Origin: Octopus vulgaris
Taxonomy: Eukaryota
NCBI GenBank assembly: GCA_951406725.2
Contig: OX597828.1
Coordinates: forward strand, 22,196,001 to 22,260,000
Direction of reading: 5' to 3'
DNA length: 64,000 nt
Shown here: positions 1-64,000 of the stretch, piece by piece
Position numbering within the stretch: the first letter of the stretch is position 1
How the letters are laid out: the number at the start of each line of letters is the position of its first letter
Program-made: the position numbers and the translations under genes
The notes under the pieces: generated by a model
Seen by the model: only the letters and a program-made list of their open reading frames with translations
What the model was told of the DNA's origin: nothing
Databases searched by the model: none

Positions 1-90
1 AATGCGTTTCGTATTGTTTTAGCCTTCAAATGACGCCACCCCGCTGGCACATACATACAGTTAGACACATACAGATACACAAACGGCCAG

Positions 91-125
<35 letters not shown>

Positions 126-127
126 GT

Positions 128-570
128 ATTTTTTATAAGCTTTAGGCTTATAGGAATCGCTTTGCAAATGATGGGAAATATAAGCCCTCGACAGAAAAAG
201 TAGGTTTTCTTGTACGCGTGGGACTCGAATCCACATCCTTGTGTTAACGCGACTAAGTGTGTTACCGATTACCCCAGCAAACCTGTCTGCTCCTTTCTAT
301 CAAATATGAGAATTATATTAGCTCGTAGGTGTTTTTATAAACAAACTTTATGTATTTTTAGTAAGAAGGGTTTTGTTTAGCGGTGTCAGCAGACTGGTTC
401 GCTGGTGTAATCGCTAACACACTTAACCGCATTAACAAAGGGATGTGGTTTCGATTCCCACGCGTACGAGAAAGCCTACTTTTTCTATCGAGGGCTCATA
501 TACCCCATTATTAGACTATTTTCCTTGGTCATTTGCACGGTGATCGCTATAAGTTTTAAGCTTATACAAA
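128..570. repeat. Imperfect inverted repeat (~165-bp arms) with a tRNA-like unit in each arm, divergently oriented
   Basis: The reverse complement of 128-290 matches 396-570 (gctggtgtaatcgctaacacactta...ggtttcgattcccacgcgtacgagaaagcctactttttct). Each arm has A-box-like and B-box-like (GGxTTCGAxTCCC) motifs followed by TTTTT. Confidence 0.75.
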
Positions 571-680
571 TATACAATTATTATTATTTACAGAATTGTA
601 AAACTCAACACTGCTTAACATAAACATTCTCACTGAAAGGATATACATATATATATATATATATATTTAGTGAGGGAAGA

Positions 681-758
681 TCCTGAAGAGAAAGCTGCAA
701 AATGGTCTCCTTATTCAATCCGAATTAGGGAATTTGCAGCCTTTGAAACATATGTAGA
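681..758 (+). ncRNA. Hammerhead ribozyme-like motif (type I, PLE-type), stem I truncated
   Basis: CTGAAGA at 683-689; stem II gaaagctgcaaa/tttgcagccttt; GAAAC-ATAT-GTA at 745-756. Lies between inverted ends atatttagtgagggaaga / tcttccctcactaaatat. Confidence 0.6.
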
Positions 759-972
759 AAATAATAAAAAGGAATTTTGTAAAATCTTCGTTCAGCTCCA
801 TTTCTTCCCTCACTAAATATATAAAACTTCAATTATCCGCACTAAGGCACGTTTGCGATACCCCATGGTCGTAACCTCAACCGTGATTTTTCTGTTGTGA
901 TTTTTGCTACCCAGGTATCGGTTATAATTTGAATAATCCGTAACAAGATAATTCTTTTATCCATTTCAATAA

Positions 973-1010
<38 letters not shown>

Positions 1011-1591
1011 GTCTGTGTGTGTGTGTGCGTGTAGAAGGTTGAAAAGTAACACACGAGTTAATATGTATATGATAAAGTAGAAATACTACCATCTACCAAG
1101 GCATCACATAAGTAAAAGAAAGAGAGAGAGAGAGAGAGACAAAAAAACGGAAAATCTACCTGTTTGAAGACTATCGAGATTTTAAAAAAAAACATTACAG
1201 TTAGTTTGTCCTCAATTTAATTGCTTTTCTTGCTTTAAAAGCCGAAAAGGCTGAAACCGGTACTAAAATGTTCTTCATGATGAAATTATTTTAGCATTTT
1301 CTACTTTGTCTAATTTTCCCGAAATATATGTATATGAACATGTGGAACCGTTTATCCGGGCATGTTTGTCTTCTCACTCCATTTTTCTCTCTCTATCTGT
1401 TTCTTTCGCCATTGCCTGAAATAGAAGTACGTAACGTCAAAAGTCACGTAACGCCAAAAGATTTTGCCCTTTTTCTGAGCGTTTAAACAAGTAGAACTTG
1501 CTTCCATAATTTCTCTCAGCGTTGTGATCATTCTATTCTTTCTTATAATTCTGATCTATTTATCTATCTGTCGGTCTATCTGTCTATCTAT

Positions 1592-1650
<59 letters not shown>

Positions 1651-1652
1651 CC

Positions 1653-1694
<42 letters not shown>

Positions 1695-1700
1695 CATACA

Positions 1701-1797
<97 letters not shown>

Positions 1798-2483
1798 TTA
1801 CGTATACAAGATTGACTTGGGTTTTACAAGCATAAATATGCTCTCTAATTCCCATATTGTCTTCACAAAACGTAACCGTCAATACATGTTATATAGAAAT
1901 TGCAACTCAACCTTACACACACGCACACTTAGAAGCATACACAAAGTACATGCCTACATTTAGACACAGACACATACACAAACGCACGAACACGACTCGC
2001 AAATATATACACACAAACACACGGAAGTACATATTAGCGAAAGATTAAATTGAATGTAAAAATTATGAAAATTGACAACATTTTGTGAAGGTCTGAATAA
2101 ACGTTTTTGAATGTATTGCATTGATCACGTGTGTGTGGTGTGTTCCTATGTCAATTTTGGTGCGAGTAATTCGATGAGCGTGTGTGTTTGTGTATGTGTG
2201 CATGTGTGTGTGTGTGTTTGTGCGATTGCTTTTGTGTGTTTTACTGGTTTGTGTGAGTTATAAAATGTCGCAGGAGTCCTTTCAAACTTTATTACTCAAT
2301 AAAGAATAGCTGTTTATACAGTATTAATCTCCACGTAACAGAAATTACAATACTGACACGGAATTCATGTGGTTTTATTGTTCTATATAGAAATAAATGT
2401 ATAGATTGAAATACAAACATGCAGACATAGTCGCATGCACATACACATACGCACACAAACACTCACACACATATGTAGATATG

Positions 2484-2523
<40 letters not shown>

Positions 2524-2525
2524 CA

Positions 2526-2562
<37 letters not shown>

Positions 2563-2845
2563 ATTCATATATATATATATATATTTACATTCTTATATAT
2601 ATATACATATATATATTCATATATATATATATATATATATTCATAAATATATGTATATGTATATATATATAAATTTACACATGCACATACACACATATTT
2701 ACACATGCACATACACACATACACACTTGCTTAAACATGTGCACTCATGTGTACCTGCGATTGGATACATATATTTATATAAAAATAAACATATATATAC
2801 ATGCTTACATACATATATATCTTTCTCTATATATACATAAATACT

Positions 2846-2959
<114 letters not shown>

Positions 2960-3122
2960 TACACAAGTATAAATGCATGTGCGCGTATGCGTGTATAATT
3001 CTAATGTTCACACGTACACAGGCAAATATTTTGCAAATTGAACTAAATTATACGTGATGCGCATATATATTTAAACACAAATACACACAAACACACACAT
3101 ACGCGCACACACATACACTCAC

Positions 3123-3156
<34 letters not shown>

Positions 3157-3342
3157 GCATATATATGAAGTTCAAACAGACACAGGAGCGCGCACAATTG
3201 CACACTATTATTTATATATGCACACCCTGCATAATTAGGTTCACCCTCCATAACATGTGCACATGTTTACCGTAGCTTTATACATAGACACATATAGATA
3301 CACACATACATACATACATACATACATACACACATACATACA

Positions 3343-3379
<37 letters not shown>

Positions 3380-3394
3380 CTATATATATGGATT

Positions 3395-3438
<44 letters not shown>

Positions 3439-4369
3439 TTTATACAATCTAAGAAACACAGGTTATTCAATGCGTATGCGTATGTACTTACACGCGTGTA
3501 TATATACGCAAGCTTATGTGCATGTGAGTGTTGATATGTCTGTGTTTATATATGAATTAACGGGTAGAAATATGCACAACATCAGTTGAACTTTTATACT
3601 ATGTGCATACGCTATTGCTCGTAATAATTTGACATGAACATATGTATACACAAATATGCATATATATATATATACGTATATGTGTGTGACTGTGTGCGTA
3701 TGTGTTAATACATAAATATATATTTGTGTATACATAAATATATACTCATATTACATAATATTGTAAGCTAATATACCTAATCTCGATTGTAAACTCCCAA
3801 GGTAAACTCCGCTTAATAATCATTTGAAATTTTATATGAACACCTATAGATGTCGAAATTATTTGAAACTATCTATCTCTAACATTGCAAATATCCTTAC
3901 GGTGCGTTCATATTGCTCTCCTCCTCCTCCTCCACTTTGATGTTTTCATTGTTGTTCGTTTTCTCCTCCCGTTTTTTTTCTCCTCCTTCCTTTCTCTTCA
4001 TCCTCCACCTCCTACTTTACTTCGTACATCTACTTTCATCCTCTTTTTTTCTCTCCTACTTTACTTACTCCCGTCCTACCCCCTCATTCTTCACTCTTCC
4101 CACTCTTTTTCTCCTTGGTCTCCTTTTCCTTCACCTTTTCTCCTCCTCCTCCTCCTCCTATCCTTCTTCTCCTCCTCCATCTAATAAGATAATTCTCAGT
4201 TACTCTTTCTGTTGGAGCAGACAAACGAATCCGCTTTCTAACACAATCTATGTAATACGGCATAATATCAGATACATTTTCAATGCTTTCCGTTAATTTT
4301 ATTAAACAATGCATCATGTTCTTCCAAACAATATTCATAAGTAATATCTTATAGTTTGTATTGTATATC

Positions 4370-4760
4370 ATTTTAATCGTTGTCTTAGTGAAATCGTGAC
4401 ACTCCGTCGGTTACGACGACGAGGTTTCCAGTTGATCCGATCAAGGAAACAGTCTGTTCGTGATATTAAAATACATGTGGCTGAGCACTCCACAGACACG
4501 TCTACCTTAACGTAGTTCTCGGAGAGGTTCACTGTGACACAGAGTGTGACAAGGCTGGCCCTTCGAAATATAGATGCAATAGAAACAAGAAGAAAGTGTG
4601 AGAGAAATTGTGGCGGAATAGTACAGCAGGGTTCGCCACCACCCTCTGCCGGAGCCTCGTCAAGCTTTAGGTGTTTCCGCTCAAAAAACACTCACAACAC
4701 CCGTCTGGTAATCGAAACCGTGATCCACGAGGCCGCTGCCCAAACCATTGGGCTATAGCG
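4370..4760 (-). mobile_element. tRNA-headed SINE (family C)
   Basis: The minus strand starts gcccaatggtttgggcagcggcctcgtggatcacggtttcgattacc and is homologous to the + strand copy at 50095-50390 (aaaacacctaaagct...ccctgctgtact). Confidence 0.65.
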
Positions 4761-4884
4761 CTTCCTTTAGTGATATATACATCATTTCCAGTGCTTAATC
4801 TTAAGTTTACATGTCGATAAAATTTTATGATTATTAAACGTAAGGGCAGGCAAGGTTGCGTGGTATGAGGTTTGCTTCACAACC

Positions 4885-5010
4885 ACATGGTTACGGGTTC
4901 AATCCCACTGCGTGGCACGTTGGGCAAGTATCTTCTGTTATGACCTCGGGACGATCAAATCCGCGTGAATGGATTGAATAGAAGGAACCTGAAAGAAGCC
5001 CGTTGTATAC
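4885..5010 (+). mobile_element. SINE family A, 5' fragment
   Basis: aaccacatggttacgggttcaatcccactgcgtggcacgttgggcaag matches the copy at 13286-13665. Confidence 0.7.
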
Positions 5011-5133
5011 ATACATATGTATATGAGAGGTATTGCTATCTAGAAGATCCAAAGAGTGGCATGTAATGCTAAGTAAGTGCTGTGGATAGACTGTAGTTAA
5101 ACTCTTGGTTCGATAATGATACGAGTGAGGAGT

Positions 5134-5184
<51 letters not shown>

Positions 5185-5191
<7 letters not shown>

Positions 5192-5582
5192 TAAATGAAA
5201 GAATGGAGTCGAACAAAGATGTTAACAAAATTCCTTTACTCTCGACATATGTTTCGAAGACAACATGTTTTCATTCCAAAGGAATAAAGGGTGCATTATG
5301 CAATCTTCTCATCAGTAAAAAAAGGGAGCCTCTCTCGACAACAAGACAAACAAAAACGTTGTCTTCGAAACATATGTCGAGAGTAAAGAAATTTTGTTAA
5401 CATCTTCGTTCGACTCCATTCTTTCATTTATTCATATACAACACACAAATTTCTGCACATGAACCCGGAGTTTCTACCCTTGACAGGTCGCTCCAACCGT
5501 GGTTCTGACGTGAATTTGCTACCCAGGTTTCGGTTAAACGAATTTTCCATGCTGACGATAAACATAGGATAATTCATTCACC

Positions 5583-5590
<8 letters not shown>
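5185..5590. mobile_element. PLE-derived fold-back element (~80-bp arms at 5185-5264 and 5358-5438) with a hammerhead motif
   Basis: Near-perfect inverted repeat flanked by (TA)n. The downstream tail (tttgctacccaggtttcggtta) is homologous to 902-925. Confidence 0.7.
5239..5320 (-). ncRNA. Hammerhead ribozyme-like motif
   Basis: Minus strand: CTGATGA-GAAGA...TCTTC-GAAAC-ATAT-GTC-gagag. Stem I is imperfect. Confidence 0.6.
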
Positions 5591-5666
<76 letters not shown>

Positions 5667-5669
5667 ATA

Positions 5670-6235
5670 GGGAGAATTCATAAAGAAAAAACAAAAGACT
5701 AAGACAGGTGGTGTAGACAACAAATATATGTATTAGTTTAACGCTTGGGGAGTGAAAGAGTCTTTAACGTTTCGAGCCTATGCTCTTCCACAGAAAGGAA
5801 CACAGAAAGAAACAAGGAGAGAAAATAAAGAATGTGTAGTGGCTAGCGATCTATCATGGCGAACGGGGCAGTTGCAGGCGGAGACAACGGAGCGGCCTGG
5901 GTTGTTAGGTTTGTGGATTTGGGGGATGAAGTAAATAGTGGAGGTGCGAGGGCTGCGGACAATGAGGTTGGAGGCGGTGAGGGGCAGACGGGAGGAGGAG
6001 ATGAGGTCGTGGATAGTGGAGGACACAGTCTATTGGTAGTTGGGCGTAGGGTCAGAGGGCAGAGGGCAATAGAAGAATGTGTTTTGATGTTGGTGGAGAG
6101 ATTCTGCCCGGGCCGAACAGTAACGTGAATCTTTGAGTAGCTGTTCGTGAAAATGTCCTTCGGGTTTGATAAAAAGCATATTATTCTACCCTTGGTATTC
6201 ATTTTTCCACCTTTTTTCGCTCTTAAGTTCTTATT
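5670..6235 (-). mobile_element. Penelope-like pseudo-LTR fragment
   Basis: Non-repetitive island between (TA)n tracts that contains a minimal hammerhead-like motif at 5762-5797. Confidence 0.5.
5762..5797 (-). ncRNA. Minimal hammerhead-like motif with A6->U core change
   Basis: Minus strand: cttt-CTGTGGA-A-GAGC-atag-GCTC-GAAACGTT-aaag. Stems I and II pair and stem III is the palindrome ACGT. Confidence 0.55.
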
Positions 6236-6265
6236 TGTGTGTGTATGTGTATGTATATACGTATG

Positions 6266-6329
<64 letters not shown>

Positions 6330-6629
6330 TATATACATATATATATATGAATATATATATATGCACATACACACACACATACACGTACATACATATATAT
6401 ATATATATGAATACACACACACATACATATATATATATGTATATATATAGAGAGAGAGACTGGCAAAGAGAAAGAGAGTGAGATTTAGAGAGATATATGG
6501 GCGTGTATTTGTGATGACTGGTGTTGGTGTGTTGGTGTGTTTACGTCCCCGTAACCTAGCAATTAGGCAAAAGAGAAACGACAGAAGAATTACCAGGCTT
6601 GGGTCTTGTCGATTTGGCCGCCAGCATCA

Positions 6630-7550
6630 ATTCTGTTTGAAATGATCTCATATGAAGTGTAATGATACACTTTTATTGGCTAATTAATGACGAGAAAGTA
6701 ATTTTCGCTAAAAATTAATAAATGAAAATATTATTAGTGAAGTTTGAAAATTTTGGTGATTTTAGCCAATCGTGAGCCACAGACACGTTCATGCCTGTTT
6801 CGATAGCCAGAAGCGGAACATGAGAACTGTTGCTATAGTAACAGTCTTTGAAAAGTCTTTGTCTGCGAGGAAATCTTCGAGGAAGCACGTGTTGACAAAT
6901 TCGACGTTGTGTTCTCTGTTATTACGGCAGCAAACTCCAGTAACTTCGCTTCTATTATGGAAAAAATGAAGACAGAAGAGGATGCTGTGTCGCACCTTCA
7001 GAACAGGGTGCTGTACCCCTTCCTACAAATGTTTATTTTTTTAAGCATTTTGAAATTGTAATTAAACATATTTAAATTGTGATGTGTTTACCGCATGTAA
7101 CATGTTGTTCATCGCATTTGCATTAAATGTATATTGAATGCTTACATGCTTGATTACTCGTTTCTTTTGTCATTGAGGCTTGAGGTGGTTGTGAGGTGTT
7201 TTAAAGATAACAGCTAAATGTGATTTCTTTTATAAATCTTTTAAATTAACATAAACATTTATTTATATGAAAGAAAATTACCGGAGGCATAACAAGTGTT
7301 GTTTACAAATAAGGACAAGACGTACTATTTTCAGGATATTGACAAGAAATTGTGCAGTCACGCATAAAATGACAGCTTCCAGATCTTGTTTCCTGACTGG
7401 GTGAAAATGATCAGAATTTAAACATCTATAACTTTTTTAAAACATTTTTCTGAAAAAAAAAAAAAGGAAATGACTCCAGCAATTCAGTTTGGACAAGTGT
7501 ATTATTGTGCCAAACTTTAAATTTTTCGGTAAACTTTAATTTTTTAAAAT
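6630..7550. mobile_element. Possible decayed non-autonomous DNA transposon with long imperfect terminal inverted repeats
   Basis: 6740-6775 is loosely inverted relative to 7395-7430. Region 7370-7490 resembles 63465-63575 (gcttcca.atc.tgttt.ctga.tgggtgaaaat). Confidence 0.35.
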
Positions 7551-8104
7551 GCTGGCATCCAAAGCGATAAGAACACCAACCTTTAAAAGATAAGTACTGG
7601 GGACGATTCTCTCGACTAAAATTCCGGAAGGGAGTGCCCCAGCGTGGCCGCAGTATTATGAGTGAAACAGGTAGGAGATTACCTTTGTACAAGAAGAAAA
7701 CATAAATGTATTTTCTTCAATCTGTTTGAAAATGTCACCATGTCATCAATCTCGTAATTTTATTACAGAATACGGTGGCAACGAATGCGTATCTAAGCCA
7801 CCTCTTAAAATGCTAAATATATCAGCCGACTATTTCAGAGATACAATCGTACGGTTTTATAAATGAGGATATGGTATAAGCGTTGTTGAATTGCATGTCT
7901 AATCTGATAAAAGGAAGTCCGGTTGGTGATGTCATGAATGGTTGTCTACACTAGTGTGCTCCTTGATCGATAATTTGGAATTTGCAAACATGCGGGAGAG
8001 AAATCGTAAAGTATTTCTATCTGAGCCTCTCTCCTTCCCTCTATTTCTCTCTTTCTTTCTCTCTCTCCTCTCTCTGCTCTTCTGTCTCCTCTCTCTTTGT
8101 ATAT

Positions 8105-8230
8105 TACTCTTTTACTCTTTTATTTGTTTCAGTCATTTGATTGCTCCCATGATGGAGCACCGCATTTGGTCGAACTAATCGACCCCAGAATTATTCCTTG
8201 TAAGCCTAGTACTTATTCTACTAAGCCTAG
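8105..8230 (-). mobile_element. SINE family A, 3' tail fragment
   Basis: ttttactcttttatttgtttcagtcatttga...ggagcaccgc is the reverse complement of the family A tail. Confidence 0.7.
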
Positions 8231-8319
<89 letters not shown>

Positions 8320-8346
8320 ATGTATACATACATACATATATATACA

Positions 8347-8508
8347 GGCGTAGGAGTGGATGTGTGGTAAGTAGCTTGCTTATGAACCACATGGTTCCGG
8401 GTTCAGTCTCACTGCGTGGCACCTTGGGAAAGTGTATTCTACTATAGTCTCGGACCGACCAAAGACTTGTGAGTGGATTTTGTAGACGGAAACTGAAAGA
8501 AGTCCGTC

Positions 8509-8510
<2 letters not shown>
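8347..8510 (+). mobile_element. SINE family A, 5' half
   Basis: ggcgtaggagtggatgtgtggtaagtagcttgc...gggttcagtctcactgcgtggcacc...gaaagaagtccgtcgta. Confidence 0.8.
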
Positions 8511-8560
<50 letters not shown>

Positions 8561-8580
8561 CTCGTGACAGCTCATTTTCT

Positions 8581-9028
8581 GCGGCCATGCTAAATTCTAA
8601 AAGAAGGAAGAATATTAAATGCACACTTTTTATTTCTATTCTATTTAGCTAGTTATATTTGAATTTCATTTATCTATTTATTTACTGCAACCTGAAGATT
8701 GATTCATTACAATCGAATTTGTTGATTTTAATCTCCAATCCCAGGAATAGAAAACGCATCCCAATTTCAGCAACACACATGAAAAAGAGCTTCAGAGTCA
8801 AAATCAGTGTACGGAAGGGTCAGCGTCGCATATGAAACATGGAGTGATTTTTTTCCTAGACAATGTTTAGTTTGCAATAGATATATAAATAAATGAAATT
8901 GAAAAATAATTATCTAAATTAAATAGGCATAAAAAGTGCGACCTCTATAACCTCGGATTCGATAATTTCCATTTTTCTCATTTTGAGCTTATAATATTCT
9001 TTCTACTTTTAGAATTTAGCAAGGCCGC
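8581..9028. mobile_element. Fold-back element in a (TA)n tract with a degenerate hammerhead motif (8687-8724)
   Basis: gcggccatgctaaattctaaaag... is inverted at ...cttttagaatttagcaaggccgc, and 8621-8680 is loosely inverted at 8880-8940. Internal motif: caac-CTGAAGA-tt-gatt..aatc-GAATTT-gttg. Confidence 0.55.
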
Positions 9029-9085
9029 AACTATCGAGCCGACGCTAGTTAAATATATATATATATATATATATATGTATGAAAA

Positions 9086-9304
9086 CGAGAGGGTGCTGAA
9101 AAGTTCCTGGCTTTAAGGTTAAGTCGAAAGACTTGGTTGGAGGCCCAAACTTCCAAGTTCATTTACAGGGCTTAGAAAAACTGAAGGACCGCTGCCATAA
9201 GTTTGTGAATTTGAGAGGGGAACATGTTCAATAAAATCATAAATAACTGATCCTCTTATATTTTCTTTTACCCAAAGCCAGGAGCTTCTCAGCACCTCTT
9301 CGTA
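9086..9304 (+). mobile_element. Mariner-derived MITE
   Basis: TIRs cgagagggtgctgaaaagttcctggcttt / aaagccaggagcttctcagcacctcttcg, with TA at the right end. The interior encodes a mariner C-terminus-like remnant (DRCHKFVNLRGEHVQ*). Confidence 0.75.
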
Positions 9305-9357
9305 CACATGTATGTATATATGTATGTGTATATATATATAAATAATATAAATATAAA

Positions 9358-9416
<59 letters not shown>

Positions 9417-9669
9417 TACACAGAGTATGAGAGAGAAAGGAAGAGAAGAAGAGAGAGAATGTGTGAAGGAGAAAGAAAATGAGTGAGAAAGAGAATATGT
9501 GTGTAAACATGATTTATATTTCGTATTAACATTATTGTAAAGATCAGTTCATCTTGATAGTGGTTTGCGTCGCTCTGCTATGCAACTTCGGCGATGAATA
9601 CTTTAAATACAACCAATATATTGATAGATATTAGCTATAGAGGCTTACAACCAATATTTTAACACATAT

Positions 9670-10800
9670 AGGTCAGTAGAAAAAGAGAATCATTATAGCT
9701 CTGAGTAAAAGCATTGGCGTTATTGAAATACGTCTTCCTACGTTCTGGCTTCAGATATTACTGAGGTCAACGTGGTATTTCGTTCTTCCGACATTGATAA
9801 AATAAAGTACCAGTCAAGTACTTGTCTCGTTTTAATCGGTCGATTCTCCATCGAAATGGTGGCATTATGCCTAAGCTACAAATCAATTCACGTCTGGCCA
9901 TTTCTACATATCTCTATTTAACGTAGATTATTAATAATTCAACGATAATTTTACCATCTGATATCCACCAGTTAACTCTTAAATGCGGATCTATGTGAGA
10001 AATTTGTTAATATTATAGCAAGCGACTCGTTGGTAGAACAAGCTACCATGCCGGACAAAGTATATAAAAGCATTTCTTCCGTCTTTTACCTTCTGAATGC
10101 AACTTCTGTCATAGTAGAGTTTGCCATTCATTCTTTCGATTTCAGGCTCGATGAAATAAGTGCCAGGTTAACAAAGGGGTCGATCTAATCGACTTAATCC
10201 TTCCTCAAAACTTCTTGGTTTTGTGCCAGATCTTGAAACCAGTATTAAGCAAAAACGATAGGTGGCTCGCTGGTAGAACTGTTAACACATCGGACAAAGT
10301 GTTTAGTATGAGTTCATCCGCCTCTACGTTCCGAACTCAAATTCCACTACGGTCGACTTTGACTTTCATCAATTAGAGATCGATAAATTAACTACTAGTT
10401 GAGCAATGTGATCGACTGAAGCGATTAGCACTCTCCCTTAAAATGTCAGGCATTGTGCCACTAATAGAAAGAATTATTATAGCAAAGATCCTTCATAACG
10501 TGCCATGGTGAATTACGCCTTTATCCCTACGTGGTCGATAAATAAAAATTCCTGCTGAGCACAAAGTTCGATCCAGTTTTCTGCGTAAATTAGAAACAAT
10601 CACCAGAGCAAGAATGCATGGAAAAAATAGCAGAATATTTAGGGGTGTTCTAAAAACATTGCGATTATGGTGTTCCATAATAATTAAAGTTCTGAATGAA
10701 AAACTACCGCAGTTGATTTCCATTTCAACCTTTCAGGGTCAATAAAAGAAATTAGAGTGATTGCGGATATTAACAAATATCCTCCTCTCAAAACTTGTGA
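9670..10800 (+). mobile_element. Cluster of about four degenerate tandem SINE family B copies
   Basis: Repeated degenerate versions of gttctgagttcaaattc...ggtcgactttg.ctttcatc...gataaaataagtacc at ~9740, ~10090, ~10330 and ~10700. Confidence 0.6.
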
Positions 10801-10807
10801 TCTATCA

Positions 10808-10891
<84 letters not shown>

Positions 10892-11018
10892 CTGTGTATG
10901 TGTGTGTGCATGAATGTAATGTATATATATATATATAAATATATAAAATATTTCTTGTATATTTCTTGGTATTTTTTACTGTACCCATCTCTCGTGTGTT
11001 TACACACACATACACACA

Positions 11019-11096
<78 letters not shown>

Positions 11097-11195
11097 AATT
11101 AAAATAATAAGGGTAGAAATTGATTTCAATCAAGTATCATCAATTTAAACCAATGGTCTAGCACAATCAAAAAATCCGAATATTTAAAAATGATA

Positions 11196-11400
11196 TTACA
11201 ATTAATAAGAGGAATGACCACTAAAGTGCATTCCTATACGCTAGAGACAGACGTCAAATCACCTTAGCACAAAGAGTGTGTTCTCAAGCGTTTGCTGGGT
11301 TGTTTCTTGAGAACACACTCTTAATGGTAAGGCGAATTGACATCTATCTCTAGCGTATAGGATTCCACTTTAGTGGTCATTTCTCTTTTTAATTGTAACA
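11196..11400. repeat. Imperfect inverted repeat (~95-bp arms)
   Basis: tacaattaataagaggaatgaccactaaagtg...agagtgtgttctcaag is mirrored by cttgagaacacactct...cactttagtggtcatttctctttttaattgta. Confidence 0.75.
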
Positions 11401-13102
11401 TATATATGTGTGTGTGTGTGTGTGATGTGTGTGTGTGTGTGGTGTGTGGGTGTGGGTATGTGTGAGCGCATACATCTCTATGTCGATATATAAATATATA
11501 TACACACATATGCCTACAAACACACATACACAAACATATAAGTATACATATGCGTTCATATCTATTTTCTCATACATTACACCATTGCGCTCCATCTCTC
11601 TCTCACTCTCTCTCCTTTTGCATAGTCACTCACTTTTCTCTCTTCACACGCACACACACTCTCTGTATACACACACACGCTCCCGCACGCATTATCATAT
11701 GCACACACATATAACAAACGTGCATGTGAATAGCGCTGTGGCCTCTCTTACGCATACATAACACGTAAATAGCTCGGAGCAAACCACAATTCTGCAGTTA
11801 TGATATGACATGTGTGATTTCTGTAATATTTGTATCATACTGATGTCACTCGCAAATTATTGAAATATATTCTTTAGCTTTTGAGACGTAAACAAGAGCA
11901 ATACACTCTCAACAAAAACGTACCAGGACCGAAAGACAACTTTTCACCTCTCCACATACGTAGAGCATATATGTCCATCTTTGTAAGTATGAGACTACAG
12001 GGTAAGAATTTGTTTTGTGTGTTTTAGTTATCTGGGATCAGCCTTCGAGTGAGATCGCTTCAAAGTCGGATATCTTAATGCTGGGAGTTTAACTCTCGCT
12101 ATTGTATCTAATGACATGCAGGATGATTACACATTTCTTTTTATACCCTAACTTAATAAATATCTTGATCACACATTTTATGTATAAAAATTCTGCCATG
12201 AGATTCGTATACATACATATACGTAGATGGATATGTGAAAGTTAATCTGACCCCCAACACACAAACGCCGGCGCACAGACATGTATCATACACATATGAA
12301 TGCGTGTGTGTTTGTGTGTGTGTTCACCCGTATGTATGTATATTCATGTATACATAAATAATATATATATGTGTGTGTGTGTCTCTATATGAGTATATAT
12401 ATTGTATACATGTATGTATCTGTAGATAAGCCTATATTTCTCTCTAATTATATAAATGCGTGTGTATATGTCTATATGCGTAAATCTCGATCTAATATAA
12501 ACAAAAATAAGTTGCTTCTCGCAGATTATAACCGTAATTAATATAATATATCTAGACATAATTATTATTAACTGACAGAGCAACTGCTACATTGCAAATG
12601 CATTTACCTAACGAGAAACAAGTCCCATAACTCGGGCGATCAAAATTTGATGTTCTGAAGTTGAAATATTCTTTGGAGTTTTGTTGGATGTTATTTTAGT
12701 TACTCTGTGAAACTTGGTTCCAAGATACTGGAAGACTTCAATCATGAGTAGATGTGTCCAAGACAGCCAGGGCAATGGGAAGTTTTTATAGGGAATATTG
12801 GAGATTTGTGAGCAGATGGTTTCTTTTGTCACAGAGACATTTGCGAGACGTGTTCAGGCAGGGTTTTTTATCCTTCATTTGTTAAATCAGGGGAGCTAAC
12901 TTTAGTGGTTTAATCGAACAAATGAACTTCAAGTGATTTTTTTTAGAGCCTAATACTTATTCTATCGGGTACTTTTGCCGAAACATTAACTTACTGGAAC
13001 GTAAAAAAGATCAGTTTGTCAAGCTTTTGTATTAGACAGGCACCATCACAAAGACACACGCGCGCGCAGAATTTACACATACATACACACATATCATACA
13101 TG

Positions 13103-13168
<66 letters not shown>

Positions 13169-13285
13169 TTTTTAATAATATATTATTATTATCAATATAA
13201 GGAAATTAATATCCAATTAACATCCAAACTCATCATAAAGATATACCCGTTTGAAAGAAATAATTGTATTAAAAATATACATATA

Positions 13286-13665
13286 GGCGCAGGAGTGGCT
13301 GTGTGATAAGTAGCTTGCTTACCAACCACAAGGTTCCGGGTTCAGTCCCACTGCGTGGCATCTTGGACAAGTGTCTTCTACTATAGCCTCGGGCCAACCA
13401 AAGCCTTGTGAGTGGATTTGGTAGACGGAAACTGAAAGACGTCCGTCGTAATATATGTATATATATATATGTGTGTGTGTTTGTGTGTCTGTGTTTGTCC
13501 CTCTAGCATTGTTTGACAACCGATGCTGGTGTGTTTACGTCCCCGTTACGTAGCGGTTATAAGTACTGGGCTTACAAAGAATAAGTCCCCGGGGTCGATT
13601 TGCTCGATTAAAGGCGGTGCTCCAGCATGGCCGCAGTCAAATGACTGAAACAAGTAAAAGAGTAT
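13286..13665 (+). mobile_element. Full-length tRNA-headed SINE (family A) with a LINE-like 3' tail
   Basis: Head ggcgcaggagtggctgtg...gggttcagtcccac; internal (TA)/(TG) tract; tail ggcggtgctccagcatggccgcagtcaaatgactgaaacaagtaaaagag. Many copies in the window. Confidence 0.85.
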
Positions 13666-13744
13666 AAATAAATAAATATAAAAATATAAATATAATGTAT
13701 AAAATAAATTTGATAGTTTAAAAGTTTTGAATTAACTATTTAAG

Positions 13745-13836
13745 CATCTTACGATCGTTTCGCAGAAGAGATTTCCCTATAATGAAATCCTATATTGATA
13801 AGCATTTATAGACAACTCTTCTGCTCTTCAGAGATA
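13745..13836 (-). ncRNA. Canonical type I hammerhead ribozyme motif
   Basis: Minus strand: tatct-CTGAAGA-GCAGAAGAG-(long loop)-CTCTTCTGC-GAAAC-GATC-GTA-agatg. All three stems pair, and it lies ~220 bp upstream of a PLE RT. Confidence 0.8.
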
Positions 13837-14053
13837 TAAAATATAAATATTGTATAATATATCGAATGATAGTTTTTTAAAAGTTTGAAGTAAAATTGTA
13901 AAATATTGTTTGCTTGAAATTCAAAATAAAAATTTAAAATGACTACTTTTGATGAGAGTCTTTAAATCCATATATATTTCCTTGGTTATTCTTCTGCAAT
14001 AATCCATAATATTCATATAAATATATGCTTATAATAACTTTATTCTGAAAGAA

Positions 14054-14990
14054 TTGAACTTTATATATAAAATAGTTTCCGATAACAGATTGAATAAAAT
14101 TCATAAGAAACACTCCTACTTCATCAAGGAGCTAAGATTATTAGATCGGACAGAACCTTATGCCTCCAAAGTCTCAAATTTCACATTTAAGGATCATAAA
14201 GCTAACTTTGAGAGCAAACCCACTGGTAGATTAATTTGCCCAACGAAATCTGACTTAGGCAGAATTAGTAAGTCTATCAGTGATAGCATTATCCCCCGTG
14301 TTAAAAAACATGCGGACCTTCCACTTTGGATGTCCACGGAAGACGTCATAACTTGGTTCTGCTCATTGAATAATAAAAGGAAATCTCACTTTGTACAATT
14401 CGACATTAGTAATTACTATGAATCTATTAAGTCGGACCTGGTTGATAAAGCAATCAATTTTGCGGGGTATTTTACTGATATTACACCGTTAGAGAAATAT
14501 TATTTTTACCGCAAGGAAAACACTGATATCTTTCAGAAATAGGACCTGGACCCGATGTGACCTTCAAGACGACTTTGATGTTAGAAAGGAAAGCTCGGAC
14601 TCTGTCCAAGTCACTGATATTGTTGGCCTATTCCTATTTTCAAAATATCAGCGGAAGTTTATATAGAGACGATGCATTATTCGCTATTTCTGGCTCCTCT
14701 GGACAAGCAACTGCACAATCAAAAGACTAAAGACTAAAGTTATATGACTTAGGTATTATATTTGAAAATGTCACTAAATGTGTTAACATTTTGGAGGTAA
14801 CATTAAAGTTGGATAATTGCTTATTTTATCCTTACCATAAGCCTTATGAAACCATTAAGCATATCTTTGCCTTATCAAGTCATTCCCAAAGTGTTATTAA
14901 TGAGATAGTTAAAGGAGTATCAATAAGAATCTCAAACGTATCTAAAAATAAAAAATTATTAATTTGCACCATTTTATAATACATCATTGA
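14054..14990 (+). pseudogene. Penelope-like element reverse transcriptase, frameshifted fragment
   Basis: Motifs TFKDHKANF..KPTGRLICPTKSDLGRISK, W..T..VI.WF and FVQFDISNYYESI; then out-of-frame FDV..GS.DS.QV.DIVGL, LYRDD (ttatatagagacgat ~14660) and PYHKP...SSH. All are typical of PLE RTs. Confidence 0.85.
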
Positions 14991-15284
14991 CGTATAGTGG
15001 ATTGAATAAGAGGATATATTAAGAATACAATATTAAAAAATAAATTAGTCTGTCTACCCAACAATCTTACATCATAAATGCATGTTTGCACCTGAATATA
15101 TTTTACTTCCTGTTTGTTTTCTCGTTTAACGTTTTCACTTTTTACCTTTTAGATCCAAATTCCTCTCGTTGTTTTTTCTTTCTTTTCTCTCCTGTTTATT
15201 CATAGGCCAGAATCCTTTTACTCTAAAAAACACCAGTTACATTGTCTATTCAAGCCTGAGGAACTGCTTGGAGGCTCATGGCAT

Positions 15285-15351
<67 letters not shown>

Positions 15352-16143
15352 TTTATTATTTAATTGTATCAGAAATTTGACTGCGGCTATGCTGGGGAAC
15401 CGCCTTAAGGATTTTTAATCGAACAAATGAACCCTAGAAATTACTTTTGAAGTCTAGTACTTATTCTATTGCTCTCTTTGACCGAACCACTAAATTACGG
15501 GCACGTAAGTACACATACACTCACATACACACACAAGCAATCTGGATTGCGTGTTCGTTTCTCTTTTTGCCATCTCTGATATAATTTTTGATCTTCTATA
15601 TAAATGTAGATATTTCCTCCGTCTCGCAGCTTTTCCTTCTACAATACAGGCAGTTACATTGCGGAACAGTTATTTTAACGATTTTTGTTTATATATCACC
15701 CGACGAGATACACCTGCACCGCCGGATGCTCCTGAACCAGTTGCTGAGTGTCCCACCCATGAGGAATCTATGCTAGATGTGTTGAAACGATTGTCGCGAT
15801 AAATAGTACATTCTCGTATATTCCATCCTCCGTCTTTCATTTGCCATATACATAATGATCAATGTGAAAGTGCCCGTGCTTTGCTGGTAAGTTACCCGGT
15901 ATAAACCGTTCATTTTATTATCCATTAATTTGAGAAAAATTATATCAATGTGTCCATGTCGTTAAAATAATTATATTCATTTGTGCAACTGTTGATAGCA
16001 CTGCATTTAAATTGATGTACTACTTGCATTGTTTAATTAAATGGAGCTGCCTGAAACAATCGTACTGCACCACTTCTTGATATCCTGTTGCTTATCTTTA
16101 ATTTTATATATATATATATGCTAAATTCAACTGAATCTTAATG

Positions 16144-16239
<96 letters not shown>

Positions 16240-16596
16240 TCATATACATCATTAAGTTTCAGTTGAATTTAGCATTTAGATTGAGGCACCAGGTAAGTCC
16301 GGTATTATTCGCACATATATACATATGTACAACGAACATCAATTAGTTTCCGTCGATCATATCAAACCAAGGTACCACGGAGTGGGATTGATATCTGAAT
16401 CTTGTGGTTAGGAATTCAGCTTTTTACCAGACAGTCGTATAGTCTAAAACATTTTGTTTCTACAGCATAACAGTATTAGTTGTACATATTTAAACAGTAT
16501 ATTAAATGATATTTACTTAGCGCTGGATGGAGTACGGTTTTTGTTGATCCTACCAATAATGGAAGAGTAAACAACACACACACATGTATATACATA

Positions 16597-16657
<61 letters not shown>

Positions 16658-17109
16658 TCCGTTTTCAGCAGAGAAAGACGTGATTGCCTTTGCCCTGTGA
16701 AAAAGTTTGCATAGAACGGCGAAATAACCCACTGTAGTTGCAAAACGTAAAACTCTAAGTCATAGAGATCACTACAACACTTTGGTTAAAAATATTTTTT
16801 AAAATATATATATAAATATATACATATACACAGTAATTTTCATTTTCACCGAAACGCACATGGTGCAAAAATAACTGAATCAAGTTATCTCCTGCAAGAA
16901 AGAAAAAGAAGTATCTCTCCTGAAAAAAATCCCGTAAACCAAAAAAAAAATAATCCAGACCACATTGTTGGATTAAGTATCAATTTCATCTATTTCATAT
17001 TTCATTTATTATTCTATTTTATCTTTCACTTAGGCCCACATCTTAGTTAAAGTTGCGATCGTCATTTTGTTTGTTTACATTTTCAATATCTGTTATCGAT
17101 ATAATAATT

Positions 17110-18320
17110 TTCCAGATACTCTATCTTCTAATTAGCCTTAAGATTAAATTAAATAACGTTTAATATTGATACCGTCAAATTAGCCTTAGGATTAAATTAA
17201 ATAATGTTTAATATTGTTTAATATTGTTAATAATTATTGTTAATTAGCCTTAAGATTAAATTAAATAACGTTTAATATTGTTTTAATATTGTTAATAATT
17301 TTTCAGATACTCTATCTTCTAATTAGCCCTAAGATTAAATTAAATAACGTTTAATATTAATAACGTCTAATTAGCCTTAGGATTAAATTAAATAACGTTT
17401 AATATTGTTAATAATTATTGTTAATTAGCCTTAGGATTAAATTAAATAACGTTTAATATTGTTTAATATTGTTAATAATTACTGTTAATTAGTCTTAAGA
17501 TTAAATTAAATAACGTTTAATATTGTTTAATATTGTTAATAATTATTGTTAATTAGCCTTAGGATTAAATTAAATAACGTTTAATATTGTTTAATATTGT
17601 TAATAATTATTGTTAATTAGCCTTAAGATTAAATTAAATAACGTTTAATATTGTTTTAATATTGTTAATAATTCTTCAGATACTCTATCTTCTAATTAGC
17701 CTTAAGATTAAATTAAATAACGTTTAATATTACCCACACTCTAATATAATATTAACATTGCTAATATATTTTCAGATACTCTATCTCCTGATTAGCCTTA
17801 AGATTAAATAACGTTTTTATCTACACTCTAATATAATATTAATATTGCTAATACATTTTCAGATACTCTATCTTCTAATTAGCCTTAAGATTAAATTAAA
17901 TAACGTTTAATATTAATAACGTCTAATTAGCCTTAAGATTAAATTAAATAACGTTTAATATTACCCACACTCTAATATAATATTAATATTGCTAATATAT
18001 TTTCAGATACTCTATCTCCAAATTAGCCTTAAGATTAAATAACGTTTTTTTTTTTTTTTTTTTTTTTACCCACACTCTAATATAATATTAATATTGCTAA
18101 TATATTTTCAGATACTCTATCTCCTAATTAGCCTTAAGATTAAACAACGTTTTTATCCACACTCTAATATAATATTAATATTGCTAATACATTTTCAGAT
18201 ACTCTATCCCCTAATTAGCCTTAAGATTAAATAACGTTTTTACCCAAATAACGTTTTTACACAAACTTTAATATTGTTAATATTTCTTTTTCAAGTACTC
18301 TATCTTCTAATTAGCCTTAA
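17110..18320 (+). repeat. AT-rich tandem array in the LINE 5' region (~16-17 units, ~45-110 bp period)
   Basis: Recurrent core taattagccttaagattaaattaaataacgttt with variable modules (aatattgtttaatattgttaataatt; cccacactctaatataatattaatattgc; ttttcagatactctatct). Confidence 0.9.
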
Positions 18321-18381
18321 TATCTTCCTGTCTTCTCTCGAACATAATTAGATAGATAAACGGATAGACGGATTATCCAGC

Positions 18382-19293
18382 ATGTCCAGAGCATGGAGAC
18401 GTGACGAGCTGGATTTATTCGTACGAGCATGGGAGTGCGCCGGCGGAGATAGCCCTAGCGAGGTGATTGCGGCTGCACTGAAGAGCAGAGGCTACAAGAG
18501 GACGGCGGCTCAGATGGAGCGAAAGAGACAGGAATTCGTGCGCTCATATGCGCTTGTACGGTCGCACATTGGCGCACTTGATGCCATCTTTGAGAACGAG
18601 CGGGGCAAAGATGGCAAGAATGGAGACGATGAAAGAAGTCACCCCCACCTGGTGGACGCCCGGGAGGAGGTTTTGAATGAGAAACCTGCCCGGGAAGTGA
18701 ACCCAGGTGCAAGTTCTCCAACCGGCAGCAAGGGCCATGGAGACGGAGAACCCGGTGAAGAGGTAGAGGGAGGAAGAAGAACTAAAAGAAGGACTGGAAG
18801 AGCTAAAGGAAAAGAAAAAGCTCAAGCAGGACCAAAGAGTGAAACAACCAGAAATAGAAGTGGAACCGCAAAGGATGGAACCAAACAGCGCACACGGGTG
18901 TGTATGTTCTACCTGAGAGGTTCCTGCTGGCATGGAAAGGAAGGTGCAGGCTGCCGCTTTGCACATCGGGGACCCTGCCACAGAGACACGAGGCAGATGG
19001 ACAAACCATCAACACAAAGAAAAGGGATGGACCACGCACCACCTGCCCCAAAGCGGAGGTACGCAGATGTTGTGCGCGCCACAAACAGCCAACATGATGT
19101 TGTCGAAAGAGCAGCTGCTGAGCAACAATCTTTTTTGTGCATGGCACAAAAGATTGTACAGCAGCTGACCTGGCTTCATCAAACCCAAGCCCGCAGGTGG
19201 GACTACCCACTATATACCAGACCACCACAGCAAACAGACACAGGATGGACACCGCCGGCAACAACGTACACCTCACCTCGATACTCCTACTGA
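18382..19293 (+). CDS. LINE ORF1 protein (303 aa) with an N-terminal Myb/SANT(trihelix)-like domain and a CCCH zinc finger
   Basis: WRRDELDLFVRAW...IAAALKSRGYKRTAAQMERKRQEF resembles Myb/SANT-like DNA-binding domains. CMFYLRGSCWHGKEGAGCRFAH is C-x7-C-x8-C-x3-H. It lies directly upstream of ORF2 and overlaps it. Confidence 0.8.
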   Translation: MSRAWRRDELDLFVRAWECAGGDSPSEVIAAALKSRGYKRTAAQMERKRQEFVRSYALVRSHIGALDAIFENERGKDGKNGDDERSHPHLVDAREEVLNEKPAREVNPGASSPTGSKGHGDGEPGEEVEGGRRTKRRTGRAKGKEKAQAGPKSETTRNRSGTAKDGTKQRTRVCMFYLRGSCWHGKEGAGCRFAHRGPCHRDTRQMDKPSTQRKGMDHAPPAPKRRYADVVRATNSQHDVVERAAAEQQSFLCMAQKIVQQLTWLHQTQARRWDYPLYTRPPQQTDTGWTPPATTYTSPRYSY

Positions 19294-22162
19294 ACATCAG
19301 AGGACTGCAAACACTCAGTAACAGGACAAAGATCCCGTTCCTGAGAGACTTTATTGCATGCAATCAAGCCATATGCATAGCACTTACAGAAACGCACCTG
19401 AAACCGGACATAGCAGATGCGGAGTTACACATACCACAGTATGCTGTACTACGGACCGACAGGAAAGAAAGGAGTCATGGAGGTGTTGCTATGTACATCC
19501 GTGAGGACCTCACACCCCAGGTCCTCTTGTCATACGCAAACTCGGTGTGTGACACACTAATTGTACATATTAAGCAACTTGATGTAGTTGTGTGTGCTAC
19601 ATATCGCCCTCCAGATGCCCCAAGCCATGTGGGCAAGTTTGAAGACTGCCTTATAAAAATAGAAGAAATTCTAACCACATTAGAACAACACATAGGTGTG
19701 CTTCTTATGGGAAACTTCAATCTGCCCAATGTCAGATGGCCCGAGGGCCTTTCTCTCCCAGGAATGACAAGATGTGAACGAGGACAGGCGAGGTCCCTCC
19801 TGAACCTCATCAACACCCTGTACATGGAGCAGGTAATACTCCAACCAACCAGGGCAGGTAACACACTGGATCTCTGCTTCACAAATGACATGGATCTCAT
19901 CCATAATGTGAAAGTGACACCGACACTACTCTCGGATCACAACATGATAGAGCTGACCATGTACGGGCCAAAAGAGAGCACGGACATGCAGCCTACAAGA
20001 AACCCTCAAAATCTTTCCAGCTTGAACTACCATAAGGCAAACTGGAAACAAATTGAGAAAGAGATCCTCAAACAAAACTGGCCTAAATGTCTCTCCTCGC
20101 CAGACATCGACGTGAAACTTCAACAATTCATGTCTGTAATGCAAGCCATATGCTACAAATGTGTCCCAGAGAGAAAGGCCACTGTACACAAGAACAAAAT
20201 CCCCAGAGAGAGGAAAATTTTAATGAGACGGCGTACGAAATTTTCAAATCGCCTAAACAAACAGATTGAAAGCAGTGAAAAGTCCCGCCTAAAAATAAAA
20301 CTGTTGGAAATCGAAAAATGTCTGCATCTCTCCCATGAAAAAGAAAGAGCAGACAAAGAAGCCTGGGCTATAGAAAACATAAAATCTAACCCCAGAGCTT
20401 TCTACAGGTATGCCAAAGAAACAGCTACAGTGCACTGTAGAATAGGGCCACTCCTCGAAAAGGAAGGCACACTTACAGGAAAACCAATGAGGATAAGTGA
20501 AATACTGAATGAGCAATTCAAGAGTGTTTTCACTCCACCCCTTGGGCATCTCCAAATCACCAATCCAACTGACTTTTTTACCACTGCAGATATAAAATCA
20601 GAGGCGGCGACGATAGATTACATCAATATAAAGGAAGACGATGTAACCAAGGCTATAGATGAAATGAAAACAGACTCAGCTACTGGCCCCGATGGATTCC
20701 CGGCAATCCTCCTAAAAGCATGTAAGAGAGTCCTAGCAAGACCACTGCAGTTCCTCTTTCAGAGCTTCCTTGCAGCTGGCAAACTTCCAGGAAAACTGAA
20801 GGAAGGTAAAATATGCCCCATTCATAAAGGAGGTAGCAGAGCGGAAGCCAAGAACTATAGACCTATCTCTCTGACCTCACACATCAGCAAGGTCATGGAA
20901 CGAATAGTCAGAAGGAAGCTGATCACCTTCCTTGAAGAGAATGACTTGCTGCCCGACACCCAACATGGTTTCCGACCAGGGAGAAGCTGTTTAACTCAGC
21001 TCCTACAACACTATGACTGGGTGCTGAAACGGCTGCTCAACCACTCAAATGTGGAAGTGATATATCTCGACTTTGCAAAGGCCTTTGATAAAGTCGATCA
21101 TGGAATGATATGTCACAAACTGCGTGATCTCAACATAGTTGGAAAACTGGGAGAATGGCTTCATGACTTTCTGAAGGATAGAAGTCAGGTGGTAGTAGCC
21201 AATGGGGCCACCTCCATTAACACACAAATAGTGAGCGGTGTTCCGCAGGGCACTGTTCTGGGACCACTACTGTTCATAATGGCCCTCTCAGACATGCCCT
21301 CAGCCACGCAGAGAGCCACGATCACAAGTTATGCAGACGATACAAAAGTTTCACAGGCAATACAGAACCCTGAGGACACTAAACACCTGCAATGTGAGCC
21401 GGACGAAATATACAAGTGGGCTAAAAACAATAGCATGCAGTTCAATGCTGGAAAGTTTCAAGCTTTATACTATCAGCATGCAAAACTGAATGCAATACCC
21501 AATGAATACACTGGACCCGGAGGGATTGCAATCCCAGAGGCACAATCAGTGCGTGACCTGGGTATTCACATGAGTGATGACGCGACCTTTCATGTACATG
21601 TTGCTAAACTGACAATGAAATGTAGACGGCTGGCTGGATGGATTCTTAGAACCTTTAGAACAAGAGAACAAGAAACCATGATGGTCCTCTGGAAGACACT
21701 TGTCCTAAGCCACTTTGACTATTGCTCTCAGCTATGGTCACCATCCAGTTGATCACAGAACTTGAGGCGATCCAACGAAGCTACACAAAGAAGATAGCCT
21801 CTATGCAGAATGTAAGCTACTGGGAAAGACTCAAGAGATTAAAATTATATTCCCTGGAGCGTAGGCGGGAAAGATATGCCATAATATACATCTGGAAGAT
21901 CCTGGAGGGAAGTGTCCTGAACTTTGGCATCGAGAGTTACGCAAATGCCAGAACTGGGCGCCACTGCGTGGTGCCTAGGACTCCAAACCTGCCATCAAGA
22001 TGTAGGACAAGATTCTGTGATAGCCTGGGCTTCCGAGGCCCACAGCTCTTCAATATCCTCCCGAAGAACCTGAGAGACCTGCATGAGGTGGATACAGATG
22101 TCTTTAAAATGAAGCTGGATCTCTTCCTGTCAGGTGTCCCAGATGAACCAACTTCACGGTAG
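19245..22162 (+). pseudogene. LINE ORF2 (AP endonuclease + reverse transcriptase), frameshifted near 21750
   Basis: EN motifs LNIRGL, LTETHL, YRPP, GNFN (normally GDFN), LDL and SDH; RT motifs NYRPISL, QHGF, YLDFAKAFD, GVPQG..LGP and YADD. The C-terminus (LYSLERRRERY) continues in another frame to 22162. First ATG is at 19245. Confidence 0.92.
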
Positions 22163-22311
22163 GAGGGGCAGATGAGGGCAGCTGCATCGAACTCTCTCAT
22201 GCACCAAATAGCAGTTGCTAGAAAGCCTCCATGAAGTGAAACCAAGTAGCAACACCAAATGGCGGTGCCCCAGCATGGCCACAGCTCATAAGCTGAAACT
22301 AGAATCAATCA

Positions 22312-22353
<42 letters not shown>

Positions 22354-23085
22354 GAGTTTGCGTGAGTGTGTGTGTATAGATATATGTACATATACACAGA
22401 TATAATGTCCATATATTACATGTATGTATGTGCGCGCGTGTATGCATGTGTGTATGCGTGAGTGTATGCGTGTCAACATATGATTGTGTTTGTGTTTTAT
22501 GTGTGTGAGTGTGTGAGTGTGTGTATGTGTGTGTGCGTGCGTGCATGCCTCTCCACTTCTGTTTGCTTTTGCGTTGAGCAGCAGTACTCAGGTTTCTCAG
22601 ATTTAACACATTAGCTCTTAAATGGTGCTGTGTCTTTATTCCTTATTAGAGAGATTTTACAGTTTAAACAATAAAACTGATAAAACAAAGAATATCAGGA
22701 AACAGGCAATAAATGGAAAAACAAACAAACGAAAAAAATTGTGCTGCCGAGAATCTGTCCTTAAACCATGACTCAAAATGTACTTGCACTTCCTTTTGAC
22801 AATTCATAAAACCACATAAAATTCGCACATGCGTTTGTAAGCGCCTATATATATGAATATACGGTGCGTACACTTACACGCCCCCAGGTACTAACTCACA
22901 CGCACAAACACATTTTCATATACGTGTGTATTTGGTGCTTCTTCGCATTCCAACATATATACACTTGTGTAAACATGCATACATATATACGTACATATAC
23001 ATACAAACATGCATACACAGCCATACACATACATGCATATACATACACATACATATATATACACACATACGTATATATATACATG

Positions 23086-23120
<35 letters not shown>

Positions 23121-23123
<3 letters not shown>

Positions 23124-23420
23124 TATTATAAAAGGCAGATTTTAGTCTGCCTCCCTTTGGGAGTTATACAAATCTACAATATAGGATTTCTTCAATTACA
23201 ATTTACCTAGCATTTTTAAGAGTACAATGCATCGCGTCATGCCAGGTCCAGTTTTCAAAATTTAAACTCCAATTAAGCAAAATTTACAGAAAACTCACAT
23301 TCTGGTGTGTGTGTCAAATGCTTTTCTTAGTCTGGTTTACACCACACGCAAACGCACACACACAGTGGGCAACGAATAAAATGAAACTAATTCACTTACT
23401 GTAGTGAGTGATTCTTTCAC
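23121..23420 (+). mobile_element. Non-autonomous Helitron 5' segment
   Basis: Starts with TC after an A (tcttattataaaaggcagatttt) and is highly similar to 24934-25200. Confidence 0.75.
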
Positions 23421-23824
23421 TCTGCCTCCCACTTCCTCTTTCCACACATAGACACGCAAATATATACATAAAATTGTAAGCTAACGTACGTGTGTGTCAG
23501 TGTGTGTGTGTGTGTGTGTGCGCGTGTGTGTGTGTGTGAGGGTGCGTGTGTGTGTGTGTGTGTGCGTGTGCGTGAGTGTGTGACAGGAAAGTTTTTTACG
23601 ACGAATATAACACCTATATCCATGTAGCAGAAAGATAAGACAGTAAGGTGTGATTTGAGGGATATTTGGCTGCTATTTCTACCATGTCTAGCTGCCATGT
23701 AGGGGTCTCCCTCATAGGCTCATACACACATACATACATAGATAAGACAGTAAGGTGTGATTTGGGGGAAATTTTGCTGCTATTTCTACCAGGTCTAGCT
23801 ACCATGTAGAGGTCCCCCTCAATT

Positions 23825-24035
23825 CTTTTATTCTTCTGCTTTTTCCAGCCATTGGTCTGTGGCGATGCTGGGGCAATGCCTTGAAGAACTGTAGTTTAAT
23901 GAATCAACTCCAGTTTTATTTTTGTAAGCATTGTACTTATTCTATCTGTTTCCTTTGTCAAACCACTAGGTGACAGGGATGTAAACAAACCAACATTCGT
24001 TGTCAAGCAGTGGTGGAGGACAATCACAAGCACAG
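23825..24035 (-). mobile_element. SINE family A, 3' fragment
   Basis: gatgctggggcaatgcc...acttattctatc...gtaaacaaaccaacattcgttgtcaagc is the reverse complement of the family A body and tail. Confidence 0.6.
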
Positions 24036-24120
24036 ACACGCACACACACACACATACATGCATGCACATATACACACATACATACATACATACATATATA
24101 TATATGTGTGTATATATATA

Positions 24121-24445
24121 TTGCAGCGTGGAAGGTGTTTGTAAGCCATTTAAGAAACACACAAAAACCGTTACATTCACTTCAACATTTAAATTTAATT
24201 TGCCAAAATATTTTCGTCGCTTTGAGACCGCGACCTGTTCACTGACAAAAATATCGTGCTAACAGGTCGCGGTCTCAAAGCGACGAAAATATTTTGACAA
24301 ATTAAATTTAAATGTTGAAGTGAATCTAACGGTTTTTGTGTGTTTCTTAAATGGCTTATAAACACCTTCAACGCTGCAACTGTTTTCGTTCCAGCACACG
24401 ATCTCAGATCAAGTCACTTGCTATGCAAGTACATCTCTGTAACTA
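24121..24445. mobile_element. PLE-derived fold-back element (~120-bp arms at 24121-24239 and 24261-24379)
   Basis: Near-perfect inverted repeat flanked by TA tracts. A deleted copy lies at 49733-49850. Confidence 0.8.
24198..24249 (-). ncRNA. Hammerhead-like motif with G3-C8 swapped core
   Basis: Minus strand: tttgtca-GTGAACA-G-GTCGC-ggtctcaaa-GCGAC-GAAAATATTT-tggcaaa. Stems I and II pair and stem III is the palindrome AATATT. Confidence 0.65.
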
Positions 24446-24539
24446 TATATATATTTATATATATATATATGTATATTGGTAAAAACAGTAAGATAACAAA
24501 AGAAAGAAAGAGACCTCAATATTATGTAAATAGAGGAAA

Positions 24540-24933
24540 TCTTTATATATAAAAGTGAGGTTGTGTGTCTGTCTCGTACGATTTAGATTCCTAACTACTC
24601 CCACATTTTGCGGTGCAGTTTAACCAAAACCGGGTATCTTATAGTCGTGATTCATATCGAGACCGTCTGGGTATTAGCGCGCGTCTACGATGAGTCTACG
24701 ATTTAAAAAAAATTTACCATCAATTTTTCCCATTTTTAATCCATTTTTGACATATATAAGGGAAGTAACTCTCTAAAATTTATTATTAAATCTCAGAACG
24801 TAAAAAGCTACAGTAACACCCCTCCCCCTTTGTGGTTAGCCATATTGAGATGGCTATTATACTTTACATCTCTAAAAATGCTTATATAATTATTTCCCTT
24901 ACAAACCCGAGCAACGCCGGGCGATACTGCTAG
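24540..24933 (+). mobile_element. Short non-autonomous Helitron
   Basis: 5' TC after an A (tctttatatataaaagtgagg); 3' hairpin cccgagcaacgccggg followed by cgatactgCTAG. Confidence 0.8.
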
Positions 24934-26017
24934 TCTTATTATAAAAGGCAGATTTTATCTGCCTCCCTTTGTCAGTTATAGAAATCTACAATATAGGATT
25001 TCTTCAATTACAATTTACCTAGCATTTTTAAGAGTAGAATGCATCGGGTTTTGCCAGGTCCAGTTTTTAAAATTTAAACTCCAATTAAGCAAAATTTACA
25101 GAAAACTCACATTCTGGTGTGTATGTCAAATGCTTTTCTTAGTCTGGTTTACAGCACACGCAAACGCACACACACAGTGTGCAACGAATAAAGTGAAACT
25201 AGATGTAATATTTGTTTCTGTCTATCACGCTGATAGATACACGAGTAAAATGTATGGCAAGCTAACAGATAAAAGTGAGTGAAAATGTTCTTGGAAGAGA
25301 GCGACAGAGTGATTTGAGGAAGACTAAACTGAAAGTATGAAACAGTGTTTATGTATAAACAGACGACACTTCTATAAACCCTTTCGTTACCAAACCGCCC
25401 GAATTTACCTATTCATATTTAAATGAGAATATCAGAGTAAATCTCTTTAGTACATTCGTGAAAACACGTATTATACTTCGTAAACACTTCAAATACAGTT
25501 TTGTACAAAAATCGAAGTGTAATTTTAATTCCGTGAATTATGGGAGATTTTTTTCCGAAATTTGTTCCTATTGTGTTTTCAAAATTTGTAATTCTGACAA
25601 AAAATGGATACGAATTTCATTATATCAAGCAGCGAGTCAGAATTCGAAGGATTTTCTACTGAAGATTTAGATTCGTAACTACTCCCACATTTTGCGGTGC
25701 AGTTTAACCAAAAGCGGGTACCTTATAGTCGTGATTCATATCGAGCCCTTCTGGGTATTAGCGCGCGTCTACGATGAGTCTACGATTTTAAAAAAAATTA
25801 CCATATTTTTCCATTTTAATGCATTTTTTTCGCTTTTATATAAGGGAAGTAACTCTCTAAAAATATCTACGATGTGTCAACGATTTAAAAAAAAATTTAC
25901 CTTCATTTTTTTTCAATTTTTAATGCATTTTTTTGCTATTTTTTGGCTATAACTCTCTAAAAATGCATATATAGTTATTTCCCTTACAACCCGAGCAACG
26001 CCGGGCGATACTGCTAG
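24934..26017 (+). mobile_element. Non-autonomous Helitron (second unit, head-to-tail)
   Basis: Its TC start follows directly after the previous CTAG. It has the same 3' hairpin and CTAG (26014-26017) followed by T, and its 3' ~350 bp are homologous to 24580-24933. Confidence 0.85.
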
Positions 26018-26059
26018 TATATATATATATGCTATATATGCTATATATGTATATATAGC

Positions 26060-26410
26060 AAGAATGTCTGTGTGGTTACAAGCGTGACACCTTGGGCAAA
26101 CTACTATAGTTTCGGGCCGATGAAAGCCTTGTTAGTGGATTTGATGGACGGAAACAGAAAGAAGCCTGCCGTATGTATGTATATATATATATGTATATGT
26201 ATGTAATTTTGTATCTGTGTTTGTCCCCCACACCATCCCTTGACAACCAATGTTGGTATTTTTATGTGCGAGTAACTTAGCGGTTCGGCAAAACAGCCCA
26301 GATAGAATACGTACCAGGCTCCCAAAGGAGGATTTCTGTGTGATTAGTTTGACTAAAAGCGATGCTCCAGCGTGGCCGCACTCAAATGACTGAAGCAAAT
26401 AAAAGAATAG
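26060..26410 (+). mobile_element. SINE family A, degenerate copy
   Basis: caccttgggcaa...gacggaaacagaaagaagcc...gctccagcgtggccgcactcaaatgactgaa. Confidence 0.7.
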
Positions 26411-26766
26411 ATCATATATATATATTTATATATATAAGTTTTGTTGAATGGATTTTTCCAGGTTATATAGAAGTCAAACTTAATGTTGACAAATGTATGT
26501 TGGTAATGAAGACTATCGTCTCGGCTACTAATAAAATAGCGTAATTTCTCTTTAGTCATAAACTTACGCACTTACACGCATACCAATGTGTGTATGTGAC
26601 TTATGCATGTGCCATATCTGCGTGTGGGTGCATGTGTGTGTGTTTGTGTGTCTGTAGGTATGTATGTGTGTGAGCGTGTGTGTTTGGAGCTTTATGCGTT
26701 TGTCACCTACACATCTGTACTTTTCGACGACGTCGCAACCGACAGAGACGACCATAGAACTTGTAC

Positions 26767-26832
<66 letters not shown>

Positions 26833-27050
26833 GTATATAAATGTGTGCGCATGTATATATATATATATATATATATACATATATATATGCATGTATATAT
26901 GTATACATAGGTGTGTGTCGGTTTGTGTACCTGTGTATGTATCTATATATATATATATATGTATATACATATATACATATTTATAGGTATGTATGTATGT
27001 ATGTATGAATATATATACATATATATATATGTATACATATACATATATAC

Positions 27051-27081
<31 letters not shown>

Positions 27082-27170
27082 CATAAAATATATATATATA
27101 CATATACATATATACATAATTGTATATATATATATATATATACATATATACATATACATATGTATGTATA

Positions 27171-27201
<31 letters not shown>

Positions 27202-28251
27202 ATAGATATATATACATACATACATATACTTAAACATATATATACACTCGCACATACTTGTCCACGAGCACACTCTTATTACTTATATACCTATGTGGAG
27301 CTTTAAAAAACAATTCAAATGTCAAATTTAAGTATAACTTCATCAATTTCTCTTAGCTGTCATTCAGCAACAGAATTTTTTTTTTTTTCTACAAAACTAT
27401 AAAAAATATTTCCATTATCATGTGAAATGTTATAGATGGTATCCGGAGACATACGATAACAAGTACTGCAAAAATATTTAATGCATGACTTGCATAGAGC
27501 GGCTTCGACCCTGAATGGACTCCGCGAAGAGAGCTGCAAATGCAGTGCCAGTTATAATATGTCCCGGGGGTACTCTTTTTTTTATCTACGGACCCCTTTG
27601 ATTAGTTCTGTAGACCCCCAATTTACTATCTTGCTGCTCTTGACCCATTTGGTTACTATTTTATTCTGGTGGACATCTATAGTCATTCGATGTCTAAAAA
27701 CTAGTTTGACGAAAACGTCATTCAAAATTCCTATTTTCTTTAGCACACATTAACTTGTGTAGACTGAACTACGAAGAATGTTTGAGAAACAAACCTATTT
27801 ATTTCTTGGGATACACAACGATACACACATCTAATGCAAAAAAATCTCAGGAGCCCTTAAAATTCTATTGAGGATCCCCAATTTAGTATTTTTTTGTGCG
27901 GACTCCCCAAAATATTATATGGATACGCAGGGGCCATATGGATCCCAGTTGCGAAAATCTGTTACAGCCCAATGCAGATAACCTAGATAAGTATCATTTA
28001 GGAAGAATGGGTATACAGGGTGGGAGCCAAAAGTAAGTTTACAGTTATTGAATTATCTCGTTCGCATTCATGTATTAACAATTTAGATCTTAATTATAAA
28101 GAAAGTATGAAAGCATTATTCTATGCTAATTTAGTTAATTTTGTCAAGCTACTTTTTCCGTTTGTAAGATAGAAATTTAAATGTAATAAAATGTGTTTAA
28201 AGAAATTTAAAGTCCCTATGTGATAACCGTAAACATACTCTTGGGCCAGCT

Positions 28252-28291
<40 letters not shown>

Positions 28292-28337
28292 CATACACAC
28301 GCACACACTCTCACACACACACATATATATATATTCG

Positions 28338-28655
28338 AAAATTCTTTAATTATACACATAATTATAATTAGGGTTCACTAAATTGCTTCAGCACATACCG
28401 AAATTTAGGAATAGCTGTTAAATATTATTCCTCCACTATAAGATATCTCCCAGAGAGAAATTCTCTTAATTCACGTAGGTAATTAAAACCGGGTGGATTC
28501 GTTATTTTATTTTTCTCTTTACCTACGTAAATTAAGAGTTTTTCTGTCTTGGAGACATCTTATGGTAGTAGAATAGTATTTAACTGCTATTTCTAAATTT
28601 CGGTAGCAATTTGCTGAACCCTAATTATAATTATGCTTATAATTATAGAATTTTT
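28338..28655. repeat. Imperfect inverted repeat (~140-bp arms)
   Basis: ataattataattagggttca...ccgaaatttag.aatagc...ctcttaatt.acgtaggt is mirrored by acctacgt.aattaagag...gctatt.ctaaatttcgg...tgaaccctaattataattat. Confidence 0.75.
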
Positions 28656-28759
28656 GTATAAGGTTACCGATAAAGGTTCTTGTAACATACCGAACTATTT
28701 GGTAAAATTATTAATTATTAATTAATTAATTTTACGGCCAATTAATTAATTAATTGTAC

Positions 28760-29370
28760 GACCACACCTCGAATACTGCTGCCCCTTGTGGTCTCCCCAT
28801 ACAAAACATCTCGAGGATTGAATCCCCCCAAAAGGCACTCACTAAACGAATTGAAGGCATGACTGATCTCGATTATTGGGACCACCTTAAAGCCTTGAAA
28901 CTCTACTCTCTCTAGCGCCGCCGCAAGCGGCACATCATTTGTACGATGTGGAGAATATACCGCCATCATTGCCCAAACGACCTGAACATTAGTTTCAAGG
29001 TTCATTGAAGACTGGGACTACGGGCCATATATCCCCTGCCCAATTCAGTATAACAACATATAGGTACACTGCGACATAATTTCTTTTCCTCAACAGGCCC
29101 TGCCCTGTTTAACATCATCCCAAAAGATACCAAAGAGGATAGGATCCCATCACCTTTAAATGGAGTCTGGACAGATATCTTCAAGGAATACCGGATAAGC
29201 CACCCACACCTGGATACAACTTAAATAACAAGAACTCACTACTTGAATGGACCATAAACAAGACTTGACTTAAACAGGATTTAGATAATCCTATCAGGTG
29301 GTGCTATTAAGTTTGACATGGCCTGGACCAATCTTTGGTCGAAACATATCTAAGTTTTATCTAAGTTTAT
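28760..29370 (+). mobile_element. Decayed CR1-group LINE 3' fragment (second subfamily)
   Basis: Remnant LKLYSL.RRRKR-like codons (aaactctactctctctagcgccgccgcaagcgg), GPALFNIIPK (ggccctgccctgtttaacatcatccca) and IPDKP, ending in short tandem tatctaagttt repeats. Confidence 0.65.
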
Positions 29371-29419
29371 ATATATAAAAATATACATACATACATACAT
29401 ACATACATACATACATACA

Positions 29420-29518
<99 letters not shown>

Positions 29519-30069
29519 GTAAACGAGATTTTCCATCTTTCCGGTTACTAGTCAGTTTCAGACTCAAGCGGAGAATTATTAATGAGTCCGGCGGCAATGG
29601 TAGCGAACCACCAACGATTCGGTCGTAACTGAAACATGTTAATCATACGCCTACACATCCCCAGCCCCCGCCTATCCATAATCATTTAATTTATCTACTG
29701 ACATACTATTCACTGGAAAATATAATTAGATATTTTTTCTTTCTCTTAAGAAGACGGCATGGCGTGGATTCAATGCATTTTCGTTTCTCTTTCAGAGACA
29801 GCGTAGACATATTCTCATTAATTTGACGTTGACTGTGTTTGTAGTGAAGATATAATAATTGGAGATGTTTGTGAGAAAACAAAATACAACAATAGTAACA
29901 ACAGCACCAATAAATACAAACAGCGTTAATAAAAATTAGAAATAATTATAGAAATAAATAAACAAGGTGTATATCTTATCAAGTTGTCAGCATGTTCGTC
30001 GTTCTGGCTTTATTATCGTTGGTTTTGCTTTCTTGGTTTTGATTTTCTCTTCTGACTTTTACAGCAGAG

Positions 30070-30398
30070 CTTTCATCATCATCATCATCATCATTATCAT
30101 TATCATTATCATCGTCATCGTCATCGTCGTCGTCGTCTTCTTCTTCTTCTTCTTCTTCTTCTTCTTCTTCTTCTTCTTCTTCTTCTTCTTCTTCTTCTTC
30201 TTCTTCTTCTTCTTCTTCTTCTTCTTCTTCTTCTTCTTCCACCACCACCACCATCATCATCATCTGCAGCAGCATCATCATCATCATCAGCAGCAGCAGC
30301 GCCGTCGTCGTTATCCTCTTCGTCATCATCGTCAGTATCATCATCGTTGTCACCATCTTTAACAGTCATCATCATCATCGTCATCGTCATCGTCATCG

Positions 30399-30442
<44 letters not shown>

Positions 30443-30521
30443 GTGTTCTAATACTATTATTATTATTATTATTATCAGTGAGTGAGAGAGCAGTGCATGC
30501 CATCAAAGTAACACTAGGTTA

Positions 30522-30585
<64 letters not shown>

Positions 30586-30614
30586 ATTATTATTATTATT
30601 ATCAATTATTATCA

Positions 30615-30694
<80 letters not shown>

Positions 30695-30859
30695 TTTTAA
30701 TCTGCATCTTTGTTACAATCACCTGCCGAGAAACACCCAGCGTCCTGGGGCGAGTGAAGGATTAGAGATGTTAGAATATGACTGAATGCTTGCGGAGGGG
30801 AAGTAGTAAAATATCTTCGTGCAGTACGACGCAGATATCACTATCATAATCGTCATCAC

Positions 30860-30898
<39 letters not shown>

Positions 30899-31650
30899 CA
30901 ACGTCATCATCATCATCATTATCATCATCAACATCATTATTATTATTATCAGCAACGTCATCATCATCATCATCATTATTATTACTATTATTATAATTAT
31001 TATTATCAACGTCATCATCATCATCATTATCATCATCATCATCATTATTATTATTATCATCAACATCATCATCATCATCATCATTCACCCGTTGTTTTCT
31101 TATAATTTAATCTTTGTTTTCATATTCATTTATTTAATCATTTACCACATTTTTTTCTTTTTTTTTTCAATATTTGCATCAAAGTTGGATTGTCGGAATT
31201 TAATTATACAGTATGTGACATGACTTATGAAAATAGATATCCAACAGGGCCACCTTAATTTTAAATTCTAAACTTGTCAAATATATCACCAGCGCCCTTT
31301 TGCTTAAAGACAGGGACTTCGTTTTCCATTGGTGAGAAATTCGAAAAAAATCGCATTATTTTTAGTTAGCTGTTTCCTCTTTCTCTTTTTTTCTCAATTG
31401 TCTTTCCTTCCTTCCTCCCTTCTTTCTCTCGCCCTTTCTCACCTTCAAGTTCTCTCCCTCATTATATCAATCTTACCTCTTCTTCTTCTTCTTCTTCTTC
31501 TTCTTCTTCTTCTTCTTCTTCTTCTTCTTCTTCTTCTTCTTCTTCTTCTTCTTCTTCTTCTTCTTCTTCTTCTTCTTCTTCTTCTTCTTCTTCTTCTTCT
31601 TCTTCTTCTTCTTCTTCTTCTTCTTCTTCTTCTTCTTCTTCTTCTTCGTC
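30070..31650. repeat. Compound trinucleotide microsatellites (CAT, CTT, ATT, CAG)
   Basis: Seen directly. Confidence 0.95.
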
Positions 31651-31883
31651 TTCTTCTTTTCTTATATTAAACATATTATATTGAGTTTTATCTCTTTTTA
31701 AAAACACATACCAATCGCTTTGTTAATATATATATATATATATATATATCTTGAGAAAAACGAGGCAGTCAGAATTTTAGAGAATTAGTGGAATGCAAGA
31801 AATACTCAAGATACATACATATATCAATACGTACGTAGATGAGTGTATATATATATATACCTATCTTCCACGTTTTTCTTATA

Positions 31884-31989
31884 TTTATTGTCCTAAAATT
31901 TTCGTTGCGTCTTGCAACCTTTTCAATAGTTTTGACTCTCAAAACTATTGAAAAGGTTCCAAGACGCAACGAAAATTTTAGGACAATAA
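31884..31989. ncRNA. Near-perfect fold-back with a hammerhead-like motif in each arm (U3-A8 core)
   Basis: cta-TTGAAAA-G-GTTGC-aagac-GCAAC-GAAAATTT-tag on the minus strand (31893-31929) and on the plus strand (31945-31981, one stem II mismatch). The hinge is 3 nt at 31936-31938. Confidence 0.65.
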
Positions 31990-32489
31990 AAGTAAAAAAT
32001 AACAAAAACCTGGAAATTTTACCGGTGTGTGTGCTACATAATAAGGCACAAGAAAATGACTCTCCCCAGACAAAATAGAATATATATATATATATATATG
32101 TATATACACTTAAATAAGTGTGTTTGGCGTACCATTCAATTAATGATTAACTCTATGTAAGTTGGTGGACTATGCTTCACTTTACTCGTGTGTTAATATG
32201 TAAATTGCACTTGCAACCCATAATACGTCGGCCTTTCCAGGTATCACTGGCATGTTTTGTTGAGCTCAGTAATGCATGTACGACCATATTGAACTGTCTT
32301 AATATATGTGCGCGCGTGTTTGGTTACGTGACTGTCTCAGAGTGTATGAGTGTGTGGATGTACGAATGCATGTATATACATATACATAATTCATATATAC
32401 ATATCGATGCGTCTGTCTTCTCCTCTATCTCTCCTGTTTTTTACACACACACACACAAATAATTGTATGTGTGTGTACCTATGTATATC

Positions 32490-32549
<60 letters not shown>

Positions 32550-32624
32550 GTACATATATATATGTAAATATATATATGTAAATAGATATATGTAATTATA
32601 TATATGTACACTTATATAATATGA

Positions 32625-32664
<40 letters not shown>

Positions 32665-32669
<5 letters not shown>

Positions 32670-33186
32670 GAGAAAATGGAGAAACATACTTAAATCAATC
32701 AATCATCAACCATCAGATAATACCCAATCAATACTTTATTACACCATTACATAACAGCAAAGACATTATACATAATATATTGTAAATATAACTAGACATG
32801 GAAATATAAATATAAAATAGAATTACATCATATCTGACAGCTGTTTGCCGTGAGGACAAGTATGTCTCATTTAACCTATTAGCCATATAAAGCAGGTATA
32901 AATGAGACATTAACAAGGATGTCTCACGATCCTTGTTAATGTCTCATTTATACCTGCGTTATATGGCTAATAGGTTAAATGAGACATACTTGTCCTCACG
33001 GCCGAAACAGCTGTCAGATATGATGTAATTCTATTTTATATTTCTATTTCCATGTCTAGTTATATTTACAATATATTATGTATAATGTCTTTGATGTTAT
33101 GTAATGGTGTAATAAAGTATTGATTGGGTATTATCTAATGGTTGATGATTGATTGATTTAAGTATGTTTCTCCATTTTCTCATTTT
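32665..33186. mobile_element. Long PLE-derived fold-back (~255-bp arms, 8-nt spacer) with the 3' half of a hammerhead
   Basis: Near-perfect inverted repeat hinged at 32921-32928. GAAAC-AGCT-GTC-agata is at 33004-33020 and the CTGANGA half is absent. Confidence 0.75.
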
Positions 33187-33358
33187 GTATTATTAATTTA
33201 CGGTAATATTTTTACCCTTGCCCACATAATACAGTAGATGAATTAATCGCACCGCAATTTTTAACATTTATGTATTAGTCTTGTTGGGTACATCTCTAGC
33301 AGTATATTGGATATATGTTATCCCATGGTGGGTTGAATTTTCAACCCTATCTCATTTC

Positions 33359-33422
<64 letters not shown>

Positions 33423-33487
33423 ATTATATTATATTATATTATATTATATATATATATATAAACATACTTATATATATTATAAATATA

Positions 33488-33860
33488 GACGCAGGAGTGG
33501 CTGTGAAGGTAAGTAGCTTGCTACCTAACCATATGGTTCGGGGTTCATTCTCAGAGCGTGACACATTAGGCGAGTTTCTTCAAAGCCTTGTGAGGGATTT
33601 TGTAGACAAAAACTTAAATAAGCCCGTCGTATATAAGTAAATATGTGTGTGTGTATTTGTGTGTTAGTCTTTGTCCTCCCAACGTCGCTTGACAATAGAT
33701 GCTGGTGTGTTTACGTCCTCGTAAATTAGTGGTTCGGCACAAGAGACCGATAGAGTAAGTACTAGGCTGCCAAAGAATAACTCCTGGGGTCGATTAGCTC
33801 GACTGAAGGCGGTGCTCCAGCATGGCCGCAGTCAAATGGCTAAAACAAGTAAAAGCCAAA
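33488..33860 (+). mobile_element. SINE family A copy
   Basis: gacgcaggagtggctgtg...ggcggtgctccagcatggccgcagtcaaatggctaaaacaag. Confidence 0.8.
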
Positions 33861-33955
33861 AGAGAGAGATATACATTCATATATGTAAATATACGTATAT
33901 ACGTACACGTATACATACATACATACAAACATATATATATATATATATATATAAA

Positions 33956-34040
<85 letters not shown>

Positions 34041-34065
34041 GTATGTATGTATATATATACATACG

Positions 34066-34123
<58 letters not shown>

Positions 34124-34131
34124 GTATATAT

Positions 34132-34171
<40 letters not shown>

Positions 34172-34349
34172 CTACTATTATATATATATATATATATAAT
34201 ACGCACACGCACACACATGTGTATTTGTGTGCGTATGTGTAAGTGCAAATATGCCAATTTATATGTCATCTTGGCATATTATGCTTCTTCGGAATATACA
34301 TGCATGTATGCAGATATATGAAGAAAGGAATAAAGAGACAGAAAGGAAA

Positions 34350-34404
34350 TAATAATGAAGAAGAAGAAGAAGAAGAAGAAGAAGAAGAAGAAGAAGAAGA
34401 AAAA

Positions 34405-34485
<81 letters not shown>

Positions 34486-35205
34486 AAGAAGAAGAAGAAG
34501 AAGAAGAAGAAGAAGAAGAAGAAGAGGAATAGGGAGAAGAAGAAACGAAATAAATTGAGAGCGAAGCAAAGAGCATATCTGTAATAGAAGACAATAGAGA
34601 CGTGTCGATTGATAGATAGAAGCAAAAGTAGGAACTGTTCAGAGGTCAGCTATGAAACATCGAAAAAACAGTGTAGATATTTCAATCAACATTTTGTCGG
34701 GTGTCTTTCCTACAGCATGTTCAGTATCGGGTTTACAGTCGTTGTCGTTGTTGTCGATGTTCATCTACGTGCTTCCGCTTGTAGTTGTTATTGTTGTTGT
34801 TGTTGCTGCTAGTGCTGGTGCTGGTGCTGGTGCTGTCAATATCGATACAGTTCTTAGGGCTGTATTATTTTTTAAAACTTTTATATTTGTTTTTGTTGTT
34901 GTTGTTGCTGTTGTTGTTGTTGTTGTTGATTTGGTTGTCTTTGTTATTATGTTTCCGCGCTGTCCGTTATATCATCTACATAATCATATAGTTTTTTTCT
35001 TCTTCTTCTTCTTCTTCTTCTTCTTCTTCTTCTTCTTCTTCTTCTTCTTCTTCTTCTTCTTCTTCTTCTTCTTCTTCTTCTTCTTCTTCTTCTTCTTCTT
35101 CTTCTTCTTCTTCTACTTCTTCCTCTTCGTCTTCTTCTTCTTCTTCTTCTTCATCTTCTTCTTCTTCTTCTTCTTCTTCTTCTTCTTCTTCTTCTTCTTC
35201 TTCTT

Positions 35206-35271
<66 letters not shown>

Positions 35272-35829
35272 GTCGTCAGCTTCATCATGATCATCACCAC
35301 GATCGTCATCGTTGTCAACATAATCGTCATCATCATGTCATCATCATCATCATCTCATCATCATCATCATCATCATCCTCATCCCCTTCCTCCTCCTCCT
35401 CCTCATCATCATCATCATTTATTTACGTATTTATTTATTTAATTTCGGCGTCCATTCATATAATGGTAACAAGACAAGGTCATATTTCAGGAAGAATAAC
35501 GTTTTCTCTGAGGTGAGCGAGTGAATGAGTGAACGAGGGTGCGAAAGTGTGAGGGAATGAGCGAGAATTGTAAAGAATTTTGGTAATGGAATCTCTGGTG
35601 ATTAACCGGGGCGGAAGTGATTGAATGGAGCAATGACGTAACTGTGGAATAAATAAGAATATCAGCAAAACTGTACTGATAACAAAAGCAAGAAAATAAC
35701 AACAGCCGTAATAACATCAACAGCAAGAAGAAGAAGAAGAGGAAGAGGAAGAGGAAGAAGAAGAAGAAGAAGAAGAAGAAGAAGAAGAAGAAGGAGAAGA
35801 AGAAGAAGAAGAAGAACAACAACAACAAC

Positions 35830-35892
<63 letters not shown>

Positions 35893-35910
35893 GATAACAA
35901 TAACAATAAC

Positions 35911-35992
<82 letters not shown>

Positions 35993-36020
35993 ACAACAGC
36001 AACAACAACAACAGCAGCAG

Positions 36021-36055
<35 letters not shown>

Positions 36056-36180
36056 GCAGCAGCAGCAACAACAACATCAACAACAGCAACAACAACAACA
36101 ACAACAGCAGCAACAAGAACAACAACAAGAACAACATCAAGAACAACAAGAACAACGACAACAACAATAATAATAATAAT
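34350..36180. repeat. Compound trinucleotide microsatellite blocks (GAA, AAT, TTG, CTT, CAA/CAG)
   Basis: Seen directly. Confidence 0.95.
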
Positions 36181-36182
36181 AA

Positions 36183-36740
36183 TGAATGCCCTGATGCAGT
36201 ACCAGGTAGTGGCTCTCATGGCTTCTGATTTTAAACTGATTGGAAGTGTTATCATGTACATTGTTTTATCTTGGTGTAAAAGATGGGCTACAGCAAATAT
36301 TCTGCTCAATGCCACAGATTTGCTTGTCACTTGTTTGACCGTAACCAGTTGAGCATGTCCTCTAGTGGCTGGCGATATGTTCATCTCTGATCACAATCAG
36401 AGGTAGTGGGGTAGCATCATAGCCATTTGTTGAGGGATTATTTGGGGTTTGAAGAATTCATTTCTGGAAACATGGGTGTTTCGTTCAACATCCTTAAACA
36501 ACCTTTATTCAGGGACCTTTTGAGCGGGATGGGTTACTCGAACTGAAGAAAATTCTAACTGGGCTCAATTGCAAGACCATATGATGTTTATCTTGATATG
36601 AGATCACCATGTCGCACACATATGGTTATGATGCCTGTGCCTAGTGTACCCTTTACAGACGGGTAGTCATGATGGGTATATTGGGCTTCGCATATTTTAC
36701 CCCAGTGTCACTTTGATGGCATGCACTGCTCTCTTACTCT
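36183..36740 (-). mobile_element. Non-coding interspersed retroelement embedded in (AAT)n
   Basis: Its head (gagagcagtgcatgccatcaaagt.acact.gg) recurs at 30480-30520, also inside (ATT)n. The 3' end runs straight into (ATT)n on the minus strand. Confidence 0.55.
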
Positions 36741-36834
36741 ATAGTGATAATAATTATAATAACAACAACGACAATAATAGTAGTAAGAATAGTAATAATT
36801 ATTAAAACAATAATAACAGCAACAAGAATGACAA

Positions 36835-36865
<31 letters not shown>

Positions 36866-36944
36866 GGTGGTGGTGGTGGTGGTGGTGATGGTGGGTGGTG
36901 GTGGTGGTGGTGGTGGTGGTGGTGGTGGTGGTGGTGGTGGTGGT

Positions 36945-37176
36945 GGCACGGAGCTGGCAGAATCGTTAGCATGCCGGACGAAATCCTTAGCGGTAATTCG
37001 TCTGCCGCTACGTTCTAAGTTCAAATTCTGCCGAGGTCGACTTTGCTTTTCATCCTTACGGGTCGATTAAATAAGTACCAGTTACGCACTGGGGTCGATA
37101 TAATCGACTTAATCCGTTTGTCTGTCCTTGTTTGTCTTCTCTGTGTTTAGCCCCTTGTGGGTAGTAAAGAAATAGA
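36945..37176 (+). mobile_element. SINE family B
   Basis: gagctggcagaatcgttagc...gttcaaattctgccgaggtcgactttgc...gccccttgtgggtagtaaagaaatag; highly similar to 53776-54005. Confidence 0.85.
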
Positions 37177-37555
37177 TGGTGGTGGTGGTGGTGGTGGTGG
37201 TAACTATAATAATAACATATCTTACTACTATAGGTACAAGGTCTGAAAGTTTGCCGAAGGGGGTAAGTTGAAAAAATGGAAGGCTAAGTCTCAATAATGA
37301 GAATAACGGATTCTCCTTCCGAAGACGACGTTTGACGGTAAAGTTTTTGCCAACCGACCCTCACAAATGGGTTACTATAGTCATCAAATGCATGTACAGT
37401 ACATTAGCGCACCCTTTCTATCAAGTTGGCGTTGCTTGAACAGGTGTCCATTGAAACATATGTCAGTTGTCGATGTGGTCGCAGAACAACGTGATATGAA
37501 GTGCTTCACTGAGGAGCACAAGTCACCCTCCTGTCTAGGAATTGAAACAGCAATA

Positions 37556-37773
37556 CTCTTTTACTCTTTTACTCTTTTACTATTTGACTGCGGCCATGCT
37601 GGAGCACCGCCTTTAATCGAGCAACTCAACTCCGGGACTTATTCTTGTAAGCCCTGCACTTATTCTATCGGTCTCTTTTGCCGAACTGCTAAGTTACGGG
37701 GACATAAACACACCAGCATCAGTTGTCAAGCAATGCTAGGGGGACAAACACAGACACACAAACACACACATGC

Positions 37774-37806
<33 letters not shown>

Positions 37807-37973
37807 TACGACGGGCTTCTTTTCAGTTTCCGTCTACCAAATCCACTCACATGGCTTTGGTCGGCCCGAGACTATAGTATAAAAACAAATGCCCTAGGTG
37901 CCACGCAGTGGGACTGAACCCGGAACCATGTGGTTGGTAAACAAGCTACTCACCACACAGCCACTCCTGCGCC
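37556..37973 (-). mobile_element. Full-length SINE family A
   Basis: Reverse complement of 13286-13665, from ggcgcaggagtggc to the (agagtaaa)n tail. Confidence 0.85.
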
Positions 37974-38052
37974 AATCTAGTAATTGTTAGTGCAATACAC
38001 AAACCAACTGGCCATGATAAAATTGATAACAACAACAACAACAACAATAATC

Positions 38053-38111
<59 letters not shown>

Positions 38112-38646
38112 AAGAAGAAGAAGAAGAAGAAGATGATGATGATGATGATGATGACGATAAAGAAGGTAAAATAATGGCGCCTATGAAATAAATATGTACA
38201 AGAGGAAAGCAACTTGAAATAGGGAAGGAAATATGAATGAAGACCATCTAAGCAAGGTTGTTGTGTAACACAAAAAGCGCGAGGACTGGTTGAAGAAGAA
38301 TCAATTATGAGATTACCATAAAAAATGCATAACAAAGCAATCGCGATGTCACAAGATCTGAATAATTTGACAAGTGACAGGTGAAAAATTATTCGAGTTA
38401 TGCCCCTTTGCTACCGTATTTGCTGTTCTGATATTAAAATTTATGCATTTCCTTGTGTTGTTGTTGATGGAGTTTGCTGTTGTACTTTGTGTTTGATTTT
38501 GCATGTGAGATATTTTTTTTATGTAAGCATGTAGGTATATCTATAAGTATAGATAGATGGTAAAAGATAAATGCATATTCAAAAATATACTTGAATTTGG
38601 ATGTTTGGATGTGTATTTTATATCTATCCATCTATCTATCTATCTT

Positions 38647-38711
<65 letters not shown>

Positions 38712-38737
38712 ATATTATATACACATATTTATATATA

Positions 38738-38817
<80 letters not shown>

Positions 38818-38896
38818 TTATATGTATGTGTGTGACTTTGTCAGTGTGTGTGTATATATATGTATGTACATATGCAATTGTCGTTTCAGCACACGA

Positions 38897-38932
<36 letters not shown>

Positions 38933-39041
38933 TATTTATATATGTATATATAAATGCATATATATATATATATATATACATTTATGTATGTATATATATA
39001 TGCATATATCTGTCTATATATATATATGTATACATATTTCA

Positions 39042-39310
39042 TTGGTTTCAGAGGACCACAGCTCTAACATCCTCCCTAAATGCCTGAGAGACTTATATGG
39101 TGTGGATGTGGGTTTCTGTAAAACTAAACTGGATCTCTTCTTGTCAGTAGTCCCAGATGAACCTACCTCACGACAGGAGATGCAGATGCGGGCAGCAGCA
39201 TCGAACTCCCTTGTTGATCAAGTGCCACGTATCAGAGGTGGATTCACATATTAGTGTAGCTCATTCAGCGGTCGTGCTCCAGCGTGGCCGCAGCCTTCGG
39301 GCTAAAATAT
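39042..39310 (+). mobile_element. 5'-truncated CR1-group LINE 3' end (relative of the 17-22 kb element)
   Basis: Encodes [36 protein letters not shown], similar to the ORF2 C-terminus. Tail gtgctccagcgtggccgcagccttcgggctaaaa. Confidence 0.85.
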
Positions 39311-41477
39311 TTTTAAGGATTTACATATACATATATATATATGTACGTGTATATATAATATATATATCGTTTCCCCTCTCTCACATTTCCCGGCCTTTTC
39401 TTCATGCTCACTTTCCCTGATATTTCACGTCACTGTGTCTCTTTAATTTCTTTCTCGCCCCTCCTTAATTCTTGTATCCCTCTACGTATACCTCTCTCTC
39501 TCTCTCTCTTGTCTCCCCAAGTGACCGGTGTTCGGCCAGGCCTGACCTTTCTTTCTTGGTTCAGCTACCATCTGTGTAACATCTATGTTCCTCTCTGTGC
39601 ATGTTAAATCTGATGTCCCTGCCGCAAGACTTTACTCCCACACACGCCAGCTTAATTTAATTCGTCCTTAGTGGAAAGACACCTGTTGTTATGTCCTGTT
39701 AATTGCATTTGTATTTGAGTAACATTTCTCTGTTTTCTTCCGTCCTTGTTTTCGTATACATTCGCTGCTTTCTTCCAAGGAATCTCATGCTCTTAGCTTA
39801 GTTTTTCCTTGGGGCTAGCCAGATTGGAGCAATCTGGAGTATAACCAGCCGAAATTGTAAAGATAATCTGGAACTCGATTGAGGATAGAAAACTCCGAAT
39901 GTTGTCTATATATCGTCTGTCTGGATGTTTTGTTGTCCCTTCTTTGTATCACTTGTCTGGATGTTTTGCGTTCTTGTCCCATTTTTGTATTTTTTGTGTA
40001 TTTTATACGTACACACACACACATATATATATAGTGTGGGGGCTAGCACTGTAACAGTACGTCGCTGCATTCTCTATTCGTTGGAGATCCTCTACATGTT
40101 ACAGAAGACAGAGTGGAAGGGAAGAGTTAATATCTCTTAAATGTTGCCGTATCATTGCTGTGAAGTGTTACATAGGTGCTCGGGTATTCGGAGATTTTTG
40201 TTATTTGATGTTGTGGTAAGAAAAATGGAGGTAGAACATTCCAATTGTAACATATTGCAACGTTCACCTGATCGAGTGCTCTCGCACTTGTAGTATTTTC
40301 CCTTCGACGTCTACGTATCTAAAGCGTGTGGTCTGTGTACGTACGATCAACTATATCGTTCGATGTTATGTGTAGTTTAATTTGTAGTTTATGGAGAGTT
40401 TGTATGACTAGACATAATAGAGGCTATGATGGATTTAATATATTTCTTGTGCACCCTGCTGACTGAAGAAATGTGATATTGTCAATTGCCTTCTGTTTGT
40501 TAATTATTCGTTGTGATTGCATTGCACTATATTCAATAGATGGTTTGGACGTTGCTGTGGAATTATATATAACGTCTGATACTTTTTTTCTTTATTTCCC
40601 GTCTATGTATATTTTGTTTAGGATTTTGGTATGCGGGCTGGTTTTTGTGTGTCGTGTTCTCTTAGAGTAGATAAAGATTTTTGAAATCTCTTGTTGCTGA
40701 GCCGATCTTCAAATTAATGTAGGTTCCGAATGATGATAGGATTGGAGCACAATGATATCTGACTATGAGATAGTGTCTATTTCTGTGGATGTACGAAGAA
40801 AGACTTTGCTTCTCAACCTTTGAGATAGTATATATTTTTGTGGATGTACGGGAGGATTCTGTGATTATAACCTAAGAGGTGTAGAGGAGAATTCGCATTA
40901 CCTTGCTTCTGCAATTTCAAGACCTGCAAACGTTGTTCTCGTTCGTTATATTTGCTTAGTAACTCGACGGATAGTTTCCTAGCTACCATTTGTGTTGTTT
41001 ACATGAGCATAAAATTGATTTAAAAGCTTTGATAGTGACGTAGGTAATTACAATTTTACCTCTTTTGATGTTTTACTCACGTGCAAATGTACTGCGCATA
41101 AGCATTAACAGGAATTCCGAGAAAGGAGTGGGTAGAAAAAGGATTAAATATCCTTACATCGAAGACAATCTTGCTAACAGTACGCAAGATGACAGATGCC
41201 AAGATGACAGCATTAAAGAAAGCGAAGTATTAAGTGAAATACGCAAGTAGGCCATGCTGAACCTAGAATACAAACCACATGAAGAAATACCGCAGAGTAT
41301 CGAGTCCAATGTTTTTTTCATTTCCACCAACCCCGAAAATATGTAAAATGAAATAGTTTTCATCGGGATCGAACTCAGAGACACGGTAAAACTAACTTCA
41401 GGATTTTTACCCGCGTTACAAGTAGTAGTACTACAAAATTGATGTTTTATTGCATGGTTCTGTTGTTATTGAAATAT

Positions 41478-41668
41478 ACGAAGGAGTGCTGAAAAGTCCC
41501 GGCTTTAAGCGTGTCGCAAAAATCCTGGTTGAAGGCCCAACATTCCGAGTGCTTCATCTGTGCTTCGAAAATCTGAAGAACCTCTGCAATAAGTGTGTGA
41601 ATCTGAGAGGGGAATATGTTGAATATTCTTTTTTACCCAAAGCCAGCAACTTTTCAGCGACCCATTGT
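41478..41668 (+). mobile_element. Mariner-derived MITE copy
   Basis: TIR cgaaggagtgctgaaaagtcccggcttt ... aaagccagcaacttttcagc; interior NKCVNLRGEYVE. Confidence 0.7.
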
Positions 41669-41961
41669 AGTCTGCTTTATTTTTATATTCTGTGTGCACT
41701 TCTATGGTCAAATGTGGTAAATTGAACCAGTTTTGATCAAAGAAGATCTAGACTAGTGTATCATGGCTGCGTGTCGATTAGACACGTTAGACAAAAGATT
41801 TAGATTACATGCACACACCACACACGCGCGCGCGTGCATACCTCTGTGCTGACACAAATATAAATGTATGTAGGTATGTGCGTATGTGTATTTGTGTAAA
41901 TATATACATATGGAAAAAAGTCAAGGTAGAAAATGCTAAATTAATTTTATAAAAAACATTT

Positions 41962-41997
41962 CAGTACCAGTTTCAGTAATTGAGAATTCTTCAACTG
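41962..41997 (-). ncRNA. Degenerate minimal hammerhead-like motif (U3-G8)
   Basis: Minus strand: cag-TTGAAGA-attctcaattact-GAAAC-tg-GTA-ctg. The flanks are homologous to 1215-1310, which has GAAACCGGTA. Confidence 0.4.
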
Positions 41998-42445
41998 TAA
42001 GTATGGAAAGCAATTAAATTTTGAAAAAATTAAAAGAAAAGTTTTTCAAAAGAATATTTACATAATATTCAAATACAAGGGGCATTTTCCTTGTTTCTGC
42101 ATGTTTCTGTCTCGCTTGTTTACTCTTGTGGGTTCGAGGTCGTCCCGCCAAACAACGTGATGTTGACAGGATGCTTGATTATTAACATTTTCGTACAAGT
42201 CCTCAGATTCAACCATCCTCATATTGACACCCAAACACTCTGAACTGCTCGCATTGGATATTCTGGCGCTAATGCCAAGTGGTACAGCTTGCAAATTTCT
42301 GGCAGATTATATTGCATCATGGTGTTGTTTTTTTCACTGAGGGTGCCCAGTTGACCTTACTATACTGTAATCGATATGCATCAAATAAAAATATGATATG
42401 GCGACAATTTACGCATCGCAACCTGTGTGTGTGCATATATATATG

Positions 42446-42479
<34 letters not shown>

Positions 42480-42686
42480 CATATATATATGTATGTATAT
42501 ATATATATATATGTATGTATGCATTTATATATACTTACGCGAACACACATTCACACAGACGCACAGAGACATATATAAACATATATATGTATTTATATAT
42601 GTATATATGATATACATTGTTATAGATATAGATATACACAAGCACATACACACAAACACACATATATAAATATATACATATGTATA

Positions 42687-42760
<74 letters not shown>

Positions 42761-43946
42761 AATATATATATATATATGTGTGCGTATGTGTGTGTGTGTG
42801 CGTGTGTGTATGTTTATATGTAAGTATGTATTACTGAAATACACTTTATGCACCTGAAACGGTGTATCTAGCTTAGTTTAGTGTCTAAACAGATAGGACC
42901 ACAGACATAAATGGCTCCCAAACTAGATACCATATAAGTTTCTATTCGATATCTCTCCATCGTGACCACCTCATTAGCGTATCTCATATGTCCAAGAAGA
43001 GCGCTTACGATCATAATTCAAAAATCAAATTTGGTCAGACAGACGTGGTATGTTGCCTATAAACATCGCTTATTCATATTCTATCATTTGTATATGCAGA
43101 CGATTTCCATTTATCTTTTAATTAAATCTCTGGTGAATTTAGTTATATCTATGTTTAAAATTAAAATTAAAATTGATTTTGTTTATTATATAAGATTCTG
43201 ATGTACCATTAGTATTATCATAATCATAATACTTACCATTATTTATATCCATTTTCTTCTTATTTTTATTGTTATTTGTGTTATTATTATCATAACATTA
43301 TGATGTTACAGTTTGCTGCAGCTGTCGTTGTTTTTGTTGTTGTTGTTGTTGGTAGCAGTAGTGGCGGTGTCGGTGTTGTTATTGCTGTTTTTTTCCTCGT
43401 TTATTATTGTTGTTTTTTGTCGTTGTTGCTGTTGCTCTTGTTGTTATTACTATTAGTAGTAGTAATATGATTTCCACCATGTTATTATCATTTTCGGTAT
43501 CACAACTACCATGCTACCACCAACTCCTCGTCCCATCCTACTCCTAATAATCTCCAACATCATCATCGTCATCATCATTCTCGCCATTGTATTCTTCCTC
43601 TCCCTCCTCATCATCATCACCACCACCACAACCTCCACTACTACCACACCACCATCTCATCATCATCATCATCATCATCATCATCTTCTTCATCATCATC
43701 ATTATTATTATTATTATTATCATCATTATTATTATTATTATTAATAATAATAATACTATAGTTGCTGCTGTTGTTGTTATTATTATTATCATAATTATTT
43801 TTATTCTATTCGAATTTTACCGAGGTCGACTTTGCATTTCATCCTTTCAGAGTCGATAAAATAAGTACCGGTTGAACACTAGGTCGATGCCATCGACTCA
43901 TGCCCAACTCCCCCAGGCTGCACTTGTGGCAAAATTTGAAATACTA

Positions 43947-44013
<67 letters not shown>

Positions 44014-44053
44014 TGATAATAACAACAACAACAACAACAACAAAAAACAAAAA

Positions 44054-44090
<37 letters not shown>

Positions 44091-45060
44091 TTAATAATAA
44101 TAATAATAATTTCTTTTTAATTACATTTCCTTTCAGTTTATTATGGTTCTTTTATAGCGATTCATATATGTATACACTTCAGGTATATTATTTGTTTTGT
44201 GTTTGTTATTTTGCAGGTTTTAATTTGAGAACAGCGGCCATGTTGTAACTTAACTCTCAATTGTTTTAAGTCAATTACATTGACTAAAGATTGTTTTTAA
44301 CATATCTTTAAATGAAAAATAGTTGCATTCTATTAACTATACAATAATTAATGTGTCCCATGAACTTTTTGGCCAGATATGCGGAAATTTCACCGATATA
44401 TATTGGCGAAAATTCATAGACACATCGTATATGCTACGTAGGTTGTGTTGTGAAAATTAGTGCGTCACAGATTTACAAAATTATGTCCTCAGACGAATCT
44501 TGCTAAATGTGCAAGTGTCCGACGCGTATGTATGTATGTATGTATGTATGTATGTATGTATGTATGTATGTATGTATGTATGTATGTATGTATGTATGCA
44601 TGCATGCATGTATGTATGTATGTATGCATGTATGTATGTATGTATGTATGCATCTCATTATTCAGTTTATTTCAAGATTTCTTGTCAATAGAGAATAACG
44701 GCAGTACGGGAGGTTCACAATTGTAGAGATATGAAGTAAGTGTTTAATTACGTTTAAGCCAATGTCTGTTGTGTTAGAAAACCATCGATAGGTTAAAAAG
44801 AGTTACCAGAAGTAGAGGAGTCTCCCCTTATTTTTACAAAGCCATGGAGAATTCAGGGAGAAAGATACTTTGACATAAAACTAGCAGTTTAAAAAGGTTC
44901 CGGTCGTCTCGTATTGATTGTCATTGGAAATTACTATGGTGACTAAGAGAATATACAAAAGTCTTGTACAGGTTTTTGTCACCTAAATCCTATATCGTAT
45001 AGATGTCTTAGTGTCATTTGACATGATCAGATGCAATCACTATCCTATATATATACATAC

Positions 45061-45100
<40 letters not shown>

Positions 45101-45111
45101 TTGTGTGTATC

Positions 45112-45202
<91 letters not shown>

Positions 45203-45205
<3 letters not shown>

Positions 45206-46258
45206 GGAGTCAATCTGAGGAGAGTGCAGAGTATTCAGTAAGAGAAAGATAAGCCTAATAGTGATTACGAAGGTACAGCATCTCGGAAAACTCACTCTGG
45301 TCGTTTTAATAAGAAAATAACTCCTGAATTTGTTGATGAGATCCAGGCCATGATTGACAGCAATCCCTCCAAGACAATCAGTTCCATCATCAGGGACATG
45401 AGAGTGTCTGATTTTCTTAGCAGGCAGGTAGTGCATGAAGACATTCGGTATTCCTCATACAAGATGAGAAAGGGCCAGTTTTTATCCCAAGCCATCAATT
45501 ACATGAGGAAAGACTGAACCACGAAGTTTTATAAACAAACATAGCCATCCCCACAAACCGAAGATACTTTCGTTTTTCTAAGATGAGAAAAAATTCTGCC
45601 AGGATCAGATGGTGAACATACGGAACTATCTTTGGTTTGCCGTGTCCCAAAACATGTACTGAGAGTGATAAAAATCAAACATTCAGTTAACATTATATGT
45701 GTTTGGAGGGATCACTAGTAATGGCTATGTTATACCTCCATTCATCTCTCCACACGGCCTCAGACGCAACACGGAAAACTACATTATGTGCCTTGAGGAT
45801 GTAGTGCTGCCCTGAGTCAAGAGGTGGATGCTGTGGGAACAGAAATCTGCACCATGCCACGCAAGCAGGAGAACCTTGGCTGTCGTACAATTTCTGCGAC
45901 CACATCACCCCTAACATCTAATCACCTAAATCCCCAGACTGTAACCCCCTTGATTATTATGTGGGGTGCAGTTGAGCAAGAGACCAACAAAACTCCTTGT
46001 AGCACCAAAGTTGAACTGAAGGCAGGGATTATGGCATCATTCACAAACTGAAACAAAGAAACCGTCCAGAGAAGTTGCAGGAGATTCCGAAGACATCTGG
46101 AGGCCGTGGTTGATGCCAATGGCGATTTCATTGAATTCATTTACTCTTTAGTATTTCACGATATTTTTATGTAATTTTGGTAAATATATCTGTTAAAATG
46201 ATATGTCAGTGTTATTTTCATTTTCGCCTAATTTAGACAATTTATTCACCGTCCCCTG
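45203..46258 (+). pseudogene. Decayed Tc1/mariner transposase (maT/DD37D-like) with right terminal repeat
   Basis: Fragments ...VHEDIRYSSYKMRKGQFLS, F.DEK.FCQDQMVN, SAPCH and PKSPDCNPLDY.. with WGAVE, interrupted by stops and frameshifts. Ends ttattcaccgtcccctg followed by TA. Confidence 0.8.
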
Positions 46259-46627
46259 TATACACACACACACACACAATGTATAGATAGATGGACACAC
46301 ATACACAGGCATATATACGTATACATGCATACATCTCGCTCGGTCTCTCTCTCTCTCTCTGTATGTGTACATAGTGTCAAGGCTCTTCGAAGAACGATTA
46401 CATGTGAACGTGTCACTTGGGAGCACTCGCCAACACCACAATAAAATGTTCCTAATTCCTTATATAGAAAATTCTCTATATCGAGACTGTCACTATGGTA
46501 AAGCAGTTAAAGGATGCAAAATATATCAGCCATATTGGAGAATATAATTCTACTACAGACGAAGGTATCTATGTTCTTATCTATCCGTTGTATCTATAGC
46601 AGTGCTATCTAAATCTGTAGGGTATCG

Positions 46628-46629
<2 letters not shown>

Positions 46630-46674
<45 letters not shown>

Positions 46675-46728
46675 GAGTCGAGGAAGACAAAAAAGTTTGG
46701 AAAACATTCATAACAATGTGGAACTATG

Positions 46729-46783
<55 letters not shown>

Positions 46784-46905
46784 GATAGATAGATAGACCC
46801 CAACAATATTTCAAGTCATCGAGAAAATTTAAGAGAATAGGTAACCATAAAGGATGCAAAATATATCAGCTATTGGATTTGAATATAATTCTATACATGC
46901 CTGCA

Positions 46906-46980
<75 letters not shown>

Positions 46981-46985
46981 ATCTG

Positions 46986-47073
<88 letters not shown>

Positions 47074-47074
47074 G

Positions 47075-47171
<97 letters not shown>

Positions 47172-47219
47172 ACATACATAAATACATAGATATAATAGAT
47201 CCAACCAAACACAGTATAT

Positions 47220-47260
<41 letters not shown>

Positions 47261-47357
47261 TTCATATACAGGTGTGTTTGGTTGGATATATATAATATGT
47301 ATTTATGTACATATATATATCCATTTATCTATCTATCTATCTATCTATCTACCTATC

Positions 47358-47413
<56 letters not shown>

Positions 47414-47417
47414 AGAT

Positions 47418-47464
<47 letters not shown>

Positions 47465-47477
47465 GATAGATAGATAA

Positions 47478-47480
<3 letters not shown>
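46630..47480. repeat. (ATCT)n/(AGAT)n arrays switching orientation, with an internal inverted repeat
   Basis: Strand switches at ~46782, ~47108 and ~47358. tacataaatacata..atccaaccaaacac is mirrored by gtgtttggttggat..tatgtatttatgta. Confidence 0.85.
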
Positions 47481-47559
<79 letters not shown>

Positions 47560-48211
47560 ACATACATGCTTACATACATACTCTAGACTCATTTCGGAAA
47601 AAACAAACTATTTGGAAATAGGTTTAAACAGAGAGAATGATTTAATTATTTCTCACTATATAATAAACGGCTACAATTTAGAAAAGCTTAGAAAAGTTGA
47701 TAGACTCTTTCAATTATTTACTTTAAAGATTACAATTAGGACTAACATAACAGCCGTAAAGATATATCTTCAGACAAATAGTCTTTTAACAGTACTGCGG
47801 AGCATTTTAATGATGCGAAAAAAGCAGAAGATAAAAAAAAATCAACGAAAATGCTATATATTCAGCTAGTATATATAAAAAAAAATTGAAAAAAAATATT
47901 TGGTTTCTCCTATTCGTTTAGTTTGAATTTGTCATCCAGTACAGCTATAAAATGTATTAAACCTTTATGTGAATAATTCCTAGCTAATTACTCTAATCGC
48001 AAACCCTTCGATGGAATAATGTCAAGGATCGTTACATGTGTGCCCAACGTCTAACAGTTTGTATCAACAAGGAGTATAAGAGAAATATTACTTCTGTTAG
48101 CATCCCACGCCTTCCTGCACTTGATGTACCATAAGATTATAATCTCTTCGTACCATATCAATTACAGCGTTTATCATTTGTTTACTGTGAGCGTCTTCAA
48201 CAGTGTGGATA

Positions 48212-48417
48212 TACGAGGCGATGCTGAAAATCTCCTGGATTTGGTTTAAAAAATACAGGACGATGAGTTACTCATAGTTTTATTCAACATATTCTCCTCT
48301 CAGATACACAAATTTATTACAGCGATCCTTTAGCTGTTCTAAGTCTTTTAAAAGAACTCGGAAGTTTGAGCCTTTCGTGATACCATTAAAGTTAGGAACT
48401 TCTCAGCACTTCCTTAT
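48212..48417 (-). mobile_element. Mariner-derived MITE copy (reverse orientation)
   Basis: TIR cgaggcgatgctgaaaatctcctgg ... aggaacttctcagcacttcc. The interior is the reverse complement of the 9086 copy. Confidence 0.65.
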
Positions 48418-49100
48418 AGCTGCACCGTATAATCATTTGTAACATGGATCAATGAAGCAATATCTTGTAGTTCACTATATATATATGGAGCTTGAAAGAT
48501 CTCCTAAACTGAATATACTTCACTGAATATTAACATTCAGAAAGTTATACAAATTCTATTGTGAGCATGCAAGCTTTTAACTTTTGATTATGGCGAATTA
48601 AACAAAGGGTCTGAGCTAACGTCTCTCTGTCATCATAGGATAAAGTATGCGTTGAAGATACTAGTTGTGTGTGCCTTCTGTTTTTCACATTTATATGATT
48701 TAGATTCTGGTTTGTAGTTTTTTCTTCTGGCAGTTTCGTCTTACCCTTCTGTATACATCTCTATATTTACATCTGTAAAATAAATCGACCATCATTCGAT
48801 CTACGTACAACGAGAAGTTGATTTTATTTTTTACGGGTCATATAATTGTTGTAAATAGAAGCGAAGTGCACTTTTGACACAAACAGATCTATGGTCTGAC
48901 CGAGTAATCATTTATTCGTAAAACGTTGCAATATGCAGTGAGCGTATTCTACAAATATTTAGCAATGAAATCTTGCAAATAAGATTAGCATTCATTAGCA
49001 CTGACAAAACATCTGACATTCAATGACTGAAGTATTCCTCTTTTATGCATATAAATGCATAAGTAAATGCATTCACACATAAAAATATACATACATAGAC

Positions 49101-49131
<31 letters not shown>

Positions 49132-49511
49132 TGTATGTATGTATGTATATATCTATGTACAGTCGTGGAACATGTTTTTAGAATCAAATTGGTTATACCC
49201 AAGTACAATTCGATTCAAATAAATACTGGCATTTAATATAAAAATTGTATATCTTCAGGTATTTAATATAAAAATTGTAATTTTCAGACTTATGTCCCAA
49301 ACTGCATCAATGTATCCTGGCGAATATCTCAGCCCCTATGAAAATCGTACTCGGCTACCTACATATTTCAATAGTTCCGAGAGCAATCGATATACAACGT
49401 TATTCATTTCCTGTGACCGATCCAAATTTTAAATTCGAGGTTAAAATTCAATTAAGGTCTATGTCTATCTACTAATCACGATGACTACAAAGCTCATATG
49501 GAATATATATA

Positions 49512-49544
<33 letters not shown>

Positions 49545-49663
49545 CATATGCATACACACATATATTTACACACACAGATATATATATATATATATATATA
49601 TAGTTATAGACATATATATATGATATATATACATATATATACTTTTTTATATATATGCATATG

Positions 49664-49729
<66 letters not shown>

Positions 49730-49732
49730 CAA

Positions 49733-49850
49733 TTGCAGTGTGGAAGGTGTTTATAAGCCATTTAAGAAACACACAAAAACTGTTAGATTCACTTCAACGT
49801 TTAAATTTAATTTGTCAGATCAAGTCACTCGTTATGCAAGTACATCCCGG
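49733..49850. mobile_element. Deletion derivative of the 24121-24445 fold-back element
   Basis: The left arm up to aatttgtca is joined directly to gatcaagtcact..tatgcaagtacatc. Confidence 0.75.
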
Positions 49851-49851
49851 T

Positions 49852-49948
<97 letters not shown>

Positions 49949-50094
49949 AATATATATATATGATGTATGTATATATGTATGTATATTAGAGTAGTTCTGC
50001 TCATATTCCTAGCAATGTAGTTTCCGTAACACACTAGTCGCATTTAGTGATATTAGTAATACTCCTTTTTTGTTGAAACATTGCAAACTACCTT

Positions 50095-50386
50095 TATATG
50101 GCCCAGTGGTTAGGGCAGCGGACTCGCAGTTGTAGGATCGCGGTTTCGATTCCCAGACCGGGCGTTGTGAGTGTTTATTTGAGCAAAACACCTAAAGCTC
50201 CACGTGGCTCCGGCAGTGGGTGGTGGCGATCCCTGCTGTACTCTTTCGGCACAACTTTCTCTCTTTCTTCTGTTGGCCTGCTCGCTTAGCAAGCGAGGTG
50301 GCGTCACTTGAAGGCTAAAAAAAAACAATGCGAAGCGCATTGTGACCAGCAATGTGCAGCAACATCTGATAGCCTGGTCGGTCACG

Positions 50387-50390
<4 letters not shown>
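50095..50390 (+). mobile_element. tRNA-headed SINE (family C)
   Basis: A box tggcccagtggttagggc and B box ggtttcgattccc. The tail (gcgcattgtgaccagc) is complementary in part to 1-48. Confidence 0.75.
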
Positions 50391-50427
<37 letters not shown>

Positions 50428-51142
50428 TTGTGTGCGTGTGTGTGCGCGTGCGTGCGTGTGGGTGTGTGAGTGTGTTATATGTCTGCGAAATTTTGCCTGT
50501 AGATACGTGTGTATGTTAACATGTTTTGATATCTGATATCGCACATGTGAATATGTATATATCAATATATAATACTTACATATATATACGCTATATTGTC
50601 AAGTACACATAAAACAATTTAGGAGAGTCTTGTATATACATGTGTGAATATAGAGACGTAATGCAGCCATGCCTTTGTATTTATTTAGTCATTTAATCAC
50701 ACATTTATTATACAGATAAACGCTGATAAAACTTAATATTCATACATAAGTTTTGCACTTCATAACATTATGTCTGGATAGCAGATCTCAAACAAACACA
50801 AAGCGTAAAATTTTGGACTTTGGCGCCGAAGCTTCCTAAGTTTTTCCTCTTATATTAACGGTCACATGAAGATCCCAAATAAGCATAGTCAGATATATGT
50901 TGTCATTTTATAAAGAAATGATATATTGCATGAGTTTTCGTACCGTCAAACATTTAGTTAACAAGAAAGGATATATTTAGTTTTTTTTTTTTTTTTAATA
51001 CAGGTGCATATTGTTTTTCGTTTGTGTACACACGCCATGTATATGTAAGTAGGCGTATACGTGTGAATATATGCACGGGTACGTGCATATATATGTGTGT
51101 GTGTGTATGTGTGTATGTGAGTGTGTACATATATGTACATAT

Positions 51143-51204
<62 letters not shown>

Positions 51205-51236
51205 AGATACATGTATAGATATATACACATATAAAG

Positions 51237-51271
<35 letters not shown>

Positions 51272-51396
51272 ATGTATGTATACATATGTATGCGTGTAAC
51301 TGCATAAAATTATAAATCTATGATAGTGTGCACATGTGTGAGTGCGTATGTGTGTGTGCCTGTGCATAAGTACGTACAGATATATATATATATATG

Positions 51397-51446
<50 letters not shown>

Positions 51447-51763
51447 GAGATAAAGAGATCGAGTGTGTGATAGATATATAGATGTATGTATACACGCACG
51501 TTTGTCTTGGTAAATATGTTCACAGTGTTAGAGCAACAACATACTGGAAAGAACTTAATTTATATGTGCATTTATTAAAATAAATATCCGTATGAGATTC
51601 CAGATCTGGCGATCTCAAAGTTTTCTATGATACAAAAGTATACTTGTTAGTGGGAAAATAAAGAGACTCTAGAGAGAGGGAGGAAGAGAAAGAGATAGAG
51701 AAGGAAAGAGAGAGAGAAAGCGAGAATGAAAAATACAGAGTGATATCCTAGTAACGCCGAAGA

Positions 51764-51820
<57 letters not shown>

Positions 51821-51822
51821 GC

Positions 51823-51863
<41 letters not shown>

Positions 51864-51935
51864 GATGAATATATATATACACATATATTTATTTATATAT
51901 ATATATATATACCTATATCTATTTATCTCTGTCTT

Positions 51936-52011
<76 letters not shown>

Positions 52012-52915
52012 CGCATATATGGATTATATGAATGCGTGTATCTCCGTATCTAGTAATGCGTGTATGCATTACGGACCTTGCATTAGTTCTATATGAACTG
52101 TGCCTCACGGTGATATACTTATAGTTGTACATAGTTTGTGTACACCTTTCACGCCATCTGAATATGTTTATATGGTGTATATCTCTTTCTATCATTCTTT
52201 CTTTCCTTTTTTCCCCCTCCTTGTATTCCTCCGATTTTGTTCCAATCTCTTCCTTTCTTTTTACCTTTATATGTATTAGCTTCATTTTTTTTTTCTTTTT
52301 GGTTTGCTGTGATGCTCTTGTCTCTTTTCATATGCTTTTTCTTTCCTATACCCTATTGCCTGTGTCAGAAACAAACGTATTCTCCATGTTGCAATGTATT
52401 CCTCTCCCACCCACTTCTTAAATATTCCTGCTATTTCTATTTTTACGGATTTCACAGTTACTTCCTCCATTTTGTCCAGAGAGTTATTTCAAGACATAGC
52501 TGAGAATTATACGTACACACTTGCTTGAATAGATTCCCACGTGCCTACATATAAACACACGCGCATATTTGTATATATGCCTATGATAAACATACAAATG
52601 CACCGACACATACATACATATATACATGCAAACTGATATATTTATATACATATATATATATATATATATACATGCGTGTAAAAAACCTACATATATATGT
52701 ATTTATATGTATGTATATATATATATATATAGTATATATGTGAATATACATGTATATATGCATATAAATATATGTGTGTATGTATAGAGGTAAATATATA
52801 TATATGCAGGTAAACTACCTACTATATCTATCTGTATGTCTATGCATTATGTATGTATTTATCTCTATGTGTATATGCATATGAATATATATACATATAC
52901 ATGTATATATATTCA

Positions 52916-52957
<42 letters not shown>

Positions 52958-53050
52958 TATAAACAATATGTAAATATCTATATCTATATGTCTATATACG
53001 TAAGTATGTATCTATCTATCTATATGTGTGTATATGCATATGAATATATA

Positions 53051-53098
<48 letters not shown>

Positions 53099-53102
53099 CA
53101 TC

Positions 53103-53150
<48 letters not shown>

Positions 53151-53292
53151 CATCTCACTCGAAAAGTAATATTGCATATTCAGCTGTGGTAAGGCATCCT
53201 CTTCAGAAATCATTTTGGAATTTTCGTCAAATGTATGTATGAATTTCTGCGAGTATGTGTTTATGACGTATATATGTTTTTATGTATCTAAG

Positions 53293-53371
<79 letters not shown>

Positions 53372-53775
53372 CGGAATCCTCCTTACTCTAGAAACCTCTT
53401 AAAAGTATGACCCTTACCTAAATTACAATAGGAACGAAAATCAACATAAAGCCACGGAATCACAAGTTACAAACGGTTCAACGTCCAAGGGCACATCTTC
53501 AGCAAGAAATTTTATAGACCTGCTCAAAAGTTGTTCCTCACCAAGTGAGAAACCTTCGAATGGGGAACTGTTTCATCAATTAAATCGACACAGTATTTAA
53601 CTGTTGCTATATTTTGCTACTAAACATGAAAAATGTGTGTGCGGTCAACTAGAAAACTAGAAAATACCTCAGGGTGTGATGAAGGCGACGTCATTGCTAC
53701 GGAGATACTTTCAATGAGGAATAGCAAACGTTCACCGTGCAGCCCAGAGTACGATAAAGTCATGGTACTGCAGTC

Positions 53776-54005
53776 GGGCGAGCTGGCAGAAACGTTAGCA
53801 CGCCGGGCGAAATACGTAGCCGTATTTCGTCTGCCGTTTCGTTCTGAGTTCAAATTCCGCCGAGGTCGACTTTGCCTTTCATCCTTTCGGGGTCGATTAA
53901 ATAAGTACCAGTTACGCACTAGGGTCGATATAATCGACTTAATCCCTTTGTCTGTCCTCGTTTGTCCTCTCTGTGTTTAGCCCCTTGTGGGTAGTAAAGA
54001 AATAG
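53776..54005 (+). mobile_element. SINE family B
   Basis: Near-identical to 36945-37176. Confidence 0.85.
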
Positions 54006-54574
54006 CTACTGCAGCCGATTGTGATGAGCGAACGGAAGAGCTCAACTGAACCAACGATTTCTATTACATTGATGCTAAACTGAAGTATCCTAAAAGCTCA
54101 GCGGTTAGAATCACTCAGCTTTATCAACAGAGTAACTGCAAAGCATACAGAGCGTTGGCGTCCATATTTATGCAATCAGCTAATGAAAGATTATTTATGA
54201 CTTAAGTTTCCAATTCGCAGAATTGGATGGCGATTGTCACGGGAATGCGCATAATCAGCTTGACCGAATATACATTTATTTCTTTCAGCCAGCCATCATG
54301 CTAGAGCACCAAATTTGAAGGGTTTTAGTCGAACAAATCAACCCCTGGACTTATTCAATATAAGCCCAATACTTATTCTATCAGAAACTTGCGCCGAACC
54401 ACTAGCTTACGGGGTCGTAAACACACAAACATCGGTTGTGAAGCAATGGTGGAGGGACAAACACAAACAGAAAGTCACACACATACAAACCACACCACAC
54501 CACACTTTCATATAAATATTTACAACCAGATAGGCTGGTCCTGACACTCCGGCTCTGTCAGCTTCATCGTCGCA

Positions 54575-54620
<46 letters not shown>

Positions 54621-54880
54621 CTTGTTGTATTTGGGGATGGTCATGTTGCCAGTTGAGTCAATAAAACAAACGCACTATATATATGGTGTTAAATTGCTTC
54701 AGGTTTTATTTTATGTATTACATTAATCGCATTTCAGCCAGAGTTCTTTCTTCTCCTCATCAGTGGTCCTTTGCTTTCGTCCTTCTTATTTGTGTGTCTT
54801 TCCTTACTAACGATCGGCCATATACAGTGCATATGTTTTATTAGCTAAACTGGCAATATGACCATTCCCAGATACAACAA
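54621..54880. mobile_element. Fold-back element (~65-bp arms) in a (TA)n tract, degenerate CTGATGA...GAAA in the spacer
   Basis: ttgttgtatttggggatggtcatgttgccagtt is mirrored by aactggcaatatgaccattcccagatacaacaa. The minus strand has CTGATGA near 54760. Confidence 0.55.
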
Positions 54881-54889
54881 TACATATAC

Positions 54890-54949
<60 letters not shown>

Positions 54950-55004
54950 ATACATATACATGCCTCCATATAGATAACCATAATATATATATATATATAT
55001 ATAT

Positions 55005-55071
<67 letters not shown>

Positions 55072-55230
55072 CATTCTTGCAAAGTGGAAATTTTTTGTTG
55101 AATCAAAATTGGGGTGGAGAATGTGGCATATTTGTATTGTTTAGTGTTCTTCGTAGGTAACCTAATTCGGTTTGGACAATGCTTTGATTTCCGTGTCTAG
55201 CGTTGGTAAGTTCTGTGGCATACACACACG

Positions 55231-55272
<42 letters not shown>

Positions 55273-56032
55273 TATATGTATATATATATATATAGATAGA
55301 TATCTGTGTGTGTGTACGTGCACACATGTATACGCACAACACATATATATATATATTGTGTGTGTATCTATACATATGTGTGTATGTGTGTGTGTGTGCG
55401 TGTGTGTGTGTGTGTGAAAATCGAGGATAGTTTACCAAGCAGCTACAGAGAGGTGATACATTCCGCACTTTGCTTGCGAAATAGATACACAAATTGACGA
55501 ACGCCGAAGTCAATCAACAGGTGCTTCAAAAGAAAACACCTACAATTACAATTTCTATTACATATACTGGGTACTATTTTTTTTTCCATTTGTAGACGAA
55601 AGACAAAACAAACAAACAGATAAGACGGAGAGAAAGAGATAAGAAGAGCGTGAGAAGGAAGGGCAATAACTCAGTAACTAAGTATTTTCTTGCTGACTAA
55701 AATCGTCTCTGAGCAGACTTGCTTACAAGAGCGGATCTTCTATCTATTCACGTAGAATCGCTATTATTTTCATGCAGACTAGTTTATTTTCCTTTACCTC
55801 ACAATCTTATATTCCAATAATGTTTTACTCTTTTTTTTTCTATGATCGATTTTCGTATTTTTTTTTGTTGTTTTGGTTCCATAAACAAGAGAAAAAGAAC
55901 AAAATAGGAAAGTAATAGAAGTTACTTTTTCTCTGGCATGAAACAAGACGAATTTGAAGTGGAGATACATACGTAAATACGTACGTACATACATACATAC
56001 ATACATACATACATACATACATACACATATAC

Positions 56033-56097
<65 letters not shown>

Positions 56098-56142
56098 ATT
56101 ATGTATAAGCATATATGTTCATATACATATAGGACATGAGTG

Positions 56143-56223
<81 letters not shown>

Positions 56224-56488
56224 GGGATGATAATAATAATAATATTAATAGCGATTGAAAATAATATGATGTATAAAACAATAAAACACGGAGAGACCTG
56301 TTTTGTGACCAGAAGGCATTTGGGTTGTTGGGTGTGATATATATATATATTAGGTGCAATTTATAAATGTCTTATAGAATTAAATGACTTTAATATCACT
56401 TTAGCTTTATATGTTATGTTTGCATGAGTCTATGCATATATGTGTATGCGTGAGAAGGTATATGTGTACATATACGTTCACAGGTATG

Positions 56489-56602
<114 letters not shown>

Positions 56603-56786
56603 TGTTTATATGTATGTATTTATCTCTATGTGTATGATATCGATCACTAACTACTTTTACTTATATTCAATATATTTTGTTAGATATCTGCCGCTGAGAA
56701 GCTTGTGTGTCTGTCTGTATGTATGTATATACGTATGTATCTCTCTCTAGTTTTCCGCATAAAAACCCGCACACATATATACTTAT

Positions 56787-56850
<64 letters not shown>

Positions 56851-56940
56851 ATCTATATTTATTTAGGTGTATATATATATATGTGTGTATATATATATAT
56901 GTATACATATATGTATATGTATATATATACACGTTTAAAT

Positions 56941-56971
<31 letters not shown>

Positions 56972-57416
56972 CATACATATACATATATATTTATATATAC
57001 ATAGATATATATATATGTATGTGTATGTGTACGTGTGTGTGTATATGTGTGTATATATTTATACATACATACATACATGTATACTGTGCCTTTTCCACAG
57101 GTCTTTCTTCTTGTGTCCTATGTTTTTTAAATGTGTATGCCATCGGTAAGCATTCTTAAGAATTTTACCTGAACACAGCACTTACAAACACACACACACA
57201 TACACACACAAACACCACATGCTCACCTTCACACAGACATACTCACACACAGTGCCAGACACACACACACACACATATATTTATTCATTTATTCTTATGT
57301 GCCTATATATTTATGTTTGGATAAACGTGTGTACACTTGGAATTGTAATTGTAGACGGTGTGTTCCAGCGCACGCGTTGTTGTGTGCATGTGTGTATGAG
57401 TGTGTGTGTGTGCGTC

Positions 57417-57461
<45 letters not shown>

Positions 57462-58994
57462 GTGTGTGCGTGTGTGTGTGTTGTAGCCTATTTGTTTAGT
57501 ATCGCTAGATAATACACGGCCAAATATCTATTGGAAGTCTCTGACTACTTATTCTATATTCTGTGAATTCCAAACACTCTATCCGCAGTGCACCTTTAAC
57601 CTAGAATACTTGAGAAATACGATGCAGCTTTAGAACCGAATCTCCTTGCCGCAAGCGAACTCTCAGTCCTAGTTAAAACTTTCTCTGCACACAGAAACAA
57701 CCAGAAAATATATACATGTTTGCATATGTATGTATGTGCTTGTGAGTGTCTGTGTGTGCGTGTGTATACATATACATTCAGAGACCACTAAGGAGCTATA
57801 TCTTGCAAATATATTTCTTCAATATATATATGTATATACATATATATATATATATATATATGCGTGTATAGATATATATTCGTATATTTTTGTGTGTGTA
57901 TATACTTGTACATACATAAATATATTCATATACCTGCATGCATAGCCAGTGTTAATGTAAATATGTGTATAATTGGTTGTACTTTTAAATTCATATTGCA
58001 GAAATTAATGAAGAAATGAAGGCGGCACATGTTTGATGCGTGTGACTTGCTGATCCTGGTATCTATGTATGTGATGGTATATAAGTTATAGTAAGGGTGT
58101 CGAGTGATTACAACACCAGTCTGATATAAATAGACCCCAAATGGTCTACGATCCACTTAGATTATTACTCCACTACACAAGATTGTAAGCGAGGAAAATA
58201 GACAGCGATGATTTATAAAATCCTTTGGATAGTCCCAAATTTATAGATTTCACGGTTTGAGTTATTAAGAACCGTTTCCGATCATCAGTGGAAACATACC
58301 GAATGTAAATAAATGAAAAATACATTATACATGCCACCATAACCGCGAATAATGTACATACATTTCGCACGTATTCACGAATTTAAATCCTAGCGCCTAT
58401 TTCAACCAAGTTCAGCAGTAAATACGTTAGAGGAGTGAATTAATATATATTTTTATACGTAATCAGGATAAAGACTTTATTTAATGATTTATCAGTGGCC
58501 AGCATACTAAAGTATCATAAAGGTTAATTTATATTAAAATTGTAATGAGACATTATAATGCGACTTTAGGGGACTGATCTGTCTGTTTAGCATTAAATTT
58601 TTTGATAGAACTCTGTCTCCGAGTTCTCTCGATGAAAACGTTGATCATAAAGTAGCTTCTTAGGGTTAACGGATCTGTATTCGGCTGTATTTGTCCCCTT
58701 TATTTTCGGCAGATTTATCTCCGGGCATACTTGTGATGTCTGTGTTAGTTTGAGGAAAATTGTTTTGTCATTGTTTTGCTTCGTTTGTGACACGCGCTTT
58801 CATATGTGTGTATGTGTGTCCTGTAAAATTCACATAGTTGTGCCTATAGTAGAAAGGATTATTATTATTATTATCATCATCCATCATCATAATCGTCATC
58901 ATCATCATCATCATCATCATCATCAACATTATTATTATTATTATTATTATCATCATCATCATCATTATTATTATTACTGTTATTATTATTATTA

Positions 58995-59420
58995 TTATTA
59001 CCCCCGCCTTAGCGAAGGCGGAGGTATTGTTTTTCCGTCTGTGTTTGTTTGTTTGTTTGTCTGTGGACAAGATATATCAAGAACCACTGTATGAATTCGG
59101 TTGAAAGTTCCAGGGATGTTTGACCTCCCGACTGGCGCCAACTGATTAGATTTTGCGATCGATCCGGTACCGGACAAGGATTCCTGATTATTATTCCTGT
59201 TTCTTTTTCTTTCTTTCTTTCTTTCTTTCTTACTTTCTTTTTTTTTTTAACTTAATTTGCGAGAACAGTCCGGTTCGTTTTTAGTGCCCTCGTTTATGAG
59301 AGCAGCCGAGTTTTATTTCAGATATTCTCATTTCTAAAAACCATTTCTGGCAATTCGTTGAGAGGACGCTGATGTTGCTCTGGCGGTGACTTGCGCTCAC
59401 TGATTGCTTTGGTTATTATT
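58995..59420 (+). mobile_element. Helentron-associated non-autonomous element (HINE/DINE-1-like)
   Basis: 5' ttacccccgcc-ttagcgaa-ggcggaggt subterminal IR, then a (GTTT)n tract, then a 3' tggcggtg..ttgcgctcactgattgc hairpin-like end, with T-rich flanks. Confidence 0.7.
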
Positions 59421-59958
59421 GTTAAATTGGCGTACAAATAAAACGCAATGTTCACAAGGGAGACATATGTACTATTAACGCAATTCTCAAATGGAAACTA
59501 CGGGACATTTAAATTAGAGAGCTTGACCTTTGTGTTACAGGTACAGGGAATTATTATATTTATTCAACTGAGTTGAATAAAATGAATAATTAATGAATTA
59601 CTTCGACTTTCATTTAACCATATGCGTAATTGAAATATATGAGGTGTTTTCAACAATTGTTTTAGAATATAGTTTTAGAAGGCTAACGATATACTAGGCT
59701 TTATAAAAGCAGACATTTACTGATTTATTCATGTTTCATAGTTATCTATCAATCTAGCTATCAGTTTCTCTTTTTGCCTCTATGTATATAAGCATATATG
59801 TATATATGTGTGTGTGTTTGTGGGCGCGCATATATGTACATATATATATATTCCCGTGCGTGTGTATATATATATATATATATTGTATATATATTATATA
59901 CATAATATATATGTATATATATATATATATAGATAGATAGATATATAGATAGATAGAT

Positions 59959-59989
<31 letters not shown>

Positions 59990-60096
59990 TGGGAATGTCT
60001 TGGGTAGGGGTTAGTGGATTACATCGCCTCCTTTGCTTAACTGGTACTTATTATATCGTCCCGGAAAGGATGTTAGGTATAGACGTCCTCGGGGAA

Positions 60097-60144
<48 letters not shown>

Positions 60145-60978
60145 ATATATATATATATATGTGTGTATATAGACATACACATAGACATACACAGACGCAC
60201 ACAAATACATACAGAAACTTCACCACTCGCTCTACCTCAAATTCTCTGATTATCTTCATTCCGAATTTATGAATGTACTCTCTTATCTATCTATTTGTCT
60301 ATCTATCTATCTGTCTATCTATCTGTCTGTCTGTCTGTCTGTCTATCTCTCTCTGTCTCTCTATCCATCTATCTATCTATCTGTCTGTCTATCTATCTAT
60401 CTATCTTTCTATCTATCTGTATACCTATCTATATATCTTCCCCTACCTGTCCATACATCTACACTCCTCCCCGCTATACTTCCTCTGTAATATCACTCTT
60501 TCTCCCGCTCACACATTATTCTCAACAATTTGTTTAGCCTAGCAAATAATTCATACTTCGATGTATTTAAGTAAGAAACTCTGCTTTCGCTAATTCATAT
60601 CCCTTCTGAAACAAGGAGGACCAATTTTCCCTGTGTATTTTTATGTGTGAAAGTGTCTGAAAATTAATTCTTGTATGTATATGTGTATGCATGTGTATGC
60701 ATGTGTGCATATGTGTATGTCTATGTGTGTGTGTGTGTGTGTGCGTGCGTGCATGTTTGTGTGTTTATGTGTGTGTGAGTGTGTGTACCTCATGGTGTGT
60801 GAAAGTACGTATATAGTCACAAATGCCTTCTACTCTACTCCATTTGTCTTCATATACACAGTGAAGTTTTCTCTAAGACACCAGGACAGCCATCCATATT
60901 GTTTTAATTATATATGTTCACACATAGACTGAGACACACATACATTATGTACATATACATGCATATATATATGTATGT

Positions 60979-61054
<76 letters not shown>

Positions 61055-61919
61055 GCTTATGTCTATATAAATGTATATATATATATATAATCTTCTGTGT
61101 GTATTTGTATACGTTTATGAGTTTCTTATGACGTGTACTTACAAATGCATACATAGCTAGGAACAATAGATAACATAGCGATGGGCACATCATTTTATGA
61201 CAGTTACAGTGATATGACAACATATACATATATATATGTATATATATATATACATATGCATACACACACACACACACATACACACACACACATATATATA
61301 TATATATATGTGTGTGTGTATAAATGTACGTACGTACATACATACATGCATACATTTGTATAATATATATATTTCGGAATCGTCTGATTCGAGTTGGTCT
61401 CTGATATCATTCGATTCGATAAGGAACGCTATTATTAGCCGCTATTAAAGATCATTAAAATATATCAATTTTCAAAATTCTCATAAGTCTAATACGGAAA
61501 ATTCTAATAAAGCCATTGGTAAATTGTCATTTCTCTGTGTCTTGATAGTATGACCGTCTCGACTTATCTGATTATGTAAGCGAATTTACGAGTGCTCTTT
61601 GTCAGTTTTCGCATTCATGTATTCTGGTTTTACCAAGTTTTAGAGTTATTATAAACTAACTGTACACCGTCGTTGAGTTGACCATTCTTTCGTCTATGAA
61701 ACAATTATAATGATATTCAAAGAATGTATGTCTCTACACTCCTTCTCATCTCATTTCTGTCTGTCTCTGTCTCTCTCTGTTTCTCTCCCTCTCTCTTTCT
61801 CTTTGTTTTAATGCGATATAATCGCAAAAGTATAAAATAAATTACGGAGTAAGTCAGGTCCAAAATATGGGTAGAGTAAAGGGGTGACGAAGACCAGGTC
61901 AGCAATGAGATTAGATTGA

Positions 61920-61920
61920 A

Positions 61921-61959
<39 letters not shown>

Positions 61960-61977
61960 AATAATGATGATGATGAA

Positions 61978-62046
<69 letters not shown>

Positions 62047-62250
62047 ATTGATTATGATGATGGCGACAGCGTTGATGATGAAGTTGATCATAATGATAAT
62101 GACGATAACGATGATGACGAGGGATAATACGATTATGATGTTGAAGACAACGACAACAACGAAGGCGGCGGCGGTGGCGGTGGTGAAGAAGAAGAAGAAG
62201 AAGAAGAAGAAGAAATAGAAGAAGATGAACAAGAAGAAGAAGAAGAAGAA

Positions 62251-62312
<62 letters not shown>

Positions 62313-62670
62313 AGAAGAAGAAAACGAAGAAGATGAACAAGAAATAGAAGAAGAAGAAGAAGAAGAAGAAGAAGAAAAAGAGGAAGAAGAAGAAGAAGAA
62401 GAAAACGAAGAAGATGAACAAGAAATAGAAGAAGAAGAAGAAGAAGAAGAAGAAGAAGAAGAAGAAGAAGAAGAAGAAGAAGAAGAAGAAGAAGAAGAAG
62501 AAGATGTGGATGATGATTTTATGGGTGACCATTCTAGTGATTGTAACACTACTGCTGTTGATGATGATGATGATGATGATAAGGTTGTTGTTTGTAGACT
62601 TGTTGATGAAGTTGACGACGAAACCGAGAGAGATGGTGTTGATGATAATGATGATGATGAAGATGATGAT
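61920..62670. repeat. Compound (GAT)n/(GAA)n microsatellite with internal higher-order duplication
   Basis: Seen directly. The unit gaagatgaacaagaa recurs, twice followed by atagaag. Confidence 0.9.
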
Positions 62671-63869
62671 GAACGCAGATATCAAAATCTCCAGCACAGA
62701 ATGCCAAAACTTTCTGTGCTTGTGTAATCGATTCAGCTGATATTACATGCACGAGATTTATTTCACTGATGTCAGAAAGATAAAATTAAATGTTAACTCT
62801 TTCGAGATTTGAGCTTAAAACGCAAAACAACCAGATATGTACCACAGTTTGTATTTCGCTTAAAAAATCTCTGCAACTGTACATCAACGATTATATTCAT
62901 AAATACAATATTATATTTCCTGTTCCACTTGCCACAAGAATTCAGTGGTGATATATATCCTTCGCACAAAGCCACAAATAAGGATTGAATTCAAGAGAGA
63001 AAATAACATGAAAAATACTATAAAGTGTATATTTAATAAAACTCTTCTTCTTTCATAATCTACTATGGAAATGAGAGGGTACGAATGTCTATAACCCCAA
63101 AAGGCACCGAAGCGGTAAGTGCTCGAGAAAAACGGATTTGATTTTCGAAATCTACGTCAGAAAGAGGAGGCTTTTGGTAAATGACAATCAAGAAATATAA
63201 TTTGATACGAGAAGTATGTCGCTAAATCTCGTCCTCTCTATTTGCCACATGTATTTATCTGTCTCACTGTCTTTTAAGCTTTCCCTTTCCTATAAATATT
63301 TACTCTTTTTCTGTACATGTACGTCTCTCGTGCATGTAGCTCCGACTGTCTCTCTTTCGCTTTCTCTCCCACTTGATATGACACGTAATTGCTTTTTTTT
63401 TTTTTTAAACGTCGTCACTGTCACGTGTTTGATTTCATTTTGTAATTGACACTATTAAGCAGAAAATGCTAGCTTCCAAATCCTGTTTTCTGATTGGGTG
63501 AAAATTACCAAACTTTAAACGTCTGTAACATTCTTCTAATTTTTTTCTATAAATGAATCAAAATCAGATTGGGCATGAAATATTACGTCAGCTGTGACAG
63601 CAACAGAAAAGGTCCTCTAATACCCTCCTTCTATCTCTTTCTGACAAAAAATAAAATGAAATAATGGCATACTATTGCGAAAATTGTCCAGTAACTGCGG
63701 GCTACTCAGCTAGTTCACTATGTTAAACGCTCTCACGCTGGGGAATTTCGCCCAAGGAAAGGCCGTACCTTAAGCCTGATACGTATACAAGAATAAAGGC
63801 AAAAGAATGTATGTGTGTGCGTGTGTATGTGTTTATGTGGGGTGGGGAGACAGAAGAAAAGAAAGGGAT

Positions 63870-64000
63870 AGAAAGGTTTTGTGTGGTAAGAGGTTTGCAT
63901 CCCAAACACATGGTTCAAGCTTCGGTCTCACTGTGTATCATTTGGGAAAAATTTTCTGTTTAGACTCAAGGCGACCATGCCTTGTGAGTGAATAATTTGT
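63870..64000 (+). mobile_element. Degenerate SINE family A head (runs off the window)
   Basis: gtgtggtaagaggtttgcatcccaaacacatggttc...gccttgtgagtg. Confidence 0.55.

Follow-up and report, generated by a model that had tools for sequence, protein, structure and literature searches.

The question raised by this locus is whether a hammerhead-like motif whose core carries G3 and C8 in place of C3 and G8 is a natural, reciprocally swapped ribozyme. The motif lies on the minus strand of the window (the whole 64,000-nucleotide stretch of Octopus vulgaris contig OX597828.1 that was analysed), where direct reading of the letters confirmed it at 24249-24199. A preliminary description had parsed it as a G3-C8 hammerhead with a UUU triplet, intact in a 7-bp stem I and a 5-bp stem II; the minus-strand letters matched on each of these points, except that the edge placed at 24198 lies at 24199. 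The parts of the motif and of the repeats that enclose it are the following:

24199..24249, minus strand: minimal type I hammerhead-like motif with a G3-C8 core and UUU triplet
24249-24243, minus strand: stem I, 5' strand
24242-24236, minus strand: core G3 U4 G5 A6 A7 C8 A9
24235, minus strand: extra G between A9 and G10.1
24234-24230 with 24220-24216, minus strand: stem II, 5 Watson-Crick pairs
24215-24212, minus strand: GAAA
24211-24207, minus strand: helix III, 2-bp palindromic
24206, minus strand: U17, in the triplet UUU
between 24206 and 24205, minus strand: predicted cut of the motif
24205-24199, minus strand: stem I, 3' strand, 7 pairs, one of them G·U
24121..24260, minus strand: short, 5'-truncated pLTR copy of a Penelope-like element (PLE), older subfamily of family A, which holds the motif
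24149, minus strand: ATG, the first codons of the PLE ORF inside this pLTR copy
24261..24442, plus strand: inverted second pLTR arm, which begins within the core and is without G3-U4-G5
23121..24933, plus strand: non-autonomous Helitron-like carrier of 1.8 kb, with 5' TC and a 3' hairpin (24906-24921) followed by CTAG

The canonical-core letters C3 and G8 were replaced in the window motif by G3 and C8, between which a Watson-Crick pair (G-C) can form. U4 G5 A6, A9, G12 A13 A14, A15.1-U16.1 and an NUH triplet were all present, as were the traits of minimal hammerheads (min-HHRs), namely an extra nucleotide between 9 and 10.1, G10.1-C11.1 and a short palindromic helix III. With the motif folded alone, stems I and II formed the minimum-energy structure (z -2.5; 5/200 shuffles were as good). 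A descriptor in which positions 3 and 8 may form any Watson-Crick pair had a single match in the window, the 24249-24199 site, and matches in 0/60 dinucleotide shuffles. Rfam scans returned only miRNA-like hairpin noise, with no hammerhead model among 17 matches in 24130-24400 (E up to 10) and none among the best 150 of 360 matches listed.

PLE min-HHRs, as presented in the available text of PMC4209133, resemble the motif in their pLTR site, extra 9/10.1 nucleotide, G10.1-C11.1 and short palindromic helix III, and resemble family A in GAAA, the NUH site and the occurrence of both solo and opposite-strand paired copies. They differ in having C3-G8, G3 occurring in 0/56 representatives of Fig. 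S3; the extra nucleotide is G here, whereas the published consensus is H, one listed example having G. The motif is best described as a variant of PLE minimal hammerheads that lies outside the canonical-core letters. A search of the literature for a natural G3-C8 hammerhead found none and yielded U3-A8 alone; published variant lists may still hold one. Natural U3-A8 hammerheads (Schistosoma Cercyon PLEs; available parts of PMC4209133 and PMC3088659) are likewise changed at both members of the 3-8 tertiary pair, but U3-A8 amounts to two transitions and keeps a purine at 8, whereas family A has two transversions and a pyrimidine at 8.

Across the genome, the motif is a minimal type I hammerhead of PLE family A, located in the pLTR upstream of an ORF with RT and GIY-YIG. 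In copy L222 it preceded the ORF start by about 55 nt, and it was also found on the 3' side of GIY-YIG ORFs as long as 1025 aa. When the 5' transcript natural to L222 was folded, stems I and II formed with a probability of 0.7-1.0, and the palindromic helix III formed a self-duplex of -6.2 kcal/mol. The young subfamily has RT motifs, a CX3CxxC linker and open frames reaching 1025 aa. The single ORF combines RT with a C-terminal GIY-YIG (E 1.8e-5, above the cut-off); a Pfam RVT_1 search of the family A ORF gave no match, the RT motifs being read in the sequence, and homologues of the ORF are named as RT-domain proteins. A CX2-5CxxC linker stands ahead of the endonuclease, which according to the accessible part of PMC8557442 marks Neptune and Nematis PLEs, and by this linker family A was assigned to the Neptune/Nematis type jointly. 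EN+ PLEs of that type share with family A the single RT ORF, the CX3CxxC linker, the C-terminal GIY-YIG, (TA)n targets and inverted pLTRs with a tail (PMC8557442, same part). The pLTRs were found inverted or in partial tandem with a tail extension, and insertions ended at two places within the first ORF codons, from which the tail continued; such a tail signature is described for PLE insertions in the available text of PMC11167929. One PLE insertion (L170:1400-7900) contained a 1.8-kb inverted duplication of the 3' end, joined within the ORF.

In the window, the motif occupies one arm of an inverted repeat of 119 nt (24121-24239 against 24261-24379). The second arm is 97% complementary to 24121-24239 and runs 63 nt further as an extra 'tail' (24380-24442) of the PLE-insertion type. 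Both hammerhead stems had a pairing probability of 0.0 in a transcript of the whole repeat, and because of the 119-bp palindrome the window copy cannot form the hammerhead fold. The opposite arm (24261 onward) had been put forward as evidence that C8 is no single-arm lesion. C8 is indeed kept there, as is a perfect stem I 3' strand, but G3-U4-G5 is missing, and since both arms stem from one insertion event the C8 of this arm is not independent evidence. The enclosing element passed the terminal test for non-autonomous Helitrons (5' TC, 3' hairpin with CTRR, no target duplication, tandem copies), and on these terminal features we take 23121-24933 to be Helitron-like. All 40 scored genomic matches of a 266-base stretch were 100% identical, and the carrier flanks were identical in 30/30 of those matches read; the 40 copies were therefore rejected as consensus evidence. 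These twins are one pLTR insertion multiplied as DNA by the carrier and are uninformative on ribozyme selection, and the window copy itself is likely to be inert cargo. A same-strand pair 5 kb apart (L094) was rejected as a PLE, being two carrier copies.

Two Helitron-like elements stand head to tail in the window (23121-24933 and 24934-about 26017), the first of which also contains fragments of other repeats (23633-24050) and recurs in the genome as many near-identical copies. A LINE-like element with three frames occupies 18352-22162 on the plus strand, its 876-aa frame containing endonuclease and RVT_1 domains, and at 17178-18265 lies a complex, AT-rich tandem repeat whose nested periods range from 32 to 231 bases.

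The preliminary description had proposed a check of whether the swapped core is the consensus of genomic copies, and the outcome was affirmative. A 30-mer from stem II to helix III had 1971 exact matches in the 2.8-Gb genome, and the first 30 of these comprised 12 carrier-borne copies and 18 independent insertions, 14 of the latter with G3-C8. Genome-wide counts with fixed flanks gave 1848 copies with G3-C8, 118 with G3 and another letter at 8, and 75 with another letter at 3, which puts the swapped core in 1848/2041 matches (about nine of ten; exact fixed flanks, carrier-borne copies included). C3-G8 was found in 0 of the 2041. In the youngest lineage G3-C8 was present in 36/37 readable copies among 40 rows of the clade, and in their ORF DNA the copies of the young lineage span about 0.12 substitutions per site; loop II differs in the young subfamily, with the same G3-C8 core. 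Assembled contigs of four runs with four organism labels contained family A, with no other letter at positions 3 or 8 among the best 40 of 73 matches.

When old (95) and young (25) pLTR copies were compared, 0/42 hammerhead columns and 10/70 free columns had changed (p 0.013), 5 of the 10 free-column changes falling in loop II, where they may represent one or two events; with the loop II changes removed the figures were 0/42 and 5/61 (about 0.07 one-sided, by hand). In family A the remaining conserved letters of the core, the unpaired GAAA and U16.1 among them, were unchanged. Covariation within the family was rejected, the 75 non-G3 copies consisting of 71 with C8, 3 with A3-U8 and 1 with A3·A8, as decay predicts. 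Coding constraint on G3 and C8 was also rejected, the short frame over the motif varying between subfamilies (by eye).

The motif was compared with relatives elsewhere in the genome. A genome-wide search turned up three canonical hammerheads that agree with it in stem II, in stem I and in the extra G, and related PLE pLTRs had the stem I, extra G and stem II of family A together with C3-G8. Since these homologous pLTR hammerheads have C3-G8, both members of the pair have been altered, and the reciprocal change at 3 and 8 claimed in the preliminary description holds. A pattern excluding G3 and C8 gave 169 genomic matches against 22 in a reversed control, and 30 such matches read were divided among family A (7), an older family B (22) and one unrelated sequence. 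The 22 copies of family B (C3-G8 5, U3·G8 8, C3·A8 4, U3-A8 4, A3·G8 1) show the spread that would be expected of C3-G8 decaying by transitions, as seen with a pattern that is blind to G3-C8 copies of B. A 3-8 pair was retained in 9/9 rows of a hand-picked alignment (CG 7, GC 2). The swap is one evolutionary event, with no repeated covariation.

Seven of 33 loci tested aligned forward with the pLTR of a young sister family S, which has many intact open frames of 1312 aa; its ORF is 55% identical to that of family A. The ORF of a sister family matches, at 99% identity, a protein that bears the label Octopus vulgaris. In the core of family S, C replaces A9 in 15/15 copies (for example L241:1810-1900; L240-L243), and older relatives of family S have canonical cores.

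Copies with an unpaired G3·G8 core formed a distinct class. Among 100 non-C8 copies listed, position 8 was G in 41, T in 42 and A in 17, and the like transversion at position 3, G→C, was seen in 7/75 (against 41/100 for G8, p 2e-6); because G→C at position 3 is that rare, G3·G8 is too common to be accounted for by decay. G3·G8 was present on several subfamily backgrounds (L114-L133, L260-L279, L246, L184, L187) and in 2/100 long copies among those listed. Four inverted pairs had it in each arm and about seven in a single arm; a search of 40 more loci for a new long G8 copy found none. Since the long ORF-bearing copy L246 and the four inverted pairs carry G3·G8, unpaired cores were mobile. Two of three long G8 copies branched first in one tree (89/70, 90/94), the fork being open in another (AU p 0.109). 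G8 copies were not older (4.3% against 6.6% divergence, in sets sampled differently). The G3·G8 class may be an intermediate, a revertant or a hotspot.

The ends of inserted copies bear on whether and when cutting takes place. Copies that begin at the predicted cut were few, with no clear enrichment: the start lay within 2 nt of the cut in 8/16 matches, compared with 3/8 at a control site (p 0.11), and several starts near the cut were explained by microhomology; two internal duplications restart at the predicted cut. No tandem monomer arrays were found in the loci read. Short copies begin some 25 nt before the core (for example L057, L123, L131, L267), and 13/25 of those with AG at the start carry G where the element has C (p 7e-7), as we infer would follow from cap copying; the alternative is a splice junction, the upstream sequence being acceptor-like. 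This pattern suggests that solo pLTRs may be transcribed as capped RNAs and mobilised in a SINE-like manner. Almost all inserted copies derive from uncut RNA, and any cutting would thus be inefficient or late.

Rescue of activity by a double swap, to which the preliminary description had appealed, is described in print. In the available text of the papers concerned, a complete scan of pairwise mutants found C3G with G8C to be the sole double mutant of the core with strong rescue (PMC9901934); C3G/G8C also partly restored a 10^5-fold loss (PMC8495972) and partly rescued an Anolis PLE hammerhead, which cleaved only with protein (PMC11167929). The engineered mutants of these three studies have the letters of family A at 3 and 8; they were assayed and gave partial rescue, whereas the swap of family A arose in nature and is fixed throughout a mobile family. 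G3-C8 is reported to be less active with C17 (PMC3884650, available part); position 17 is U in family A, as it is in the canonical relatives.

On balance it seems somewhat probable that the family A motif is a G3-C8-swapped PLE minimal hammerhead that cuts slowly after U17, as a dimer or aided by protein. Transcription of the pLTR would begin at a capped start some 25 nt before the core, and two RNAs would pair through the palindromic helix III; cleavage after U17 would then be slow, probably confined to the dimer or to RNA assisted by the protein of the element, and would remove a short capped leader or split tandem transcripts. C8 would have been retained since it re-forms the pair through which nucleotide 8 is held in the active site, and the mobility of the element would be independent of cutting. 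A different account, possible though short of probable, is that the motif descends from a hammerhead under relaxed catalytic constraint, its stems serving protein binding, ORF translation or a DNA promoter while the core drifts, with the G3/C8 pair due to chance or retaining trace activity. The spread of sister family S with C9, the mobilisation of G3·G8 copies and the origin of insertions from uncut RNA all speak for such a descendant, and G3 makes TCAGT, a putative initiator-like word. The same account draws on the Anolis PLE, whose hammerhead was dispensable for insertion in vitro, mutants being without effect and no reads ending at the cut (PMC11167929, available text), and on Naiad PLEs, which proliferate without hammerheads (PMC8557442, available text). 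Against it, all other conserved core letters of family A, including GAAA and U16.1, are unchanged, and a random second core change would be G8C in only about 1/36 of cases (12 positions x 3 letters, uncorrected for the choice of this motif in the preliminary description).

An efficient ribozyme that determines where the mobile RNA starts, intact copies being due to circularisation or re-ligation, would agree with the eight copies that begin within 2 nt of the cut and with the two duplications that restart there. We consider it very unlikely, as short copies begin away from the cut, upstream of the core, tandem monomer arrays were absent from the loci read, and published minimal PLE hammerheads are slow in the accessible portion of PMC4209133. 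Still more improbable, to the point of being nearly negligible, is a fortuitous resemblance within a foldback DNA repeat that has no relation to hammerheads: the window copy does lie within a long inverted repeat of a DNA element and lacks an Rfam hammerhead match, but the pLTR position in RT and GIY-YIG elements, the alignment with canonical hammerheads of the same genome and the 0/60 result with shuffles contradict it. The interpretation of the motif as a swapped, active hammerhead is therefore partly supported, the G3·G8 excess and the A9→C change in the sister family making it less secure to conclude from a swapped pair that the ribozyme is active.

The benefit of PLE hammerheads to the element is described as an open question in the available parts of PMC8557442 and PMC11167929. 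For family A, searches that fix CUGANGA miss whole families, with about 1850 exact matches for one subfamily here, and G3-C8 across subfamilies, together with the G3·G8 copies and the A9→C relatives, provides a ready natural series of cores. That an active natural G3-C8 hammerhead was fixed in a recently active lineage, by way of a G3·G8 intermediate still present in the genome, is a tentative proposal that we hold to be rather unlikely; if true, the C9 core of the sister family would be a second working exception, and, the 3-8 pair being part of the active fold, its repair in nature would demonstrate selection for cutting on the hammerheads of PLEs.
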